A DNA stretch of 64,000 nt. Source: Scenedesmus sp. PABB004 (taxonomy: Eukaryota). The stretch is from the NCBI GenBank assembly GCA_014905635.1, contig JABVCE010000026.1, positions 434,001 to 498,000 on the forward strand. The letters run 5' to 3'. The notes below the pieces were generated by a model. That model was given only the letters and a program-made list of their open reading frames with translations. It did not search any database and was not told where the DNA came from. Of this stretch, positions 1-64,000 are shown piece by piece. Numbering within the stretch: position 1 is the first letter of the stretch; every line of letters begins with the position of its first letter. The position numbers and the translations under genes are program-made.

Positions 1-868
1 CGCCGAGCAGGGCGCCCGCGGCAGCGGCGGCGGCGGCCGCGAGGCGGCGGCCAAGTCGCGGGCGGTGCCGCAGCCGGATCCCGGGCCGGCGGCGGCGCAT
101 GCGGGGGCCATTGACCTGCTGACCTCCTCGCTGGTGACGCTGAACTGCCTCATACAGCGCCAGGTCCAGGGCCTGACGCGCGGCACAGGAGACGCGCCGC
201 GCGGCCTGCCGAGCACTGACCCCAGCTCGACCGAGCTCGCGGGGCTGAGCATGGAGCTGCAGCCATCGCAGCTGCTTGCGGCGCCGGGCAGCGGCGGCGG
301 CGGCGGCGGCTGGGCGGCACTGGGCGAGCCAGAGTTGCAGTTCCTGGCGGCCGGCGGCGGCGCCAGCCTCCATGCAGAGCGCTCGGCTGCGTGCGGGGCG
401 GCTGCGCCGCGTGAGCCGCGGGCCGGGCAGGCGCCGGGCTGCGGTTGGCAGCCCGAGGACGACGACGCAGTGCTGCTGGGCACGCTGCGCGGCAGCCTCA
501 GCGCTGCCAGCCACCTGACTGCGGCGGCGGCCGCGGCCGAGGCGGCAGACGGGCACCCCCGGCCGCCTAGCGCCGCACGGTGCAGCGCCAGCCCCGAGCC
601 CGAGCAGCCGGGCCCCGCCATTGGCAGCAGCTGGGGCAGCGCCAGCGCGCGGCTGGTCGCGGGCGACGACGGCGGTGAGGCGTTTGAGGTGTGTGAGTAC
701 AGCGAGGATGAGGAGGAGCAGGAGAGCGATGGCGAGGGCAGCGACGGCGGCGGCGGCCAGGGCGGCGAGCTCGAGCTGGCCGCGTCGTCGGAGCTGGCTG
801 AGCAGGCGGCGCGCCTCGGCGCGGGGCTGGCCGCGCTCGCGCAGCTGACCGCGGGCGACGGCGCGTGA
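1..868 (+). CDS. 3' end of an unknown gene (low-complexity protein with an acidic tract); 5' end probably outside the window
   Basis: Open frame to TGA at 866-868 with coding-like Leu/Ala/Glu content (EYSEDEEEQESDGE); a TGCAA follows at 897-901. No family motif recognised. Confidence 0.5.
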   Translation, partial: AEQGARGSGGGGREAAAKSRAVPQPDPGPAAAHAGAIDLLTSSLVTLNCLIQRQVQGLTRGTGDAPRGLPSTDPSSTELAGLSMELQPSQLLAAPGSGGGGGGWAALGEPELQFLAAGGGASLHAERSAACGAAAPREPRAGQAPGCGWQPEDDDAVLLGTLRGSLSAASHLTAAAAAAEAADGHPRPPSAARCSASPEPEQPGPAIGSSWGSASARLVAGDDGGEAFEVCEYSEDEEEQESDGEGSDGGGGQGGELELAASSELAEQAARLGAGLAALAQLTAGDGA

Positions 869-910
869 GCAGCGCGCGGGAGGGGCGTTAAAGCGCTGCA
901 ACGTCGCAGC

Positions 911-2067
911 TCAGCCCGGCGGCGGCGCCGCCGCCGCGGCGGGGGCGGGCGGCGCCTGCTTCCGCGCGGCCGCGGCCTTGAACTCCGAGCCGCACGTCGG
1001 GCAGGCCGGGAGCTTCATGTTAGCCTTACAGAAGATGGAGAGGCAGACGGAGCAGATGTAGCCGGTGTCTATGACGGTCTTGTGGCAGAAGCAGGTCGCC
1101 CGAAAGTCGACGCCGCGCTCGCCCGCGCCCGTCGCGAGCGCGGCGCGCGTCGCCGTGTCGGCGCTGAACCCGGCCAGCAGGTACGCGAGCAGGCCGTCGG
1201 GCGCGGAGGGGCGCAGGTAGAGCCCGCCCGTGAGGTGCGCGGCCTGCTGCAGGAACGCCGAGTCGGCGGGCCCCAGCACGCACGCGTCGACCGCCACGCC
1301 GCCGGCCTGGGCGGCAAAGATGGCGTTCATGACTGGGATGTACTGCAGCGGCGTGTCGGCGGCGCGCACGAGCGCGAGCAGCCGCGGCTTGGCGCGGCGC
1401 CGCCCCGTCGCGCCGTAGCGGTGCGCGAGGCGCGCCGCGTAGCACAGCGCGCGCGACAGCCCCGCCGCGAGCGCAACCTCGGGCGGGCCCGCGCCCGGCG
1501 GCTGCTGCGCCGGCTCGCCCTGGCCGGGGCCTGCGGGCGCGGGGCGGCGGCGGCGCGCTGGGCGCGGGCCCGGCGGCGGCGGCGGCGGCCCGCTGCCAGC
1601 GTGCAGCCCGCGCCGCGCCGCACCCGCCGCCGCGCAGCGCAGCAGCGCCGCCACGCGCGACACGAGCAGCGCCGCGACGCCGCCGCTGCCGGGCGTGGCC
1701 GCGGCGGGCGTGTAAACAAACGGCGCCGCGGCGGGCTGCAGCGCGATGACCGCCTGGTGGTTGTGCTCGCTCAGCAGCTGGTGGGCCTTGAGGAACAGCG
1801 CCACCTGTTGCAGCGGCGGCGCGCCCCGGCGTCAGGGCGGCGGCCGCGCGCGCGTGGGCGTCGGCGGCGGCGCGGGGCGGCGCGCCTGCTGCAGCAGCAC
1901 GTCCGGTGCCACGCCCACGCCGGCGTCCGGGCGCAGCAGCGTGGTGTCCAGCAGCAGCACCAGCAGCTCGCCCTCCGCGTCTGCGGGCGCGCCACGCAGC
2001 TGAGTGGGCGGCGGCAGCAGCGGCGCAGCAGCGGGCGCCGCGGCGCGGGCCGCGCCGCACCTGCCAT
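911..2067 (-). CDS. TFB4: TFIIH subunit p34/Tfb4 (VWA fold + C-terminal Zn finger), 3 exons: 2067-2061, 1980-1886, 1804-911
   Basis: Spliced MAD-AEGELLVLLLDT..LLQQ|VALFLKAH; motifs QYIPVMNAIFAAQ, VDACVL, FLQQAAHLTGGLY, VDFRATCFCH, GYICSVCLSIFC, CPTC. Intron 1 is GT-AG, intron 2 is GC-AG. Confidence 0.92.
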
Positions 2068-2538
2068 GCCGGGCCCTGCCGGCAGCGCTGCACCGGTGTT
2101 GCGCACTGCCGAGCCGCGGCTCCTCGCGCCCAGGGGGGCCGGCCTTGCGCCGCCGCTGCTGCTGCTGCTGCTGCTGCGACGCCTGCCGCCGAGCCGCAAC
2201 GAGCCGCCCGCAGAGCCGCCCGAACTGTCGGGAGGCTGTCCGAGGATCGGTGGAGGCACCTGGCAGCTGGTGCTGCGGCTGAGGGCGGCGGCAGCGAACG
2301 CGCAGCTGCGGAAGGCGGCGATGCACGCGGCAGGTCCGCGCACGACTCGGTGGCGGGCGCAAGCGGTTGACAGGGATGTGGGGAGGGGTTGTGTTTGCTC
2401 GGAGGCCGCCGCCCACACCCGGGCGCCCGCCGCCGCGCAGAACCGCACAGCAGGCTCGGCAGACACCCCCCCCCCCCGCGCGCTAGGGGTAAAAGAATAA
2501 CAAGCAAGAAATATCATTCAGAGGACCGATCGGACCGA

Positions 2539-5500
2539 TCAACGCCACCCGGCCCGCGCGAGCGCGCCGCGCAGCGCCTGCGCCGCCTCGCGCGCGGCGA
2601 CGAGCAGGTCGCCCAGGCGCTCGCCGCCGCCGGCGGCGGCCGGGTCGTCGCCGCCGGCGGCGGGGTCGTCCTTGTGCTTGGCCTCATCGCGCAGCAGCAG
2701 CACCAGGTCGGCCGCGTTGACCAGCAGGATGGCGGTCATGGCGGCGACAAACATCGCCGCCATCGCGAGCGGGCCGGCCTGGTCGTCGACGCGCCTGCGC
2801 GCGCGCGGCGCGTCGGCGCGGCGCCCCCGTCGGCACGCCGCGCACCGCACCGCGCCGCCCCGCGCGCCACCCCCACGCGCGCGCGCGCGCCGCGCCCGCA
2901 CCGGTAGCGCATCGAGTGCAGGCGCTTGCCGCGCCAGACGTAGATGGCGAGCGCGTACGCGACGACGACGCAGCTCGCGGGCAGCAGGAGCAGCGAGATG
3001 ATCTCGGCGACGTGCAGCGCGGGGCGCTTGACCGGGTCGACGTAGGCCATCGCGCTGTAGCCGAGCAGCAGCAGCGCCGCGCTCGCGAGCGTGATCGCGA
3101 GGTTGAGCCAGTCCAGGAGGACCGCCTCGCTGTAGAAAAACTCGCGGCACTCGAGCAGCTGCACCGGGTGCCCGCGCCGCCAGCGCGAGCCGCCCGCGTC
3201 GGAGCTGCGACACCGCGCGTGGCGGCGGCGCGCGGCGGCGCGGCTGAGCGCGGCCGGCCGGCGGGCGCGGCGCGGGCGCGCCGCCGCCGCCGCGGCCGCA
3301 CCTGCGTCCCTGCGGCCGGAAGAGCGGCGGCAGCCGCTCGCGGCCGTGCACGGCCGAGCTCAGGTGGCGCAGCAGCGCGCGGCCGGCGCCCCCATCGCCG
3401 CCGCGCGGCGTGGCGGCGGCCGGCGTGCGGGGCGTGCCGGCGAAGCTGCTGCCGCCGTCGCCGCCGCCGCCGCCCAGCAGCGGCTGCGCCGCGCCCCCCG
3501 CGCTCGGCGGGCCCGCGCCGCCCCCGCCGGCGTCCAGCAGGCTGCCGGCGCTGCTGCGCCGCCGCCGGCTGCCGCCGCCCGCGGGGCTGCGCGGCGAGCC
3601 GCCCGGCGAGCTGCGCCCGCCGATGCTGATGCTCCGCGTCACGCTGCTCGCCAGCCGCGCCAGCAGCGGCTGCGCCCCGCCGCCGCTGCTGGCGCCGCCC
3701 TGCGCCGCCGCCGGCGCCGCCGCCGCCGCGGCCTCAGCGTCGGCCGCCGCCGCCGCCGCCGCCGCCGCGGCCTCGCGGCGGTGGATCGCGGCCTCCAGGT
3801 CTGCGTGCGCCGCCTGGACGCTCAGGTCCACGAGCGGGTCATCGATCCAGTAGGGCACAGCGAGCACCGCCTCGGGCAGCAGCACCGCGGCGCCGTGCAC
3901 AAACTTTGACCAGTCCTCCACGGGGCGCAGCAGCTCGCTCTCCATCAGCCCGAGCAGCCACCCCGGCGGCGGCGCCGCGCCACGCGGCAGGCGCAGGCTG
4001 ACCTTGAGCAGCGCGTATGGCATGCTGTACTCGGGCGCCGGCGGCGCCGCGCCGCCCCCAGCGGACGCGCCCGCCGCGCCGCCGCCGCCGCCGGGGCAGG
4101 CGTCAAACACGCGCGCCCACGTCGCCGCCGCCGCGTTTTCGCGCGCCGCGAGCGCATCGCCAAAGCTCCGCGCCGGCGGCAGCGGGGGCCACGCGCCGCC
4201 GCCGCCCGCCGGCTGCGCGGCGCCGCCCCCAGGCACGTTCACCTGCGCGGCGGCGGCGGCGGCGCGCGGCGGCGTCAGGGCGCGGCGGCGGCGGCGGCGT
4301 TGTCAGGGCGCGGCGCTGCCCCGGCGGCGGCATCAGGGCGCTGCGCCCGGCGGCGCCCACGCCCGTGCCCAGCGCACCACCGCGCGCATCGTCACGTCGG
4401 TGTCGAGCGTTATCTTCACCGAGTCGTCAAAGGGCATCGCAAAGACCATGCGCGACAGCGCCGCGTGCAGCACGGGCCGCAGCCGCCGCGCCGACACGCG
4501 GCGCTGCAGCTCTGTGAACAGCGAGAGCTGGTCCGCGCTCGGCACGGGCGGGTCGAGGTAGGCATCATCGTACGCACCCGCCACCGGGCAGGCGTCGGGC
4601 GCGCCCAGCTCGCAGGCGGCGGGCGCGCCGGGCGCGCCGGGCGCGCCGGGCGCGCCGCCGTCCGGCGCCTCGCTGCCGCCGGCGCCGGCCACGGGCGCGC
4701 CCGCGCCGCCCAGCGACGCGCTGGGCGGCGCGCGGTGCGCCTCGAGCGCGGCCAGGCCGCCGCTGCCCTGGGAGCGGGCGCTGCCGCTGGAGCCGAGCAC
4801 CAGGCCGCGCGGCACGCGGATGCCGTGCGCCGACGCCGACGCCGCGAGCTCGACGTCTGCGTCGAGCTCGCGCGCCGCCGCCGCCGCGTCGCCGCCGCCG
4901 CCGCGCCGGTGCGCGGCCGCGTAAAAGGGCGACGCCGCGGCGCGCTGCCGCCGTGCGGCCGCGGCCGCGCGCGCGGCGCGCAGGCCGTCGAGCGTCTCCT
5001 GCAGGCGCTGCTGCAGGCCGGGCACGGCGCAGAGCTGGCTCAGCGCGTCGCCGAGGGTGTAGGACCCAGCAAGGTAGCTTGGCAGAACCTCGCCCGCCAG
5101 CAGCAGCGCGCCCTTCGCGTTGCGCTCGCCTGCGGGCCGGCGGCGCCGGCGGCGGCGGCGGCGCGGCGCAGGCGGGCGCGCGCGTGGGCGGCGGCGCGCG
5201 CGTGGGCGGCGGCGCGCGCGGCGCCGCGCGGCGCGGGCGGGCGCGCGCGTGGGCGGCGGCGCGCGCGGCGCCGCGCGGCGCGGGGCGCGCGCGTGGGCAG
5301 CAGCGCGGCGCCGCACCCTTCCAGCCCTCCCTGTAGATCTTGCGCTCCAGCACGACGCGGTCGGGCGGCCCGCCGCCGGGCGGCGCGATCCAGCGCGCCT
5401 TGACCGTGAGCGCCCCGGGGCGCATGTAGAGGCGGCCGTGGTAAAGGTCGAGGCCGGGGGAGTCAAAGTAGGCCGTGTGCAGCGGCGTGGTGAAGCCCGC

Positions 5501-5777
5501 AAACTCCTGCAGCCGCGCGCGCGGCGGCGGCGGCGGCGCGGCCGCGGCGCCGGGGGGCTCCCGCCCCTGCGCCGCCGCGCGGGCGCCGCGCCGGCGCGCG
5601 GGCCAAACGCGGGCGCGCCGCCGCCGCCGGCGCCGGCGCCGTGCGCGGTGCTGGGCAGCAGCGGGAGGTGCTGCAGAATGAGGTACATCACGGCTGAGAC
5701 GCTGTCATGCGGCAGCCAGTACTTGCGCGTGAGCGTGAGCGTGCCGCCGTCCGCCTGGTCCAGCTGCGGCGCCCCCA

Positions 5778-5812
<35 letters not shown>

Positions 5813-7094
5813 TGCTGCTGCTGCTGCGGCACCGCCAGCTGCCGCGGCGTCGCGCCGCCGCCGAGCACCGCCGTCGCGGCGCCCGCGACCGCCGAGCCGA
5901 GTGCCGGCAGCAGGGCGCTCAGCCCGCGCGCCGCGCCGCCGCTCCCCGTGCGGCCCGCCGCCGCGTCGAGCGACGCGCGGCCGCCGGGGCCCAGAGCCGC
6001 GGACATGCTGCCGCTGCGGCTGCCGCTACCGCCGCCGCCGCCGCCGCCGCCGGAGGTGGTGGTGCTGCTGGTGAGCATGCGGGCATGGAGCTGGTAGTAG
6101 CAGCTGCTCAGCGCAGCCCACAGGAGCTGGCGCTGCGCCTCGTCGAGCCAGGGCGTGCGCTGGAGGTGGTGGAGGTAGAGGTGCCACACGGGGCACTCGG
6201 GCAGCAGCTGCGGCGGCGGCGGCGGCCGTTCGGCGTCGGTCGCTGCGCGGCGGGGCCGGCCTCGGCCTCGGCGCGGCGGGCGGCCGGGCGGGCGCCGCCC
6301 GCACGCGCGGCGCGCACAGCGTGCGCAGCGCGCCCGCCGTGCTGCACACCTTGTCGTGCTTCTTTACGATCTTCACAAACCCCGCCTGGTTAAGCTGCAC
6401 AAAGCCCTCGAGCGCGAGCAGCTGCTGCCCCAGGCGCCGCGCGGACCGGTCGAGCCCCCGCCAGTCGGCCGCCGCCAGGCGCGGCGCGGCGGCGGCGAGC
6501 GCCTCGAGCTCGGCCGACAGCTCGGCCGCGCGGGAGACGATGAAGTCGTGCACCTGGCGCGCCCCCGGGGGCGGGCGGGGCCCACGGCAGGCGGGCGGCA
6601 GGAGGGGGGCGGGCGGTCAACAGGGGCGGGCGGGCGGGGGAAGGCGCGCGGGCGCACAGGCAGTCAGGCAGGCGCCTGCGGCGCGCGGCGGCGCGTGGGG
6701 GCGCGCGCCCAACCTTGGCGAGGTCCTGCTGCAGCATCTGCAGGAACTGCTCCTGCGCCGTGCCAAACGGCGCGAGGCTGGCGGGCGCGTACGCGCCGGA
6801 CGCCTCGCCGCGGAGCGGCGCCGCGGCACCGCCGCCGCCAGCATCAGGGCCGCGCCCGGGCGGCGCCGCAACGGCGCCGCCGCCGCCGCGCCGCAGCGAC
6901 CCGCCGCCGGCGCCCGCGACGCCGAGCGCGCGCACGATGCTCAGGCTCGCGGTCTGGGGCGACGCGGCCAGCAGGTCGACCGCGCCGCCCGACGCCGCGG
7001 CCTGCTTGAGCTTCTTCTTGAGCGCGCCATAGTCGATGTACGCGTGCCGCCACTCCGGCACGAGCGCCGCCTCGAGCTGCTGCCCAAACTTCAT
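2539..7094 (-). CDS. SPX + VTC (polyphosphate polymerase-like) + DUF202 transmembrane protein of the VTC2/3/4 family, multi-exon
   Basis: SPX: MKFGQQL..VPEWRHAYIDYGALKKKLK and FVQLNQAGFVKIVKKHDK. VTC: TRKYWL, YFDSPGLDLYHGRL, ERK, VKITLDT, WSKFVHG, VPYWID. TM region: FFYSEAVLLDWLNLAITL, YALAIYVWR, DDQAGP. Confidence 0.88.
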
Positions 7095-7874
7095 GGCTCG
7101 CACCGCCCGCGGCGCTCGCTCAGCACGAGCGCGCCGCCGCGGCGGCGGCGCCGCCGGCGCGCCGCGGCCGCCGCGGCCGCATCGCCCGCGCCGTTGCCCT
7201 GGCTACGGCGGCCTGCTGGGAGGGAGCGGGGCCGCAGCCGGCCGCGTCGCCACGCCTGCGTGCGGCGGCGCGAGCAGCGGCGGCGGCGCGCGGCGCGTGG
7301 TGCGGGCGGCGGCCCGCTGCGGGCGCCCTCGATCGCATGGCCACGCCGAGCGACCGGAACGCCGGCGCGCGGGCGACGCCGGGCGCTGGGAGTGGAGGAG
7401 TGCTGCTGCTGCTGCTGCCGCGCTGTCCAGGCCGGCGCACCGCGCGCGGCGCACGCCCGATCCGCGAACAGGTTGACGCACCGAACGCGACGCCGGGGCC
7501 TGCGTCGCGTTGTGCTCTCGACGCGCGCGCGCGATGCTCCGGCTTTTTCGCTGCTGCGCCGGCGCGCGCAGGTCGGTGAGTCGTCGTGACGCAAGCGCGA
7601 TGCTCTGCGAGTGCGGCCAGCCCTGGGCGGTCAAGCCGCGCCGCAGTGACCGCGCCGCGAAACCTGGTCGTCTGCCGCCACCCGGCATCCAGGAGCCCGC
7701 TCCACGCGCTGCTCTGCTCCACGCGCCGCTCCACGCGTCCCTGCCGCCTCGCCACGCCTCCTCGACCACACAGCAGGGCCCCTTCATAGCCCTGCTCCAT
7801 CTGCCCACCCCCAACTCCCCCCGCCACCCACGCGCCCTGGCGGCCGGCGCACTCACTGCCGGACGTCCCACAAC

Positions 7875-10800
7875 ATGTCTACGCAGCTCGTGCTGCACGT
7901 GCGGGCGGCCCCGAGCAGCCCGTCGGCGTCGTCGAGCAGCGACAGCACCGGCGCGGACGGATCAAAGGCCAAGCGCGGGCTGCTGGTGACGTTTGAGGTG
8001 CGCCGCGCTGCTCGAGGGCACCAGCGCGCGCGGCGCCGGGGCGCGCGAGGGCGTGCAGAGGCCGGGACGCAGTTGGCCTCTCGGGGCAGCTGCTGCCGCG
8101 ACGCCGGCGGCCCTGACGCAGCGCCCACGCGGGAGGCCGTCGGCCCCACCGCGCGCAGCCGGCAGCCGGCGGCGCGCCGGGCGCCCCAGCACCGCGTGCC
8201 GCGCCGCGCCACGCGCGCGCCGCGCCGCCCGACCGCTCGCGCGCGCGCGCGCGCAGGATGTCGGCTACTCGCTGCCCGCGCGCGGCGGGCAGCGCACCAC
8301 CATCCTGGTCGGCATCACGGGCTGCTTCTGCCCCGGCGCCATGACCGCGGTGGTGCGCGGGCGCCGCCGCGCGGAGTGCGCGGCCGCAGCCTGGCGCGCG
8401 CGGCGGCGGCCGCACAGCCTGACGCGCCGCGCCGCGCCCCGGCGCCCCCCCCCTCCCCGCCCGAAGCTCGGCCCGAGCGGCAGCGGCAAGACCACGCTGC
8501 TGGACGTCCTCGCCGGGCGCAAGACCGCGGGCGCGGCGGTCGGCGCGGTGCGCTACGGTGGGCTGCCGCCGAGCCGCGCGCTGCTGCGCCGCGCGGCGGG
8601 CTATGTGGAGCAGTTCGACACGCTCCTCGATTCGCTGACCTGCGAGGAGATGCTGAGCTACACCGCCGCTCTCAAGCGCCCGCGGCGCGAGCCGCTCGCG
8701 ACCAAGCAGGCCGCCGTGCGCGGCCTGCTGCGCCGCCTCGGGCTGGCGGGCGTGGCGGGCGCGCAGATCGGCGGCGTGCTCAAGCGCGGCATCAGCGGCG
8801 GCCAGGCAAAGCGCCTCAACATCGGTGCGCCGCCGCACCGCACAGCGGCGGGCGCAGAGCGGCGGCGGCGGCGGAGCGGCGGCGCCAGCCTGCGGCCGCC
8901 CCGGCCGCGCCCCCCGTCACGCCCGCGCGCCCGCCCGCCCGCCTGCTGGCCGCCCGCCGCTCGTCCAGGAATCGCGCTGATCACGGAGCCCTCGGTCCTC
9001 TTCCTGGACGAGCCGACGAGCGGGCTCGACAGCTTCACCGCCGCCGAGGTGCGGCGCACACGGCGCGATCCCTCTGCGCGGGCGCGGCCCGGGCGCGCCT
9101 GCTCCCCTGCCGCCGCCGCAGCCGCCACCGCCGCCGCGGCCCACCGCCGCCGCGCCGCTGCCGCCTGCTGCACAGGTCATGGGCGTCGTCGCGGGGCTCG
9201 CGCGCGCCGACGGCACGACGGTCGCGAGCACGATCCACTCGCCGAGCAGCTCCGTGTTTGGGCTCTTTGACCGCCTGCTCGTGCTGCTCGGCGGCCGGCT
9301 CGTCTACCTCGGCCCGCCGGGCGAGGCCGCGATCGCCTACTTTACGGCGTCCGTCGGCGCGCGGGAGCCGCGGCTCGGCGACAACCTGGCCGAGTGGATG
9401 CTCGAGGCGGTCACGCAGGCGCAGCGCGGCGGCGGCGGCGACGGCGCCGGCAGCTTTGGCGGCAAGGCCGGCAGCGGCGGCGGCGGCGACCTCGCCGCGG
9501 CGTACCGGCGCAGCGAGCTCGCGCAGGCCAACCTGTCGGAGCTCGCGGCGCTCGCCGAGTCACAGGCGCGGCGGCGCGCGCACAGCGCGTCGATGCGGGA
9601 GCTGCAGGCGCTGGCCGGCGACGACGGCGGCGGCGGCGGCGGCGGCGCCCGCGGCGCCGGCGGCGCAGCGGGCCGGCGCGGCTGCAGCGGCGGCGGCAGC
9701 GGCGACGGCGGCGCGCGCTGCAGCTGCGGCGGCGGCGGCCCCGGCGGCGAGCCCTGCTGCAGCTGCAGCGCGGCCTGCCTCGACTGCGGTGCCTACGTCA
9801 CGCCGCCGTGGTGGGGGCTCAAGGTGCGGCGGCGGCGCCGCGCGCGCCCTTGGCCGGCCGCCGGCGGCCTCACCTGTCGTGCTGCACGCGCGCACGCACA
9901 TGCAGCGCGCGCGCGCACACTTCACACCCACACACGCCACGCGCCACACACTTCGTCAGGTGTTGCTGCAGTACCGGACGCTGCGGCACTATCGCTCGCC
10001 CGCGTACGTGCTGCCGCGGCTGCTGGAGAAGCTGCTCTTTGCGGCTGTCACGCTCTCGCTGTACTGGGGCAAGGGCGACGACCTCGGCACCCTGAACGTG
10101 CCCGTGCTCTCCAGCCTGCTCTTCCTGCAGGTGCGCGCGTGTGTGTGTGCGCCCAACCCCGAGCCAGCCCGGCAGTCTGTGCGTCCGTCCGTCCCTCACA
10201 GCGGGCCAGCCTTCCGGCCGCCACCTCGAGCCTCTCAAAACCTCCTGCACCCCGCGCCGCGCCGCCGCCGCCGTGGCTGCTGCCGCCAGGTGCTCGCGCC
10301 CATCTGCGCCGCAATGATGTACCTCCCCTCCATCGGCCTCGAGCGCCCCCTCTACATCCGCGAGCGCTCAGACGGCCTCTACAGGCGCGCGCCGCGCCGC
10401 GCCCGCGCCCGCGCCGCGCAGCCAGGGCGCGACGAGGCGCGCGCGCGCTCGAGCTGCGACGAGGCCGCTGCGCCGTCGCCCCCCCCCCCCCCCCCAGCGC
10501 TGAGCCCCGCACGCCCCGCACGCCCTTCACACCCACGCGCCGCCGCCGCGCCCTATGTGCGTGCCCGCCCTGCCTGGTGCGCAGGCCCGTCACGTACCTG
10601 GTGTTCAAACTGCTGGACGAGCTGCTGCTCATGGCCCCCGTGACCGCGGGCACGTCGGCGGCGGTCTTCTTCGGCGCCCGCCTGCGCGGCAGCTGGGCGC
10701 TCTTCTGGCTCGCGCAGTACGCGACGCTCGCCAACGGCACCGGTGCGCGCGGCGCCCCGCGCCGCCGCCGCGCCGCCGCCGCCGCCGCCGCTTTAGCGCG

Positions 10801-11459
10801 GTGCCGCGCGCGCGCGACGCCCGCTCACGCCGTGTGCCGGCCCGCGCGCGCGCGGCGCAGCGCTGGCCTACTTCCTGGCGTCGGTGTCGCCCGGGCTGAT
10901 GGTCGCGATGCCGCTGCTGTCGTTTGTGCTCATCCTGGCGCTGATGACGTGCGGCTTCATGGTGCGGCGGCACGCCGGGCGCGCGGCCGGGCACGGCAGC
11001 GCGGCGGCGCGGCGGGCGCGGCGCCGAGCCCGGCCGCGGCGCGAGCCTACCCGCGCCCGCCGCCGCTCGGCCGGCCGGCTGCCCCGCCGCGCCGCAGATC
11101 CGGACCGCCGCGATGCCGCTCTTCTGGTGGGGGCGCAGCCCGTCGCCGCGCGCGCCGCGCGCCGCCCGCCCGCGCCGCACGGCGCTCACCGCCCGCCGCG
11201 CCGCGCTCGCGCCACCGGTCCCACCAGGTCGTGGGTGGTCAAGGGCAACGTCGTGCACTACAGCTGGGCGGCGCTGATGGTCAACCAGTACGGCGGCCAG
11301 CCCGGCGCGGGCCGGCTCGGCGGCGTGGGCGTGCTGCAGTACTTTGGCTTCGCCCCGGACTCGGCCTGGACCAGCGTGCACGCCGTCGCGGGCTTCTTCG
11401 CCGGCTGGTCGCTGCTCGCGTGGCTCGCGCTCGCGTTCCTGTGCCGCGGGCGGCGCTGA
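7875..11459 (+). CDS. ABCG (White/WBC-type) half-size ABC transporter, NBD then TMD, multi-exon
   Basis: Walker A GPSGSGKTTLLDVLAGRKT, YVEQFD, signature ISGGQAKR, Walker B LFLDEPTSGLDS, TIHSP, ERPLYIRERSDGLY, hydrophobic C-terminal helices. Confidence 0.93.
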
Positions 11460-11586
11460 CCGGCCTGCACGGGGCGGGGCGAGGGATTCACTCGGGATCG
11501 CTGGGCTCATTTTCCACGAGCGCTCATGTTTTTACACCGGCGCATGCCGCTGTCAGCACCGAGCAGCAGAGCCCTGGGACAGGCCC

Positions 11587-11591
11587 TGTAA
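11587..11591 (+). terminator. Putative chlorophyte polyadenylation signal TGTAA for the ABCG gene
   Basis: TGTAA about 130 nt after the stop codon; TGTAA is the established Chlamydomonas-type signal. Confidence 0.5.
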
Positions 11592-12565
11592 CCGATGCGC
11601 GTCGCGGAGGGAGAGAGTCGAGACAGAGCGGACGCGGGCCGGCAAGCGCCCCGTGCGTGTCTAGCCCGTCCAGCCGCTAGTGTCGTCGTCGTCAGCCCAG
11701 TCGCGCACACATGGAAGGGGATGCAGGGGATGCAGTGAATGGTGGAATGGACGAAAATTCAGGGGATGCGCCGCCGTGTGGTGTTGTGGTGTGGAGGTGC
11801 CCCCGTGGGCGGGTGACCATGGGCAGACGCCGCCGCCGCCGCAGAGTGGCGGCGGGGCGCGCGGTGTTGCAGTCGTGCAGCGGCTGCATGGGCAGCCGTG
11901 TGCCAAGGGATGGGACGGGCCAGTGGTTCAAGCACGCCAGTCATCTGTCCAGTGCTTCGGGTCACGCGCGCGCAAGTCAACGTCCGCCCAGACTCACGAC
12001 CAAACAGACGCGGCTCGCGCGCGGGAGCGCTTGCAGTTCTCGAGCCCGGTCAAGCCCGGCCGCTGCAGCGCGCCGGGTGAGGGGGAGTGGGTTGGTTGGG
12101 CGCGCAGCGGCCGGCCGGGGTCGGCCGGCGCGCCGCGCGTGGGAGCCGAGACGGGTGCGCAGGCCACTCACCAGCCAGCAGCAGATGCGGGTGGCTGCGC
12201 CACACGTGTATGTACATGCCATGCGTGCGCTCCCAGGGCAAAGCCCATACGGGTGAAGCGCGCAGCAGACTCTATAACCCCCACAGGAGCACTCTCCCAT
12301 ACGGGAGACCCACCGACTGACCCAAAGAATGCCCCCGAAGGCAAGAGGGCGGCCCATCTGCCGCAAAGCAGCAGAGCACGCGGCAGAGCTGGTCCGCGCG
12401 CGAGACCACCAGGCACCCCTCCCCTCCCCACACACACCGACCCCCCGCCCCGCCCTCTCCACCCCTCCGGGCGCGTGCTGCCCTGCCCTCGCTGACTGAC
12501 TGTCTCTCTCGTGCCCCGCTCCAGTCACGCGCGCGCCCCCTCTGCCGGGCGCCGCACGCGGCCCC

Positions 12566-14610
12566 TCAGACCACCCAGTAGTGCTGCTCCGCCGCGGCGT
12601 CCTCGTCACCGCCGCAGCGCTCGCCCGCCTCGCTGCCGCACAGCACGAGCGCGTCGCCGCTGGCCCCGCAGCACGCGCCCTCCCAAGGCGCCGACGGCAC
12701 CGCGTCGAGGCCGCCGCAGCCGCTCAGCGGCGAGCTGAACGACCCCGCGCTGAACGACGCCTGGCTGCGCAAGCACAGCCACGAGTCGGAGGCACTGAAG
12801 CTGCCGCGCCGCGCGCTGAACGACGCGCCGCGCCCGCACGCCGCGTACGGCGCGAGCGGCGCGGTCGCGCTGTTGGCGCGCCGCGACAGCTCCGCCAGCA
12901 GCGCCGGCGGGAGCTGCCCCGACGCGTACAGGCGCGCGCCGCCGCACAGCACGGGGCTCGCGCTCGCGGCCGAGGGGCGCACCGCGGTGACCGACGGCAG
13001 GCGCGGCGCGAGCAGCGCGGCCTTGGTCGCGATGCCGCCGCCGCCGTGCTCCGCCTGCACCACCGCGAGCACGAGCCGCTGCCGCTGCTCCGCCGTCAGC
13101 AGCGCGAGCAGCGTCGCCGCGTCGGACGGCGCCGCCGCGGTGCCGCCGTTGCAGGCGCTGCCGGGCGGCGAGTCGGCCTCCGCCTCTGCCGCCGCGCCGC
13201 CGTCGGCCGCCGCCGCCGCCGCGCCCGCGCTCGGCAGGGCCGCGAGTACGCGCTCCTCAATCATCGCGTCCAGGCAGGCCCGGACCTGGGCCAGGCTCGG
13301 GCGGTCGTCCGGCTGGCTCGCCCAGCAGCGCTCCATGAGCAGCTGAAAGTCGGCGGGCATGCCGGAGGGCACCCGGGGCCGCAGGTGCCGCACGGCCTGC
13401 GCGGCGCGACAAAACGGCGGCGGCGGCGGCGGCGGCGGCGGCGCGTGAGCGGGGCGTGCCCCGGGCCGCGGCGCGGCGTGCGCGCGTGCGCGCATGGCGT
13501 GCGCGCGGTCTGCGCGGCGCGTCGCACGCACCACTGCGTCGATGAACTGCGTGTATGAGAGCTGCCGGTACGCGAGCGCGTTGGCGTAGAGCTCCCACAT
13601 GAGGATGCCAAAGCTGGGAGGGAGCGGGGGCAGGGCGGACGCGGCAGGCAGGCGCGGCGGCGTGGGCGCGCGGCCAGCCAACGCGGGCTGCGCAGCCGCG
13701 TGGCGCGGGGCAGGGGCGGCGCGGGGCAGGTGCGGCGCGCGCACGGCCCCCAGGAGCGCGCCGCGCACCTGTAGATGTCGCTCGCCGCCGTGAGGCGGCC
13801 GAAGCGCAGCAGCTCGGGCGCGGCGTGCGAGAGCACGCCCGTCGCCGAGCTGCCCGCGGCGGCGCGCGCGGCGGCCTCCTGGCGCTTGACCACGCGCGAC
13901 ACGCCCAGGTCCGACAGCTTGGCGACCAGCCCGAACGGCGCCGCCGCGTCGCACTGGACCAGGCAGTTGCGCGCGGTGAGGTCGCCGTGGCAGACGTGCG
14001 CCGCGTGCAGCGCGGCGAGGCCCGCCGCGACGTCGCGCAGCAGCGACAGCCGGCGCAGCATGTGCCCCGGCGCCGCGGGCTCGTGCGCCCAGGGCGCCGC
14101 GACGATGGCGAGCGTGCCCGCGTCGCACTGCTCCAGCAGCAGGCGCGTCTCCGCGGCCGCGGGCCCGCCCGGCGCCGCGTTGGCGTCGCGCACGTGCGTC
14201 GCGTAGCCGTGGCAGCGCACGACGTGGCGGCAGCGCGAGAAGCGCATGAGCAGCTGCGCCTCGCGCTGCACGAGGGGGAGGCTGGGCAGGTCGTGCTCGA
14301 CCACCTTGACCGCGACCGCGCGGCCGCGCCAGAGCGCGGCGTGCACGCGCCCGTTGCTGCCGACGCCGAGCAGGCGGCCCAGCTCGACGCTCTCGTCGTC
14401 CGGGCCGCCCTCGGCGAGCGGGCAGGCGCCGGAGAGCACCCAGCCGCGCGTGCCGCACGGCTCCACCGGCGGCGGCGCCGACAGGTGCTGCGCCGCGCTC
14501 ACGCTGAGCGCGCGCTGCACCGTGATGCTGGCGATGCGGTGCAGGCTCAGCGCCCGCCCCGCAAAGTCCTCGTGGCCCACGATCTCGGGCCGGCTGGAGC
14601 AGCCGCCCAT
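12566..14610 (-). CDS. Ser/Thr protein kinase, TKL/Raf-like, 3 or more exons
   Basis: LGVGSNGRV, VAVK, HGDLTARNCLV, KLSDLGVSR, HAAPE, SDIY|SFGILMWELY, LMERCW..PDDRP. Likely start MGGCSSRP at 14610; an upstream exon is possible. Confidence 0.88.
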
Positions 14611-15571
14611 GATGGCGAGGAGCTCGAGCTCAGTGTACACGATGCCGTCTGCGCGTCGGCGTGTCGCAGGGCGCCGCGCGTGAGCTGCGTCGGCGCGCCC
14701 CGAGCTGCGCGCTGACGGGCTCGGTCCCCGAGACCCGCGCGGCAGCTGCCGGGTGGCTGCGGGCAGCTGGTTGGGCGGCCGCATCGTCGACGCCCCGGCG
14801 CGGCGCGCCCGCTGCGGTGCGGCCCGCGCCCGCCCGCGCAGACTAAGCCTGAGGTCCCCGCCAGCGAGCGCGCACCTGCAAGTCAGCCCGGAGCCAGGCT
14901 ACGCCCTGGTAGAGGCTGCCTCCGCGCTCGGCGTCAGCAGCTCCTCGCGGCCCTGGCGGCACGCGTTTCTTGCGGCACGTGCGGCTCTGAGTCAAGAACG
15001 GGTGATTTCAGGTCGCCAGGGTGGCAGGAGGTATATATCGAGCTTCTTTCAATATATCGCCAGCCTCCGTTTGTCGGGTTACAAGCCTCTGCGCGTCGTC
15101 TCTGGGTGTGCGGGTGGTTGCTAGCGCGCTTGTGGCACGGTATGGCCCGCGGGCGGGGCGGGGGCGGGCCTGGATTGTGCGGGAGAGAGCCGGGAGCTGG
15201 GCGGGCGCTGGGGCCCCGGCTCGGCGTCGTGCGCGGGCAGCGCGCGCCCTGGCCGAGCGCACGGGTATGTGTACGTCTCAGGCGAGCGCGGGACGGTGCC
15301 GGCGGGCAGAGATATAACGGGTTGAGAGTGCATAGTGAGTGTCACCGCGAAGTGGCCTGCTGGCGCCCAACGCCGCCGGCGCCGCCAGCTGCCGCGCAGG
15401 TGCCGACAGGCATGCCTCAGCGGGTGCGCCGCGCTAGTTCCGCGCTGCAGTGACCCGCCAGGGGGCTCGCCCCGGCGTGACCCGCGCGCCAGGCGCCGCC
15501 GCCGCTGGCGGTGCAGCCCTCGGCGCCGTGCGCGCGTGCGCGCGCCGCGCGCCCCGCGCGCGTCACGCGCC

Positions 15572-17921
15572 TCATGCGCCGCCGACAAACTGCGGCTCGC
15601 GCCACCACTCCTCGCAGGGCGCGGGGAAGGGGTCGTCCTTGGCGAGCACGAGGACCTTCTGCTTGTTTGACATGTAGCCCTTGACGTAGCGCCGCACGAT
15701 GCAGTTGGAGAGCATGCACTCCAGCTCGTCCATGTCCGTTGCAACCTGCCCCCAGGCGGCGCCGGGACGCAGCGTCGCAGTCTCTTAGCGGCGGCGCTGC
15801 GCGCTGCGAGGCGCACGGCGCGCCGGGCGTGCGCAGCGCAGCGCAGCGCAGCGCAGCGCGAGGCGGGCCCCCGCGCAGCCCGGCGCGGCGGCCGCCGCGC
15901 CTGCTGAGCGTGGAGCACACCGAGCACAATGTCCAGCGGCAGGTGGTGCGGCGACCAGGTGCGGCCCGGGTGCTCCCGCGCGGCCGCGACGCAGCGCCGC
16001 ACCAGCCTGCGCAGGCGCGCGCGGCGGACGCGGCGGCGGCGGCGGCGGCGGGGCTCGCCGCGCTTGGCGGGCGCCGCCGACCGGTGCGCGCGCGCCCGCC
16101 CGGCGGACGGTCACGTGCCCCGGCCGCGCCGCGCGGCGCCGCACCGGCGGTAGACGCTGAAGCGGAGCTTCTCCAGCAGCAGGTACGTGCCATTGGCGAT
16201 GAGGCGGAGCTGGTGCGCCTGCATGCTGCGCTCAAACAGCCCCACGTCGCCGGTCGCGATGGCGGTCCGGAACGCCTCGTACTCCTGCGACGGGGCACGG
16301 CGGCAGGGGCGTGTTGTGTGGCGCGGCGCGGCGCGGCGCGCCGCGCGCGGGCGGCGGCGGCCTTGGCGCGCGGCCGCCGCGGCCGGCCCGGCCGCGCGGC
16401 GGCGGCGGCGCACCTGCAGGCCGTACCGCTCCAGCAGCTCCGCCGTGGGCAGCACGCCCTGCAGCATCTGGAGCTGCGCACAGGGCGCGGCGGGGCGGGT
16501 GGGCTGCCCGCACGCACGCAAGGCCCGCAGCGCTGGCAAGTGCCGGCGGCGCAGCGCGGCGCGGCGCGCCCCGCCGCCGCGGGCGCTCGTCGCTCTCTCT
16601 CCCTCTCGCGGGCACGCACCGGCACGAGCGCGCGCAGGATGTGGCGCACGTTCTCGCTGTCCGCCTTGCACTCCTTGAAGGCCTGCTGCAGCATGTCGAT
16701 GCCGCCGGATATGTTGTCGCTGTTGAGCTCGGTGCGCCCCAGGTAGTAGTAGGCGCTCACGCGGTACGCCGCGGGCACGCGCTGCGCGGCCGCGGGCGCG
16801 GGCGCGGGCGGGGCACGGCTGGGCGCGCGCGCGGCCGCGGGCGCGGGCGCGGCGGCGGGCGCGGCGGCGGCGGCGGGCGTGGCGCGCACCTGCAGGACCT
16901 CGCCGCTGTAGTTCTGCTTGAAGTTCTTGAGCACCTGGCTGCAGCCCTGCACGTTATTGAGCCGCATGTACACCTGGCGGCCCCAGCAGAGCGGCGCGGT
17001 GGCAGTCGTGTCAGCCCGCAGCCGCCCGCGCCGCTGCTGGCCCCGCCGCCGCTGGCGCCGCCGACACCGCCGCCGCCGCTGCCGCCGCTGCCGCCGCCGC
17101 TGCTGCTGCTGCTGCGCTGCGGCACCGGCGGCGCACCCGGGTGAGCAGGATGAGCAGGGTGAGGTTGCCGCGCCGCCGCGCCGCCTCCTCGGGCCGCCGC
17201 GCGGGGCCAAGCGTGCTGATGCACTGCTGCAGGAAGCCGCCCACGGCCTTGCTCTGCGGCACGCGCGCGCGCACGTGCGCGGGTTGGCGTGTGCATCAGC
17301 GCCGCGCGCCCGAGCACAGAGGCCGCCGCCGCGCCGCCGCGCCGCCGCCGCGCGCGGCGGCCGTCTGCGGGGCCTGGGGCGGGGCCTGGGGCCCGGCGCA
17401 CCTTGCTCGCGTCGCCCTCGAGCATGAGCTGCGCGTCCGCCTCGCGCGCGAGCTGCACCGCGTTGCTCGCCGTCTGCTCCATCACGCCCGCGACCCAGAG
17501 CGCCTGCGGCGACTCTGACAGCGCCGCAAGCGCGCCCTTGGCGGGGCCCTCTGGCGCGGTGTAGAGCGCAAACGCCTGGTCGGAGCGCCCGTTGGCGCGC
17601 TTGGCCAGCGCCGCGAGGTGCTGCGCCGCGACGGCCGCCCAGGGCGGCTCGAGCCAGCGCCCCGCCGCGCCGGTGAGCTGCGCGTCGCTGACAGACGCGA
17701 GCCCGAAGAGCGCCTGCTGCAGCGACGGGTGGTCCAGCCGGAACAGCGGCTTCACGCGCGCCGCTGCGTCAGGTGTTGGTTGGGGGGCGGGCAGCCGGCG
17801 CGGTCGCGTGAGTCCGCGCTGCCGCTGCTGCCGCCGCTCGCTGCCGCCGCCCACCTTGCCCGCTCGCTATGGCCGACGACACCTCCTCCAGGTATACATT
17901 CACGTGACGCAGCGCCGCCAT
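15572..17921 (-). CDS. PCID2: PCI-domain protein PCID2/Thp1/EER5 (TREX-2 mRNA export component), multi-exon
   Basis: YYYLGR, ILRALVP, GVLPTAELLERYGL, AIATGDVGLF, GTYLLLEKLR, DELECMLSNCIVRRYVKGYMS..KVLVLAKDDPFP; spliced start MAALRHVNVYLEE. Confidence 0.85.
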
Positions 17922-18226
17922 GGCGCCGGGCCGGCAGGGCGCGGAGCGGGCACAACAGCAGCTGCGCGGGTGATGGGCCCGCGCCCAGCGCGGAGGCTAA
18001 CGGCCCGCAGCAGCCGGCTGCTGGCCGTCGACGCCTGGTTCCGAGAGCTAGTCCCGCAGCACTGGCGGCTGAAAGGCCGCGCACCGGGCGACGGCAGCGC
18101 GCGCCGCTGCTCGCGCGGGTGTCGGCGATCGGCCGGCGGCGCGGCGCCGGGGCGTGCTGTGGACTGCGGGCTGCAGCACGGTCCCCACTGCCAGCTGGCG
18201 CTGCCGTGCAAAAGCGCGCGCGCGCG

Positions 18227-18231
18227 TTACA
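18227..18231 (-). terminator. Putative TGTAA polyadenylation signal for the subtilase gene
   Basis: TTACA on the + strand about 140 nt beyond the S8 stop at 18372. Confidence 0.45.
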
Positions 18232-18371
18232 GTCGGACCGCCGCCGGCGCCCGACGCCGCGGCGGTGCCGCGGTCCAATGCAGGAGGCGCTGGGAGTGAA
18301 TCCGAAGCAGCAGCGTTCAATGCAGGCGCTCACCGGCACAGCTCGTCAGTCCTCCCAGCCGACCGGCCAGT

Positions 18372-19647
18372 TCAGTTGCTGTACTGCAGCACGAGCGCGT
18401 GGCGCCGGCCGTCCGTGGTGGTCACGGTGAGGTCGACGCACCGGTCGCGCCCGTCGGCGACCCAGTTGGTGTCGAAGAAATAGCGCACGACCGACCCGCC
18501 GCCGCCGGGCGCCGGCACGCACGCCTCCTCGCCGCGCGCGCGGCCGCCGCGCGCGCGCGACAGCGCCACGAACGACGCGCCCGGGGGGCACGCGACCGCC
18601 GCGCGGCCGAGCTCCACACCGGACACGACGTAGTCGTGCGGGCACAGCCGCGCGCCGCCCGGCCCGATGAGGGCAAACTCGAGCGGCACGAGCGTCTGGC
18701 GCGGCGCGCGGAGCGCGGTGCGGCCGCCCCACTCGACCGCCCACACGCAGCGCGACACGGGCGCGCCGCCGCCGCCCGGCGGCGCCGGCTCGGCCGACTC
18801 GCGCAGCCCGAGCGCCGCGGCGCAGGCGCAGGCCTCGCCGCCGCCGGGCGACGGCGCGCAGGTGCAGCCGTCGTCGGCGAAGCACCGCCCGCCGACCGTG
18901 CAGCGGTCGTCGCCGCAGCGCCGCGGCGGGCCGGAGAACGTGTCGGTGGGCGCCGGGCTCGGCGGCGGGCTCGGCGACGGGCTCAGCGAGGGCGAGGGCG
19001 AGGCCGGCCCGCCGGCGCCGGCCGGCGCGCAGCCCGGCCCCGCCGGCCGGCCCCAGCTGCCGTCCGGCAGGCACGTCACGACGTAGCCGCCGCCCGTCCA
19101 GGCCGGCGCGGTGCAGGCCGCGGCGCACGCGGCCCCCGCCGCCGCGCCACCGCCGGCGCAGGCGGCGTCGTACGCCGCGCCCGCCAGCCCCGGCGGCGGC
19201 GCGGCGCAGCCGGGGCGCGGCTCGGGCACCAGCGGCGGCGGGCACGCGGGCGCGTCGCCGCTGCAGACGGCGGTGCTGGAAGCGTCGCAGCGCGCGCCGG
19301 CGGGGCGGAGCTGGTATGCACACAGCGTCACGCCCACGCGCAGGCAGTGCGCGGCGGCCGACGGCACGCACGCGGCGCTCGGCGCGCCCGTCGAGGCGTC
19401 CACGCACGGCGGCACCGCCTGCGCGCGGCAGTCGGCCGCCGGCGGCGGCGCCGGCGGCGCGGCGCGCAGGCACTCGAGCGCCGCGGCGGCGTTGAGCACG
19501 CCGCCGCCGATGGTCGCGCCGGGCCGCGCCGGCCGCACGGTGCGGTCGGCCGAGCTCACGAGGCAGCCCACGACCTGCGCGGCGCTCGCGTCGGGGAACG
19601 CGTTGCGCAGCAGGAACGCGACGCCCGCCACGTGCGGCGCGGCCTGC

Positions 19648-19690
<43 letters not shown>

Positions 19691-21837
19691 GGCGGCGTCG
19701 GCGGGGCGGCGGCGGTCGGCGGTGAGCCCGCGCGCGCGCTCAGGCCCCACGTGCGCGCGCCGCGCGCACGCGCGGGCGCTGCGCCCCCTAGGCGCACGCG
19801 CGGGCGCTGCGTCCCCCAGGCGCGCGCGCGGGCGCTGCGCCCCCACGGCGCCCCCGCCGCCCCTAAGCCCAGGCGCACCATGCTAGTTCCATTCATCCAC
19901 CCGGACGCCCAGGGCCCGCCGCTGCGCGTGAGCACGTCCGACAGGATGCGCGTCCCCGGCGCCGCGAGGCGCACGGCGGGGCCGTAGTTGGAGTCGGGCG
20001 CGAGCGCGTCGCTCTCGTCGACGATGTTGGCTGCGCCGCGCGGCGCGCGCGGCGCGCGGCGCGGCGCGGCGCGTCGGCCCCTCCCGCGCGCCGCGGCCGG
20101 CGCCGGCGCGCGCGCCCGCCCGCGCGCGCGCCCGCCCCGCATGCCCCGCATGCCCGCGCGCGCGCACCCACGGCCAGGACGCAGTCCGGGAACACGGCAG
20201 CCATGATGGCAGGGAACTCCGCCTCGCCGGGCAGCAGCCCGCTGTCCGACACGTTGACGCCGCGCCACGCGCACGGCGGCGCGCCGGGGCGGTTCTTGCA
20301 GCGCGCCGGCGGCTTGCCGTTGCCGGCCGCGACCACGGCGAGGCCGCCCACGGCGCAGAGCGCGCCAAACGCGTCCGTGTAGAGGCGCTCCGTCGGCGAG
20401 CCGCGCGCGCCGGAGCCGCTGATGGAGAGGTTTATGACGTAGTGTGCATCCACGCTGCGCGCGTGCGCGAGGCAGCGCACGATGTCGGAGTCGTCCGCCC
20501 AGTCGGCGGTGCCAAAGACGTTGCACGACACCACGCCCCCGCCGCCGGGCGCCGGCCCCCCCGCGCCGGCGATGCCGCGCACGTCCTGCTGCCCTTGCCA
20601 TTCGCCCCAGCCGCCCCACGCGGTGCCGAAGACGTGCGTCCCGTGCTGCTGCGTCGCCGCGACGCCTCCGGGCGGACGGTCGCCGGAGCCGGTCGCAAAG
20701 GTGCGCGAGTTGGGCAGGTCCACTTGAGGCGCGACGTCGTAGTGCTTTGCGTCGACGCCCGTGTCTGCGCCGCACAGCGGGAGGCGGGGCGCGCGGCTGA
20801 GCGGGCGGCGCACCGGCCGCCGCGCTGCGGCGCCGCCGCTCGAGCCGCCGCGCACCGATCAGCGTCGCCTTGCGCGTGACGGGCGGCATCGCCGGCAGCG
20901 CGGCCCACGCCTCTGCGGCCGGCGCGGGCATGCGGTGCGCTCAGGGGCGGCCGCGGCGTCGGCCGGCAGCCTCGGGAGCGCCCCCGCCGCGCGGCGCCCG
21001 CCCGTCCTGCAAGCCGCGCCCGTCCTGCAAGCCCACCTGGCGCGCGGATGCGGTTCATCCCCCACAGCTGCGGGCAGCTGCCGCTGCTGCACTCAAACGG
21101 CAGCCCCGCCGGCGCCGCCGCGGCGGCGCCGGCCGCCGTGCCGCGCGCGCCGCCCGCCGCGGCGCCCGGCGGCCGCGGCGGCGTCACCGTCGCGCGCGGC
21201 AGCTGGCGGCGCTGCTCCTCCTCAGCGAGCTCGAAGAGCGGCGGAGCTGCGGGGCGGGCGGGCGGGCGGGGGCGCAGTCAGCTGGCGCCCTGCGCCAGCC
21301 GCGCCGGCAGCACCGACCGGCCCGGCGGCCGTGGGCGGCCCGCGCCGCTCACCCGCCTCCGCGGCCGCGCCGGCCGCTTGGGGCGCCAGGAGCGCAGCGA
21401 CGCCCCGCTGCGTGGCCTCGGGCGTGGCCCCGGGCTGCAGGAGCACCCAGCAGCGCACGGGGAGCAGCGCGCTGCTCCCCCAGCCAAGCCCGGCAGCCGC
21501 GACCGCGGCGGCGACCGCGCCGCTGAACGCGCCGCCCTCGCCGTCATACGCCCGGCTGCAGTGCGGCTCGCCGAGCTTGGCGACGATGCGGCGCGGCGCG
21601 CCTGCGCGCGGAGCGGGCGGCGCCGCGTGGTGACCAACGCCGGCGCCCTGGCGCGGCTGCCGGCGCCAACCCCCCCGGGCGCGCTCAGGCCGGGCCCTGG
21701 CCGCCGGGGGCGCCCCGGGGCGGCGGCGGCTGCGGCTCACCAGGCTGCCCGGCCGCGCCGCCGCCGCTGCAGAGCAGGAGGCCTAGCAGCCACCAGGCCG
21801 CCACACAGCGGCGCCCAGGCCGCCCCGACGGCGTCAT
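18372..21837 (-). CDS. Secreted subtilisin-like S8 serine protease with Cys-rich modules, a Ser-Pro linker and a C-terminal beta domain, multi-exon
   Basis: Signal-like WWLLGLLLCSGGGAAG; catalytic motifs ID|TGVD, HGTHVFGT, VVAAGNG, NGTSM|AAPHVAGVA; also LWGMNRIRAP, SNYG..LAAPG. Confidence 0.9.
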
Positions 21838-22797
21838 GGTGCCGTCGGCGTCACGACCGCGCCGGCGAACCGGGCGGAGCGGCGCCCGCCGCGCCGGGCG
21901 GGGCCCGGCCCGAGCGCGCCGTGTGCTGCACCATCTCCCGCACGCCCGCTGATGACGACCGCGAGCTGCTGATCGCGTTGGCGAGGGCCCAGCGCTGCTG
22001 CTGCGGCGCGCGCGCCTGGGTCCCGCTGTTAAGTCGAAGGCCGCGACGAGGACGATGCGTCCTGCAAGTCCCCACGAGGCAACTGCTGTGTGCTGCGGGG
22101 GACGCCCGGAGCACGTCGCCGAGCGCAGGGCCTGGCGGCGCGTCACCGGCGGCCGCCGCCGTCGTTGGCTGGCACGCGAACCGCCACCGTGCTTGCGAGC
22201 GCAGCTATGTGTGGAGAGCACAGCTTTTTACCTTCATCCCCTGCCCAGACCGCACGCGCGGCGACCTCGCGCAGAGGCAGCGCAAGGCCGCGCGCGCGCC
22301 CGCCTCGCCCGAAACGGCCCGCCCCCGCCCCCACCCCCGCCCGCCACTCTCTCGCTGCTGCATCGGTTCAGACAGTGACAAGAAGTTTGGCCGGCGGGCG
22401 GCCGCCCCGCCAGCCAGCAGCCAACGCAACAACAAGCCGCGCGCGCGCGGGCGCCGCTGCGCCCGCCGCGGCGGGCGCGGCGCCGCCGCCCAGGCGGGCC
22501 GCCGCGCCCCCGCCGGCGGCTGGTTCACGCAGCCGCCCCCGCAGCGCCCCTGGCCCGCGCGGCAGGCCAGACCGGCGGCGCGCGCTACTGTCACAGTCGG
22601 CAGCCCGCGGGCGGGCGCGCGCGCCGCGGGCAATGCGCCCGCGCGCGCCCGTCGCGCCGCCCCGCCGCGGCTGCCGCATACACGCGGGCGCCGCGCCCCG
22701 CCCGCCGCCGCGCCGCGCCCTCTCCTCCTAGCTACACCGCCCCGCCGCCGCCGCCGCGCCGGCGGCGCGCGCGGTCGGCCGGCCGCCCCGCCCCGCG

Positions 22798-22996
22798 TCA
22801 GACCGCCTCGCGCGTGGGGATGACCCTGCTGGTCGCCTGCCAGTACTCTATCGCGCGCCCGATGCCGCTCCCCGGCTTGATTGCCACGCCGGCGTCAATC
22901 ATCGCCATCTCAGCGCCCGCGAGCGCGCTGCACATCATGAGCTCGTCCATGTTGCCGAGGTGGCCGATGCGGAAGACCTTGCCGTTGACCTGCGGC

Positions 22997-23032
<36 letters not shown>

Positions 23033-25559
23033 TGAGGTGGGCGCGCGCGCGGCGGCGGCGGCGCGCGCAGCGGCGTGAGGTGGCCGCGCGCGCGGGTGGG
23101 CTGCCCGGGCGCGGCGGCGCGCAGCGCGGGGTCTGCGCCGGCGGGGGGCGGCGCCAGCCGGCCGCACCTGGCTGAGGCCGATGCCGATGGAGAGGTTGTA
23201 GCGGCTGAACGCGTGCTTCACGATCTTGTTGCTGTCCACGCCCGGCGGCGTCTTGATGACGGTGAGGCTGTCGCTGCGCCACCTCGGGTGCGCGCAGAGC
23301 AGCTCGAGGCCCCAGCCCTCGACCGCCTTGCGCGTGCCCTCGGCGAGGCGGTGGTGCCGCGCGACCACGTTGTCCATGCCCTCCTCCTTGAGCAGCGCGA
23401 TGCTCTCCTTGAGCCCGTACAGCATCGCCAGGCTGCGCGCAGGAAGCGCAGACGCAGGCGCGCGGGGCGCGGCGGCCGCGCGGGTCACGAGCCGCGAGCG
23501 GCGAGCGGGCGGGCCGCGCCGCGAGCGCGCGCGCAGGCGGCGCGGGGGACGCGGGGCGCGTCGCGCGCGCGCCTGGGCGTGTAGGGCGTGGAGCCGGCGG
23601 GGTTGGTCTTGAGCTGGTCCTCAAAGTCATAGTAGCAGCGCGGCAGCTTGGCGGTCTTCATCGCCGCCAGCGCCTGCGCGGCAGCAGCGCGCGGTGCGGC
23701 AGCGCGCGCGCGCGCGCGGGCGGGCTGCGTGAGCGGCGCCTGCTCGCGCGGCGGGCGCGGCCGCTCGCGCCCGCTGGCGCCCGCCGCCGCTGCGCACGCC
23801 GCGCGCGCCGCGCGCGCCTTGTCGCTGGCGCAGACGAGGCCGAGGCCCGTCGGCAGCGACAGCGCCTTTTGGCTGCCTGTGACCGCGACGTCGACGCGCC
23901 AGTCGTCAAACTTGAACTCCAGCGCGCCGATGCTGCTCACGCCGTCCACCAGCAGCAGCGCGGGGTGCCCCGCGGCGTCGATCGCGCCGCGCACGCCCTG
24001 CGGCGGCGCGGGCGGGTGCGGCGCGCGCGCGCGCGCGCGCGTCGGCTCCCGCGCGCGCCCCCGCCCGCTGCTCCGGCGTCGCGCTGCTCCCGGCCGCCCA
24101 CTGCTCTCGGCCGCCCCGCGTCCGCGCCCGCGGCCGCCCCCGGCAGCAGCGGTCACCTTGATGTCGCTCGTCACGCCCGTGGTGGTCTCGTTGTGCACCA
24201 CCGCCACGGCCTTGATCTTCTTCTCAGTGTCCTTGGACAGCACGTCCTGGACACAGGCCGCAGCGCGCGCAGCGTGCGGTCCCGGGCGCGCGGTGAGCGG
24301 CGCGGCGCGGCGCGCATGCGGCGCGCGGCGCGGCGCGCGCGGGCGCGGGGCTCTGCGCAGCCCGCGAGCGGCGGCGCGCAGCCCGCGAGCCGCGGCGCGG
24401 CGCGGACCTGCAGGATCGCCTCGTCCGCGCCCTCGCCCCAGGGCCGGTCGATGATGGTGACGTCGAGGCCGAGGCGCTGCATCATATCAATCCACAGGTG
24501 GCTGAACTGGCCGTACCTGCGCGGCGGCGGGCGCGGGGCGGGGTGTGTGGGCGGGCCGTGCGGCGGGCGCTGCGCGGGGCCGCAGGCCGCGGCGCGGCGG
24601 GGCGCGGCGGCGCGCCTGAACGTCACGATCTTGTCGCCCGGCGACAGCGTGTTGGTCAGCGCCGCCTCCCAGCCGCCCGTGCCGGTGCCGGTGAACACAA
24701 ACGGCGTGCCCGCCTGCGCCGCGGCGGGGGCAGGGCGCGTGGGCGGCCGCGCCGCGCCGCCCGGGCATGCGCCGCGCCGCGCCGCCCGGGCACGCGCCGC
24801 GCCGCGCCGCGCGCGCCGCCGCGGGCCGCACCTGCGTCTGGAAGACGTACTTGGTGTCGTGCAGGACCTCCTTGAAAAACGGCGCAAACCAGGGGTCGCG
24901 GTGGTTCTGGCCGGGCACGTTCATCGCGCGCAGCACGCGCTCGTGGATGTTGACGGGCCCTGCGCACGCCCGCCCGCGCGCGTGCGGCCGGCGCGCCCGT
25001 GAGCCCGTGGCCGGCGCGCCCGTGAGCCCGCTGCGGCGCGGTCGGCGCCCGGGCCGCGCCGGGGCGCCCGGCGGCGCGGCGCGGCGCGGGCGGGCGGCGC
25101 AGCGCGCCGCCGCTGCTGCTGGGGCTAACCCATGAGCAAAGGCGGGGCCGAGGAGCCGCTGCGCAGCGCCCGAGCCAGGCCCGACATCAATCGGGCACGA
25201 CCGCGGCGCTGCAGGGGCCTGGCGCGCCCCGCAGCGGCCCTGGCGAGCGGTCGATGGCGCGCCCGCGCCCTCCCCTGCCCCCATGCGCGCGCGCGCACCC
25301 GGCACGAACAGGTGGTTGCGCCCCGGGGGAGTGTAGGAGTAGTCGGCCACGGGAGCGCCCAATGGCTGCGCCTACGGGCAGCACGCGGAGCGCGGGGCGG
25401 GGTGAGAGAGAGTGGTGCCGAGATGGAGCCCTCCCGGCGCCGCGTCGCAGGGGCGCTCACGTCGGCGGGCATGGCGTGCGCCGCGTAGCCACGGCCGCTG
25501 CATTGCGCGCGCAGCAGGGCCGCCACGCGCTGGCGCGAGCCGCGCGCGAGGGGCAGCAT
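22798..25559 (-). CDS. AGT1: Serine:glyoxylate / alanine:glyoxylate aminotransferase (PLP class V), multi-exon
   Basis: PGRNHLFVPG|PVNI, FTGTGTGGWEAALTNTLSPGD, VVHNETTTGV, LLVDGVSSIG, TGSQKALSLPTG (PLP Lys), FRIGHLGN; ends IPTREAV*. Confidence 0.95.
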
Positions 25560-26222
25560 CCTGGCGAGGCTCCTGCGCTGGCGTGGGGGGCTGACGCGGT
25601 CGCGCGGTTGCCTGGGAGGGTGCACTGTGCCGAGAGCTCTGCTGTTTCGGCTGGCGGGCGCGCGCGGTGTTTCCCCTGCTGCTGCGAGCGCGGACACCCT
25701 ACCACGCGGTGTGTTCTTTTCTCTGCTGCGCTCGTTCGTTGCTTCACAGCTGCTGGGGGCGCGCCAGGGGCTCCCTGGAGCTTCTCATGTGCTCGCCGCG
25801 GCGCGCCGCGCTGCGGCGCGGCGCAGGAGGTCCCAAACGTCGGCGTGGACTGCCCCCAGCTCAGCCAGCCCAGGCGCGCAGCATCAGGCCAGGCACGCCT
25901 CGCCACCAACTCTGGGATCAGATCGGGACCAGCTGGGCGCGGCGGCAGCGGCGCTGGGCGACCGGTCTGCCGCACGGGCGCGGCAGCGGCAGCAGCGGCA
26001 GCAGCATTCATCGCGCAGGGCGGTGGGCGGCGTGCCAGCAGCAACCCCTGCTGCGCCGCGGGCTGTGGCCGCGCCGTGTCGCCGCCGCCCGCCGCACTTC
26101 TGAGAGTGACGCGGGGCCCGCCGCCGGGGCTTTGCGCCGCGGCGCTTCAGACCGCGCGGGGGACGCGCCGCCGCGCGCCCGCCGCAGCGCACACCGTCGG
26201 CCGGGACCGCGGCGCTGCGTGC

Positions 26223-28695
26223 ATGGCTCCCTGGGGGCAGCGACAGCGCAGCCAGCCCACGAGCTCCGGTGGCAGCGGCAGCGGCGGCGGCGACCCCCCG
26301 CCGCCCGCGCCGGGCGGGGGCGGGCCCGCCATGGCGCCCGGGGGCGGGCCCGAGGTGCTGGGGGACTCGCTGATCCCGGTCATCAACAAGCTGCAGGACA
26401 TCTTCAGCCAGGCGCGTCCACGACAGATGCGCGCCCCGTCCTCGCCACCCGCGCCCGGCCGCGGGCCCGCGCCCGCCGCAGCGTGACGGCGCCGGGTCGC
26501 CCGTGCTCCCGCGCCCGACCCGCGCGTGCCTGCGGCGGGGGCTGGGCCGCAGCAGCAGCGTTGGAGGCTCGGCCCTCCCCTCGCTCAGCGGGGGGCGCGT
26601 GGGGCGCGCTGCGCCTGCGTCAGCCGGGGCGCTGCGCGCAGGCAGCACCGCGAGCGGCTGCCGCGGCGGCCGCGGGGCGCGGCGCCGGCGCCCGGAGCTG
26701 CAGCGGCGGTTGCGCAACCGCTGCTGCCCCCCCCCCCCCCCGCGTCGCAGGTCACGGTGGAGCTCAAGCTGGGCCTGCCCCAGGTCGCGGTTGTGGGCAG
26801 CCAGAGCAGTGGCAAGAGCAGCGTGCTCGAGGCGCTGGTGCGGGCGCCGCAGCGGCCGTCGTCGCGCAGCGCCGGCGCCAGCGCGCCGCGCAGGCGCCAG
26901 CACGCCGCGCAGGCGCCTGCGGCCCACGCGCCGCCGCCGCCGCCGGCAGGTGGGCCGCGACTTCCTGCCGCGCGGACCGGAGATCTGTACGCGCCGCCCG
27001 CTCGTGCTGCAGCTCATCAAGACCCCGGCGGGCGGCGGCGGCGCGCCGGGCGGCGCCGCCGGCGGCGCGGGGCAGTGCGAGTGGGGCGAGTTCCTGCACG
27101 CGCCGGGCAAGATCTTCTACGACTTTGACCGCATCCGCGCCGAGGTGCGCGGGCCGCCGCTGCCGACGGGCGCGCCCGCTGCTGCACCGGCGGCGCGCCG
27201 CGCCGCGGGCCACTCTCACGACTCTCACGCTCCCGGCCGCGCCCGCGCCTGCGCGCGCGCCCTGCAGATCCAGCACGAGACGGAGCGCGTGAGCGGTGGG
27301 AACAAGAACATCAGCGACAAGCCCATCCGGCTCAAGATCTTCTCGCCACACGTGCTGTGAGCCCGTGCCGCCGCGCCTGGGGCGGCGGCGCTCGCCGCGC
27401 TGCGTCTCCCTCTCTCTCTGCCCCACTCTCCCTTCCTTCCTCCCTCTCTCGCCCTCTCTCTCAACACACGCACACTCTCCCTCTCTTTCTCACTCTCTCA
27501 CACACACACACGCACTCTTTCACACATGCACACTCACACACACTCAACCACTTGCAGGACCATGACGCTCATCGACCTGCCAGGCATCACCAAGGTCCCC
27601 GTGGGCGACCAGCCGAGCAACATCGAGCAGCGCGTGCGCGAGATGGTGCTGCAGGTGCGCGCGCCGCGCCGCGCGCGCGGCACGTCGCCGGCGGCGCGAG
27701 CGCGAGGGCGGGGCGGCGCGGCAGCGTCGCCCCGCCTGCCGGTGGCTGCGCCGCGCCGCCGACGCGGCCGCCGCCCGTCCATCTCGCAGTACATCCGCGA
27801 GCCGTCGTGCATCATCCTCGCCGTGTCCGCCGCCAACACCGACCTCGCCAACAGCGACGCGCTGCAGATGGCGCAGCTCGTCGACGCCGAGGGCGCGCGC
27901 ACGATCGGTGCGCGCCGCGCCCCGCCGCGCTGCGCGCCGCGTCGCGCGCTGCGGCGTGCGCTGCGGCGCCGGGGCCGCGGCCGCGCCGGGCCCCGGCCGC
28001 GCCGACTGACTCGCGCGCCTCCGCGTCCGCCCCCGCGTCCGCCGCCGGCGGCGCCAGGCGTGCTGACCAAGCTGGACATCATGGACCGCGGCACCAGCGC
28101 GGCGCCGGCGCTGCGCAACCAGGTCGTCCCGCTGCGCCTCGGCTACACAGGCATTGTTAACCGCAGCCAGGCAGACATCAACGCCAACAAGAGCATGGCC
28201 GACGCGCGCAGGTGGGCGCGCCACGACGGCTGCGTCGCGCGCTCTGCCCGCGCGCGCCGCAACACCGCCGCGCGCCGTAAACCGCCGCCGCCGCCTCTGC
28301 ATCTGCCCCTGCAGCGCCGAGGCGGCGTGGTTTGACGCGCACTCGGAGTACGCAGAGGTGGCGGGGCAGTGCGGCGTGGGCAACCTGGCGCGGCGCATCA
28401 ACGTCATCCTCGGCAACCACATCCGCGTTATGCTGCCCACGCTGCGGCGCCAGGCGCGGCAGCCGCGGCGCGGCTCTGCCGCGGCGGCGGCGGCGGCGGC
28501 GGCGGCGGGCCTGCCTGCGCGCCGCGGGCGCCGAGTCGCGCGCGCCGCGCCGCGCGGGTGCAGATCTCCGAGGCGCTCGAGGCCAAGGCGGCGGAGCTCC
28601 GCGGCTACGGTCAGGCGCTGGACCTCGAGTCAGAGTCGGCGCGGTGAGGGCGGCGCCCGCGCCGCGCCGCGCCGCACCGGGCCCTGGCGTGCCCA

Positions 28696-28749
<54 letters not shown>

Positions 28750-31402
28750 CTCAGCGCCCGCGCCCGCGCGCCGCCGCCGCCGCGCGTGGCAGGGGCGCGG
28801 CGCTGCTGCAGATGCTGTGCGGCTACGCGGAGCGCTTCGGCGCGCTGCTGCAGGGGCACAGCGAGGACATGCCGCTCAGCGAGCTCATGGGCGGCGCGCG
28901 CATACGCCACATCTTCCAGGAGGTCTTTGGCCGCCAGCTGCGCACGCTGGACCCGTTTCGGGAGCTCGGCGACGAGGACGTGCGCACGGCGATCAAGAAC
29001 AGCAGCGGCGTGGCGGGTGCGCGGCGCGTGTGCTGCGCACCGGCGTCGCGTGGGCCGCGCGCCGCGTGGGCGCCGGGCCTCACGCCGCACGCCGCGCGCC
29101 GCCGCCGCGCCGCCAGGCACGCTGCTCATCCCGCAGGAGCCGTTTGAGCTGCTGGTGCGGCGCTCGATCGGGCGCCTCATGTCGCCGGCGCTCGCCTGCA
29201 AGGTGCGCGCCGCGCCGCGCCGCGCCGCGGCCCCGCCTGGCGCGTCGACGCCCCCTGCGCCGCCGCCGCCGCCGCCGCCGCCGTGCGACGCGCTCGCTCG
29301 CGCGCGGCGCGCAGCGCGCCGACCCGGCCCCCCTCTGACCCCGCCCCGGCCGCGGCCCGCGGCGCAGGAGCTGGTGCACGAGGAGCTGCTGAAGATCGCC
29401 GAGGCCGCCGCGCCGCGCGACCTGGGGCGCTTCCCTGCGCTGCGGCGCCGCCTCGCCGCCGCGGTGCTGGAGTACATCCAGGCGCGGGCGCCGGGGGCCC
29501 TGGCGGCGGGCGCAGGCGCTGACCCTGGCAGGGGCGCCGGCGCCGGCGCGGCGCCGACCGGGCTGCCGCCGCAGCCGACGCGCCCGCCGCCGCGCCCGCC
29601 GCCGCCGACGCGCCCGCCGTTGGCGCCGCAGGCCGGCGCGGAGCCGGCTGAGAAGATGATCCGCGAGCTGGTCGCGTGCGAGCACGACTACATCAACACA
29701 GACCACCCGGACTTCCTCGGCGGCACGCGCGCGGTCAAGGTGCGCGCGGCGAGGCGGCATGGCGGCGGGGCGGCGGGGCGGGGTGGCAAAGCGCACCCGG
29801 CCGCCCCGCCCCCGCCGCGGCCGCAGGCGGTCATGGAGGCGCGCGAGGCGCGCAAGGCGGCGGCGGCGGACGGCAGCTTCGACGTGCGGCCGGTGCGTCG
29901 CCGCTGCGCGCCCGCCCGCACGAGCAGCCCTCGCGGCCTGCCCGATGCCCCCGCCGCGCGCGTGACGCCGCCGCCGCCGCGTGCCCGACTCCTCTACTCA
30001 GGACCTCCACAAGGCCAAGTCTGCGGGCAACATTCTTCTCGCGGCGGGCAGCAGCAGCGGCAGCGGCGGCGGCGGGAGCGGCCCCGGCGGCGTGGGGCTG
30101 TCGGGCCTCGCGGCGCCCGCGGGGCTCAAGGGCCTGCGCGACGGCAGCAGCCTGATGGGCGGCAGCGAAGACCTGCTCGCGGGGTGAGCGCCGCGGCGGC
30201 GGCCGCGCGCGGGCGCGGGTCCCGGCGCCGCGCGCCCGCGCCCGCCGCGACCGCCGCCTGCCGCTGCCGCTCACGTCGCCGCCGCCCGCCGCCGCCGCCC
30301 GCGCCCCGCCAGGCGCAGCCGCGCCGTCGCGCCGCTGCCGCCGCGGAGCGGCAGCGCGCTCGCGGTGGACGGCGAGGAGCTGCTGGCGCTGGGCAGCAGC
30401 TACAGCCTCAGCGCCGCGACGACGCCGTCGGGCAAGGAGGGCGGCAGCTGGTTCGGCTGGCTCACCAAGTCGGACAGCAGCCGCGAGCGCGGCGGCGAGC
30501 GCGGCGCGGGGAGCCTCGCCGACATGGCGGCGCGCGCGCCCGACAGCAAGCCCCGCAACGAGCATGAGGAGGTGCAGGTGCGGGCGCGGCCTGCGTGCGC
30601 GGCATGGCCCCCCGCCGCGCACGCACGCCAGCGCGCGGCGCGCGCCGTCGCCGGCCGCCGCCTGCGCCGACGGCCGCGGCCGCCAGGTCGAGGTCATCCG
30701 GCTGCTGGTGTGCAACTACTTTGAGATTGTGCGCAGCAACCTGGCCGACCTGGTGCCCAAGGCGCTCATGCGCTTCCTGGTGCACCACAGCCAGCGCGGC
30801 CTGCAGCAGCACCTCATAAAGACGCTCTACAGGTGCCGCGCGGGCAGCGGGGCGGGGCGCGCGGGGCGGGCGGGCGGGCGGGCGGAGCGCGGAGTGCGCG
30901 AGGCGCGGCGTCGGGGCGAGGCTGAGCCCTGGGGCCTCGGCGCGCAAACCCTAAAAACCTAAACCCCGCTGCGCAGGGACTCGCTGGCCGGCGAGCTGCT
31001 GGCGGAGCGCGAGGACGTGGCCACGGCGCGCGCGCGCGCCACCGCCGCGGTCGAGGCGCTCCAGGCGGCGCACGCGACGCTGGACGAGGTGCCGAGCGAG
31101 CTCGCCGCCACGATCGCGACCGCCGCGGCGCCGCGCGGCGGTGAGCCCCGCGCGACGGCGGCGGCGCGCTCGTGCCGGGCAGCGCGTTTGGCGGCGCGTT
31201 CGACGGCGACGGAGCGCCGCCGCGCCGGCCCGCGTTTGGCGAGGCCGGGCGGCACCCGTCGATGCACATCGCGGCGCAGATCGCTACCGCGAGCGCCGTC
31301 GTGCTGCCGCCCATCGCGGAGCGCGGCGACGGCGGCGGCGGCGACGCGGGCGTGAGCGTGGCGACGCTCGCTGGCCTCGTGTCCATCAACGGCACCGCGT
31401 GA
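26223..31402 (+). CDS. DRP3: Dynamin-related GTPase, DRP3/Dnm1 type (organelle fission), multi-exon; start at 26223 or 26331
   Basis: LIPVINKLQDIF, LPQVAVVGSQSSGKSSVLE, DFLPRG..CTRRPL, DLPGITKVPVGDQP, TKLD, YINTDHPDF, GED region YFEIVR..DLVPKALMRFLV. Confidence 0.93.
27405..27548 (+). repeat. Imperfect (CT)n/(CA)n microsatellite within a DRP3 intron
   Basis: Visible ctctctct/cacacaca tracts, much lower in G than the flanks. Confidence 0.85.
30946..30967 (+). repeat. Short interstitial telomere-like (CCCTAAA) motif in a DRP3 intron
   Basis: aaaccctaaaaacctaaacccc just before the 3' splice site. Confidence 0.6.
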
Positions 31403-31692
31403 CTCACCACCTCGGTGGTCACGCTTGTGACGAGCGCGCCCGCAGCGACGCCAGTCCGCATGTCTCCCGCCGCCGCCCCCGCACCAGCACCCGCGACCAG
31501 TGCGCCTCGGCCGGCTATCGGGGCTCTCGCCGCCGCCGCGCCAACAGCAACAGCAGCGGCGGCTCGCACCCAGTTCGCCGCGCTCCGTGCGCCTGCAGCC
31601 TGGCGCTTCCATGATGCCTGTGCGCGACATGCCAGCATCTGCGGCACTCGGGCGCCCCGGCTGAGGGCGGTCCTGTGTGTGTGTGCTTGGCC

Positions 31693-34065
31693 ATGGCGGT
31701 GCCGCCGCCGCATGGCCTCGACCTGGGGGGCCTGCTGCCGCTGCAGGGCGGCTCGGATGCCGAGTACATCACCGCCGCGGCGCTGCTGCACGCTCTGCGC
31801 CGGGGGCAGCAGCAGCAGCAGCAGCAGCCGCTGTCGCCGAGCCTGTCGCCGAGCCTGTCGGCCGCCGCGGCGCCCAGCGACCTGTCCCAGCTGGCGGCGC
31901 TGATCGTCCAGGCCGCGACGCGGGGCCCCGCCGGCGCCGACGCCGCGGCGGCGCGCAGCTACGCGGCGCGGCAGCTCGAGCTGCAGCGGGCGCACGCGGC
32001 CGCCGAGGCGCCGCACGCGCTGGCAGTGCAGCAGCAGCTGCGCCTCCTGCAGGTGGCGCCGCAGCCTGCGCACAGCGCCGCGGCGCTGCCGGCGTACGTG
32101 GCGCCGCCGAAGCTGGAGGACGGCCCCGAGCGGCTCGCCGCGGCGCCGGCGCCGGCGGCCGCGGCCAAGGCGACCAAGAAGCGGGGGCGGCCCGCCGCGT
32201 CGGCCAACAAGGTGCACCCAAACCTCATCTACGTGCGGCGCCACAGGGAGCGCCAGAAGCAGATGGTGCGCGCGCCGGCGCGGCGGCGGGCGCGGCGGGC
32301 GCGGCCAGGGGCGGCCGGCGCCGGGCGTGTGCCTGCGCGCCCCCTGCCCCTGCCCCTGCCCACGCCCCCGCGCCGCGCCGCGCTCGCCGCCGGCGCGCGC
32401 AGGAGAGCAACCTTGAGGCCACGGTGGCGGCGCGCAAGCTGCAGGTGGAGCAGCTGCAAGCCGAGCAGCGCAGCCTGTGCGAGAAGTGGGAGGCGCTGGA
32501 GCAGGTCGGCCGCCGCCGCCGACGCGGGGGCAGGCGCCCTCGGCTCGGCGCGGCGCGGCTGTCGCTCACCGGTGCGGCCGCTGACGGGCGCCGCCGCCGC
32601 TGCGCAGGTGCTGCACGTGCAGAGCAACGTCCTCGGCATAATGCAGCAGCTCAGCCTGGCCGGCGGCGACGGCGCCGCCGACGGCGCGCTCGGAGACGGC
32701 TACGGCGACAGCGGCGCCAGCTCGCAGAGCTGCGCGCCGCAGGGCGCGGCCGCGGCGGCCGGCGACGTGCACATGGCCGACGCCGCGCAGCCAGGGCGCG
32801 ACGCCGCGCAGCGGGCGGCGCCGTCGGCCAGCGGCGGCGCGCCGGAGCCGCCGGCCTCACCCGCGCACTCGCGCGCCTCGGCCAGCCCCAGCCCCCTGCC
32901 GGCGGCCGCGGCGGAGGTCGTCGCCGCGGCGCTGCGCGCGCCGACGCCGGCGCGCGACGCGCCGGGCGACCCCGCGGCGCTGCAGCAGCAGGCGCGGCAC
33001 TGGCTGGAGCCGGTGCGGCTTTACACGCTGCGTGCCGCGCTCATGCTGGAGGCCCTGGGAATGCTGCCGGACAACGCCGCCGCGGCACGCGCGCTCGCGG
33101 CGGCGCGGCGCTGCTCCGCCGTCGCGGCCGGCGCCGCGGCGGCGCGCTCGCCGCAGGCGACCGCCGCGGCGGTCGAGGCGGCCATCGCCGCCGCGGCGGC
33201 CGAGGCGCGCCCCGCCGCCGCGGCGGCGGCGGCCGCGGGCGTGGCCGCCGCAGTGCGCTCGGCCTGGGACGGCAGCGCCGCCGGCCCGGGTGAGGGCGGG
33301 CGGGGCGAGGAGGTGGTGGACGGCGTGCCGCTCGTGCGCTACCCCTACACGATTGGCATGTACGTCATAACGCCCGAGGCGGTCAAGAATGTGTGCTGGC
33401 CGCTCAACATGGAGACGTGGGCGGTCGACGCCGGCAACGACCAGGCGCACGTCGAGCGCGCCGGCCGCGCGATGTGGGCGGTGCTGCGCCCCGAGCGCTG
33501 GCGGCTGCTGCATGCGACGTGGAGCACGATGGCCGTGCAGCTGCAGCAGGTACAGCAGGACTTCAGGCGCCTGCACGACCTGCTGCGGGGCATCGGCACG
33601 CGCCGCCGCCCCGCCGCGTCGGGCGACGGCGCGGCGGACGCGGGCGGCGCGGGCGCTGACGTGGCGGACGCGCGGCCGCACGGCGTGTGCCTGGACGGCT
33701 TCGCCACGATGGAGGACTCCACCGCCTACGAGTACGCGGCCGCCGCGGTGCAGGTGCGGCGGACCGCCTCGGCCGCCACGCGCCACGCAGACGCCGCCGC
33801 GCGTCGGCGTTGGCGCGCGCGCTCACTGCGCGCCGTGCCGCGCGGCCGCCCCGCCGCGCCGCGGCAGGTTGAGAGCGTGCTCGCGCGCGAGGACGCGATC
33901 AGCTTCCAGCTGTGCGGCGCCTTCCTGGAGCTGCTGGACCCGCTGGAGATCGCTGTCGGCTTCGTCTCCAGCTGGCCGTTCCACCCGCAGGCGTTCACGC
34001 TGTTCGACGTGATCTTCAAGCTGGGCGAGCCGCCCGAGAGCGCCTGCCAGCCGGGGCAGGCGTGA
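31693..34065 (+). CDS. bZIP-like transcription factor with an AT-hook-like motif and a C-terminal helical domain, about 4 exons
   Basis: KKRGRP; N-x7-R basic region NLIYVRRHRERQK spliced to heptads LEATVAARKLQVEQLQAEQRSLCEKWEALEQ|VL; polyQ tract. Confidence 0.65.
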   Translation: MAVPPPHGLDLGGLLPLQGGSDAEYITAAALLHALRRGQQQQQQQPLSPSLSPSLSAAAAPSDLSQLAALIVQAATRGPAGADAAAARSYAARQLELQRAHAAAEAPHALAVQQQLRLLQVAPQPAHSAAALPAYVAPPKLEDGPERLAAAPAPAAAAKATKKRGRPAASANKVHPNLIYVRRHRERQKQMVRAPARRRARRARPGAAGAGRVPARPLPLPLPTPPRRAALAAGARRRATLRPRWRRASCRWSSCKPSSAACARSGRRWSRSAAAADAGAGALGSARRGCRSPVRPLTGAAAAAQVLHVQSNVLGIMQQLSLAGGDGAADGALGDGYGDSGASSQSCAPQGAAAAAGDVHMADAAQPGRDAAQRAAPSASGGAPEPPASPAHSRASASPSPLPAAAAEVVAAALRAPTPARDAPGDPAALQQQARHWLEPVRLYTLRAALMLEALGMLPDNAAAARALAAARRCSAVAAGAAAARSPQATAAAVEAAIAAAAAEARPAAAAAAAAGVAAAVRSAWDGSAAGPGEGGRGEEVVDGVPLVRYPYTIGMYVITPEAVKNVCWPLNMETWAVDAGNDQAHVERAGRAMWAVLRPERWRLLHATWSTMAVQLQQVQQDFRRLHDLLRGIGTRRRPAASGDGAADAGGAGADVADARPHGVCLDGFATMEDSTAYEYAAAAVQVRRTASAATRHADAAARRRWRARSLRAVPRGRPAAPRQVESVLAREDAISFQLCGAFLELLDPLEIAVGFVSSWPFHPQAFTLFDVIFKLGEPPESACQPGQA

Positions 34066-34524
34066 GCCCGTGGCCCGGCAGTCGCCGCCGCCGGCGGGCA
34101 GCGCTGGGAGCGGGAGACTACGACTGCATTTGACGCACCGCGTTGTATGCGGCGGCCTGACATTCGTTCCTTTCGCTGAGCCTTTCATGGCTGCATTGTG
34201 CTCGCGCTTGTCCTGGCGCCCGAGGCGCCTGCCGCCCCAAGCTGGCGAACACGGACAAGCTGGCAAACCACCAGGTGGAGGTCCTGGGCGGCACTGGATC
34301 GTGTCTCAGTCTCGGCTCTCAAACAGCCATGCAAGCAGGGTGACGGGGTCAAGATGGCGCGCGCGGACTGCGCTGTGTGCGACGGTCGTGCGGCGAGGGG
34401 TCGCGCGCGCGGGCGGGCGGTCTGCGCCGGGTGTGCCGCTGCTGCGCGGACAGCCCGGGAGGCTTCGCGCACGGGCCAACTGCGTGCTTTTAACGCCCCG
34501 ACCGCAACTCGCAAGCCCCACGCC

Positions 34525-36063
34525 TCACGCCGCCGCCAGCTGCACCGGCCGCCCCTGCTCGTCGGCCAACGCCCAGGCGGCGCCGCCAGCGCCGTCCGGC
34601 AGGAAGCCCGGCGGCACCTGCGGCGGGCGGCGCGGCGGAGTGGACGGCGGCTGCGCGACGCAGAGGCCGCGCGGCCCCGGGCAGCCGGCGGCCTCACCAG
34701 CAGCACGAGCGCTGCCTCGCCGGCCTTGGGGCTGGCGGCGCGCGCGCGGAACGCGCGCACGTCGGGGCTGAGGTGCAGCGTCCCGCCCGGCGGCAGCACC
34801 GTGCCTGTGCGCGGGCGGACGGGCGGGCGGGCGGCGTGCGGGCGCGGTGCGGCGCGCCGCACTGCTGCCAGCCGGCACCTGCTGCCATTGGCAGCGCGCC
34901 GCTGGCCTGGCGCACCCGGCGGCAGCGTCCAGGACGGCCCGCCCAGCCGGCGCAGCGACCAGCGGCTCATGTCCAGGGCCCGCCCCGGCGGGCCGCAGTG
35001 CACCAGAGCCATGAACGCCGCGCCTGGCGGGCTGGCCGCCAGCTCCGCCGGCCCGAGCGCGAGCGCCGCCGCGGCGGCGTCCGCGGGGCCCGGCAGCAGC
35101 GGGCGCGCGCCGCCGGGCGCGTAGGTCTGCGCGCGGCGGCGGTGCGCGCGCGCCCGGCACGGGCGGCCTCGGCGGCGAGCTCGGGTCGCGAGCCTGCTGC
35201 GCGGCTGCAGGGGGGTCGCGGCCGCGGCGGCCACACGCACCTGCAGCAGCTGCTTGGTCCGGATGGGGATGAACTCCGTCACCAGCTGCGCGTAGCCGCG
35301 GCTGCCGTCGCCGCGGCCCCACAGCGCGTTGTCCGCGGCCGCCGCGGCCTCGATGCGTGCGCGCGTCGCGTCGATGATCTGCGCCGGCGCGACGGCGGCG
35401 GCGGTGGCGGCGGCGGCGGTGCGTCTGCTGTGGCCCATGGGTCCGGTCGAGCCCGCGCACGGGCCCCGCCGCGCGCGCCCGCGCGGGCGCCGCGCCTCGC
35501 GCAGGCGGCCGCCGGCGAGGTAGTGGTCGGCAAGGGTGCGCAGGCGGGCCATGACCATCGCGCGCGTGGCGGGCACGTCCAGCAGCGCGTCAGTGAGGTG
35601 GTTGTACGTCCCCGCCGCGCCGATCACGCTGCGCGTGCTGTAGTCGACGCGGTCCGGGTCGTCCCAGCCGCGCGGCTGCGGGAACACGAGCTGCGCGGCG
35701 CGCGGCGGCAGGCACGCGCGGCGGGCGCGTCGCGCCCTGGCCGGCAGCGTCGAGGGGTGGCGCGCGCGTGCTGGGGCCGCGACGGCGCTCACCGGCTGGC
35801 TGCCCTCGGCCGGCAGCGGCGCGGGCGCCGCCTGCTGCGCGAGGCGGCGCCGCCCGGTGCTGCCCGGCGCCGCGGCGCCCTGGTAGGGATTGCCGCCGAC
35901 CGCAGTGATGGTGCCCCAGGGCGTCTGGACGTTGCCAATGTCCTGCGCGGCGGGCGGGCGGGCGCGCCGTGTGTGACGCGGTGCGGCCCGCAGTGTAGGC
36001 CGCGGTGTGGGCCGCGCGCACGCGCCGCGCCTGGGGGTGCTCGCTGTCGCAGTAGAGGGGGCT

Positions 36064-36106
<43 letters not shown>

Positions 36107-39100
36107 GTGAGCCCGCGCTTTCTGCTGCACGACAGGCTGCGCAGGGCGCGGCGCGTTGAGCGCTAGCAGCACCTGCTCCACTGCTCGCACGCAAGGATGC
36201 AGTACAGGTTCCCCGGCGCGCCGCCGAGCGCGTTGTCCTGGCCCATGGACGCCTCGACGTCCCACGCGATGCTGCGCCGCGGGGGCGCGCGGGGCCGGTG
36301 CGGGCCGGTGCGGGCCGCGCGGCGGCGGCAGCTGGGCGCGCGCGGCGCGCGCCGCCGTGCGGCACGTTCAGCGCGGCCGCTCACCGAGCCCACTGCTGCG
36401 TGCCGGGGTTGAAGTACATGTAGAAGTTCTTGGTGCACCTGTAGGAAGGCAGAGGCAGGGGCGGGGCGCGTCGGCGCCGCGCCCGCGGCCGCGGCGAGCG
36501 AGCTGCGCCGGTGCACGCGCGCGCGCGCGCGCGCGCGCCCGTCGGCTGCCCGCGCGCCCCGCGGCGCCGCGCCTGTCCATGTTGTTCAGCAGCACCTGCA
36601 CCGCCGCCTCGTTGACCACGGCCGGCAGGTCCAGCGCGTCAAAGAGGAGCGACGAGCTGCGCGTGCCCACCCGGCGGCGCGGCGCAGGCGGCGGCGGTGG
36701 GGCGCGGCGCGCGGCGGCCGCGGCGGCGGCATCCGAGGCCGCCATCGGCCGAGCCGGCGGCTGGATGCGCGGCGCGCGGCGCTGCCCGCGCACCGCGTGC
36801 CGGGGCCGCCGCCGGCGAGGCCGCGCGTGAGGTTGGCCAGCAGCTGCCAGTCGGACGCGTCGCCGCGCCGGTTGCGCTTGCCCCAATAGTTGGGCATCTC
36901 GTCCAGGGGCAGGTCCCAGCGCAGGTTGGACAGCTGGCGGCGGGCAGGGGTGGGGAGTCGTGCGTGCAGCGGCGAGCCCGGCGAGCCCGGCGGCGGAAAG
37001 CCACGCGTGCGAGCCGCCCGCCGGCGCGTCCCCAGGCATGACCCTGCCGCGCGCGCGCCGCACCTCGCCGCTCAGGGACTTGAAGAGCGGCCCAGACCCC
37101 GGCAGGCTGAAGCGCTGCAGCAGGCCGGCGTCGACCTGCGCGCCCGCGCCGGCGCGGCGGCGCCGCGCGCGCCGGCCTCGGCCGCGGTGTGCGACATCTC
37201 GCTCCTGCGCCCCTAGGGCAGGCCTGCAGTGCACCGCGCCCCGCTGCAGCTGGCCCCGCGCCTGCTCGACCATGCCAAACAGGCCGTGGAAGGCGCCGTT
37301 GAGGTAGACGGCGACGTGGAAGCTCAGCGGCGCGAGCACGCCCTGCTCCGCCATCACCTGCGCCGCGACGGCGGCGGCGGCGCCGGCGCCGTCGGCGGCG
37401 GCATGAGGAGGACAGCGGCGGCAGGGCGCGCCGCTGCCGCTGCCGCTGCCGCTGCCACGCGGCGCTGGCCGTGGGTGCGCCGTGCACCGCACTGCACACT
37501 CAGCGCCCAGCGTGCACAGCACACTCAGCGCGCAGCGCGCACGGCGCGCCCAGCGCGCCTGGTATGCGACCACCTCCTTCATCATGCTGTTCTCCCCCAG
37601 CTCCGCATAGTAGCTGTTCAGCTTCAGCTCCCCCACCTTGGGCACGCCGGGCAGCAGCCTGCGCATGGGCGGCGGCGAAAGCGTGCGGCGGTGTGCGCGC
37701 GTGAGAGTGCGTCAGCGCGCGCGTGCGTTGCGCCTGGCGCCCAAACGCGTGCGCGGCGTCGTGCCTGAAGCCGCCCGGCACTTTGAAGCTCATTTTCGGC
37801 TTTATCCAACTCAGCGACGTCACGCCGCGCCGCGACGCCTCTGCGCGTGCGCGGCGCGGCGCGGCGCGGCGCGGCGCGGCGCGCGGATCGCGCGCGGGGC
37901 GGGTCATATGGCTGCCCGCGCCTTTCGCCCGCCGCGCCGCCGCCGCTCCATCCCACCGACGCCGTCGTAGAAGGTGCCGTTGAAGGAGAGGCAAGCAGGC
38001 GCGCCGCCCTTGGTCTGCGCGGCGACGGGGTCCTCCGAAAACCTGCGCGCGCGGGTGCGGCGCCGCCGGCGCGGCCGCGGCTCTCGCGCGCGCAGCGGCG
38101 CGCGGGTCTGCGCACGCCGCGGGGCCCCACGCGCGCACCAGTACAGCACTGGGATGGGGCTGGCCGCCTCGGCCGGCAGCGGCACGACGGCGCCCGTGTA
38201 GCCGTCACCGAGCGGCTCGCGGCTCTTGGCGCCGTCGGCGTCGGCTGCCTGCGCGGGCGCGGCGGGGCCGGCCGCTGGCGCGCGCGCTGGCCGCTGGCGC
38301 GCACGCTGGCCGCCGGCGCGCACGCTGCCCGCCGGCGCGGCGGCGCGACGCGCTCACCTCCACGGACCAGCGCACCATGTCGCCTGCCTTGAAGGCCGAG
38401 GCGGGGATGGAACCCACCAACGTGACGCGGCCCGAGGCGTCTGGCGCGTGTGCACGCGCCAGCGCCGGCGCGTGAGCGGCGGCGCCGCGGCGCCGCCGGC
38501 GGCCGCCTGCCGCCCCGCCCCCAGGCCCGCGCGCCGCGGCGGCCCGACCCGCGCGGCCCCGGGGCAGGCGGCGCGCGCGCGCGGCGCGCGCGCGCACCCG
38601 GCGGCCCCTCGGGCGCCATGTCCAGCCGCGCCTCAGGGCCAAAGTTGACTCGGTACACCAGCGCCGCGCCGCTGACCGCCGCGCGGTTGGGGCCGACCTC
38701 GGCCGCGACGCCGATCGGCCGCCCCGGCGCGGCGGGGCCGTCGGGGCAGCGCTCGAGGCTGCGGCAGCGGCGGCGGCGGCGCGCGGCTGTGACCGGCCGC
38801 ACGCGGCTGGGCGCGCGCGCGCGCAGGGAGCCCGCCGCCTGTCGAGCCTGTGAGCGCCAGTGCACTGCTCACTGGCGCGCACAGGCACCTGTGGACGAAC
38901 GGACCGGCCCCCGGCAGAGGGCCCGCGTTGGGCAGCCAGGGCGTGGGGGAGGCCAGGAACGTGTAGTTTGGCGCGCCGGCGGCGGCGGGCGGCGGGCCGG
39001 CTGGCAGGCCGAACGCGACGCCGGGGCGCTGCCTGCGCGGGCGCACGCCGGCGGGGCGTGAGGGCAGCAGCCGGCGCGGGCACGCGCGCGCGGCGTGCGC

Positions 39101-39737
39101 GTGCCGCGTCGCTCACTCTGGCAGGCGGCCCGTCGCGGCCGCGAGCTGGCCGCGCGCATCGAACAGCGCGATCCCGCGCCGCGACACGCGCAGCCCGCTG
39201 GCGACGAGCACGTTGCTGCCGGCCGGCACGGGCGGCAGCTCGTCTGCGGCGCGCGCGGCAGGCGGTGGAGGCGGCGGCGGCCGGGCCTGCCGGCGCGCGC
39301 TGGGGACCCCGCGCCGCGCGCGCTGGGCCCCGCGCCGCGCTGCGCGCGCGCACCGCGGGCTTTCGGGCACATGGCCAACAGAAAGCCGCCCGCGGCAGCG
39401 CCGTGCCCGCCGGCAGCGCCCAGCCCGCGCATCCGGGCGCGCCGCTCGTGGCGACGGCGCGGGGCGGGCCGCCGCCGCCGTCGCTTGCGCACCAGCCGGA
39501 CAGGTTAACGGCGGCGTCGGGCGAGGTGTTGTGCAGCTCGAACCACTCGGTCGCGCCGGCGGCGGCGACCCAGCTGCGCTGCTCGTCGGCCGAGGCGTTT
39601 GCGGGCGAGGCGAGCAGCTCGCTGACGACCACCGGCCCCGCCAGCACCGCCGGCTGCGCGCCCGCGGCCGCCGCGCGCGCGGCGGCCGCCAGCAGCAGGG
39701 CGGCGGGCAGCACCACGGCGCGCGCGTGCGGGCGCAT
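34525..39737 (-). CDS. Secreted lamin-tail-domain / CotH-family atypical kinase / lamin-tail-domain protein, many exons
   Basis: Signal peptide; LTD VVVSELLA..EWFELHN..VNLSGW; CotH motifs RRGVTS, KMSFK, LKLN, KEVVAY, VYLNG.FHGLF.MVEQ|VD, NNMD|RCTKNFYMY, IAWDVEASMG; C-terminal LDMSRWSL..WTLPP|GTVLPPGG. Confidence 0.82.
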
Positions 39738-40122
39738 GGCGGCCTGCGCGCGGGGCGGCGCGGCGGCGCGGCGTGTGGGGCAGCTGCGCGCGGCTGCCGG
39801 CGGTCGCTCCCCCCCCCTCCGCGCGCAGGCGCCGGCGCTCGGGCGGCCCCCGGCCCAATGACGGCCCGCCGCGGTGCGGCGCGGGGCCGCGCCTGCACGG
39901 CGGCGGCGGAGCGGTGGCGGCAGCGCCGCCGTGCGCGCGGGCGGTGCGGTGCGCGGTGGCGGGCACGCGGCCTGCGGCGGGTCTCAGTGGCGCGGCCGCG
40001 TCGCGGGCGGGGCGGGGGTGCGCGGGCGCGGGGGCCGAGGGCGGTTCAAGCTCGTCCGCGCACCTGCCGCTCGGCCGCGCACCTGTTGCCGCGCGCCGCG
40101 CCCGCGAGCCACAACACACGCG

Positions 40123-42366
40123 ATGGCGACGCGGCGCGTGGCGCTGCTGGAATGCGAGGACGCCCCGAAGTGGGCGGGCTACACTGAGAGCGTGAGCTGC
40201 GGCCGGCGCGGCGGGGGCGCTGCTGCTCGCGCGCCTCACGCCCCACGCGCCGCCGTGCAGTTATGGCGCGCTGCCGTGGAGGAGCCCGGTGACGAGTGGC
40301 GCGTCTGGCGGGTGCGTGCTGCTAGCGGCGGCAGCGGCAGCGGCGGCAGCGGCGGCGGAGCAGCAGCGGCGTCGCGTTTGCTCGGGCCGGCGCGTCGCCA
40401 GGGCGCGCCGCGCAGCTGCGCCGCACGCCCCTCCCTCAAGCTCCCGCGCTCTCGCTCTCCCACCGCCGCCGGGCCGCCGCCGCGCAGGCATGCGCCGGCG
40501 AGCTGCCGACGGCGGACGAGGCGGCCGCGTGCGACGCTGTCATCGTCGGCGGCAGCCACTACTCCGCCTATGAGGACCACGTCTGGATCCAGCGCCTGCT
40601 GGAGCTGCTGCCCGCGTACGCAGCAAGCGGCGCCCGCATCTACGGCTGCTGCTTCGGCGCGCAGGCACGGGTCCGGGGCGCGCGCGCCGCACCGCGTGGC
40701 GGCCGCGTCGGCGCAGCGCGCGGCCCTGCAGCCGCGGCGGCGGCCGGCCCGCGACGCCGCGCGCCCGGCCTGTGCGCAGATCCTGGCGCGCGCGCTGGGT
40801 GGCGAGGTGGGGCCCAACCCGGACGGCGCGTTTGTGCTGACGCTCGAGTCGGTGCAGCCGACGCCGGAGCTGGCGCGGTTTGAGGGGCTGCACGCCGCGC
40901 TGCAGGCGGACCTGGCGAGCGGCGACGGCGCCGCGGCCGCCGCCGCGCCGCTGCCGGCAGACGCCGCGGGCGCCGCGCTGGCGGCGCTGAGCCTCTCGCC
41001 GCCGCCCGGCGGCGACGAGGCGCGCGCGGCAGCGGCCGAGCAGCAGGCGGGGGCCGCGGCAGCGCCCGGCGGGCTGCGGCTGATCGAGTCTCACGGCGAC
41101 CAGGTGCGGCGGCACGGTGCGCGCGGCTGGGCGGCCGCGCCCGCGGCGGCGCACCACGCGGCCCGCCCGCTCGCCTGTGCGCCTCGCCAGGTGCTGGCGC
41201 TGCCGCCCGGCGCGGTGCGGCTCGCCACGAGCCCGACCGCGGCCAACGAGCTCTGGGCGTGGGGCCCCAACGTGCTGGCGAGCCAGTTTCATGTTGAGTT
41301 TGATGAGCCGCTGGTCCTCCAGAAGATCTGGGCCACGCTGCGCGACGCGGGCCGGCTCTCGCCGGAGCAGGCCGAGGCGAGCCGGCGGTCGCTGGCGGGC
41401 GGCGGCGCGCAGAGCGCGCGCGCGCTGCGTGTCATCAAGCACTTCCTGCGGCACGGCGCCGGCGACGCGGCGCGGCCGCCCGGCAGCAGCGCCGGCGGCG
41501 GCGGGGGCAGGGGCGACGGCGGCGCCGGCGGCGCGCCCGGCGGCGACGGCGGCGCACTCGGCGGCGGGAGCGCGCCTGCCGACGGTGCGCCACCACAGCA
41601 GCAGCAGCAGCAGCAGCAGCAGCCACCAGGCCCAGGCGCCGCACCGCCGCCGGGAGCGGCGGCTGCCGGGGAGCCCCTGCAGCCAGGGCTGCCGCCCCTG
41701 CGGGTGCCCGCGGACGCCGCCGCAGCCGCCGCCACGCGCAGCAGCAGCTGGCCGTCGGGGCTGGCCGGCGCCGACGCGGCGCCGCCGCACGGCTCCGCGG
41801 CGCCGAGCGGCGCGAGCAGCCCCACCGCCGCGTCGGAGGCGAGCTGGGCGGGCACCGCCAGCACGGCGAGCACGGTGCCGTTCTCTGTCATCGCCCACCA
41901 GCGCCGCGCCGCGGCGCGCGAGGCGGAGCTGGGCGAGGCCGCGGGCCGCATGGTCGGCGACGCGGACGCCGCGCTGCAGCTGCGCCTGCGCTTGTCCGGG
42001 CTCGACCTTGACACGCTCACGCAGCTCAACGCCGCGGCGGCGGAGGCGTACGGCGGCGCGGCCGAGCTCGCCGCGGCGCTGGGGCAGTTTGTGTCGGACC
42101 TCGGCGCGCGCCAGGCGGCGGTGCGCGAGGCGCTGTGCGCGCTGCCCGCGCTCGACCGCCAGCTGCGCGCGCTCGAGGGCACCGTGTCGGGCCTCGACCG
42201 GCGCAGCCGCGAGCTCGAGGCGCGGCTCGGCCTCGGCCGGGGCCGCGGCGCGTACGACTACCTGGCTGCCGCGGCGGGCAGCCTCAGCCGCGCCGGCAGC
42301 AGCGTGACGGCGGCCGCGGGCGGCGGCGCCGGCTGCCTCGGCGGCGGCGCGCTGCCGCGGCAGTGA
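40123..42366 (+). CDS. Class I glutamine amidotransferase-like (gamma-glutamyl peptidase/GMP-synthase type) protein with a C-terminal BLOC1S2-like coiled coil, about 5 exons
   Basis: IVGGSHYSAY, WIQRL, IYGCCFGAQ|ILARALGG, ESHGDQ|V..LPPGA, QFHVEF (Cys-His-Glu triad); tail LDTLTQLN..Y..LEGTVSGLDRRSRELEARL. Confidence 0.85.
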   Translation: MATRRVALLECEDAPKWAGYTESVSCGRRGGGAAARAPHAPRAAVQLWRAAVEEPGDEWRVWRVRAASGGSGSGGSGGGAAAASRLLGPARRQGAPRSCAARPSLKLPRSRSPTAAGPPPRRHAPASCRRRTRRPRATLSSSAAATTPPMRTTSGSSACWSCCPRTQQAAPASTAAASARRHGSGARAPHRVAAASAQRAALQPRRRPARDAARPACAQILARALGGEVGPNPDGAFVLTLESVQPTPELARFEGLHAALQADLASGDGAAAAAAPLPADAAGAALAALSLSPPPGGDEARAAAAEQQAGAAAAPGGLRLIESHGDQVRRHGARGWAAAPAAAHHAARPLACAPRQVLALPPGAVRLATSPTAANELWAWGPNVLASQFHVEFDEPLVLQKIWATLRDAGRLSPEQAEASRRSLAGGGAQSARALRVIKHFLRHGAGDAARPPGSSAGGGGGRGDGGAGGAPGGDGGALGGGSAPADGAPPQQQQQQQQQPPGPGAAPPPGAAAAGEPLQPGLPPLRVPADAAAAAATRSSSWPSGLAGADAAPPHGSAAPSGASSPTAASEASWAGTASTASTVPFSVIAHQRRAAAREAELGEAAGRMVGDADAALQLRLRLSGLDLDTLTQLNAAAAEAYGGAAELAAALGQFVSDLGARQAAVREALCALPALDRQLRALEGTVSGLDRRSRELEARLGLGRGRGAYDYLAAAAGSLSRAGSSVTAAAGGGAGCLGGGALPRQ

Positions 42367-42897
42367 GCGGGCGGGCAGGCGCCGGGGCTGGTCGGCGCGC
42401 TGGTAGCCGGATTGCTCTGCCCCGCCCTGCCTCTTCGCCACGCTCAACGCCGACCCAGCCGCCCGCCTGCCTGTCCTGTCGCTAGGCCCTGCAATCGCTG
42501 GACGCACAGGGGTCCCCCCCACCTGGCTGAAAACCTCACCCGCTCGCCACTGCAGCAACACAGTGCACAGCGTGCGGTGCGCGCTCCCCAGGCACACTCA
42601 CACAAGCAGCCCGCCACAGTGCACGGCGGGGCGCGTGCCGCCGCCGCCGCCCAGGACACAGCTCAGAGCTCGCCCACTCCCCCCAGCACTGTGCGGCCGC
42701 GCGCGGTCATCGGCGCAAGCAACAGCCCCCACCCATGTCAACACCCGCCGCCGCCCTCCTCCCCGCCCTCGGCCCCCGCTGCCCCGGGCGCGCCCGCTGT
42801 GTGCTGCAACCCTCGGCGCGCCGCCCGGCCGGCCGCGCGCGCGACCGCCCGGCCGGTCCGCTGCCCTGGCCGGCGGCGTGCGCGGCGCGTGCCGCGC

Positions 42898-45800
42898 TCA
42901 CGCGCAAAACATGTACAGGCTGTTGGCCGACGCGCACGCGACCACGTCGGCGCCGGGGTGCCACGCGAGGTGCAGGACCTTGCTGCCATAGTCCTGCGAG
43001 GTGCCGGGGCCCTGCTCCGCCGTGGCCATGGGGTCGCGGCTCGCCTCGAGCGTCGCGCCGCCGCGCAGCAGCCCGCCCGGCAGCCCGCGCCACGGCGCGC
43101 CGCCGCCGCCGCGCGCGCGGGGCGGCCCCGCCGCGTCCACCGCGTCCGCGCCACAGCCGCCGACGCCGCCGGCGCCGCTGCCGGGCGCCGCCGCCGGGGT
43201 GAGCGCGTCCCAAGCAGAGAACACGCGGAAGCTGTTGTTGTACGTCCCGGTCGCGACCGCGGCGCCGTCGCCGCTCACGGCGCAGCCAAACTTGTCAAAC
43301 ATGCAGTCGTTGTCGTACAGGTCGCACAGCTGCGGGCGGGCGGCAGGCACGGGGCGCCGGGCGGCGGCGGCGGGCGGCGGCGGCGGGCGGCGGCGGGCGG
43401 CGGCGGGCGGCGGCGGCGGGGGCGGCGCGCACATGCATGAGCCGGCGCGCCGGCGAGCCAGGGCGGGGCGAGCCGCGGCGGCCGAGCCCCGACCCCTCGG
43501 CGCGCCGGCGGCGCTGCGCGGCGCGGCGTTGCGCGGCCCCGGCGGGCGCGCACCCGCGGGCGCAGGTGCTCGTGCACCGCGAGCGTCGCGAGCGGGCGCG
43601 CCTCGGCCGCGAGGTCCCACACGCGCAGGGCCATGTAGTCGCGCGAGAGCAGGTAGCGCCCGCATGGCGAGAAGGCGATCGCGCTGGTCGAGGCGATGAC
43701 GTCGGAGAAGAAGCTCCGCGGGCCGCCGCCCTGCGGAAGAGTGGGAGGGAGGGGGAGGGAGGGGCGTGAGTGCGTGCGCGCGGGCGGGCGCGCGGGCGCG
43801 CGGGGAGTGGAGGAGGGGCCGTGCGGCGCGGCCGGCGGCGGCGGGGCCGCGCGTCGGGCGCGGGGCGCGCCGCCGCGCACCGGCGGCGGCGCCTCCTCGT
43901 AGACCTTTGCGCTGCGGTCGCACAGCGCGGCGGCGCGCATGTCGGCGAGCCGCACGCAGCCGCGGCTGCTCGCATACGCGAGCGTTGCGCAGTGCGAGGG
44001 GTGGAACTGCACGCTGGTGATGACCTGCGGCCAGGGGGGGGGGCAGGGCGGCGAGCAGGGGGCGGGGCGGAGAGGGGCACGGTCGGCGCGCGCAGCCGCG
44101 CGCGCGCTCGCGCCTGAGGCCCCGCTGCAGCGGCCCGGGCGCCGCGACCCAGGCCGGCGGCGGCGGCGCGGCGGGGCCACCATGCCAGCGGCGCGGCCTG
44201 GCCGCCCCTAAACCCTAAACCCCTGTAGACCCACCTCGGCGAGGTCGTCCATGTTGGGCGGCTTGAGGTCGACGAGCGTGAACGCGGCGCGCTGCTCCTC
44301 GAGGCTCCACAGGTTGATGCGCAGGTCGTCCGCCGACAGGAAGGTCGCCTGGTCGCTGTTGACGCTGAGCGAGTGGATGTGATACGTGTGGCCGTTGGCA
44401 AACACGCGCCGCGCGCGCGACACGAGCGCCGCCTCGCGCGCGGCCACGCGCGGCAGGCGCAGCGCGCCGACGCTGCCCGGTGGCGCCGGCGCGCGCGGCG
44501 CGGCGCACGCGGGCGCGGCCGCGGCCTGCGGCGGCGCGGCGGCGGCGGCGGGTGCGCGTTGGCGGCGGCGCGCCAGGCGGCGCGGCGCCGCGCTGCGCGC
44601 GGCGCACTCACGCCGCGGCGGCGTGCGGGGCGCCCCACTCGGTGACGACCTGGCTGCGCCTCTCATACACCTGCGCGCACGCGCGCGGCGCGCGGCGCCG
44701 CTCAGGCGGGCGCGGCGGGGCGCGTGGCGGCGCGGCCCGGTCGCGCGACCGCGCCGCCCTGCCGCGCCGCGCCGCGCCGCGGCCGCGGCCGCCGCGCCTT
44801 CCAGAGCTTGATGGTCTTGTCGTTCGTCGACAGCAGCGCGTGCGACCGCCCGCCGGGGAGCCACTGGATGGCGTTGATGCGCTCCTCGATCTCCAGTGAC
44901 TTGAGGTAGTCAAACTCGGGCTCGTGGCTCTGCAGCTCAGTAAGGTAGCGGTACTCAAACCCGGGGCCCCACGCCGGCGGGCCCGCGGGCCGCGCGTCGG
45001 GCGGCGCCGGGCGCTGCGCGCGGGGGCGAGAGCGCGGCGCGAGCGTGGGCACGTGGGCGCGCGGGCGGCGCCGCACTGCGCCGCACGGCGCGCGAGGGGC
45101 GCTCGCGGCGAGGCGAGGCGCGCGCACCGGCGGCGCGGCGACGCGCTCAAACAGCACCACGCGCCCGCCGCGGTCGCCGGTGGCCAGGAAGGAGCCGTCG
45201 CGGTCGAACTGAACCGCCGAGATGACGTCGGCTGGCGGGCCAGGCGCGGCGGCAGCGGCGGCGCGGGGCGGTGAGGGCGCGGCGTGCTCGGGCAGAGCGC
45301 CGCGCGCAGGGCCGGCCGGCCAGGCGGCGGGGGCGGCAGCGCCCGGCGGGCGCTCAAGCGGCGGCGTTCCGGCGGGCACTCACGCTCTTGTACCTCCTCG
45401 TCCGGCGTGCGCTCGCCGAAGCACTGCAGAAAGTGCCACGGCCCCGGCGCGCCCCGGGCCGGCGCGCAGCGCTGCCCGCCGCTGGCGGGCGCGTCCCAGG
45501 CTGCTGCGCCGCCCGCGCAGCCGGGGCCGGCCTGCTGCGGCTGCGCAGCGCCCGTCGGGGCGGCGGCGCGCCCGGCCGCCGCCGCCGCCGCGGCCTGGTC
45601 GCCCTGGCCGCGCCTGTGCAGCAGGCGGCGCAGGCAGCCGTCCGCCTCCTCCGGCGCCAGGAACAGCCCGCAGCACGGCTGCGCGCAGCCCGCCTGCAGC
45701 GCCGCCAGCAGCTGCGCGACGCTGCGCTGCGCCGGCGGCGTGGCCGACAGAAACTGCTGCAGCGACGCCAGCGCCGCGGCGCAGCCGGGGCGGTGGAGGC

Positions 45801-48341
45801 CGGCGAGCTCCGCGTGCAGGCCGCGACACCACGCTGCGACCGCGAGGCCGCCGCTGCGGCCGGGGTGGGCCTGCGGCGGCTGCTCGCCGCCGCCCTGCGC
45901 GCTGATGCTGGCCGCCGCGAGGCCGCTCGCGGCCGCGGCCTCCAGCAGCAGCGCCTCGCCCTCGGTCTCGCCCGCGCACAGCGCGCGCCGCGCCGCCCAC
46001 GCGAGCGCCGCCTGCCCGTCTGCGCAGGGGTCGGCGCCGTGCAGCAGCAGCAGGCGCGCCATGTGCAGCCGGCTGCTGCCCAGCAGCGCCGCGAGCTGCA
46101 GCGCCGCGTCCAGCGCCGCCTGGCTGTGCGCATGCGCGGCGAGCAGGCGCGCCAGGCCCTCGGTCGCGCCGGACATGACCGCTTCCGGCAGGCCGCCTGC
46201 GCGGTGGCCGCACGGGCGCGCAGCGCGCGTGGGCGGGCGCGCCGGCAGCGCCCGGCACGGCGCGCGCCGCGCGCTCGGCAACCAGGGAGGCGCGCGCACC
46301 TTGTGGCCCCAGCACGACGCTGAGCTCCTGCAGCGACGCAGCGCGCAGCATGGCAGGGACGTGCAGCGACAGGTCGGGCCAGGCGCCGCCGCCGCCGGCA
46401 CCGCTGAGCAGGCCAGCCTTGGCGCCGCACGGCGCCGCCGCCTGCGCCTGCGCGTGCTCGGCCGGCGCCGCCCCCGCTCGCTGCAGCAGCTGCAGCGCCG
46501 GATGCGGCGCGGCCTCGCCCTGCTGCGGCTGCTCGCGAGGTGCAGCGGAGGCAGCCTGCAGCACCTGCTGCAGGCTGACACCCCGCCAGCTGCTGTCGGG
46601 CTCGGTCGGCAGGCCGTGCAGCCTGCTCCACTGCATCAGCTCCTGCGGGGCGGCCGGGGCGCGTGAGGAACCCCCCGCCAGCGGCCGGCAACAGTCGGCA
46701 GCGGCGCGCAGGCGCACCAGCAGCACGTGCTCGTCGCCGCTGGCGGCGGCCAGTAGGAGCAGCGGCGGCGCCTGCTGCGCCGCCGTGCCGCCGCCCGCCC
46801 ACGCCAGGCGCTGCCGCGCGACGAGCGCCTGCTCAGCCGGCGGCCCCGCCGCGCCAGGCGCCAGCCGCGCGGCCGCGAGGCGCTGAAGCACCCAGCGCAC
46901 GACGTGCAGGCGCCCCTGCCGGATGCCGGCGGCGAGCAGCGCGGCCGCCGCAGCGGCGCGGCACGAGGCCACGCGCAGCGGCAGGAGCTCGTCGGGCGCA
47001 CAGGGTTCAGCCTCCTGCGCCTGCTCGCCGCCGCCGTCGTGCGCGCGCGCCGCCAGCAGGGCGGCCAGCTGCTCGTGCGGCTGCAGCAGCAGGCGGTGCA
47101 GCTGCTGCAGCAGCTCCGCGCCGCCCGGCGCGCACAGCCTGCGGCGGCGCGGCGCGGCGCGGCGCGGCGACGGGTCAGGGAGCAGGGCGGCGCGGCGCGC
47201 GCGCTGGCGCGGCGCGTGCCGCCGCGCGGCAGCGCACATCTCGCTGAGCTGCCCGGCCGCGCGGTGGTCCGCCTGGAGCACGAGCAGGGGCTCGGGCGCG
47301 CTGCTGTAAAAGCCCTGGCTCGCCACGGCTAAATGCAGGGGTCCCTCGCGCGCGAGCGCGGCGGCCGGCAGCGGCACGCTCCACGCGCCGCGGCCCGCCT
47401 GCTCGCCCGCCGGCAGCAGCGGCAGCGTGTGCAGCGCCGCCCCCGCCTGCAGCAGCACCACCGCCTGCGCCGGGTCGGCGCCGCCGACGCGCAGCTGCAG
47501 CGCCGCGCCCGGCGCGCCCGCCGGCAGCACGCGCGCGCTCAGCGCCTGCAGCACGGGCGCGTCGGGCGCGCCGGGCGGCAGGTGCGCGCCCCAGTGCTGG
47601 CTGCTCCACGCCACCGCGCCGCCGCCGGCGCAGGCCGCGACGACCTGGCCGGCGCCGGCGCCGCCGCCCGCCGCTGCCGCGCGGCGCGCGCTCGCGGCCG
47701 CAAAGTGCCAGACCCAGCCCGACAGCTGGAAGGGCGTGGGGCACGCGATGCTGCCGGGCAGCTGCGCCGCCGCGCGGATGCTGCCGCCGCCGACGGCGAC
47801 GTCGCCGCCCGCGGCGCCCAGCAGCTCGCGCAGCGTGGCGCGCACGAACGCGGCGTCCCCGGGCGTGGGCGGCTCGCTGCACGACGCGGCAAAGCCCACG
47901 CCCGCCAGGCCGCCGACCGGGTCGCCGCTGCGAGCCTGCGGTTGCCGGGGCAGCGGTCGGGGCGACAACGCCGCGTGGGCGGGCGCGCGGGCCGCGCGCG
48001 CCGGGCAGGCGCGGCACGGTCGCGCCGCGCGCGCTCACCTGCTGCTGCGCGCCGCCGCGGTGCCACGCGCGCGCCGCCTTGCAGGCGTCACTCTGCTGCC
48101 CAGCAGCGTCCCTGGTGCCGCCGGCGTCCGGGTCGGCATCCGTGACGCCCAGCTGCTGCGCCGCCACGCCGGCACCCGCGAGCGGGTCGAGCAGCACCGC
48201 GGCGGCGAGCCGCTGCCGCTCCCCGACCACGCCGACGTCTGCCAGCGCGGCGGCGACCGCCGAGCCCGTCCCATCGGCGCCCTCGGGCGGCGTGCCGGTC
48301 TCGGAGCCGGCCACCGACGCCTTGGCGCCATGGCGCAGCAT
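42898..48341 (-). CDS. PPP2R2: PP2A regulatory subunit B/B55 (WD40; about 45445-42898), preceded in frame by a long N-terminal extension with ankyrin-like helices
   Basis: [111 protein letters not shown]. The B55 part is high confidence; the 5' extent to 48341 is inferred from in-frame GT-AG joins. Confidence 0.8.
44206..44222 (-). repeat. Interstitial TTTAGGG telomere-like repeat in a B55 intron
   Basis: ccctaaaccctaaaccc on the + strand, just after a 5' splice site on the - strand. Confidence 0.65.
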
Positions 48342-49306
48342 GGGCGCGCTGCTGCCCGCTCTCACAGCCCCGCTCCGGCGGCTCCGCGCCACCGGCGGCT
48401 TGCCGGGCCGGCCCGAGTGTGCGCGGGGCGGCCGAGGGCGACTCGTGAAAGGGCGGCAGCCCGCGCCGCGCGCCAGGCCGATCGGCAGCTGCAGTGGCGC
48501 GCCCGCTGATTCGGGGCGCCCGCCTGCGCCCGGCACCGCGTTGCTTGTGCAGCGCAGCCGCGGACAGGCTAAGCGTCGCGCTCGCTCGCGGGAGAGCGGC
48601 TCGGGGGCGCTGCGGGCCAGTATGGTTGTTGAGGAGGGAGGCGAAGCGGCGGCACCTCCAGCACAAACCCCCTCACCGGCGCGAGCGGCCCCTTCCACGC
48701 GCACGGTACCTCATGACGGTCAGCGGTCACGCGGCCGCAGAGTTTGCGCGAGGACCAACGCGCGCGCCGCGGCACCTGCCCGCTGCTCGACTCCGGCGGC
48801 CGGCGGCACCAGAGGCGGCGGGCGCGCTCCCGGGGCCCTCGTGAGACGTGGCTTACGACGAAACCTCGGTGTTGTGCGTCCGGATCGCTGGGTTTGGAGG
48901 GCGGCCAGCAGCAGCGCGCGGCGGGTCACGCCGCCGAAAGTCAAGGCACTCACCGGCGCGAGCTCGCCCACGGCTTCGTGCAGGTCGTGGCTACTCGCCG
49001 TCTGTGCTCGCGCTGCCTGCGTGCGCAAACCGCTGGAATGCGGGAGTTCGGGGACTTGGGCGGGCGGGAAGCCTCGCGTCGAGGCTCACGCGGCGTCGTG
49101 TGGTGGCAATCGCCGCACACGAGCTGCGTTCTTGCACTCTTCAACGTCCAAGCAGCTGCCCGACGTTCTCCCACGCTCGCTTCGCGGCCCGCGCGCGAGC
49201 GCGCTCGCTACCGGCCCGCTCGCGGCCCGCGCGCGAGCCAGGGCCCCAGCTCGCGCGCAGCTCGGAAAGGCTCGTGCGAGCTCAGCGTCCCCCCACCACG
49301 CCAGCC

Positions 49307-50736
49307 ATGGCGCCAGCCGGGCGGCGCGCCGCACGCGCTGGCCTGCTGCTGCTCGCCCTGGTCGCCACGGCAGGCGCGGCCGCGGCGGAGTTGGAGCTGC
49401 GGGGCTACGCCACCACGCGCGACGCCGCCCTGGCGGCGGTGCTGGACGACGCGGGCGCCGCGCCTGCCGCCGCGGAGCTGGGCCTGGCGGCGGGCCCGGC
49501 GCGCGACGACCTGGTGCTGCTGTCGCGCCTGCCGGTCGGCCTCGCGCTGCAGGCCAGCGCGGCGGCGCCCGCGGCCGAGCTGGCGGGCGAGCTCGCGCGT
49601 GCCGCGTGGGCGGCGGTCGCGGGCGCGCAGGCGCGCCTCGCCGCCGCCGCGCGCCCGCTGCGCGTGCTGGGCCTCGACGTCGCGGTCGGCGCGCCGCGCG
49701 GCGCCGGCGGCGCCGGCCTCGCCGCCGCCGCGGGGCCCCGCGCCGACGAGCCGCCGTTTTCGCCGCCGATGACGCTCGGCGAGCTCGCCGCCGCGCGCGA
49801 CGCCTCCGCCGCGGGTGACGTTGAGATCAGCCTGACGTTTGAGCACAGCGGCCCGGCCCACCCGGCGCTGCCGTTCATGCGGCGCTGGCGCGCGCGCAAG
49901 GAGGCGGCCGCCGACGGCCGCGCCGCGGCCGCGGTGCTCGGCGCGGTGGTGGGCGCGCTCGGCGGCGCCGGCGGCGCCGGCGCCGCGCCGCCCGCCGGCC
50001 TGGCCGAGCTGCTGCCGCCCGAGGCGGGGCAGGCGCCGCCCGCGGTGCGGGCGCAGCTGGAGGCCATGGCGCAGGAGCTGCGCGACACGGTGCGCCCGCC
50101 GGTTGCGCGCCGCTCGCGCCCGCGCCGCCCCGCTCGCGCCCGCACCGCGCGCCGCTCGCGCCCACGCGCCGCGCCCCTCGCGCCCACGCGCGACGCCCCG
50201 CCTGCTCCCCGTCAGGGCGTGTTTGAGAGGACGTTTGAGGGCCAGGGCGAGGCGGGGCTCGCCGCGACGACCGCCGCCGCCGTGGCCGCCGCCGCGTCGG
50301 CGCTCGGCGAGCGCGACGACGCGTGGGAGGGCGGGCTGGCGATGGAGGTTGAGGTCTCGCAGACCGGCGGCGCCGGCGACGGCCTCGGCTGGGCGCGCGT
50401 CGCGGCGCTGTGTGAGCCGCGCGCGCGGCGGGCGGCGCGCCGGCGCAGCTGCAGACGCGCCGCGCGGCGCGCGCCGCCGCACGCCCGCGCGCTGACCGCC
50501 GCCGCTCGCCGCGCCCGCCCGCCCGCCCGCCCGGCGCAGGCCTGGTGGCGCTGGCGAGCCACGTCGGCCTGTTCCTGCTGGTTGCGCCGCTGTATGCGCG
50601 CTGCGCCGCGGGGAGCGAGGGCGCCGGCGGCGACGAGGAGGACGCCGCGGCGGCGCGCGCGGGGCGGCGGCAGTTTATCGTCGCGTCGCTGGCCGAGGCG
50701 GGGCTCGCGCAGCCGCTGCTCGCGGCGCGCGCGTGA
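49307..50736 (+). CDS. Uncharacterised signal-peptide protein with a probable single C-terminal TM helix, about 3 exons
   Basis: MAPAGRRAARAGLLLLALVATAGAAA; final exon GLVALASHVGLFLLVAPLY followed by a short tail ending LAQPLLAARA*. Confidence 0.6.
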
Positions 50737-51325
50737 CCGCCGGGGGCGACTGCGAGTCGTCCCATCAACGGCGCCCGCGTGCTGCCATCGCAGCGCAGGT
50801 GCTGATTGAATTGCTGTGTGTGTTTTTATAGAGTGGCGGTCTAGCGCGGCGGTGGTTTAACGGTCACTGCGACTGGTCGGCGCCGCATGCCGCTTGAAAC
50901 CGGCGCCAACGCGCGCCGCGGCTCGTGGCGGCTGGCGGCAGGCGTGTGCACAGCCAAAATCAGTCTTGGCCACCCCGACGCAGCTCCTGGGCGCACAGCA
51001 GCGGCTCCTGGGCGCGCAGCGGCTCCGCCGCCGCCTGCGCGCTCAACTCTGCCGCTGGCTGCTCCGCCCACCGACCCTCTTACGTACACGGCTCATGCGC
51101 GCCCCGCTGCTGAGCCCGCACCTGCTGCTGGGCGCTGGCGGCGCCGCCGCAGGTCAGAGCAGCGCTCGCCGGCGACGTCCGCCGCTGCGGCCCGCACAGA
51201 CTGCCGCACGACCTGCCGCCCCGCGCAGGGCCTCACGACGACTGTACTCCCACGTTCGGGCGGCCCTTCCGGTTCGGCAGGCCCCTCAGCTTTGGCAGCG
51301 GCCGGCCACGCAGCGGCGCGCCAGC

Positions 51326-54300
51326 ATGTGGCCCGGAGCTGGCGCCAGCGCCGGCGGCGGCGTCGCTGTTCTATCTGAGCTCCCTGGGCGCGGCGCTGGC
51401 GGCTGGCTGTGCGCCGCAGCCCGCGGCCGCCGCCGCAGCCGCGTGCCTGCACGCTCGCCGCGGGTGCCCGGGCGCGCCGCGCGCGGCCGGCTGCCCCGGC
51501 TGCCGGCTGACGCTGCGGCGGCCGCAGCAGGCGTGCTGCAGGCACTGCGGCGGCGTGCGGGGCGCGACCGTGGGCGCGGCCGCGGGCGGCGCCAAGCCGC
51601 GCAGGGCCGCAGGGGGTGACGCGGACGCGTCGGCCTGCAGGGACGCGGGCGGCGGCCCGCCCCGGCCCGGCCCGCCCCGCCCGGGTGGGGGTGCGCCGCC
51701 GGCCGGCTTTGGCCGCCAGGGCGCGGCGTTCACCATGGGCGCCCGGCTGGCGCCGTGCGGGGGCGGCACCGGCACCGGCGCGGACGCGCCCGGCCCAGGG
51801 GCCTACCACAGCGCCGCCGGCGGCGGCCGCGGCGGCCCGGCCTTCACGATGCTGGGCCGCTGGCGCGAGCCGGGCCGCAGCGCGGCGGCGGCGCCGGGGC
51901 CGGGCGAGCACCAGGACATCACGTTTGTGTGAGCGGCGGCGTCCGCGCGCGTGGGGGCGTGGGATCGGCCGATGCCCGCGGGGCAGGGCCCGCCCGCCCG
52001 CGGGCGCGCCGCCGCCGCGCCGCCACCGCCGCCGGCCGCCCCGCCCCGACACTTGCCGCCGCCCCTGCAGCGCTGGCGGCCCGGCCGTCGGCCTGCGCGG
52101 CAAGCCTGCGCCGGCGGCGGCGGAGCGTGGAGCCGCCAGCCCCGGGCCCGGCTGCTACGGTCCGGACTGGGACCGCAGCGCCAGCCCGTCGGGTGCGCGC
52201 CGCAGCCGCGGCCGCACCCGCGCTGCGGGCCTGGGGCGACGGCGGCGGCCGCGCTCAGCGCGCCTGTGCTGCTGCCGCATCCCACCTCCGCCCGCGCAGG
52301 GCCCGCCTACACAATCGGCCGCGCCGGCCTCGCGCCGAGCGGCGGCGGTCACAACGCCCAGCGCAATGCATCACCAGGACCAGCGGCATACCAGCGCACT
52401 GAGTTCCTGCCCGAGGGTCCCGCCTTCACCTTCCCTGCTGTGTGAGCCAGCCAGGGGCATGCGCGCTCTCAGCGCGTACCGCCGTCCCCGCGCCGCAGCG
52501 GCGCAGCGCGCTTGGCCAAACCCAGGATTTGGCCGCCGCTGCCCGCCCCCACAGCCGTGCGCGCACGCACGCCGCGGGCGACGCCCGCGGCCCGGCGCCC
52601 TGCGACTATGACGCCGCGGCGGCGGCCCTCGCCGCGCGCGCCAGCGCCGCGCCGGCCTGGAGCATGGGTGGCCCGCGCGCGCGGGACCAGGCGCCGCGCG
52701 AGGAGGTGCCCGGCCCGGGCGCGTACGCCCCGCCGGACCCAGGCCCGCGCGGCCCGGCCTTCAGCCTCGCGGGGCGCCCACGCGAGCCGCTGCACGGGCG
52801 GGGCGACGAGCCGGCGCCGGGGGAGTACTTCAGGTGGGGGCGCGTGGCGGCGGCGGCGGCGGAGCGAGACGGTGCCAGCCCGCGCGCATGCCGCGCAAAG
52901 CGCGCCGGCGCCGACCCCGCGCCGACCCGCGCCGCACAGGGAGCTCGAGCGCGGGGGGCCCGCGATGTCCATCGGCACGCGCCTGCCGGGCGGCGAGCGG
53001 CGCGCCGGCACCGACTCGCCCGGGCCCGCGTGCTACGCGCCGTCCGCTCTAACAGAGCCGGCGGGCCCCGCGCCGCACAGGGAGCTCGAGCGCGGGGGGC
53101 CCGCGATGTCCATCGGCACGCGCCTGCCGGGCGGCGAGCGGCGCGCCGGCACCGACTCGCCCGGGCCCGCGTGCTACGCGCCGTCCGCTCTAACAGAGCC
53201 GGCGGGCCCCGCCTGGCGCATGGCCGGCCGAGCGGCGGCCCCGGGCCAGCAGCCGCGCGCGTCCGACGGGCCGGCAGTCGGCGAGTATAACCCCTCTGAC
53301 CCAGCCGGGTGCGGCCCGGCCTGGACCATCGGCGCGCGGCCGGCCGGTGCGCGCGCGGGCGCCGAGGCGGCGCCGGGCCCCGGTGACTACTCGCCGCACG
53401 ACCCGGTGCGCGACGGCCGCGGCGCGGCGTTCACCATCGCCGGCCGCCTCGCTGAGGGCGGCGGCGGCGGCGGCGGCGGCGAGGGGCCGGCGCCGGGCGA
53501 CTATGACGTGCCGCCAGGTGCGGCGGCGGCAGCAGGCGCGCACTCGCCCCGGCCGCGCGCGCCGCCGTGCAGCTCAGACGCTCACCCCCGCGCGCGCAGG
53601 TCCCAGTGGCGCAGCGTTCACGATGGCCGGCAGGCCGTGCGCTGCGGCATCTGCAGGGGAGGCCGGCCGCAGGCCTGGCGCGCACCACATGCCGAGCGTC
53701 GCGGGTGAGGGCGCGCCGGCGTTCAGCCTGGCGGGTCGGCTGCGCGGCGGCGAGGCCCCGGGCAGCGGCGCACCAGGGCCGGGGGCATTTGAGCTGCCAG
53801 AGCTGCCGCGGGGGCCGGCGCCGACCATGGCGGGCCGGCGCGCGCCGGCGGCAGCGCCCGGCGCCGACGTGCCGGGCGCCGGGGCCTACGAGGCACACCT
53901 GGCCGTGAAGGGCGCGGCGCCGCCGGCGTACAGCTTTGGTGGGCGCCCGTGCGAGCGCGCAGGTGCGGCAAGCAGCGGGCGGGGCCTGCGTGTCCACCCA
54001 GCCAGCCGCGGCTGATCAGCGGGCCTCCTTGCCCGCCCTGCCCCCGCGCAGTCGGCGATGCGCCGGCGCCAGGAGATTACGAGACTGCCGCCCCAGCAGG
54101 CGCTGCCGGCCCGGCCTGGACCATCAGCGCGCGGCCGGCCGGTGCGCGCGCGGGCGCCAAGGCGGCGCCGGGCCCCGGTGACTACTCGCCGCACGACCCG
54201 GTGCGCGACGGCCGCGGCGCGGCGTTCACCATCGCCGGCCGCATCGCTGAGGGCGGCGGCGGCGGCGGCGGCGAGGGGCCGGCGCCGGGCGACTATGACG

Positions 54301-54804
54301 TGCCGCCAGGTGCGGCGGCGGCAGCAGGCGCGCACTCGCCCCGGCCGCGCGCGCCGCCGTGCAGCTCAGACGCTCACCCCCGCGCGCGCAGGTCCCAGTG
54401 GCGCAGCGTTCACGATGGCCGGCAGGCCGTGCGCTGCGGCGTCTGCAGGGGAGGCCGGCCGCGGGCCTGGCGCGCACCACATGCCGAGCGTCGCGGGTGA
54501 GGGCGCGCCGGCGTTCAGCCTGGCGGGTCGGCTGCGCGGCGGCGAGGCCCCGGGCAGCGGCGCACCAGGGCCGGGCGAGCACCAAGCACACGCAGGCGGC
54601 AGCACCCTGGTGTCTGGGTGCGCCGGCAGCTTCGGCCTGCCGGCGGCAGGCGCTGGCACGGCGCCGCAGCAGAGCCTGGCGCAGCTGCAGGCGAAGCTGG
54701 CACAGCTGCTGGCGATCAAGCCGCGCCGCGGCGCGCGGCGCGCCAGGCAGCCAGCGGCAGCGGCGCATGTCAACAGCGACACTAGCGGAGGCGACGGCGC
54801 GTGA
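51326..54804 (+). CDS. SHIPPO/STPGR (sperm-tail PG-rich, ODF3-like) repeat protein, probably ciliary, multi-exon
   Basis: Many PGPG[AD]Y and GPA[FW][TS][MI].GR units throughout; the start codon is uncertain. Confidence 0.82.
52926..53212 (+). repeat. Tandem duplication, 141-bp period, 2 copies
   Basis: cccgcgccgcacagggagctcgagc...gcgggccccgc occurs at 52926 and again at 53067. Confidence 0.92.
53313..54575 (+). repeat. Direct duplication of about 470 bp (53313-53783 and 54108-54575), including an intron
   Basis: Near-identical sequence from ggcccggcctggaccatc to gcaccagggccggg, with a few substitutions and one GGC indel. Confidence 0.92.
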
Positions 54805-54844
54805 GCCGGCCCAGCGCGTTGCAACGTGCCCGCAGCCCCGCCCC

Positions 54845-57800
54845 TCACGGCGCGCCCGGCTCACCCTGCACGCCCAGGCGCGCGGCGAGGCCTGCGAGCG
54901 ACTGCTCGGTGCCGCTCGCGCGCGCGGCCGCGAGCTGGCGGCGCAGCGCGCGCAGCAGCGACTCCAGCTGCAGGCCCGCGCCCTCCAGGCCGCTCCAGCA
55001 GCCGCCGCCGTCTGCAGCGAGCCGCTCCGCCACGCTGCAGCTGGACGCGCCTTCGACGAATCGCGAGCCGCCGCCAGCGCCGCGCACGGGGCGCGCCGCG
55101 GCCTCGCCGCCGCCGGCCAGCACAGCAGCGACTGCCTGCTGCAGCCGCCACGCCGCGCCCGCGAGCTGGCGCACCGTGTCGGCCACGCTGCCGCCAGGAA
55201 GGCCGTGTGCACCGGGCTCGTCGTCCTCCCCCACCACCTCAAGCGCCGGCTGGCGCCGGCCCCCGCCCCCGGTGCCGCCGCGCCGGCGCGGCGCGCCGCC
55301 GCCGCCCGGCCGCACGTCGGCCGGCGGCAGCAAGCAGACCGCCGCCGCGGCCGACAGCAGGCGGTCGTGCTCGGCGAGGATGCTGGGCAGGCTGACCGGC
55401 GCGCTGCTCACGGCGGCCTCAAACTCGATCCAGAGCTTGCCAGAGAGCTCACCGAGCATGCAGCCCAGCACGCTGCCCGCGCAGTGCAGCGCGAGCGCGT
55501 GCCAGCGCCGCAGCGCCTGCAGGCGCTCCAGCCCGGCCGGCGCGCCGGCGCCGCCGCCCTCCGCGCGCCCGCCGCCGCCGCCCGGCCGGCCGTTGACGGC
55601 CGCCCACTGCGCGGACAGCTGTTGCTGCAGGCGCCGCAGGCGCAGCAGGACGCTGAAGGCGTCGGCATAGCGCTGCACCTGGTCGCTGCCGACGAGCAGG
55701 CTGAGCGGCCAGGTCACCTCGTACGACAGGCGCAGCGCGTCGGTGGCGCCCGCGCCGTCCCCGGCCGAGCCCCAGCCCGGCAGGCGCCGGCCGGCGTCGA
55801 CCTGCCGCGCGAGGGGGTGAGAATGAATCAATGAGGGCGGCGGGGCGGCGGGCGGCGCTTGGCGGTCAGCGACGCGGCGGCCGCTGCGGCCGGCCGCTGC
55901 GGCCGGCCAGGCGCGGCAGCCCCCTGGCCGCCGCCCCGCCGCACCTGCAGGCTCATGCGCTCGGCCTCGGGCGCCGCCGCGAGGCAGCTCTGCTGCACCG
56001 CCGCCTCGAGCAGCAGCTGCGCCGCAGTGGGCGACAGGCCGCCGCCGCCGTCGCCGAGCGGGGCGCCGCCGCCGCGCGCGTGCCCGCCGCGCCGCGGCGC
56101 CGCAACGAGCTGGGCCTCCAGGCCCTCCAGCAGCAGGTCGCACCAGTCGCCCTGCTGCTGGAAGAAGAGCCGCTGCAGCGCGCCGAGCTGGCGCAGCAGG
56201 CCCCGGTCCTGCAGCAGCAGCTGCCAGCACGCGAGCGTGGTGAGGCGGTGCTGCGCCAGCAGCGGCCGCACGAGCAGCACCTCCAGCGTCGTGATGAGCG
56301 GCGCCGCGCTGTCGGGCGCGGCCTGCCGCCCGGGCCACCGCCGTCGGCGCGGCCGCCGTCAGCGCGGGCGCCGCCCTGGCCGCCGGAGTGCCAGCGCCCC
56401 GTCTCTGCGGCGCCGCGCGCAGCAGCCGCGCCCGGCTCGGGCCCCGGCGGCAGCAGCTCCAGTTGGACATCGTCTGCCGACACCGCCGCGCCGCCGTCGG
56501 CGCAGCCAGCTGCGCCCGCCTGCACCTGCGCCAGCAGCAGCGTCTGCGGCAGGCGCTGCTGCCACGCGGCGCCGGGCGGCAGGCCGGGGCAGGAGCGCGC
56601 GCGCTGCGCCGCGGACGGCAGGCCGGCGGCCTGGCCCGGCAGCACCGGCGGGCCCCACTTGCTGAGCCGCGCCGCCGGCTGCTGCTGCAGCTGCCGGCCG
56701 GCGGCGCCGCCGAGGCTGCCCGCAGCGCTGCCGCCGCCGCTGCCCCAGAAGCCCTCGTCGCTGGCGCGGGCGCTGTAGGCGCCGCCGCTCCAGCCGCCGC
56801 CGCTGCCGCGCGGGCTGGGCAGCGCCGCGGCCGTGCCCGGGCGCTGCTTGGGGCGCGAGTTTGACGGCCGCCCCGCGGCCGGCAGGGGCGCGGCCTCCGC
56901 AGCTGCGGCGCCGACCACTGCCAGCGCGCCGGCGGCGCCGGAGGGCGCGCCGGCAGCAGGGCTGGGGTCCACCGCGGGGCCCCATGTGGCGCGCTTGTGC
57001 GGCTGCGCCGCCGCCCCCTGCAGCTCCGGCTGCGCCAGGGGCTCCGGCCGCTCCGGCTGCCCCGGCTCGCACTCCTCCTCCGTGAGCTGCTCCGGCTGCT
57101 CGGCAGCGCCGCCCAGCGGCGACCCCGGTGCGGCCTGCGGCCCTGGCGGCGCTCCGGCGGGCGGCGGCTCGTGCAGCTGCTCGGCCTCCGCGCTGGGCAG
57201 CTCGCTGGCGGTGCCCGGCCCGCCGGCGGACGCCGGCGCCGCTGGCCCGCTCCCTGCAGGCGCCGGGCGCGCTGCGGTCGCCGTCCGCGCGGCCGCCGCA
57301 GCGCTGCCCGCCAGCCGCGCCTGCAGCGCGGGCGGGACGTCGACCCCGGCACGCTGCGCGCGCGCGACCTCGGCGGCGAGCGCTTCGTGCGCCACCCGGT
57401 GCGCTGCCGCCGCGTTCTGCGCCAGCAGGGCGCGATCCAGCGCGAGCTCGTCCTGCCGAGCCTTGGTGTGCCTGAGCGGGGCGCGGGCGCGCGCGTGGGC
57501 GCGCCGGCGCGGGCGGGCCGGCCGCAGAGCGCGTGCCGGCGCGCCGCGCTCGCCCACCGCGCACCTCGCTGCCGCGGCTGCCATCTCCTCCTGCTGCTGC
57601 AGCAGCAGCTCGCGCTGCCGCGCCCGCTTGCGCTCGTCAGCCGCGCGCTGCAGCGCCGCGCGCCGCGCCTCGGCGGCCGCCTTGTCCCGCTGCCTGCGCG
57701 GCAGGGCGCGCGAGCGCTCGGCGCGGCGGCGGCAGCTGCCGCGAGCGCGCGCGGCGCAGGACGTGCCAGCGGCGGCGGCTGCGGCAAGCGCCGGGCGCGG

Positions 57801-59035
57801 CGCGCGCCGAGCCAAGGCGCGCCTGTCGGCCGCCCACAGCTCTTCCGCGGCGGCGCCCGCCGCGCGTGCCGCCGCGAGGCCGCCCGTCACGCGCACGAGC
57901 TCCAGCTCCCGCGCCGCCTCGTAGTCTGACACCACCGCGGCCGCCTGCGCGCGCGGGGGCAGGCGGCGGGCAGGGCCGCTCTGTGAGCGGGAGCAGAGGG
58001 CGAGCAGCGCCGCGCGCGCGCGCGCGCGCGCGCGCGCCCCTGGCGCCCGCCTCACGTGCTCGAGCTGCTGCATGCTGAGGCTCAGCGGGAAAAACGCGGC
58101 GCCGCCGGCGCCCTCCCGCTCCGCGCCGCCGGCCGCTGCGGCGCCCCGCCCGCCGAGCAGCAGCGCGAGGCTGCTCCAGCCGCTCGCGGCGGTGCCGCCG
58201 CCGCCCGCCGGCGCAGCGGGGGCGCCGGGGCCGCTGGGCGGCCGGCACAGGACCTCGCGCAGCTCCTGCTGCTCCAGCTCCGCCAGCCAGCCGAGGCGCT
58301 CCGCCAGCTCCGCCGCGGGGCCGCCGAGGAGCTGCAGCAGCTGCAGCTGCAGCCCCGCCACGACCAGCGCCTGCTGCGCGCCCGCGAGGAAGCGGGGGCA
58401 CGCCGGCGCGCGCGGCTTGGCGGCCGCCCACGCGGTCAGCAGCAGCTGCGAGGCCGCTGCCTGCGCGGCGCGGTCCGCGGCGCCGGAGGCGGGCCCCGAC
58501 CCGCCCGCGGCGCCCGCGGCAGGCGCGCCGCCGCCGCTGCTGGCCCAGGTGGCGCGCGCCGCTGCGGCGCCCTCCACGGCGCCGGCGCCGGGCGACGCCG
58601 CCATGGCCAGCACCTGCGCCGCGCCGGCCGCGGCCTCCGCCGCGCGCAGGTCTGGCCGGAAACCCCAGTCGCGCACGCGCTGCAGCAGCGGCTGCATCGC
58701 CGCGGCAAAGAGGTGCCGCAGCAGCGGCGCGGTCTGCGGGCCCGCGTGCAGCAGCTCTGCGCGCGGCGCGCGGCCGGGCGGCGGTTGGTGAGCGCGGCTG
58801 GGCCGGCAGGCAGGCAGAGCCCCGCGCGCGGCCCGCGCGAGAGGCACGCCCGCGTGTGGCCGGGACGCTGCGCGCCGCCGTCGCGCACCGTCGTAGAGGC
58901 CCTCCAGAAGCTCCCGGCCCTGCAGGAAGCCTTGCTCCTCCTGCCAGCGGCTGGGCTCCCAGCCCCAGCGCTCCGCCCATGCCGCGGCGGCGCCCGGCCA
59001 CGGCAGCGCGCGCGCGCGCGCACCCGCCGCAAACG

Positions 59036-59066
<31 letters not shown>

Positions 59067-61100
59067 AGCGCGCGCGTGCGCGCCGAGTGCGCGCTCCGTG
59101 CTCGTGGCGCAGCCGTCCCCGGGCGACGGCTCGCCGTCGTCGCACGCGGCGACGCCGCACCAGCAGCACCGCGCGAGCTGCTGCAGCTGCGCATCGACCG
59201 CGCGCAGCTGCACGACCAGCGCCAGCAGCGTGCCGCCGGGCGCCGCCGCGGAGGCGCCGCGGGGCCGCCCGCGGCGGCGCTGCGCCGCGCGCTGCTGCAG
59301 CACCTGGATCGCGGCGTCGTGCATGCGCAGCACCTCCCTCACCGCGGCAAGGTACGCCTGGAGCACCGGCGCGCCGTCGCCGGCCTCCTCGCCCGCAGCG
59401 CCCGCCCAGCGCCCCGCCGCGCTCGCCGCGGCGGCGGCGCTCGCGCTGAAGTGCTGCACGAAGGCCTGCAGCCGCAGCCGCAGCTCGGCGAGCCGCAGCA
59501 CGCGCGTGATGAGGTGCCGCGCCGCCGCCGGGCGCGCCACGCCGGCTGGGCCGCGCGCGGGCGCGCCGCCCGCCGCCAGCTCCCAGAGCTCCGCCACCGC
59601 CGTCCACACGCCCTGCGACGCCAGGCAGGCCAGGGCGACCAGGCGCTCCTCGCGCTCCGCGCGCGCGGCCGCCGGGCTCGCGCCGGCGCCGGGCGCAGAC
59701 GTCGCAGGCGCCGGCGCGCCGCCCGCGCCCGCGCCGCCGCTCGCGAGCCGCAGCGCCCGTGCGGGCTCGCCCGGGCCGTCAGCGCCGCGCCCCGGCAGCG
59801 CCAGCGGCTCGCCCGGCTGCGGCGGCTCGCCCGCCGCCAGCATGAGCTCCAACATGCGGGGCCGCACGTCGCCCGCCGCCGCCACGGCCGCCGCGGCGGC
59901 GGCCGCGGCACGGCTGCTCGCGGCGCCCGGGGGGCCCTGGTCCCGGGCGCCCGCGCGCACGTCGCTCGCGTTGCCGGCGCCGCCGCCGGCCTTGCCCAGC
60001 GCTGCGCCCAGGTGGCGCTGCGCGTCCGGCGGCCGCGCTGCCAGCGCCATCTTGGCCGCCAGGCCCTCCGCCAGCGACGGCGCGGCGCGGTCGCAGTCGT
60101 GGCCGCGGTCGCCGCCCTGCCCGCCCTCGCCGGCGCCCGGCTCCCGCGCCGCGCCGGCCGCGGCGTCCAGCGGCAGCCCCACCAGCATCAGCTCCAGACC
60201 CGCAGCCGCCGGCGACAGCCAGCTCGCGGCGGCCGCCGCCTCGGCCTGCCGCTGCAGCTGGTCGGCCACGTCGCCCGGCCCCGCGGCCCGCCCGGCTGCG
60301 CCGCGCACCACCGCTCCGCCGTGGCGCCGGCCGCGTGCGCCGGCGCGGCCGCCGCGACCGCCGCCTGCGCGGCCGCCGCGACGCCCGCCAGCGCGCCGCT
60401 GCCGAGCGGCGGCAGCGCCGCCAGCGCCGCGGGCGGCGGCGGGCAGGAGCCCTTGAGCGCCAGCAGCAGCGACAGCGCCGCGTGCTGCTCGCCCAGGCGC
60501 GCCGGGCGCGGCTCCGGCGCGCAGTCGCCGTCGTCGGCGCGCTCCGGCGCCCACAGCAGGTAGTGCGCCGCGCTGCGCGAGGGAGCGCGGAGAGAGCGGA
60601 CAGCGCGGCGGCGGCCGCGTGAGCAGTGCCCGGGCGGCCGGCCGGCGGGCGGCGCGAGCCCCCGGCCAGCTCACCCGAGCCACGCCGTCGCCAGCTGCTG
60701 CAGCCGCGCCGCGTCCGCAGGGCGCAGGCGCTCGTGCAGCTCCAGGCACGCCTGCGCCACCTCCCGCCGGTTGCTGCGCTCCCGCGCGAGGCCGTCCCCG
60801 GGGCCCTGCAGCCGCGCGCGCAGGCGCGTGCGGTCAGGCGCGCGGGCGGGCGCGGCAGCGGCGCGGCGGCGTCGGCGCCGGCGTGCGCACCGCGGCAGGC
60901 GCGTCGGCGTCCAGGTCGAGCAGGATGCCCCAGGCGTGCGACAGGAGGCGCCTGGGCGGCTCTGCGTCCTCCGGGACCGCGATGCGCTGCGCCACGGCCC
61001 GCAGCGCGGCACGAGCGTCGACCGCGCCGCTGTCCGCCGCCCCTGCCGCCGCCGCGGCCGCGGCCGCGCCGGCGGGCTGCATCGTGCCGAGCGGCAGCAT
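54845..61100 (-). CDS. GCP6: Gamma-tubulin complex component, probably GCP6 (GRIP1 + long insertion + GRIP2), multi-exon
   Basis: LLRHLFAAAMQPLLQRVRDW, CPRFL..AGLQLQLL, LVRPLLAQH, LGALQRLFFQQQGDW, LRLSYEVTWPLSLLV..YADAFSVLLRLR. The coiled-coil/low-complexity insertion between the GRIP halves fits GCP6. Confidence 0.78.
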
Positions 61101-61730
61101 TTACGCGAGCATGCTGCCTCCTGCGGTGGCGCGCGCACTCGCCCGGCGGGCGCTGGCGGGCGGATGGCGGGTGGCAGCTGCTGCTGCTGGCCGAGCAAGG
61201 GGCGTGCTGGGCCGCTGCGCACTCGTCGCCTGGCGCTGCGGGCCCGAGAACGTCGCACTGATGGGCGTGGCGGCGGTCGCAGCGCAGAAACCGAGCAGAC
61301 AACATTTTTCAAATGCCGCGACCGCCCCGCCGCCGCTCGCACGACCACCCTCTACACGTCCTGCGACCCGCGTCTAGGACCACCACTGCCTGCAGGAGCA
61401 CACGACTTGATCAACGGGGGCAGGCGCCCCGCCGGCGTCCAGCTACCGAGCGCGCAGGCGGCGCGCTCGCGGCAGACGCCGGCACTGAACTGAGCTGAAG
61501 TTTGCTGCTGGGGCTGATGCAGGCGATGAGGTGAGCACACAGAAGGAAAGACACAGCAGAAAGCTTGCAGCAGCGCGCGGGAGGCCGTGCGACCGAGCGC
61601 GTGCTGCGCGTCGGCGGGTCGGCTCCTTCCCAGCGCGCGCGCCGCCCGACGACGGCGGCGCGCGACGACGCACGCCGGCCACCAAACACAACACGAGCAC
61701 ATGCAACAACCAACGCGGCGGCCTCGGACG

Positions 61731-62393
61731 TCACCGCCCAGGCCACTCGAGCTGCGCCTGCACCGCCGCGCCCGGCGCGCGCCGGGGGGCGCCGCCGCGC
61801 GCGCCGGCGAGCGCCGGCGCGCCGCCAGCCGCGCTGCCGCCGCGCACCGCCCCGGGGCGCGCGAGCACGCACCCGGCCGCGTCGGCGGCCAGCGGCGGCA
61901 GCTGGGCGCCCTCGGACAGGGCTGACAGCGCGAGCAGGTGCTGCGCGCCCGCGGGCGCCCCGGCGCCGGGGCTGCCCGGCTGCGAGCCGCCCGGCGTCGA
62001 CGCGCGGCTGCCGCACGCGAACGCCCAGCTGCCCGAGCCCTGCGGCGCGAGCCGAAAGTGCGTTGGGCTGGTGCAGGCGCTGCCGGGGGCGGGGCTGGCG
62101 CTGGCGCGCGCGGCTGGCAGCAGGCCGCCGCCGCCGCCGCCGCCGTCTGCGAGCATGAAGCTGAGGCGCGTCCTGGAAACGCCCTGCGCCACCGGCGGCG
62201 AGAGCGCGCCGCCGCGCACGACGAAGCGCGGCGAGCTCGCCGCGCTCGGGCTCGAGCCTGAGCGCCCGGCGGCGGCGCCGGGGCCGGCCGGCGCCGCGCG
62301 CGTCTTGATGCTCGGCAGCTTGCCCTCACGCGGTGCGATGCTCACGCGCACCGTGGGCAGCTCCTCCTCCTCGCCCGCGAGCCTGAACGGCAT
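61731..62393 (-). CDS. Hypothetical single-exon Ser/Pro/Gly-rich protein (220 aa)
   Basis: ATG-initiated ORF with many SP/TP sites, occupying the gap between two recognised genes; no family motif. Confidence 0.45.
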   Translation of the reverse strand: MPFRLAGEEEELPTVRVSIAPREGKLPSIKTRAAPAGPGAAAGRSGSSPSAASSPRFVVRGGALSPPVAQGVSRTRLSFMLADGGGGGGGLLPAARASASPAPGSACTSPTHFRLAPQGSGSWAFACGSRASTPGGSQPGSPGAGAPAGAQHLLALSALSEGAQLPPLAADAAGCVLARPGAVRGGSAAGGAPALAGARGGAPRRAPGAAVQAQLEWPGR

Positions 62394-62897
62394 GCTTGCT
62401 GTGCCGCCAGCTGCTGCCAGCGAGCGGGCCCGTCGCGCTGGCTCGGGGCGCTGGCAGTGCCGTGCGAGCTGCCGCCTCGCGTTTCACAGGCTCAGGGGCC
62501 TCTGGGTGGGCGCGGGGGAGGGAACAGCGGGTCAGGGGCGCGTCGGGGGCGGGAGCGACCGGTGCCAACCGCTCGCCCCTCACCAACGAGCGGTCCAACC
62601 GGCCCGCGCCACTGCTCCAACGCGTTAACGCCGTAAGCGCAAGCTTCACGCAACCCCGGCGAAGCCTGACCGCGCACCGGGGGGACCTGCAGCTGCTGTT
62701 GCCGCCGGGGTGCCTCTCGCCTCCTGCCGCTCCCTGCCGCCCACGAGCCGCCCGGGCTGGCGCAGAAAGTGCAGGCAGGTGCACGAGCGCGCACGATCCA
62801 GGGCTGCTGGTCGAGCCGCCGGGTGCCGCCGCTGTTACGACGCGCCGCGCGGCCCGTGGCGGATGCACGGCGATTCACAGGCCGGGCTGCAATTTGG

Positions 62898-62902
62898 TTA
62901 CA
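62898..62902 (-). terminator. Putative TGTAA polyadenylation signal for the transporter gene
   Basis: TTACA on the + strand about 55 nt beyond the stop at 62957. Confidence 0.5.
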
Positions 62903-62956
62903 GGCTGCCACCATCCCCCTCCCTCCCTCCCTCCCGCCCTCCCTCCCAGGCCGCGA

Positions 62957-64000
62957 TCACCCGCCTCCCTCGCCGCCGCGCACCGCCGCGACGAGCTGCT
63001 GCACCGCCGCCACGATCCCAAACCCGCTCAACCCCACCGCGAGCACCGGCAGCGCGGCGCAGAGCCGCCGCTCCCAGCGCGGCATCGTCTTGAGCAGCGC
63101 CCGCGCGAAGAGGCAGGGCAGGCCGAACATGGACAGCACGTCGCCGAGGGCGGCAATGACCGCCATGACGAGCGAGAAGAAGGGCAGCGCCGTCGCGGCC
63201 GCCGCGGCGACGCCCACGCACGCCGACGTGACCGCGAGCCACACGCCGCGCTTGCGCCAGCTGTTGGTGTGCTCCAGCTGCGCGGCGTGCCTGCGCGCGC
63301 GCGCGCGCGAGGGGTTGGGGCACCGCGGCGGCAGCCTCGGCCGGCTGCCGGCGGCCCGGCGCGGCACACCACAGCACAGCCGCGCCGTGCGCGCGCTCAC
63401 TTGGGCACGGCGACGTGGAGCACGAGCGAGCTCCAGACGTTGACGTTGACCTGATACGCGATGATGCAGTGCAGGAAGATGCCGCCGTTCATAGCAACTG
63501 TCCAGCCGTCCTGGCCGAGCACCGACGAGACCGGCCTGGCGGCGGCGGGCGCGCGCGGCGCGGCGCGCGGGCGTGGGCGCGGCTCGCGGGCGCGGGGGGC
63601 AGCGGCCGAAGCAAGCAGCAGCGCGCGGGCGCGGGTGCGGGGCCGCGCCTGTGCAGGTCGATCGCCGTGCCCAGCGTGGCGTAGCCGCAGACTGCGACCG
63701 CCAGGAACACGGCGGTCATGAAGCCTATAGGGTTTAGGGGCGGCCGCGGCCGGGGCGGGGCCCACGGGGCCGGCGGCGGCTCAGGGTTGAGGGCGAGGGC
63801 GAGGGCGGCGGCGTGGGCGGCCACGGGCGCGGGCGGCGGCGCGGGCGCACCCGTCGTGAGCGACACGGCGGCGGGGAAGCGGGTGCGGTCGCGCGTGGTG
63901 GTGATGTAACGCATCCAGTTGATCTGTGGGCGCGTGCGTGACCGTGGAGGGAAGACGCAGGGGCAGGATCGGCCCGGCGGTCGGCGGACGTCGGCGGCGG
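62957..64000 (-). CDS. 3' part of an amino acid/auxin permease (Aa_trans; ProT/LHT-like) transporter, truncated by the window edge
   Basis: Spliced hydrophobic exons: AVAVCGYATLG, FLHCIIAYQVN, ALPFFSLVMAVIAALG..FGLPCLF. Confidence 0.75.

Follow-up and report, generated by a model that had tools for sequence, protein, structure and literature searches.

The question raised by this locus is whether an intron-rich interval on the minus strand of a 64,000-nucleotide stretch of Scenedesmus sp. PABB004 DNA (the window) encodes an active secreted kinase and, if so, where the gene came from and what the enzyme acts on. The original prediction had placed a gene with many spliceosomal introns at 34525..39737. 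These coordinates proved exact, with the ATG at 39737 and the TGA at 34527-34525, and the gene consists of 22 exons separated by 21 introns of 80-201 nt (Table 1). All 21 acceptors are CAG, a triplet with a background frequency of 2.5% of positions within the gene; the donors are GT in 15 introns and GC in 6, and an exonic AG precedes each of the 6 GC donors. The exon model was built by hand with boundaries chosen by eye, so the independent check is the open frame of exons 2-22 together with their end-to-end alignment to the orthologue P0004. These exons encode 784 residues with no internal stop and a GC3 of 0.95; they align to P0004 at 60% identity over 794 columns with 20 gap positions, and after splicing they score 601 bits against a profile of the orthologue core. 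The gene is single copy in the genome. The interval is a real gene, and its product is a secreted kinase-like enzyme with the domain order signal peptide, lamin-tail domain (LTD), Ig-like domain, CotH kinase and second LTD.

Table 1. Features of the CotH gene, in coordinates of the window
Feature	Position	Strand	Basis
Whole gene, 22 exons	34525..39737	-	Splice sites, open frame, alignment to orthologues
Exons 1-6 (start-end)	39737-39354, 39243-39117, 39032-38889, 38758-38598, 38440-38358, 38248-38139	-	
Exons 7-12 (start-end)	38042-37957, 37840-37765, 37658-37559, 37357-37262, 37135-37064, 36933-36794	-	
Exons 13-18 (start-end)	36656-36573, 36438-36385, 36271-36173, 36061-36031, 35942-35793, 35690-35496	-	
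Exons 19-22 (start-end)	35378-35241, 35126-34916, 34804-34698, 34617-34525	-	
Predicted signal peptide, about residues 1-27, cleavage point inferred	39657..39737	-	Hydropathy
N-terminal lamin-tail domain, exons 1-2	39130..39638	-	PF00932; orthologue fold
One-base frame break, exon 1	39354..39400	-	Conserved strand before donor 39353 sits in another frame
Ig-like beta-sandwich domain, exons 3-6	38174..38905	-	Orthologue fold matches; coordinates via orthologue alignment
CotH kinase domain, exons 6-20	35076..38161	-	PF08757 in orthologues, profile, fold
N-lobe R-G and K-P-K motifs, exon 8	37794..37829	-	Align to R-G and K-K-S of 5JD9
Catalytic loop N-M-D-R-C-T-K-N, split by GC-AG intron 13	36426..36583	-	Spliced frame, orthologue alignment
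Catalytic-loop codons: Asp, Cys, Asn	36577-36575, 36437-36435, 36428-36426	-	
W-D motif	36259..36264	-	Asp codon 36261-36259
Three further algal cysteines, codons 36201-36199, 36189-36187, 36051-36049	36049..36201	-	Alignment rows
Algal insert in kinase C-lobe, 81 residues	35604..36036	-	Alignment
R-R-R-L-A motif in insert	35838..35852	-	Fits site-1 protease consensus R-x-(L/I/V)-Z
C-terminal lamin-tail-like domain, exons 20-22	34528..35057	-	Second PF00932 stretch in P0001 and orthologues

The public NCBI gene model (P0001) skips exon 8 and with it the N-lobe motifs. This mis-spliced model scores 23.1 bits on PF08757, under the cut-off of 23.8, and since catalytic exons are absent from it the gene would be misread as inactive. 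Six orthologues, by comparison, score 57-135 bits on PF08757, which establishes membership of the CotH family. The profile match to the Bacillus cereus CotH structure 5JD9 has an E-value of 5e-17; the structural model of P0004 superimposes on 5JD9 with Z 22.4 and rmsd 2.8 over 343 aligned residues, and Foldseek matched the same model to a CotH structure at E 2e-15. It can be seen from the alignment that, first, the N-lobe Arg is present in 54/57 algal rows and the first Lys in 56/57, the Ser position of the K-K-S of 5JD9 being Lys in the Scenedesmus protein; the R-G and Lys-motif residues have functional roles in CotH. Secondly, the predicted NxD..N and WD motifs occur in their expected order, and the catalytic Asp is retained after splicing. 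The catalytic Asp and Asn are found in 56 of 57 algal and in all 140 bacterial rows. The W-D Asp (55/57 algal rows) lies 23 residues past the catalytic Asp, which is the spacing of D228 and D251 in B. subtilis CotH, where their mutation inactivates the enzyme, and also the spacing in 5JD9. Judged from the alignment, the catalytic residues are intact.

The predicted signal peptide consists of a basic start followed by an 11-residue hydrophobic segment with a mean Kyte-Doolittle value of 2.65, and a hydrophobic stretch was found within the first 70 residues in 30 of 34 hand-picked orthologues. There is no membrane or GPI-type tail: the highest 19-residue hydropathy in exons 2-22 is 1.26, and the C-terminus is the end of an LTD. 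Both LTDs of the original prediction were recovered, since P0001 scores 38.5 bits on PF00932 over two LTD stretches, above the cut-off. The first is also recognized by its fold, the orthologue model matching the lamin A/C tail (1IFR) with Z 10.2 and rmsd 3.1 over 108 aligned residues; exon 1 alone gave E 5e-5 with PF00932, under the cut-off. The second copy is weak by itself, with profile matches to lamin A/C at E about 0.4 and no Pfam match for the last exons alone. When exons were scanned one by one against Pfam, 3 of 15 pieces matched at E<=0.5 (LTD, weak CotH and a chance PutA), the exons being too short for such a test. Between LTD1 and the kinase sits the Ig-like domain, which had been missed. 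Residues 238-354 of the orthologue match the Ig domain of PPAD (Z 12.8, rmsd 2.4, 100 aligned) and the N-domain of the alpha-amylase TVAI (Z 11.9, rmsd 2.5, 105 aligned); CBM56 is also among the fold matches.

The whole is best explained by a soluble CotH-family atypical kinase of the secretory pathway, whose architecture was acquired once from a PVC-group bacterium and has been inherited vertically since, and which would act on protein substrates, possibly after maturation by a protease; we put the probability of this reading at roughly 0.6. The protein would enter the ER and, with luminal ATP and Mg or Mn, transfer phosphate onto Ser/Thr in proteins that are secreted or belong to the wall; the LTD and Ig domains might serve as docking modules. 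It is proposed as a candidate kinase of such proteins in algae. An active phosphotransferase of the Golgi or wall might instead use a glycan or small molecule as acceptor. The amylase-like and CBM56 matches of the Ig-like domain would suit such an enzyme, as would the sulfatases, laminin-G and sugar-binding proteins encoded beside the bacterial genes, and the related Fam20B is a xylose kinase. However, the only CotH with substrates described in the literature consulted acts on proteins, the Ig match is to a common fold for which PPAD ranked higher, and neighbours of this kind are ordinary in PVC genomes. Nor is gene order conserved: among 31 of 66 neighbouring ORFs scanned from 14 bacterial loci there was no conserved operon and no VTC or DUF4956 partner, and only laminin-G (2 loci), TctC (3) and sulfatase (3) were shared, with no shared order beyond. 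A non-protein acceptor seems quite unlikely.

In exon 1, near position 39395, the reading frame goes one base out with respect to the orthologues, a break that had also escaped notice. The NCBI model uses the GT at 39379 instead of the donor at 39353 and thereby loses the conserved strand. An intron at 39492 was considered as an explanation and rejected, as the orthologues align through this region and inspection by hand showed that no acceptor on the list would bring the frame back. It could be argued from the break, from the alternative donor taken by the NCBI model and from the single-copy state of the gene that the family is functional while a genuine loss of one base has recently damaged or reshaped the Scenedesmus copy, leaving a null allele or one rescued via the weak donor 39379. 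This seems improbable, because the remaining 784 codons are stop-free at high GC3, the terminal branch is short (0.17-0.20), the donor at 39353 has the commonest donor hexamer of the gene, and long-read assemblies of very GC-rich DNA commonly drop single bases in error.

The algal proteins form one clade (support 100/100) that spans Chlorophyta, with named orthologues in Chlorophyceae, Ulvophyceae, Trebouxiophyceae, Pedinophyceae, Chloropicon and Picocystis. Class-level groups are largely recovered and the tree broadly follows algal phylogeny; any transfer must therefore be ancient and not lineage-specific, and a recent lineage-specific transfer was rejected on the same ground. Among named matches, the nearest non-algal relatives belong to Planctomycetota and Verrucomicrobiota and have the LTD-Ig-CotH-LTD order too, in agreement with the original prediction that LTD plus CotH is typical of these bacteria. 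The Scenedesmus-type protein is colinear with the Verrucomicrobiales protein P0203, and 79 of 80 loci in a search with a query built from PVC-like proteins were PVC. Atlas searches returned LTD-CotH clusters only, which serve as leads. A giant-virus origin was also considered; 16 pattern matches in viral contigs were found and none was confirmed. Of the predicted domesticated horizontal transfer, the close relationship to PVC proteins is supported; inheritance is vertical within Chlorophyta and any such event is not particular to this alga.

The direction from bacteria to algae rests on distribution. The node nesting the algal clade within bacteria has support of 90/91, and an alternative tree, with the bacterial relatives grouped apart as sister to the algae, was not rejected in the AU test (p=0.39). 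The algae could accordingly lie outside the bacterial subfamily, as expected for an old eukaryotic or endosymbiont gene widely lost elsewhere, or for a transfer from algae to PVC bacteria; the long-branch family member P0254 and the haptophyte-labelled P0364 count in favour of this, and the best 150 of 15,546 profile matches were examined, most of them without names. Against this, among the matches listed the bacterial proteins show far greater diversity and occur in multiple copies, the cysteines and insert described below were added in algae onto a shorter bacterial core, and no cyanobacterial or non-green eukaryotic name occurs among the named matches listed, with P0364, at 88% identity to a Picocystis protein, as the one exception. 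Such another origin is very improbable in our view. Probably, green algae took the gene from bacteria very early and have kept it since: the whole LTD-Ig-CotH-LTD architecture would have passed once from a PVC-group bacterium into an ancestral lineage of Chlorophyta, or of green plants as a whole, followed by vertical inheritance and intron gain.

A six-frame PF08757 search of the genome missed the studied gene and found another CotH. This second algal type (C67 in the same genome; P0386, P0390 and P0391) shares PF08757 and, in the C67 frame, a hydrophobic N-terminus; unlike the studied family it has no LTD match, and it lies apart on a long 100/100 branch grouped with other PVC proteins. By its position in the tree it is an independent lineage. 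A single origin of both algal types was rejected on tree topology, without an AU test.

Two additions distinguish the algal kinases, neither of which had been predicted. First, four cysteines are conserved in algae, one in the catalytic loop and three further ones present in 51/57, 50/57 and 53/57 algal rows respectively; the third-cysteine column in bacteria is mostly Gly (118/140). The catalytic-loop and S-P-L-Y-C cysteines are lost together in P0021/P0032 and P0254, and the C-x3-C pair is lost together in P0038/P0023/P0036 and P0192, whereas P0017 loses a single cysteine against this pairwise pattern. Two disulfides may form in the ER, one of which would tie the catalytic loop to the S-P-L-Y-C segment. 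Secondly, the C-lobe insert has a median length of 79 residues (17-252) over the 57 algal rows, against 7 (0-16) over the 140 bacterial ones, and the orthologue model has pLDDT under 50 across residues 651-688. Cysteines and insert, with its site-1-protease-like motif, are algal additions to a shorter bacterial core and are new here. The least probable alternative, a pseudokinase or structural wall protein whose fold is a scaffold locked inactive by the catalytic-loop disulfide, would suit the co-variation of the Cys two residues past the catalytic Asp with the second Cys, and PMC9973265 discusses Mucor CotH proteins as structural elements of the spore surface, but it is opposed by the near-invariant catalytic Asp, Asn, W-D Asp and N-lobe Arg and Lys and by rows within the algal clade that carry the bacterial Leu/Gly state.

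The motif R-[RKS]-[LIV]-x occurs in 41 of 57 algal inserts (shuffle mean 5.1, maximum 13 over 1000), the pattern having been chosen after seeing the sequences and the rows being related by descent. It is absent from 16 rows, the picoalgal group with short inserts among them. Site-1 protease permits Ala at P1 but does not prefer it. The genome contains a site-1 protease domain gene (PF23090 MBTPS1_4th, matched by four exons of contig C1, the best at E 3e-20). The insert looks cuttable by a Golgi protease. Under the secreted protein kinase reading, a Golgi subtilase, site-1 protease or a relative, might nick the exposed insert at R-R-L to give two chains held by the C-lobe helices; this step is the least certain of the scheme, and we rate it as tentative, somewhat short of even odds.

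Secretory-pathway phosphorylation is well known in animals (Fam20C). A limited literature search found no secretory-pathway kinase for Chlamydomonas, and no description of an algal CotH was found in the literature searched, mostly non-subscription. A family that persists from picoalgae to Chlorophyceae, its catalytic residues near-invariant, supplies a concrete candidate for such a kinase, and offers a eukaryotic handle on the large, uncharacterised LTD-CotH proteins of PVC bacteria. If only family membership holds, the result extends a known family modestly.

Among known systems, the Mucorales CotH proteins, spore-surface kinases and invasins with PF08757 and a signal peptide, had been offered as a parallel. 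The domain and signal peptide are indeed common to both, but the likeness is weak: according to PMC9973265, some Mucorales proteins carry GPI anchors and a GRP78-binding motif, whereas the algal protein lacks a GPI-type or membrane tail, and no fungal protein is named among the matches listed. Fam20C, the animal Golgi casein kinase, is likewise an atypical kinase of the secretory pathway, is matured by site-1 protease, and led to CotH by similarity. It belongs to a different family with a different domain set, and the algal motif lies inside the C-lobe, so the parallel is one of analogy; that the chlorophyte enzyme is a Golgi or wall counterpart of Fam20C from PVC bacteria, refitted with a catalytic-loop disulfide and an activating pro-loop cut by site-1 protease in convergence with Fam20C maturation, is conceivable and rather unlikely. 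The spore-coat kinase CotH of Bacillus (PF08757; B. cereus 5JD9/5JDA and B. subtilis) shares the fold, R-G, the catalytic Asp..Asn and the second Asp 23 residues on, at only 15-20% identity. It is a lone 359-residue domain, whereas the algal kinase stands between signal peptide, LTD and Ig on one side and an LTD on the other, and has K-P-K for K-K-S, the four cysteines and the 81-residue insert. The PVC proteins P0063/P0064 (Phycisphaerales) and P0203/P0216 (Verrucomicrobiota), for whose type no function was found in the literature searched, have no introns or conserved cysteine set, an insert of 0-16 residues and often extra C-terminal domains. They nevertheless share the whole domain order with the algal protein at 29-36% identity, together with the motifs R-R-G, W-x-K-P-K, D-R-x-x-K-N, S-P-L-Y-x-D-S and R-x-M-Y-L-R-R-L-R-T.

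The gene most probably encodes a soluble secretory kinase, a reading to which we give a probability of roughly 0.6 and which, beyond the domain anatomy, we infer throughout. The kinase would fold in the ER with disulfide formation, might then be nicked in the Golgi, and would transfer phosphate from luminal ATP to secreted or wall proteins. A hydrophobic N-terminus is present here and in 30 of 34 hand-picked orthologues, and no membrane or GPI-type tail was seen by hydropathy in the gene's own protein. The rival readings considered below are partly compatible with one another. The phosphate acceptor might be a glycan or a small molecule, which seems unlikely. No conserved partner gene was found in bacteria among the 31 of 66 neighbouring ORFs that were scanned. 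At three planctomycete loci (L090, L093 and L117) a TctC-family gene lies directly downstream of the CotH gene, probably by plain synteny among relatives.

A 22-exon model was assembled by hand from the minus strand of the window, which spans G000:C20:434001-498000 and whose GC content is 75-84% throughout. All 21 introns (80-201 nt) end in a CAG acceptor, and 15 begin with GT and 6 with GC, each GC donor being preceded by an exonic AG. Exons 2-22 encode 784 residues without internal stop (GC3 0.95) and align end to end with algal orthologues, at 60% identity to P0004 and 53% to P0006 and P0003; the start, stop and motifs of the original prediction are correct. Exon 1 carries a frame break of one base near 39395. 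In P0004 and P0006 this region reads continuously as W-x-x-P-x-G-x-x-x-x-x-G-x-L-L-x-V-L-C-P; here its two halves lie in different frames, the second reaching a consensus donor at 39353, and the region is single-copy in the genome. The break could mean that this gene copy is damaged, which we regard as quite unlikely: with the remainder of the gene undamaged, decay is a less probable explanation than a mistake in the assembly. The NCBI model P0001, identified as this gene by 100% identity over the query, skips exons 7, 8 and 13 and keeps introns 9, 10 and 18 in the transcript, so that the catalytic Asp goes missing, as do both N-lobe motifs, R-G and K-P-K. On the Pfam CotH domain (PF08757) P0001 stays below the cut-off with 23.1 bits, against 57-135 bits for six orthologues. 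All six GC-donor introns lie at junctions mis-modelled in the public annotation (exon skipped, intron retained or donor shifted).

Features of the CotH gene, its orthologue model P0004, and other loci discussed
Feature	Position	Strand	Observation
CotH gene	window 34525-39737	-	6 of 21 introns with GC donor
Divergent upstream neighbour	window 40123-42366	+	BLOC1 subunit 2 domain (PF10046, E 1.5e-10) after N-terminal part
Convergent downstream neighbour	window 31615-34065	+	basic region and coiled coil, bZIP-like by eye
LTD1	P0004 residues 45-192		lamin A/C tail match, Z 10.2
Ig-like sandwich	P0004 residues 238-354		matches to PPAD (Z 12.8) and an amylase N-domain (Z 11.9)
CotH kinase	P0004 residues 362-818		B. 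cereus CotH 5JD9, Z 22.4, rmsd 2.8, 343 aligned; Foldseek E 2e-15
C-terminal domain	P0004, last		LTD, weaker match
Second CotH gene (L001)	G000:C67:15052-18384		other CotH subfamily
Intron of second CotH gene	L001:380-760		tandem repeat of ~40 bp, by eye
Site-1 protease (MBTPS1) domain gene (L195, L196)	G000:C1:2413940-2415220		four exon matches

A kinase-region search returned 108 proteins out of 8000 scored candidates. Named algal matches belong to Sphaeropleales, Chlamydomonadales, Bryopsidales, Trebouxiophyceae, one pedinophyte and Chloropicon, and cluster look-ups (30 proteins) added Picocystis; named non-algal matches belong to Phycisphaerales, Phycisphaerae and Verrucomicrobiota. A profile search (22 rows, 1 bacterial; E<=0.001) gave 15,546 representatives, of which the best 150 were inspected. 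For GTDB genomes the query was built by aligning the non-algal proteins that came nearest; the scan retained 80 of 190 loci, comprising 45 from Verrucomicrobiota, 33 from Planctomycetota, 1 from Lentisphaerota and 1 other, counts biased toward that query. Intron-poor contigs carry a marine group (P0205, P0242, P0262), and on one of them the CotH gene adjoins a plant-type TOM20 gene and a MORC gene. P0364, labelled as the haptophyte Diacronema lutheri, is 88% identical to Picocystis CotH, probably through contamination, the alternative being alga-to-alga transfer.

Removal of near-duplicates reduced 312 cores to 197, and FastTree placed 57 of these in a single clade (support 1.0). A second tree of 53 hand-chosen rows was rooted on the second CotH subfamily. 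It can be seen that, first, all 17 algal rows are monophyletic (100/100). Secondly, the tree recovers Chlorophyceae (100/99) and Trebouxiophyceae (99/97) as well as the core chlorophytes (98/93), and prasinophyte-grade algae branch outside; Bryopsis and the pedinophyte group together, contrary to the expected order. Thirdly, without a mixture model, the node joining the algae to 15 PVC rows has 90/91 (not starred), and a topology with the 25 bacterial rows in a clade of their own was not rejected by an AU test (p=0.39). Taken together, these results give good support to a single ancient acquisition followed by vertical descent in algae, and support to kinship of the algal clade with PVC; its nesting within PVC and the direction from bacteria to algae we infer. 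An origin other than PVC transfer, to which the AU result leaves room, is very unlikely. The long-branch P0254 (698 residues, Pro/Ala-rich N-terminus) falls within the algal clade; it could be a streptophyte, in which case the acquisition may date to the base of green plants.

The AlphaFold model of P0004 (43 alignment rows, mean pLDDT 81, pTM 0.81) shows a disordered N-terminus followed by four domains. Profile alignment to 5JD9 places D-R-C-T-K-N over D-G-F-V-H-N and W-D over W-D. The catalytic Asp and the W-D Asp are 23 residues apart, equal to the spacing of D228 and D251 in B. subtilis CotH, where change of either is described as abolishing activity (PMC7821199). A pseudokinase scaffold is highly improbable.

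The 57 algal rows differ from 140 non-algal rows in two ways, by four cysteines and by an insert. The cysteines occur in 54, 51, 50 and 53 of the 57 algal rows, and all four in 47 of 54 scorable ones; the one in the catalytic loop is also found in 17 of the 140 non-algal rows, in bacteria. The catalytic-loop and S-P-L-Y-C cysteines are lost jointly in 2 of 54 rows, the C-x3-C pair in 4 (two lineages), and a single cysteine in 1. P0254 likewise misses the former pair, and at one pair of cysteines it shows Leu/Gly as in bacteria. Since losses come in pairs, though the events are few, the pattern suggests two disulfides rather than a metal site formed by all four cysteines.

The insert after the S-E-H motif has a median of 79 residues (17-252) in the 57 algal rows versus 7 (0-16) in the 140 non-algal rows, with pLDDT below 50 at residues 651-688 of the P0004 model. 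R-[RKS]-[LIV]-x occurs in the insert of 41 of 57 algal rows (1000 shuffles: mean 5.1, maximum 13), the pattern having been picked after data inspection and the rows being related by descent; P0254 has R-S-L-L and R-K-L-Q. The site-1 protease consensus, as described, accommodates this motif (PMC12067269), and a gene with that protease domain exists in the same genome. The motif also fits R-K-L-L and R-R-L-L, reported as processing motifs of pectin methylesterases in plants; subtilases other than site-1 protease may cut there as well (10.1101/2022.07.28.501549).

The second CotH gene of the genome has orthologues in other Sphaeropleales, and no LTD was matched in it; its NCBI model, P0386, is apparently fused with the gene upstream. 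It clusters with other PVC proteins, which points to a second independent acquisition. The genes neighbouring the first CotH gene are unrelated to it. The N-terminal part of the upstream one resembles a class I glutamine amidotransferase, judging by a motif, and the gene is possibly an amidotransferase-like/BLOC1 subunit 2 fusion; Pfam gave no match for that part, nor for the downstream neighbour, on unspliced frames.

CotH was already known from Bacillus and Mucorales, and databases already annotate the algal orthologues as CotH-domain proteins. In literature listings of incomplete coverage we found no description of an algal CotH family. The parts seen of one treatment report 17 genes in Mucor and a restriction of fungal CotH to two phyla, with no mention there of algae (PMC9973265). 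CotH is reported to have been discovered through similarity to Fam20C (10.1101/2020.02.18.954925), which site-1 protease is reported to mature (PMC11714710). Over the whole stretch between LTD1 and LTD2, both included, P0004 and the verrucomicrobial P0203 are colinear. New here are the clade that spans the chlorophytes, the pairing of the cysteines and the insert with its protease motif.

Follow-up and report, generated by a model that had tools for sequence, protein, structure and literature searches.

A predicted gamma-glutamyl peptidase domain joined to BLOS2 in a conserved protein of chlorophyte algae

A gene of Scenedesmus sp. PABB004, named GGP4 in the databases, appears to encode an enzyme of the glutamine amidotransferase fold and, at its C-terminal end, BLOS2 (BLOC1S2), a subunit shared by BLOC-1 and BORC, complexes that act in endosomal and lysosomal sorting. 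Here we asked whether the two halves belong to one protein, what each of them is and what their union may do. The gene lies in a stretch of 64,000 nucleotides (the window; contig JABVCE010000026.1, positions 434,001 to 498,000), to which all coordinates below refer. We conclude that it is probably the alga's BLOS2 in the shape that this subunit usually takes in chlorophytes, i.e. a GGP1-type domain followed by a disordered linker and a BLOS2 module, with an enzyme that would be active within a BLOC-1/BORC-type complex.

Five exons on the plus strand (40123-42366) encode a protein of 598 amino acids. The coding sequence runs from the ATG at 40123 to the TGA at 42364-42366, and its last exon (41191-42366) is a single open frame of 391 codons plus stop. 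The initial annotation had placed the ends of the coding sequence and the last frame at these positions, and both were confirmed. The translated five-exon model is identical to the NCBI protein 'GGP4 [Scenedesmus sp. PABB004]' (598 aa; P0003). Intron 1 starts with GTGAGC and ends with CAG, and the intron after exon 3 (40665-40779) is of the GC-AG type with the donor GCACGG. The parts of the gene are:

40123..40191, plus strand: exon 1, 23 codons, begins with ATG; N-terminal beta-strand of the GGP-like domain (MATRRVALLECEDAPKW...)
40261..40311, plus strand: exon 2, 17 codons
40488..40664, plus strand: exon 3, 59 codons; nucleophile elbow GCCFGAQ
40780..41103, plus strand: exon 4, 108 codons; core of the GGP-like domain with the SHGDQ motif and an Ala-rich insertion
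41191..41469, plus strand: exon 5, first part, residues 208-300; end of the GGP-like domain with QFHVEF and three C-terminal helices ending in VIKHFLRHG
41470..41874, plus strand: exon 5, linker, residues 301-435; rich in Gly, Ala, Pro and Gln, predicted to be disordered
41875..42228, plus strand: exon 5, BLOS2 module; PFSVIAHQRR lead-in, then the BLOC1_2 domain (Pfam match 41950-42228)
42229..42366, plus strand: exon 5, C-terminal extension and stop; AYDYLA...GCLGGGALPRQ tail from 42250

In the alignment the N-terminus encoded by exon 1 is kept in orthologues, and no targeting, signal or transit peptide precedes the first beta-strand. At the opposite end the AYDYLA...GCLGGGALPRQ tail is common to close relatives; in the AF2 model the C-terminal extension has low pLDDT except for a short helix at residues 561-575. 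As for the surroundings of the gene, a Pfam scan of the upstream flanking ORF(s) gave no match, and a downstream ORF on the minus strand has a sub-threshold WD40 match (17.5 bits, cut-off 27).

The N-terminal half had initially been called a glutamine amidotransferase. This call was upheld and could be narrowed: judged by profile and fold matches, the half is a class-I glutamine amidotransferase-fold enzyme, more precisely a predicted GGP1-like gamma-glutamyl peptidase of peptidase family C26. A profile of the fusion family (A1) matched Arabidopsis GGP1 (9k7i) with E 2.6e-47 over residues 22-128 and 156-256 of the 260-residue chain. Foldseek ranks 1-7 were all Arabidopsis GGP1 entries (E 1.5e-20 to 2.1e-19; TM 0.84-0.86, by target). 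The pLDDT of the modelled domain exceeds 90 outside the Ala-rich insertion, a stretch of ~50 residues (~40915-41067, residues ~145-195) which varies among species and has pLDDT values of 52-79. With Pfam GATase (PF00117), P0003 scored 20.5 bits, below the gathering cut-off of 22.8, because insertions break up its match; the 23 other proteins with both domains all passed the cut-off with 23.1-48 bits.

The Cys-His-Glu triad is complete, as had been proposed at the outset. It is formed by Cys95 (40650-40652, in GCCFGAQ), His241 (41290-41292) and Glu243 (41296-41298), the latter two within the QFHVEF motif at 41284-41301, and aligns with C100, H192 and E194 of GGP1. All 18 aligned fusion proteins share these three residues, and likewise F96, G97 and Q99 next to the cysteine. 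The 18 sequences include Mamiellophyceae and genera that we take to be Chlorophyceae and Trebouxiophyceae. In GGP1 the gamma-glutamyl moiety is described as being held by the side chains of S68, Q104 and D157 and by the main chain of H70 and Q156 (PMC12958103). The counterparts of S68, Q104 and D157 are retained as the Ser of GSH.., the Gln of CFGxQ and the Asp of SHGDQ. Given the complete triad and the retained gamma-glutamyl-binding residues, we propose that the fused domain would cleave gamma-glutamyl bonds. Other positions of the GGP1 pocket differ. Arg206, described as binding the Gly of glutathione and as essential for glutathione cleavage (PMC12958103), is matched by an Arg in no sequence of A1; the family consensus and P0058 have Ala, and P0003 has Thr256 in this column, as read from the alignments. 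The position of the regulatory Cys154, which in GGP1 forms an inhibitory disulfide, is occupied by Ser, and that of the pocket residue Tyr212 by a conserved Arg. Since the Arg206 counterpart is absent and Cys154 is replaced by Ser, glutathione is perhaps not the substrate, and the fused domain may act on a different one.

These replacements would also be in line with a different role for the GGP-like domain of a genuine fusion protein, mainly that of a ligand sensor or structural module that regulates a BLOC-1/BORC-type complex, with glutamine, glutathione or a gamma-glutamyl compound as candidate ligands, and not that of a metabolic enzyme. Besides the unretained glutathione-specific Arg206 and redox Cys154, such a role would agree with the O. 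tauri protein listed as a fused BLOC1S2 in Dataset S1 of a 2024 survey (PMC11513930), in which the CFGxQ cysteine motif appears, by eye, to be absent. Some lineages may do without catalysis. However, the triad is invariant in all 18 aligned fusion proteins, and the motifs CFGxQ and QxHxE occur together in 90 of 187 collected proteins. Strict conservation of this kind is expected of an active enzyme, and we consider a purely sensory or structural domain rather unlikely.

Is the helical tail a BLOS2 domain or a generic coiled coil? The tail matched Pfam BLOC1_2 (PF10046) with 43.1-45.4 bits (E 1e-11 to 6e-11), above the cut-off of 33.4. The match spans positions 3-95 of the 96 in the profile, i.e. 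41950-42228 of the window, and for three overlapping tail queries BLOC1_2 was the only Pfam family at E<=10. When the PDB was searched, A1 matched the BLOC1S2 chain 9tqb_H (E 5.2e-17); with a BLOS2-only profile that included the window tail (A2) this chain was the sole match (E 1.3e-17). The window tail alone found no BLOC1S2 chain in the PDB; its matches were coiled coils of lamins at noise level (E 0.35-0.58). Therefore, the BLOC1S2 matches in the PDB need the family profiles. The AF2 model has long helices at residues 438-523 and 525-552 (41881-42225), and the mean pLDDT of 10-residue blocks is 74-87 across residues 441-550. The fusion family retains the LN...Y core motif of BLOS2; N487 is invariant in it and L483 nearly so. 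On the strength of these matches the tail can be counted as a genuine BLOC1_2/BLOS2 domain, as first suspected, and a generic coiled coil was not borne out.

Fused proteins of this type are already on record as BLOC1S2. In Dataset S1 of the 2024 survey (PMC11513930) the BLOC1S2 rows found for C. reinhardtii, C. eustigma and O. tauri hold fused proteins of 349-539 aa; the C. reinhardtii orthologue is XP_042923042.1 (locus CHLRE_07g346650v5). BLOC1S1, BORCS8 or BLOC1S6 are also entered there for these algae; BLOS1 of Chlamydomonas is XP_042928385.1 and its BORCS8 is XP_001701528.1. Possibly the BLOS2-like helices merely oligomerise or localise the enzyme, and the protein works outside any BLOC-1/BORC-type complex. 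The subunit set of chlorophytes is reduced according to Dataset S1, with three C. reinhardtii rows on the sheet and with O. tauri BLOC1S1, BLOC1S2 and BLOC1S6 among five hits in the file, which could speak for such a protein. Yet it is the fused proteins that are recorded as BLOC1S2 of the three algae, BLOS1 is kept in these algae in the same dataset, and the LN...Y core with its invariant N487 is retained; we give little credence to a protein outside the complex.

The initial annotation knew of no description of the fusion. None of the terms sought for the fusion is present in the main text of PMC11513930, and a full-text search of openly accessible literature likewise found no description. 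The claim holds in this restricted sense, whereas the sequences are public and the data table of PMC11513930 already uses them as chlorophyte BLOC1S2. In the literature covered, only a description of the fusion is missing. In the databases the proteins are called 'GGP4', 'glutamine amidotransferase domain-containing' or 'GMP synthase-like', names which hide the BLOS2 identity of these genes.

Do enzyme and BLOS2 module form a single protein in the alga? The last exon had been cited as evidence since it runs uninterrupted from the amidotransferase domain through the linker into the tail. This is indeed the case; as proof of a fusion it is weak. The window has ~80% G+C (75-83%), its six frames contain 57 stop-free runs of at least 392 codons, and an antisense stop-free run of 685 codons overlaps the GGP4 gene itself. 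At the mean stop density of the window the 253 codons from the start of exon 5 to the BLOS2 domain would be open by chance with a probability of ~0.125 (~1 in 8). Because long stop-free runs are common at such a G+C content, the open last exon carries little weight alone.

By sequence comparison it is conservation in other genomes, not the open frame, that establishes the fusion. phmmer with the last exon as query yielded 119 cluster representatives. Both domains were present in 24 of 60 proteins scanned with Pfam, P0003 among them, and 16 of the 24 passed both curated cut-offs; the combination of amidotransferase and BLOC1_2 domains, which the initial annotation had suggested to look for in relatives, is thus a recurrent one. 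The fusion was found in Tetradesmus, Chromochloris, Raphidocelis, Chlamydomonas spp., Volvox africanus, Botryococcus, Micractinium, Parachlorella, Symbiochloris, [Myrmecia] bisecta, Chlorella sp. A99 and Cymbomonas, and the named species span several chlorophyte classes. It is carried by two transcriptome-derived ORFs, P0040 ('complete') and P0058 (Dolichomastix tenuilepis), and by picoalgal metagenome genes such as P0076, which stands for a 45-member cluster with one member on 106 contigs. A search of a word-prefiltered set of 5.8 billion proteins with A1 gave at least 8 matches at E<=1e-20. In P0004, P0008 and P0009 one frame leads from the end of the enzyme domain (...IK(H/Y)FL...) via a different linker into BLOS2. 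The Ser/Asn-rich linkers of relatives suggest a lower G+C content, at which a chance open frame would be less likely. Judged from this distribution, the fusion is the usual form of BLOS2 across the Chlorophyta and is not peculiar to this genome.

The tail could in principle be made only from its own start, the ATG at 41950 (Met461), a possibility raised in the initial annotation. Met461 lies within the first predicted helix, 23 residues after the helix start. Its position is occupied by M in 5 of 16 relatives and by L or V in the remaining 11. Ahead of it, in the same frame, is a conserved PF[SA]x[IL]AxQR segment, and the linker sequence contains no further Met. Since Met461 is variable, the conserved segment and the helix start lie upstream of it and the linker is free of Met, a tail-only start at 41950 is unsupported. 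The notion that a GGP-like enzyme gene and a small BLOS2 gene starting at 41950 were merged in the gene model because stops are rare at 80% G+C could draw on the abundance of long open runs and on a Pfam match that begins precisely at Met461, but it is highly improbable and largely refuted by the same two-domain order in relatives, including transcriptome ORFs and single-ORF marine picoalgal metagenome genes, by their differing linkers, by the poorly conserved Met with conserved sequence and helix ahead of it, and by the fact that no frame offers a stop at which a separate enzyme gene could end ahead of the BLOS2 region.

The linker of ~135 residues differs in length and sequence among orthologues. 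Residues 304-434 have a pLDDT below 50 in the AF2 model. An SSPTAASE motif is located at 41815-41838, and motifs of this type are present in 8 relatives. GC3 along the linker ranges from 0.78 to 0.98, with a dip to 0.78-0.84 in 41491-41715 and values of 0.90-0.98 elsewhere; introns and flanks themselves have 77-90% G+C, which limits what codon-position G+C along the linker can tell. How much of the linker is spliced out varies among three deposited gene models of Tetradesmus obliquus (682, 418 and 376 aa).

How does the protein compare with known systems? With BLOC1S2/BLOS2 it shares the C-terminal module, i.e. the full Pfam profile, the long predicted helices and the LN...Y core. The stand-alone BLOS2 relatives that were retrieved have 124-187 aa (P0094, P0118, P0123, P0093). 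In contrast, at 598 aa the window protein is no small stand-alone subunit (about 120-190 aa); it carries an N-terminal enzyme domain, a long linker and a clade-specific C-terminal extension. Arabidopsis GGP1 (PDB 9K7I/J/K/L; C26, class-I amidotransferase fold) is the best match in sequence and fold, with the same triad and with the glutamate-holding Ser, Gln and Asp in common. GGP1 is described as cytosolic (PMC9804317) and, like it, the window protein is devoid of a signal or transit peptide. GGP1 is a stand-alone enzyme, whereas the window protein is fused and has the Ala-rich insertion. The amidotransferase subunit of GMP synthase (GuaA N-domain; PDB 1wl8, 2lxn) has the same fold and triad, yet GuaA-type matches of A1 were far weaker than that of GGP1 (E 1e-15 to 1e-18 vs 2.6e-47) and, unlike GMP synthase, the fusion has no synthetase partner domain. 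Some metagenomic fusion proteins nevertheless carry the JGI label 'GMP synthase-like glutamine amidotransferase'.

We know of no enzyme among the subunits of BLOC-1 or BORC. Both complexes are described as sets of small helical subunits (PMC12846789, PMC11513930), and in the description of BORC the N termini of the subunits point toward a central joint and the termini are unstructured (PMC12846789). For this reason a domain tethered to the N-terminus is sterically plausible. In the reading that we prefer, i.e. a chlorophyte BLOS2 with an active enzyme, the BLOS2 helices would join BLOS1 and other small helical subunits in a complex of the BLOC-1/BORC type, on the cytosolic side of endosomal or vacuolar membranes. 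There the tethered enzyme, an idea already put forward in the initial annotation, would cleave gamma-glutamyl bonds; its substrate would be glutathione, a glutathione conjugate or some other gamma-glutamyl or glutamine compound. More tentatively, and with considerable doubt, one may imagine that throughout the phylum the BLOC-1/BORC-type complex has a catalytic subunit of its own, a gamma-glutamyl peptidase carried on BLOS2 near the central joint.

If this is true, glutathione, gamma-glutamyl or glutamine status would be coupled directly to the trafficking or positioning of vacuoles and lysosomes. Alternatively, glutathione conjugates would be processed at their hand-over to the vacuole. As a 'Rosetta-stone' fusion it would further predict that GGP and BLOS2 of land plants, which are separate proteins, are functionally connected in a way so far not suspected. 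In green algae as diverse as picoplankton, Chlamydomonas and Scenedesmus, BLOS2 is joined to a relative of GGP1 which, by its residues, is catalytically intact; this fusion may tie sulfur and glutathione metabolism to endolysosomal sorting.

The gene at 40123-42366 (plus strand) carries a GGP-like enzyme domain of the class-I GATase fold, a linker and a BLOS2 (BLOC1S2) domain. Judged by sequence comparison, it belongs to a family of GGP-BLOS2 fusions that spans the phylum. The coordinates, the last exon, the QFHVEF motif and the long C-terminal helix recorded in the initial annotation were all present as described. The features discussed below are as follows.

40123-40191, 40261-40311, 40488-40664, 40780-41103 and 41191-42366, plus strand: exons 1-5, which fit together
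40665-40779, plus strand: intron 3, GC-AG, donor GCACGG; same boundary in the deposited model
40915-41067, plus strand: Ala-rich insertion of about 50 residues (about 145-195) in the enzyme domain; pLDDT 52-79, length variable between species
41815-41838, plus strand: SSPTAASE motif in the linker; a motif of that kind in 8 Sphaeropleales-type relatives
41875-41907, plus strand: PFSxIAxQR, lead-in to the helix; conserved in Sphaeropleales-type relatives, rest of the linker variable
40540-42597, minus strand: stop-free antisense frame of 685 codons across the whole gene

The spliced product of 598 amino acids was letter-for-letter identical to the deposited NCBI protein 'GGP4 [Scenedesmus sp. 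PABB004]' (P0003). Three of the introns are GT-AG and one is GC-AG; the GC donor of intron 3 seems real because the junction restores the invariant motif ...CFGAQ|ILARALGG.... Downstream, a convergent open reading frame on the minus strand (42898-43320) ends at 42898-42900. It contained no Pfam family above cut-off; WD40 was sub-threshold (17.5 bits vs 27).

The initial annotation had noted that the last exon runs without a stop. The open frame is indeed there, but as proof it is weak: at the mean stop density of the window 253 codons stay open by chance in about one of eight cases. The G+C content was 75-83% in every 2-kb block, and the six frames of the whole window together held 57 runs of 392 or more codons free of stops. 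At about 80% G+C long open frames are no evidence of genes. Codon-position G+C separated coding from non-coding sequence poorly because the introns of this gene have 82-90% G+C. As support for a fusion the open frame alone is no better than chance; therefore, the fusion must be argued from homology and conservation.

The proposed BLOS2 identity of the tail held. Pfam BLOC1_2 (PF10046) matched the last exon and two shorter cuts with 43-45 bits (cut-off 33.4) over profile positions 3-95 of 96, and was the sole family reported at E<=10 in the three queries. As a lone query the tail had no meaningful match in the PDB. A profile of 11 BLOS2-type sequences, the tail included, gave a single PDB match, the BLOC1S2 chain 9tqb_H (E 1.3e-17), and a profile of 18 fusion proteins found the same chain (E 5.2e-17). 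An AlphaFold2 model built from the latter 18 sequences only (mean pLDDT 73) predicted helices at 438-523 and 525-552, with 10-residue-block means of pLDDT 74-87 over residues 441-550. Past the BLOS2 domain, a C-terminal extension (42250-42363, AYDYLA...GCLGGGALPRQ) is kept in close relatives including a near-terminal Cys; AY(D/E/G/N)Y(L/I)...CLGG... is common to them.

For the enzyme domain the 18-protein profile pointed to Arabidopsis gamma-glutamyl peptidase 1 (GGP1, PDB 9k7i; E 2.6e-47), whereas GMP-synthase GATase subunits matched far more weakly (E 1e-15 to 1e-18). Foldseek matches 1-7 of the model were all GGP1 entries (TM 0.84-0.86 normalised by target). P0003 alone scored 20.5 bits against Pfam GATase, just under the cut-off of 22.8, because of the Ala-rich insertion. 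The catalytic triad, earlier noted as intact, is Cys95, His241 and Glu243, invariant in 18/18 aligned fusion proteins, and aligns with C100/H192/E194 of GGP1 (PMC12958103). The GGP1 residues that hold the glutamate, S68, Q104 and D157, have conserved counterparts. In contrast, the counterparts of R206, which contacts the Gly residue and is essential for glutathione cleavage, of C154, which forms an inhibitory disulfide (PMC12958103), and of Y212 each differ. Thus, as aligned, conservation extends to the gamma-glutamyl pocket but not to the leaving-group side, and glutathione as a substrate is conjecture. Both GGP1 and GGP3 are cytosolic enzymes that degrade glutathione, with a Km of 3.7-5 mM (PMC9804317).

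With the last exon as query, phmmer returned 119 matches at E<=1e-3 among 1.84 billion cluster representatives. When 60 proteins (35 + 25) were scanned with Pfam, GATase and BLOC1_2 occurred together in 24; 16 of these exceeded both curated cut-offs and eight, P0003 included, had one domain below. The other 36 had BLOC1_2 only (25), GATase only (10) or neither (1, P0030), and many of them were short pieces or visibly incomplete models. By source name the two-domain proteins came from Tetradesmus obliquus, Chromochloris, Raphidocelis, Chlamydomonas sp. UWO 241, C. eustigma, C. incerta, Volvox africanus, Botryococcus, [Myrmecia] bisecta, Symbiochloris, Micractinium, Parachlorella, Chlorella sp. 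A99 and Cymbomonas, genera which we take to belong to Chlorophyceae, Trebouxiophyceae and prasinophyte lineages. The fusion was also present in two transcriptome assemblies, P0040 (marked complete) and P0058 (Dolichomastix tenuilepis, Mamiellophyceae by lineage look-up), and in marine metagenome clusters, e.g. P0076 (432 aa, 45 members, one member on 106 contigs). The relatives P0004, P0008 and P0009 start at the end of the enzyme domain (...IK(H/Y)FL...) and continue in a single frame into BLOS2 through a Ser/Asn-rich linker quite different from that of the window protein. On these comparative grounds the fusion is very probably real. BLOS2 also turned up as stand-alone proteins of 124-187 aa; one such entry has the JGI name Mesen1/ME000369S06381 and is presumably from the streptophyte alga Mesotaenium; Arabidopsis BLOS2 we likewise take to be a stand-alone protein. 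The picture is that the fusion arose in the chlorophyte lineage and that streptophytes keep separate GGP and BLOS2 genes.

Could the tail be made only from its own start, ATG 41950? The Pfam BLOC1_2 match does begin at this codon, Met461. Three points argue against a separate start. Of the 16 relatives with the lead-in motif [VIA]PF[SA]x[IL][AE]xQ[RH], 5 have M at the homologous position and 11 have L or V. That motif is encoded in frame ahead of the ATG, and the predicted helix starts at residue 438, 23 residues ahead of Met461. The linker contains no other Met, so a BLOS2-only product would lack the N-terminal end of the conserved module. Residues 304-434 of the linker have pLDDT <50 and are unalignable across classes; the SSPTAASE motif is a candidate site for phosphorylation or docking. 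Three deposited T. obliquus models, P0183, P0184 and P0007 (682, 418 and 376 aa), are all two-domain and differ in how much of insertion and linker is treated as intron; P0007 and P0184 are on different records. Because they disagree, it is uncertain how long the linker of the mature protein is in that clade.

No description of a GGP-BLOS2 fusion was found in the full-text literature searched, in agreement with the initial annotation, whose observation is confirmed and whose identification is supported. Dataset S1 of a PNAS 2024 survey (PMC11513930) lists as BLOC1S2 C. eustigma GAX81858.1 (539 aa) and GAX86468.1 (349 aa), C. reinhardtii XP_042923042.1 (472 aa) and O. tauri XP_022840611.1 (433 aa), at 309-477% of query length; for GAX81858.1 and XP_042923042.1 the next reverse match is 'GMP synthase [glutamine-hydrolyzing]'. 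Its main text contains none of the terms amidotransferase, GMP synthase, GATase, fused or N-terminal extension. Such sequences are public under uninformative names, silently 'BLOC1S2' in one survey, and as far as searched the fusion itself is undescribed. By eye, the N-terminal part of O. tauri XP_022840611.1 resembles a degenerate GGP domain that lacks the CFGxQ cysteine motif, unlike the Mamiellophyceae-type P0053, P0076 and P0058, which keep the cysteine. The C. reinhardtii BLOC1S1 entry XP_042928385.1 (730 aa, 579% of query length, long low-complexity C-terminal region) could be a further case of an oversized BLOC-1 subunit, or else an artefact of the gene model.

The same dataset lists BLOC1S1 for C. 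eustigma, M. pusilla, O. tauri and C. reinhardtii, BORCS8 for C. reinhardtii and BLOC1S6 for O. tauri (PMC11513930); by these entries, partner subunits exist in chlorophytes. In BORC the subunit N termini face a central joint and the termini are unstructured (PMC12846789), a layout that would suit an N-terminal appendage. The GGP-BLOS2 protein probably works as a BLOC-1/BORC subunit which carries an active gamma-glutamyl hydrolase.

Follow-up and report, generated by a model that had tools for sequence, protein, structure and literature searches.

A probable PP2A B55 subunit with a long ankyrin-bearing N-terminal extension in the green alga Scenedesmus sp. PABB004

A stretch of 64,000 nt of the Scenedesmus sp. 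PABB004 genome (hereafter the window) probably carries, on its minus strand at 48341-42898, a single gene for a PP2A B55 (PR55) subunit of about 1,315-1,346 aa, in which some 870 residues precede the propeller. B55 proteins are among the most uniform of phosphatase adaptors, being usually bare propellers that meet their substrates and inhibitors in trans. The stand-alone propeller with a short N-terminal tail that is usual for the family is not what this locus encodes, as 859 codons lie up to and including the N-terminal B55 motif. Judged from its sequence, the fusion is a real, lineage-specific variant of B55, the function of which we can only infer, and the extension is predicted to be translated together with the propeller. 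The fused sequence already sits uncommented in GenBank (KAF8057941.1, 1346 aa); what is new here is its interpretation.

The initial annotation of this DNA had joined a series of upstream exons to the B55 start. Five such exons were recovered, with GT donors and AG acceptors, joined in frame over 859 codons without a stop (Table 1), and the peptide strings quoted in that annotation, including an ankyrin-like 20-mer of exon 5, are present in the translation. Reading on from a minus-strand stop at 48711-48713, the first ATG in frame is that at 48341. Exon 5 alone carries the ankyrin-like pair, a conserved block B, a linker and B55 residues 1-18, and every B55 exon is covered by tblastn with three B55 proteins. 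The revised model of 12 exons stays in frame with one terminal stop and encodes 1315 aa; the GenBank model, by comparison, skips 44670-44612, begins its next exon at 44522 and keeps intron 2 as coding. Intron 2 is probably spliced out, because its phase GC is flat and Tetradesmus obliquus has no insert at the point where it sits.

Table 1. Features of the fused B55 locus in window coordinates
Feature	Position	Strand	Description
Coding exon 1	48039..48341	-	101 codons; opens with ATG 48341; GC1/2/3 0.85/0.61/0.92
Coding exon 2	47238..47935	-	698 nt; Ala/Gly/Leu-rich; GC1/2/3 0.84/0.65/0.97
Intron 2	47139..47237	-	99 nt, in frame, without stop; phase GC flat, 0.94/0.91/0.85
Coding exon 3	46718..47138	-	421 nt; helical prediction; GC1/2/3 0.94/0.56/0.94
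Coding exon 4	46300..46642	-	343 nt; GC1/2/3 0.84/0.57/0.89
Intron 4	46197..46299	-	103 nt; moves the frame by one; phase-1 acceptor gCAG|G
Coding exon 5	45384..46196	-	813 nt; GC1/2/3 0.85/0.64/0.96
Ankyrin-like repeat pair	45970..46196	-	exon-5 residues 1 to ~75; Pfam, profile and fold searches
Conserved block B	45625..45903	-	AVxAWCxGLxxELxGL ... LQQFL ... QR[ST]VxxLLxxL; helical by prediction
Linker	45439..45555	-	Ala/Gly/Pro/Gln-rich; predicted disordered
B55 homology start	45385..45438	-	18 residues; tblastn with three B55 proteins
Remaining B55 exons, first three	45231-45128, 45013-44798 (GC donor), 44670-44612	-	tblastn
Remaining B55 exons, last four	44472-44235, 44024-43881, 43730-43554, 43329-42898	-	stop TGA 42900-42898

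Since the window has a G+C content of about 80%, open frames by themselves are no evidence at this locus, where 53 ORFs of 80 aa or longer, counted in six frames, overlap 42800-49400. Each of the five exons has the periodicity of coding sequence (GC1/GC2/GC3 of about 0.85/0.6/0.95), and this periodicity is not due to chance; the phase GC is flat in the four introns among them, in the intron that follows and in either flank (959 and 528 nt, GC about 0.75-0.77). It is conceivable, albeit distinctly unlikely, that two neighbours were wrongly merged, an ankyrin-module gene and a canonical B55 gene, and that they were bridged in both PABB004 and T. obliquus as a result of conserved gene order. The long fused models of both algae are all automatic annotations, and merged models may be common in that of PABB004, because the portion of PMC12571836 used here gives only 7,092 genes at 78.5% GC, a composition at which stops are few and neighbouring genes may be over-merged. 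The periodicity, on the other hand, holds the B55 frame throughout the whole of exon 5, without the low-GC, non-periodic spacer that would resemble the true flanks.

Starts and stops point the same way. The initial annotation had described some 200 codons free of ATG before the B55 motif, and the nearest upstream in-frame ATG, at 46062, does lie 208 codons before the W codon (45438). Only three ATGs occur on the minus strand in 46300-45384, namely 46176 and 46062 in frame and 46133 in the +1 frame, and none is present in any frame in 46061-45384. Minus-strand stops in 46700-45340 are confined to 46638, 45382 and 45356, with none in any frame in 46637-45383. The initial annotation had named a transcription start or small ATG exon within 45450-46000, together with a separate spliced stop for the upstream gene, as the finding that would undo the fusion; with neither stop nor ATG available, these stretches leave no place for an upstream gene to terminate or for a short B55 to be initiated.

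Related algae had been suggested as a place where the same arrangement might recur, and it is indeed modelled in T. obliquus, in two proteins annotated as hypothetical protein / B55, WIA15464.1 (848 aa) and WIA35661.1 (870 aa). Both share with PABB004 the order of extension, ankyrin block, block B, linker and B55, and BLASTP of the GenBank model against WIA15464 returns a single alignment with 365 identities in 740 columns (49%), which begins in the ankyrin block, takes in the linker and continues to the C-terminus. They differ in their extensions, which at about 370-390 aa against about 870 aa are some 450-500 aa shorter at the N-terminus, and in lacking the helix with which the module opens (AGDLFAAVAAGNLPG). 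As this missing helix is encoded in closely related metagenome fragments, the T. obliquus models may be imperfectly spliced at this point.

The distance from the nearest Met to the B55 motif is 208 aa in PABB004. For the two T. obliquus proteins the values are 49 and 138 aa, and the one with the longer distance has V at the site of the other's Met. Start codons near the motif are not conserved among these models. A merger of neighbouring genes would agree with one T. obliquus model, where a Met precedes the motif by 49 aa, and with Scenedesmus sp. NREL 46B-D3, whose KAF6266396.1 is modelled as a stand-alone B55 of 506 aa; because this model begins 36 residues before the motif, an internal start is possible in that relative. 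The candidate Met, however, has no counterpart in the other T. obliquus model or in NREL 46B-D3.

By profile comparison, the predicted module at the front of exon 5 is ankyrin-like, in keeping with the element that the initial annotation had placed in the exon of the B55 start. Single-sequence Pfam matches on exon 5 remain under the curated cutoffs, both for Ank_2 (E 0.0053; 17.7 bits, cutoff 27.3) and for Ank (14 bits, cutoff 21.1). When 14 related sequences were compared with Pfam at E<=0.1, eight matched Ank and seven Ank_2, the lowest E-values being 3.9e-4 and 4.6e-5, respectively. A profile built from the same 14 sequences retrieved 314 PDB chains at E<=0.1, the best 60 of which are all ankyrin or DARPin chains, headed by tankyrase-1 (1.8e-17, profile positions 6-77); E-values for a single repeat pair were just 0.025-0.044. 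The AF2 model of exon 5 reaches a pLDDT of about 87-95 over residues 1-60. Among the Foldseek matches listed are DARPin/ankyrin entries aligned over about 76 columns at an rmsd of about 2.5 A, yet every E-value is at least 0.6, and in VIA-align ankyrin proteins make up most of 50 rows at Z 6.2-7.5, with none at 8 or above.

Behind the module, the Cys/Trp-containing block B is modelled at a pLDDT of about 80 (exon-5 residues 140-170) and matched no known family, in that the PDB profile search gave nothing beyond position ~94 and the Atlas no usable match. The linker, about 40-55 residues long, falls in a region with a pLDDT below 50 (residues 214-270). Searched in full with HMMER, exon 5 yielded 18 matches at E<=1e-3, of which four are ordinary multi-ankyrin proteins and the other 14 are algal-type fragments that contain block A, block B or both. 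In seven related fragments the module opens with 'AGD[LI]' after unrelated residues, at the same exon start as window position 46196, and the phase-1 acceptor of intron 4 appears to be conserved. Because none of the 14 fragments reaches the B55 start, which also speaks for a merger of two neighbours, the claim of a fusion is limited to Scenedesmaceae.

Exons 1-4 contribute about 590 residues of the extension; their sequence is lineage-specific and no more than partly conserved. Sequence searches found no homologue of exon 1 or of the greater part of exon 2; the second half of exon 2 has weak beta-strand predictions, and the single-sequence AF2 model of exons 2-4 is of low confidence (pLDDT 40), its fold being unreliable. 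Conservation of exon 2 in T. obliquus is confined to its final ~25 residues. An ungapped alignment of 55 aa with T. obliquus spans the junction of exons 2 and 3 with a score of 106, against 40 +/- 6.4 for shuffled sequences, none of 300 reaching 106. Both the start (LLLQP..LLAA) and the end of exon 3 are conserved in that alga, as is the start of exon 4 in WIA35661 (LLEQWSAAHGLP), whose match also crosses the junction of exons 3 and 4.

This pattern bears on the possibility that the extension is shorter, with B55 starting at ATG 46176 or 46062 (an arm of 246 or 208 aa) and exons 1-4 belonging either to another transcript or to a leader that is not translated. These two are the sole in-frame ATGs of exon 5, and such a start would fit both the missing homologues of the frontmost exons and the shorter N-termini in T. 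obliquus. It is nonetheless quite improbable, given that exons 1-4 have full coding periodicity and offer no available stop, that a start at ATG 46062 would halve an ankyrin repeat, and that every relative has a non-Met residue opposite ATG 46176. Moreover, the acceptor just before the module appears to be conserved in relatives, which therefore should possess upstream coding exons, and the end of exon 2, exon 3 and the start of exon 4 are conserved inside the same T. obliquus models.

The upstream part had also been likened to the C-terminal region of SPL1/CRR1-type proteins, and this label found no support. In the parts of PMC10796333 used here, ankyrin repeats are among the conserved C-terminal motifs of long SPL proteins, and the long SBP-box proteins (SPL1/12/14/16, SPL7, CRR1) resemble the PABB004 protein in having such repeats inside an extended stretch that does not bind DNA and is for the most part uncharacterised. 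By eye, exon 2 also contains strings that can be set beside SPL motifs 3, 11 and 9 of Table S3 in that paper. The PABB004 protein differs in having no SBP domain: as the initial annotation had observed of the zinc finger, Pfam gives no SBP match in the five exon translations (E<=1), exons 1-4 match no family at that threshold save for one noise match, and the full-length GenBank model, compared at E<=0.01, yields only WD40-type families and no SBP. Smith-Waterman comparison, which covered four MEME consensus motifs from the C-terminal region of long SPL proteins (10, 11, 20 and 9 of Table S3, PMC10796333), placed all four within the range of 200 shuffles. The observed score was reached by 24, 43, 9 and 146 shuffles for the PABB004 extension (9 of 200 at best) and by 27, 21, 101 and 46 for T. 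obliquus residues 1-395, and the best placements are neither collinear nor located on the strings quoted in the initial annotation. Ankyrin repeats are moreover too widespread to mark ancestry. An origin of the extension from a long SBP-box protein of SPL1/SPL7/CRR1 type, which lost its zinc finger and was fused to B55, is thus very improbable indeed.

At the other end of the protein, homology over the full length of the seven-bladed propeller indicates that the predicted gene product is a member of the B55/PR55 family. Against the PDB, phmmer with the GenBank model finds four B55alpha sequences at E ~6e-117, with residues 874-1241 corresponding to chain residues 11-370. The motif W.F.QCFGE..EEV.E.D[IV]IS and the segment EFDYLKS.EIEE are present and align with T. 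obliquus, NREL 46B-D3 and P0002, a canonical algal-type B55 of 472 aa; in B55 they form the arm that contacts the PP2A scaffold subunit. The propeller is homologous to human B55alpha (PDB 3DW8 chain B) over its whole length and shares the N-terminal W.F.QCFGE motif, but homology begins at residue 11 in the human protein and at residue 874 in the GenBank model, and P0002 has just 11-12 residues before the motif. Several GC-rich insertions further distinguish the PABB004 propeller from canonical B55.

The initial annotation had proposed a chimeric phosphatase adaptor that carries a targeting module of its own. Its SPL label found no support, while the long, in-frame, ankyrin-bearing extension before B55 and its recurrence in T. 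obliquus stand, and the proposed adaptor is still a reasonable reading. Since ankyrin repeats are protein-binding modules, the extension might serve B55 as a docking or regulatory domain on a tether, either by recruiting the PP2A-B55 holoenzyme to a location or a substrate or by folding back through the flexible linker and gating the substrate face of the propeller. MYPT1 for PP1 and ANKRD28/44/52 for PP6 are ankyrin regulatory subunits that bind the catalytic subunit directly. The likeness to these proteins lies in the working principle alone, that ankyrin repeats on a phosphatase regulatory subunit offer a docking surface; they are separate families with many repeats, whereas PABB004 has at most 2-3 repeats on a flexible tether. 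It is tempting to hypothesize further that the ankyrin module and block B represent an undescribed chlorophycean B55-partner domain, free or part of other proteins elsewhere, fused in Scenedesmaceae and, on this 'Rosetta stone' view, gating or binding the propeller in cis, although this is unlikely on present grounds. Such a module would be a built-in inhibitor or substrate selector acting through the flexible linker, and would in principle resemble the small B55-binding proteins that act in trans in animals.

In genomes of close to 80% G+C, the openness of a frame says nothing in favour of a gene model, but the model can still be decided by codon periodicity, missing stops and starts, and a relative of normal base composition. 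If the fusion is true, its permanently tethered module would be a natural experiment on the targeting or restraint of PP2A-B55, and block B would be a new conserved algal domain and a candidate B55 partner. Should the partner-domain hypothesis also be true, the free relatives of the module would be predicted regulators of PP2A-B55 in green algae.

At a G+C content of about 80% across the whole window, all frames of both strands remain open for hundreds of codons, and the 6.6 kb of 42800-49400 is overlapped, in six frames, by 53 ORFs of 80 aa or more. Because stop codons are rare at such a base composition, an open frame is here no evidence of a gene. The PABB004 assembly (GCA_014905635.1) has been reported as 39.8 Mb with 78.5% GC and 7,092 genes (PMC12571836), and with only that many genes per 39.8 Mb, its annotation may often contain merged or mis-spliced models. 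The B55 gene was therefore judged on four lines of evidence, namely codon-position periodicity, stop codons, spacers and exon layout, which agree that the long N-terminal extension is coding and forms one gene with B55.

The initial annotation had joined five minus-strand exons into a protein in which B55 follows an extended N-terminus. All of these exons have GT donors and AG acceptors and are joined in frame, giving 859 codons with no stop and the B55 start motif at the end, and every peptide string quoted from them is present in the translation. In each of the five, GC1/GC2/GC3 are near 0.85/0.6/0.95, whereas phase GC is flat in the four introns between them, in the next intron, and in the 959-nt 5′ and 528-nt 3′ flanks. 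A plus-strand gene was considered as the source of this periodicity and dropped, as the GC1>GC2 order fits only the minus strand. Both edges of the gene are marked by lower-GC, non-periodic spacers adjoining the divergent and convergent plus-strand neighbours, and none occurs inside it.

Coordinates of the B55 gene segments discussed and of the neighbouring genes
Feature	Position	Strand	Description
Exon 1	48341-48039	minus	extension
Exon 2	47935-47238	minus	extension
Intron 2	47237-47139	minus	99 nt, in frame; kept in KAF8057941.1
Exon 3	47138-46718	minus	extension
Exon 4	46642-46300	minus	extension
Exon 5	46196-45384	minus	ankyrin-like block, block B, linker, first 18 B55 residues
Additional B55 exon	44670-44612	minus	59 nt; omitted from KAF8057941.1
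Convergent neighbour	39862-42366	plus	long ORF; motifs resembling glutamine amidotransferase, coiled-coil-like tail up to 42366
Divergent neighbour	from ~49309	plus	ATG ~49309; N-terminus of the product resembles a signal peptide

An alternative arrangement, in which a small ATG exon within 45450-46000 starts a separate B55 gene and the upstream gene ends at a stop of its own, finds neither the ATG nor the stop in that interval. ATG is absent in every frame of 46061-45384, and the nearest in-frame ATG before B55, of which the initial reading had seen none within about 200 codons, is at 46062, 208 codons from the W codon of the motif at 45438. The only minus-strand stop codons in 46700-45340 are at 46638, 45382 and 45356, so a gene that includes exon 4 cannot end before the B55 motif, whatever its splicing. 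Exon 5, moreover, encodes everything from the ankyrin-like block to the beginning of B55, with block B and the linker in between.

The downstream part is a bona fide B55 propeller, matching human B55alpha at E ~6e-117 with homology from chain residue 11 (residue 874 of the GenBank model), and Pfam assigns only WD40-type families to it. Residues 1 to ~75 of exon 5 (block A) are ankyrin-like, with Pfam scores under the curated cutoffs; among 14 related sequences the signal returns, with 8 hitting Ank and 7 hitting Ank_2 at E<=0.1. A 14-sequence profile retrieved 314 PDB sequences at E<=0.1, the best 60 of which were all ankyrin or DARPin chains, with a best E of 1.8e-17 and only ~0.03 for individual repeat pairs. 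AlphaFold2 with the 14-sequence alignment gave pLDDT ~87-95 for residues 1-60, and the Foldseek and VIA-align listings are mostly ankyrin proteins with weak scores (E of at least 0.6; Z 6.2-7.5). Block B (approximately residues 98-190) is a conserved novel block, predicted to be helical and containing conserved Trp and Cys; it matched no known family, and neither the PDB profile search nor the ESM Atlas returned a usable match. Over exon-5 residues 214-270 pLDDT is <50, and the part of this stretch ahead of the B55 motif at residue 253 is an Ala/Gly/Pro/Gln-rich flexible linker.

No match to a family, a structure or an Atlas cluster came from exons 1-4. The exon 2-4 read-through (545 aa) gave nothing at E<=1e-3 in a word-index search among 8000 candidates of 299-954 aa and a single phmmer match in the PDB at noise level (E 0.94); its single-sequence AlphaFold2 model, with pLDDT 40, is unusable as a fold. 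Exon 2 had no usable match in the ESM Atlas, and an HMM of block A detected no further repeats in exons 1-4.

The extension had also been proposed to resemble SPL1/CRR1 proteins. Ankyrin repeats are described among the conserved C-terminal motifs of long SPLs (PMC10796333), and the consensuses of motifs 10, 11, 20 and 9 (Table S3 of that work) were compared with the extension and with T. obliquus residues 1-395, using 200 shuffles each. The observed score was reached by 24, 43, 9 and 146 shuffles, respectively, for the extension and by 27, 21, 101 and 46 for T. obliquus, and the best placements were neither collinear nor on the peptide strings from which the resemblance had been drawn. With the four motifs compared all within the shuffle range and no SBP domain found by Pfam, the resemblance is unsupported.

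Public databases already contain fused gene models of this kind, though without comment. KAF8057941.1 (“PP2AB2”, Scenedesmus sp. PABB004, 1346 aa), to which the last B55 exon is 100% identical, is fused in the same manner and is probably mis-spliced at two places. It retains intron 2, which shows flat phase GC, has no counterpart in T. obliquus and is probably removed, and it omits a 59-nt exon whose homologue in relatives is the segment after KLWK. The revised 12-exon model is in frame, encodes 1315 aa and contains one GC-AG intron, from 44797.

In Tetradesmus obliquus, whose genome is reported at ~57% GC (PMC12571836), WIA15464.1 (848 aa) and WIA35661.1 (870 aa) carry ~370-390 residues ahead of B55. 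In BLASTP the GenBank model and WIA15464.1 give one alignment of 740 columns, 365 of them identical; it starts at the ankyrin block, takes in block B and the linker and reaches the C-terminus. Upstream of this alignment, a T. obliquus match extends over the exon 2/3 junction for 55 ungapped residues with a score of 106 (shuffles 40 +/- 6.4; 0/300 reach 106), and WIA35661.1 matches over the exon 3/4 junction with equal length. These matches across exon junctions support the splicing of the five-exon model, in particular the removal of intron 2. The module formed by blocks A and B is missing its first helix (AGDLFAAVAAGNLPG) in both T. obliquus models (P0003 and P0025), whereas near-identical metagenome fragments encode this helix (cf. 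P0018); a wrong acceptor was probably used at this helix.

A 506-aa model from Scenedesmus sp. NREL 46B-D3 begins only 36 residues ahead of the B55 motif, at a Met that is not conserved. The nearest Met before the motif is 49 residues away in one T. obliquus model and 138 in the other, which has Val at the site of the first; PABB004 has none closer than 208 residues, and a canonical algal-type B55 (P0002) has 11-12 residues ahead of the motif. The short NREL 46B-D3 model may have been truncated in prediction, or it may reflect a genuine internal start in that species.

A full HMMER search with exon 5 against 1.84 billion representatives (E<=1e-3) returned 18 matches. Four are ordinary multi-ankyrin proteins; the other 14 are fragments, all short, whose sources are contigs of JGI/IMG metagenomes and Logan assemblies, and they contain block A, block B or both. 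The JGI/IMG contigs that encode P0008, P0010-P0016, P0018, P0019, P0021 and P0022 span 4-60 kb. None of the 14 reaches the B55 start, and conservation of the fusion is established only within Scenedesmaceae. In seven fragments (P0008, P0009, P0012, P0015, P0016, P0018 and P0021) the module opens with AGD[LI] after unrelated residues, a translated acceptor that corresponds in place and phase to 46197/46196 of the window (apparent phase-1, gCAG/G), which points to upstream exons in those lineages too. Judging from these several algal lineages, the intron position at the module start seems older than Scenedesmaceae. Two metagenome scans for the DNA surrounding the fragments, with narrower alignments, yielded 598 and 595 stretches matching the patterns, none confirmed by tblastn, and tblastn with the 14 fragments as queries found no second module copy in the window. 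In the metagenome-derived ORF P0013 (400 aa, on a JGI/IMG contig of up to 29.9 kb), four tandem copies of block B (LQQYL...EQR[SG]V.GLLAAL...GGLFLDAS) occur; they may reflect a true expansion of the repeat, read-through of duplicated exons or an error of assembly.

A literature search on PP2A B55 (N-terminal extension, ankyrin, Chlamydomonas) found no extended or ankyrin-bearing B55 described. According to the revised model, the extension and B55 would be made as one chain of ~1,315 aa, whose tethered module would either attach the PP2A-B55 holoenzyme to some partner or site, or fold back onto the propeller and gate substrate access. Docking or targeting, the role that ankyrin repeats serve by default, is favoured over such gating in cis.
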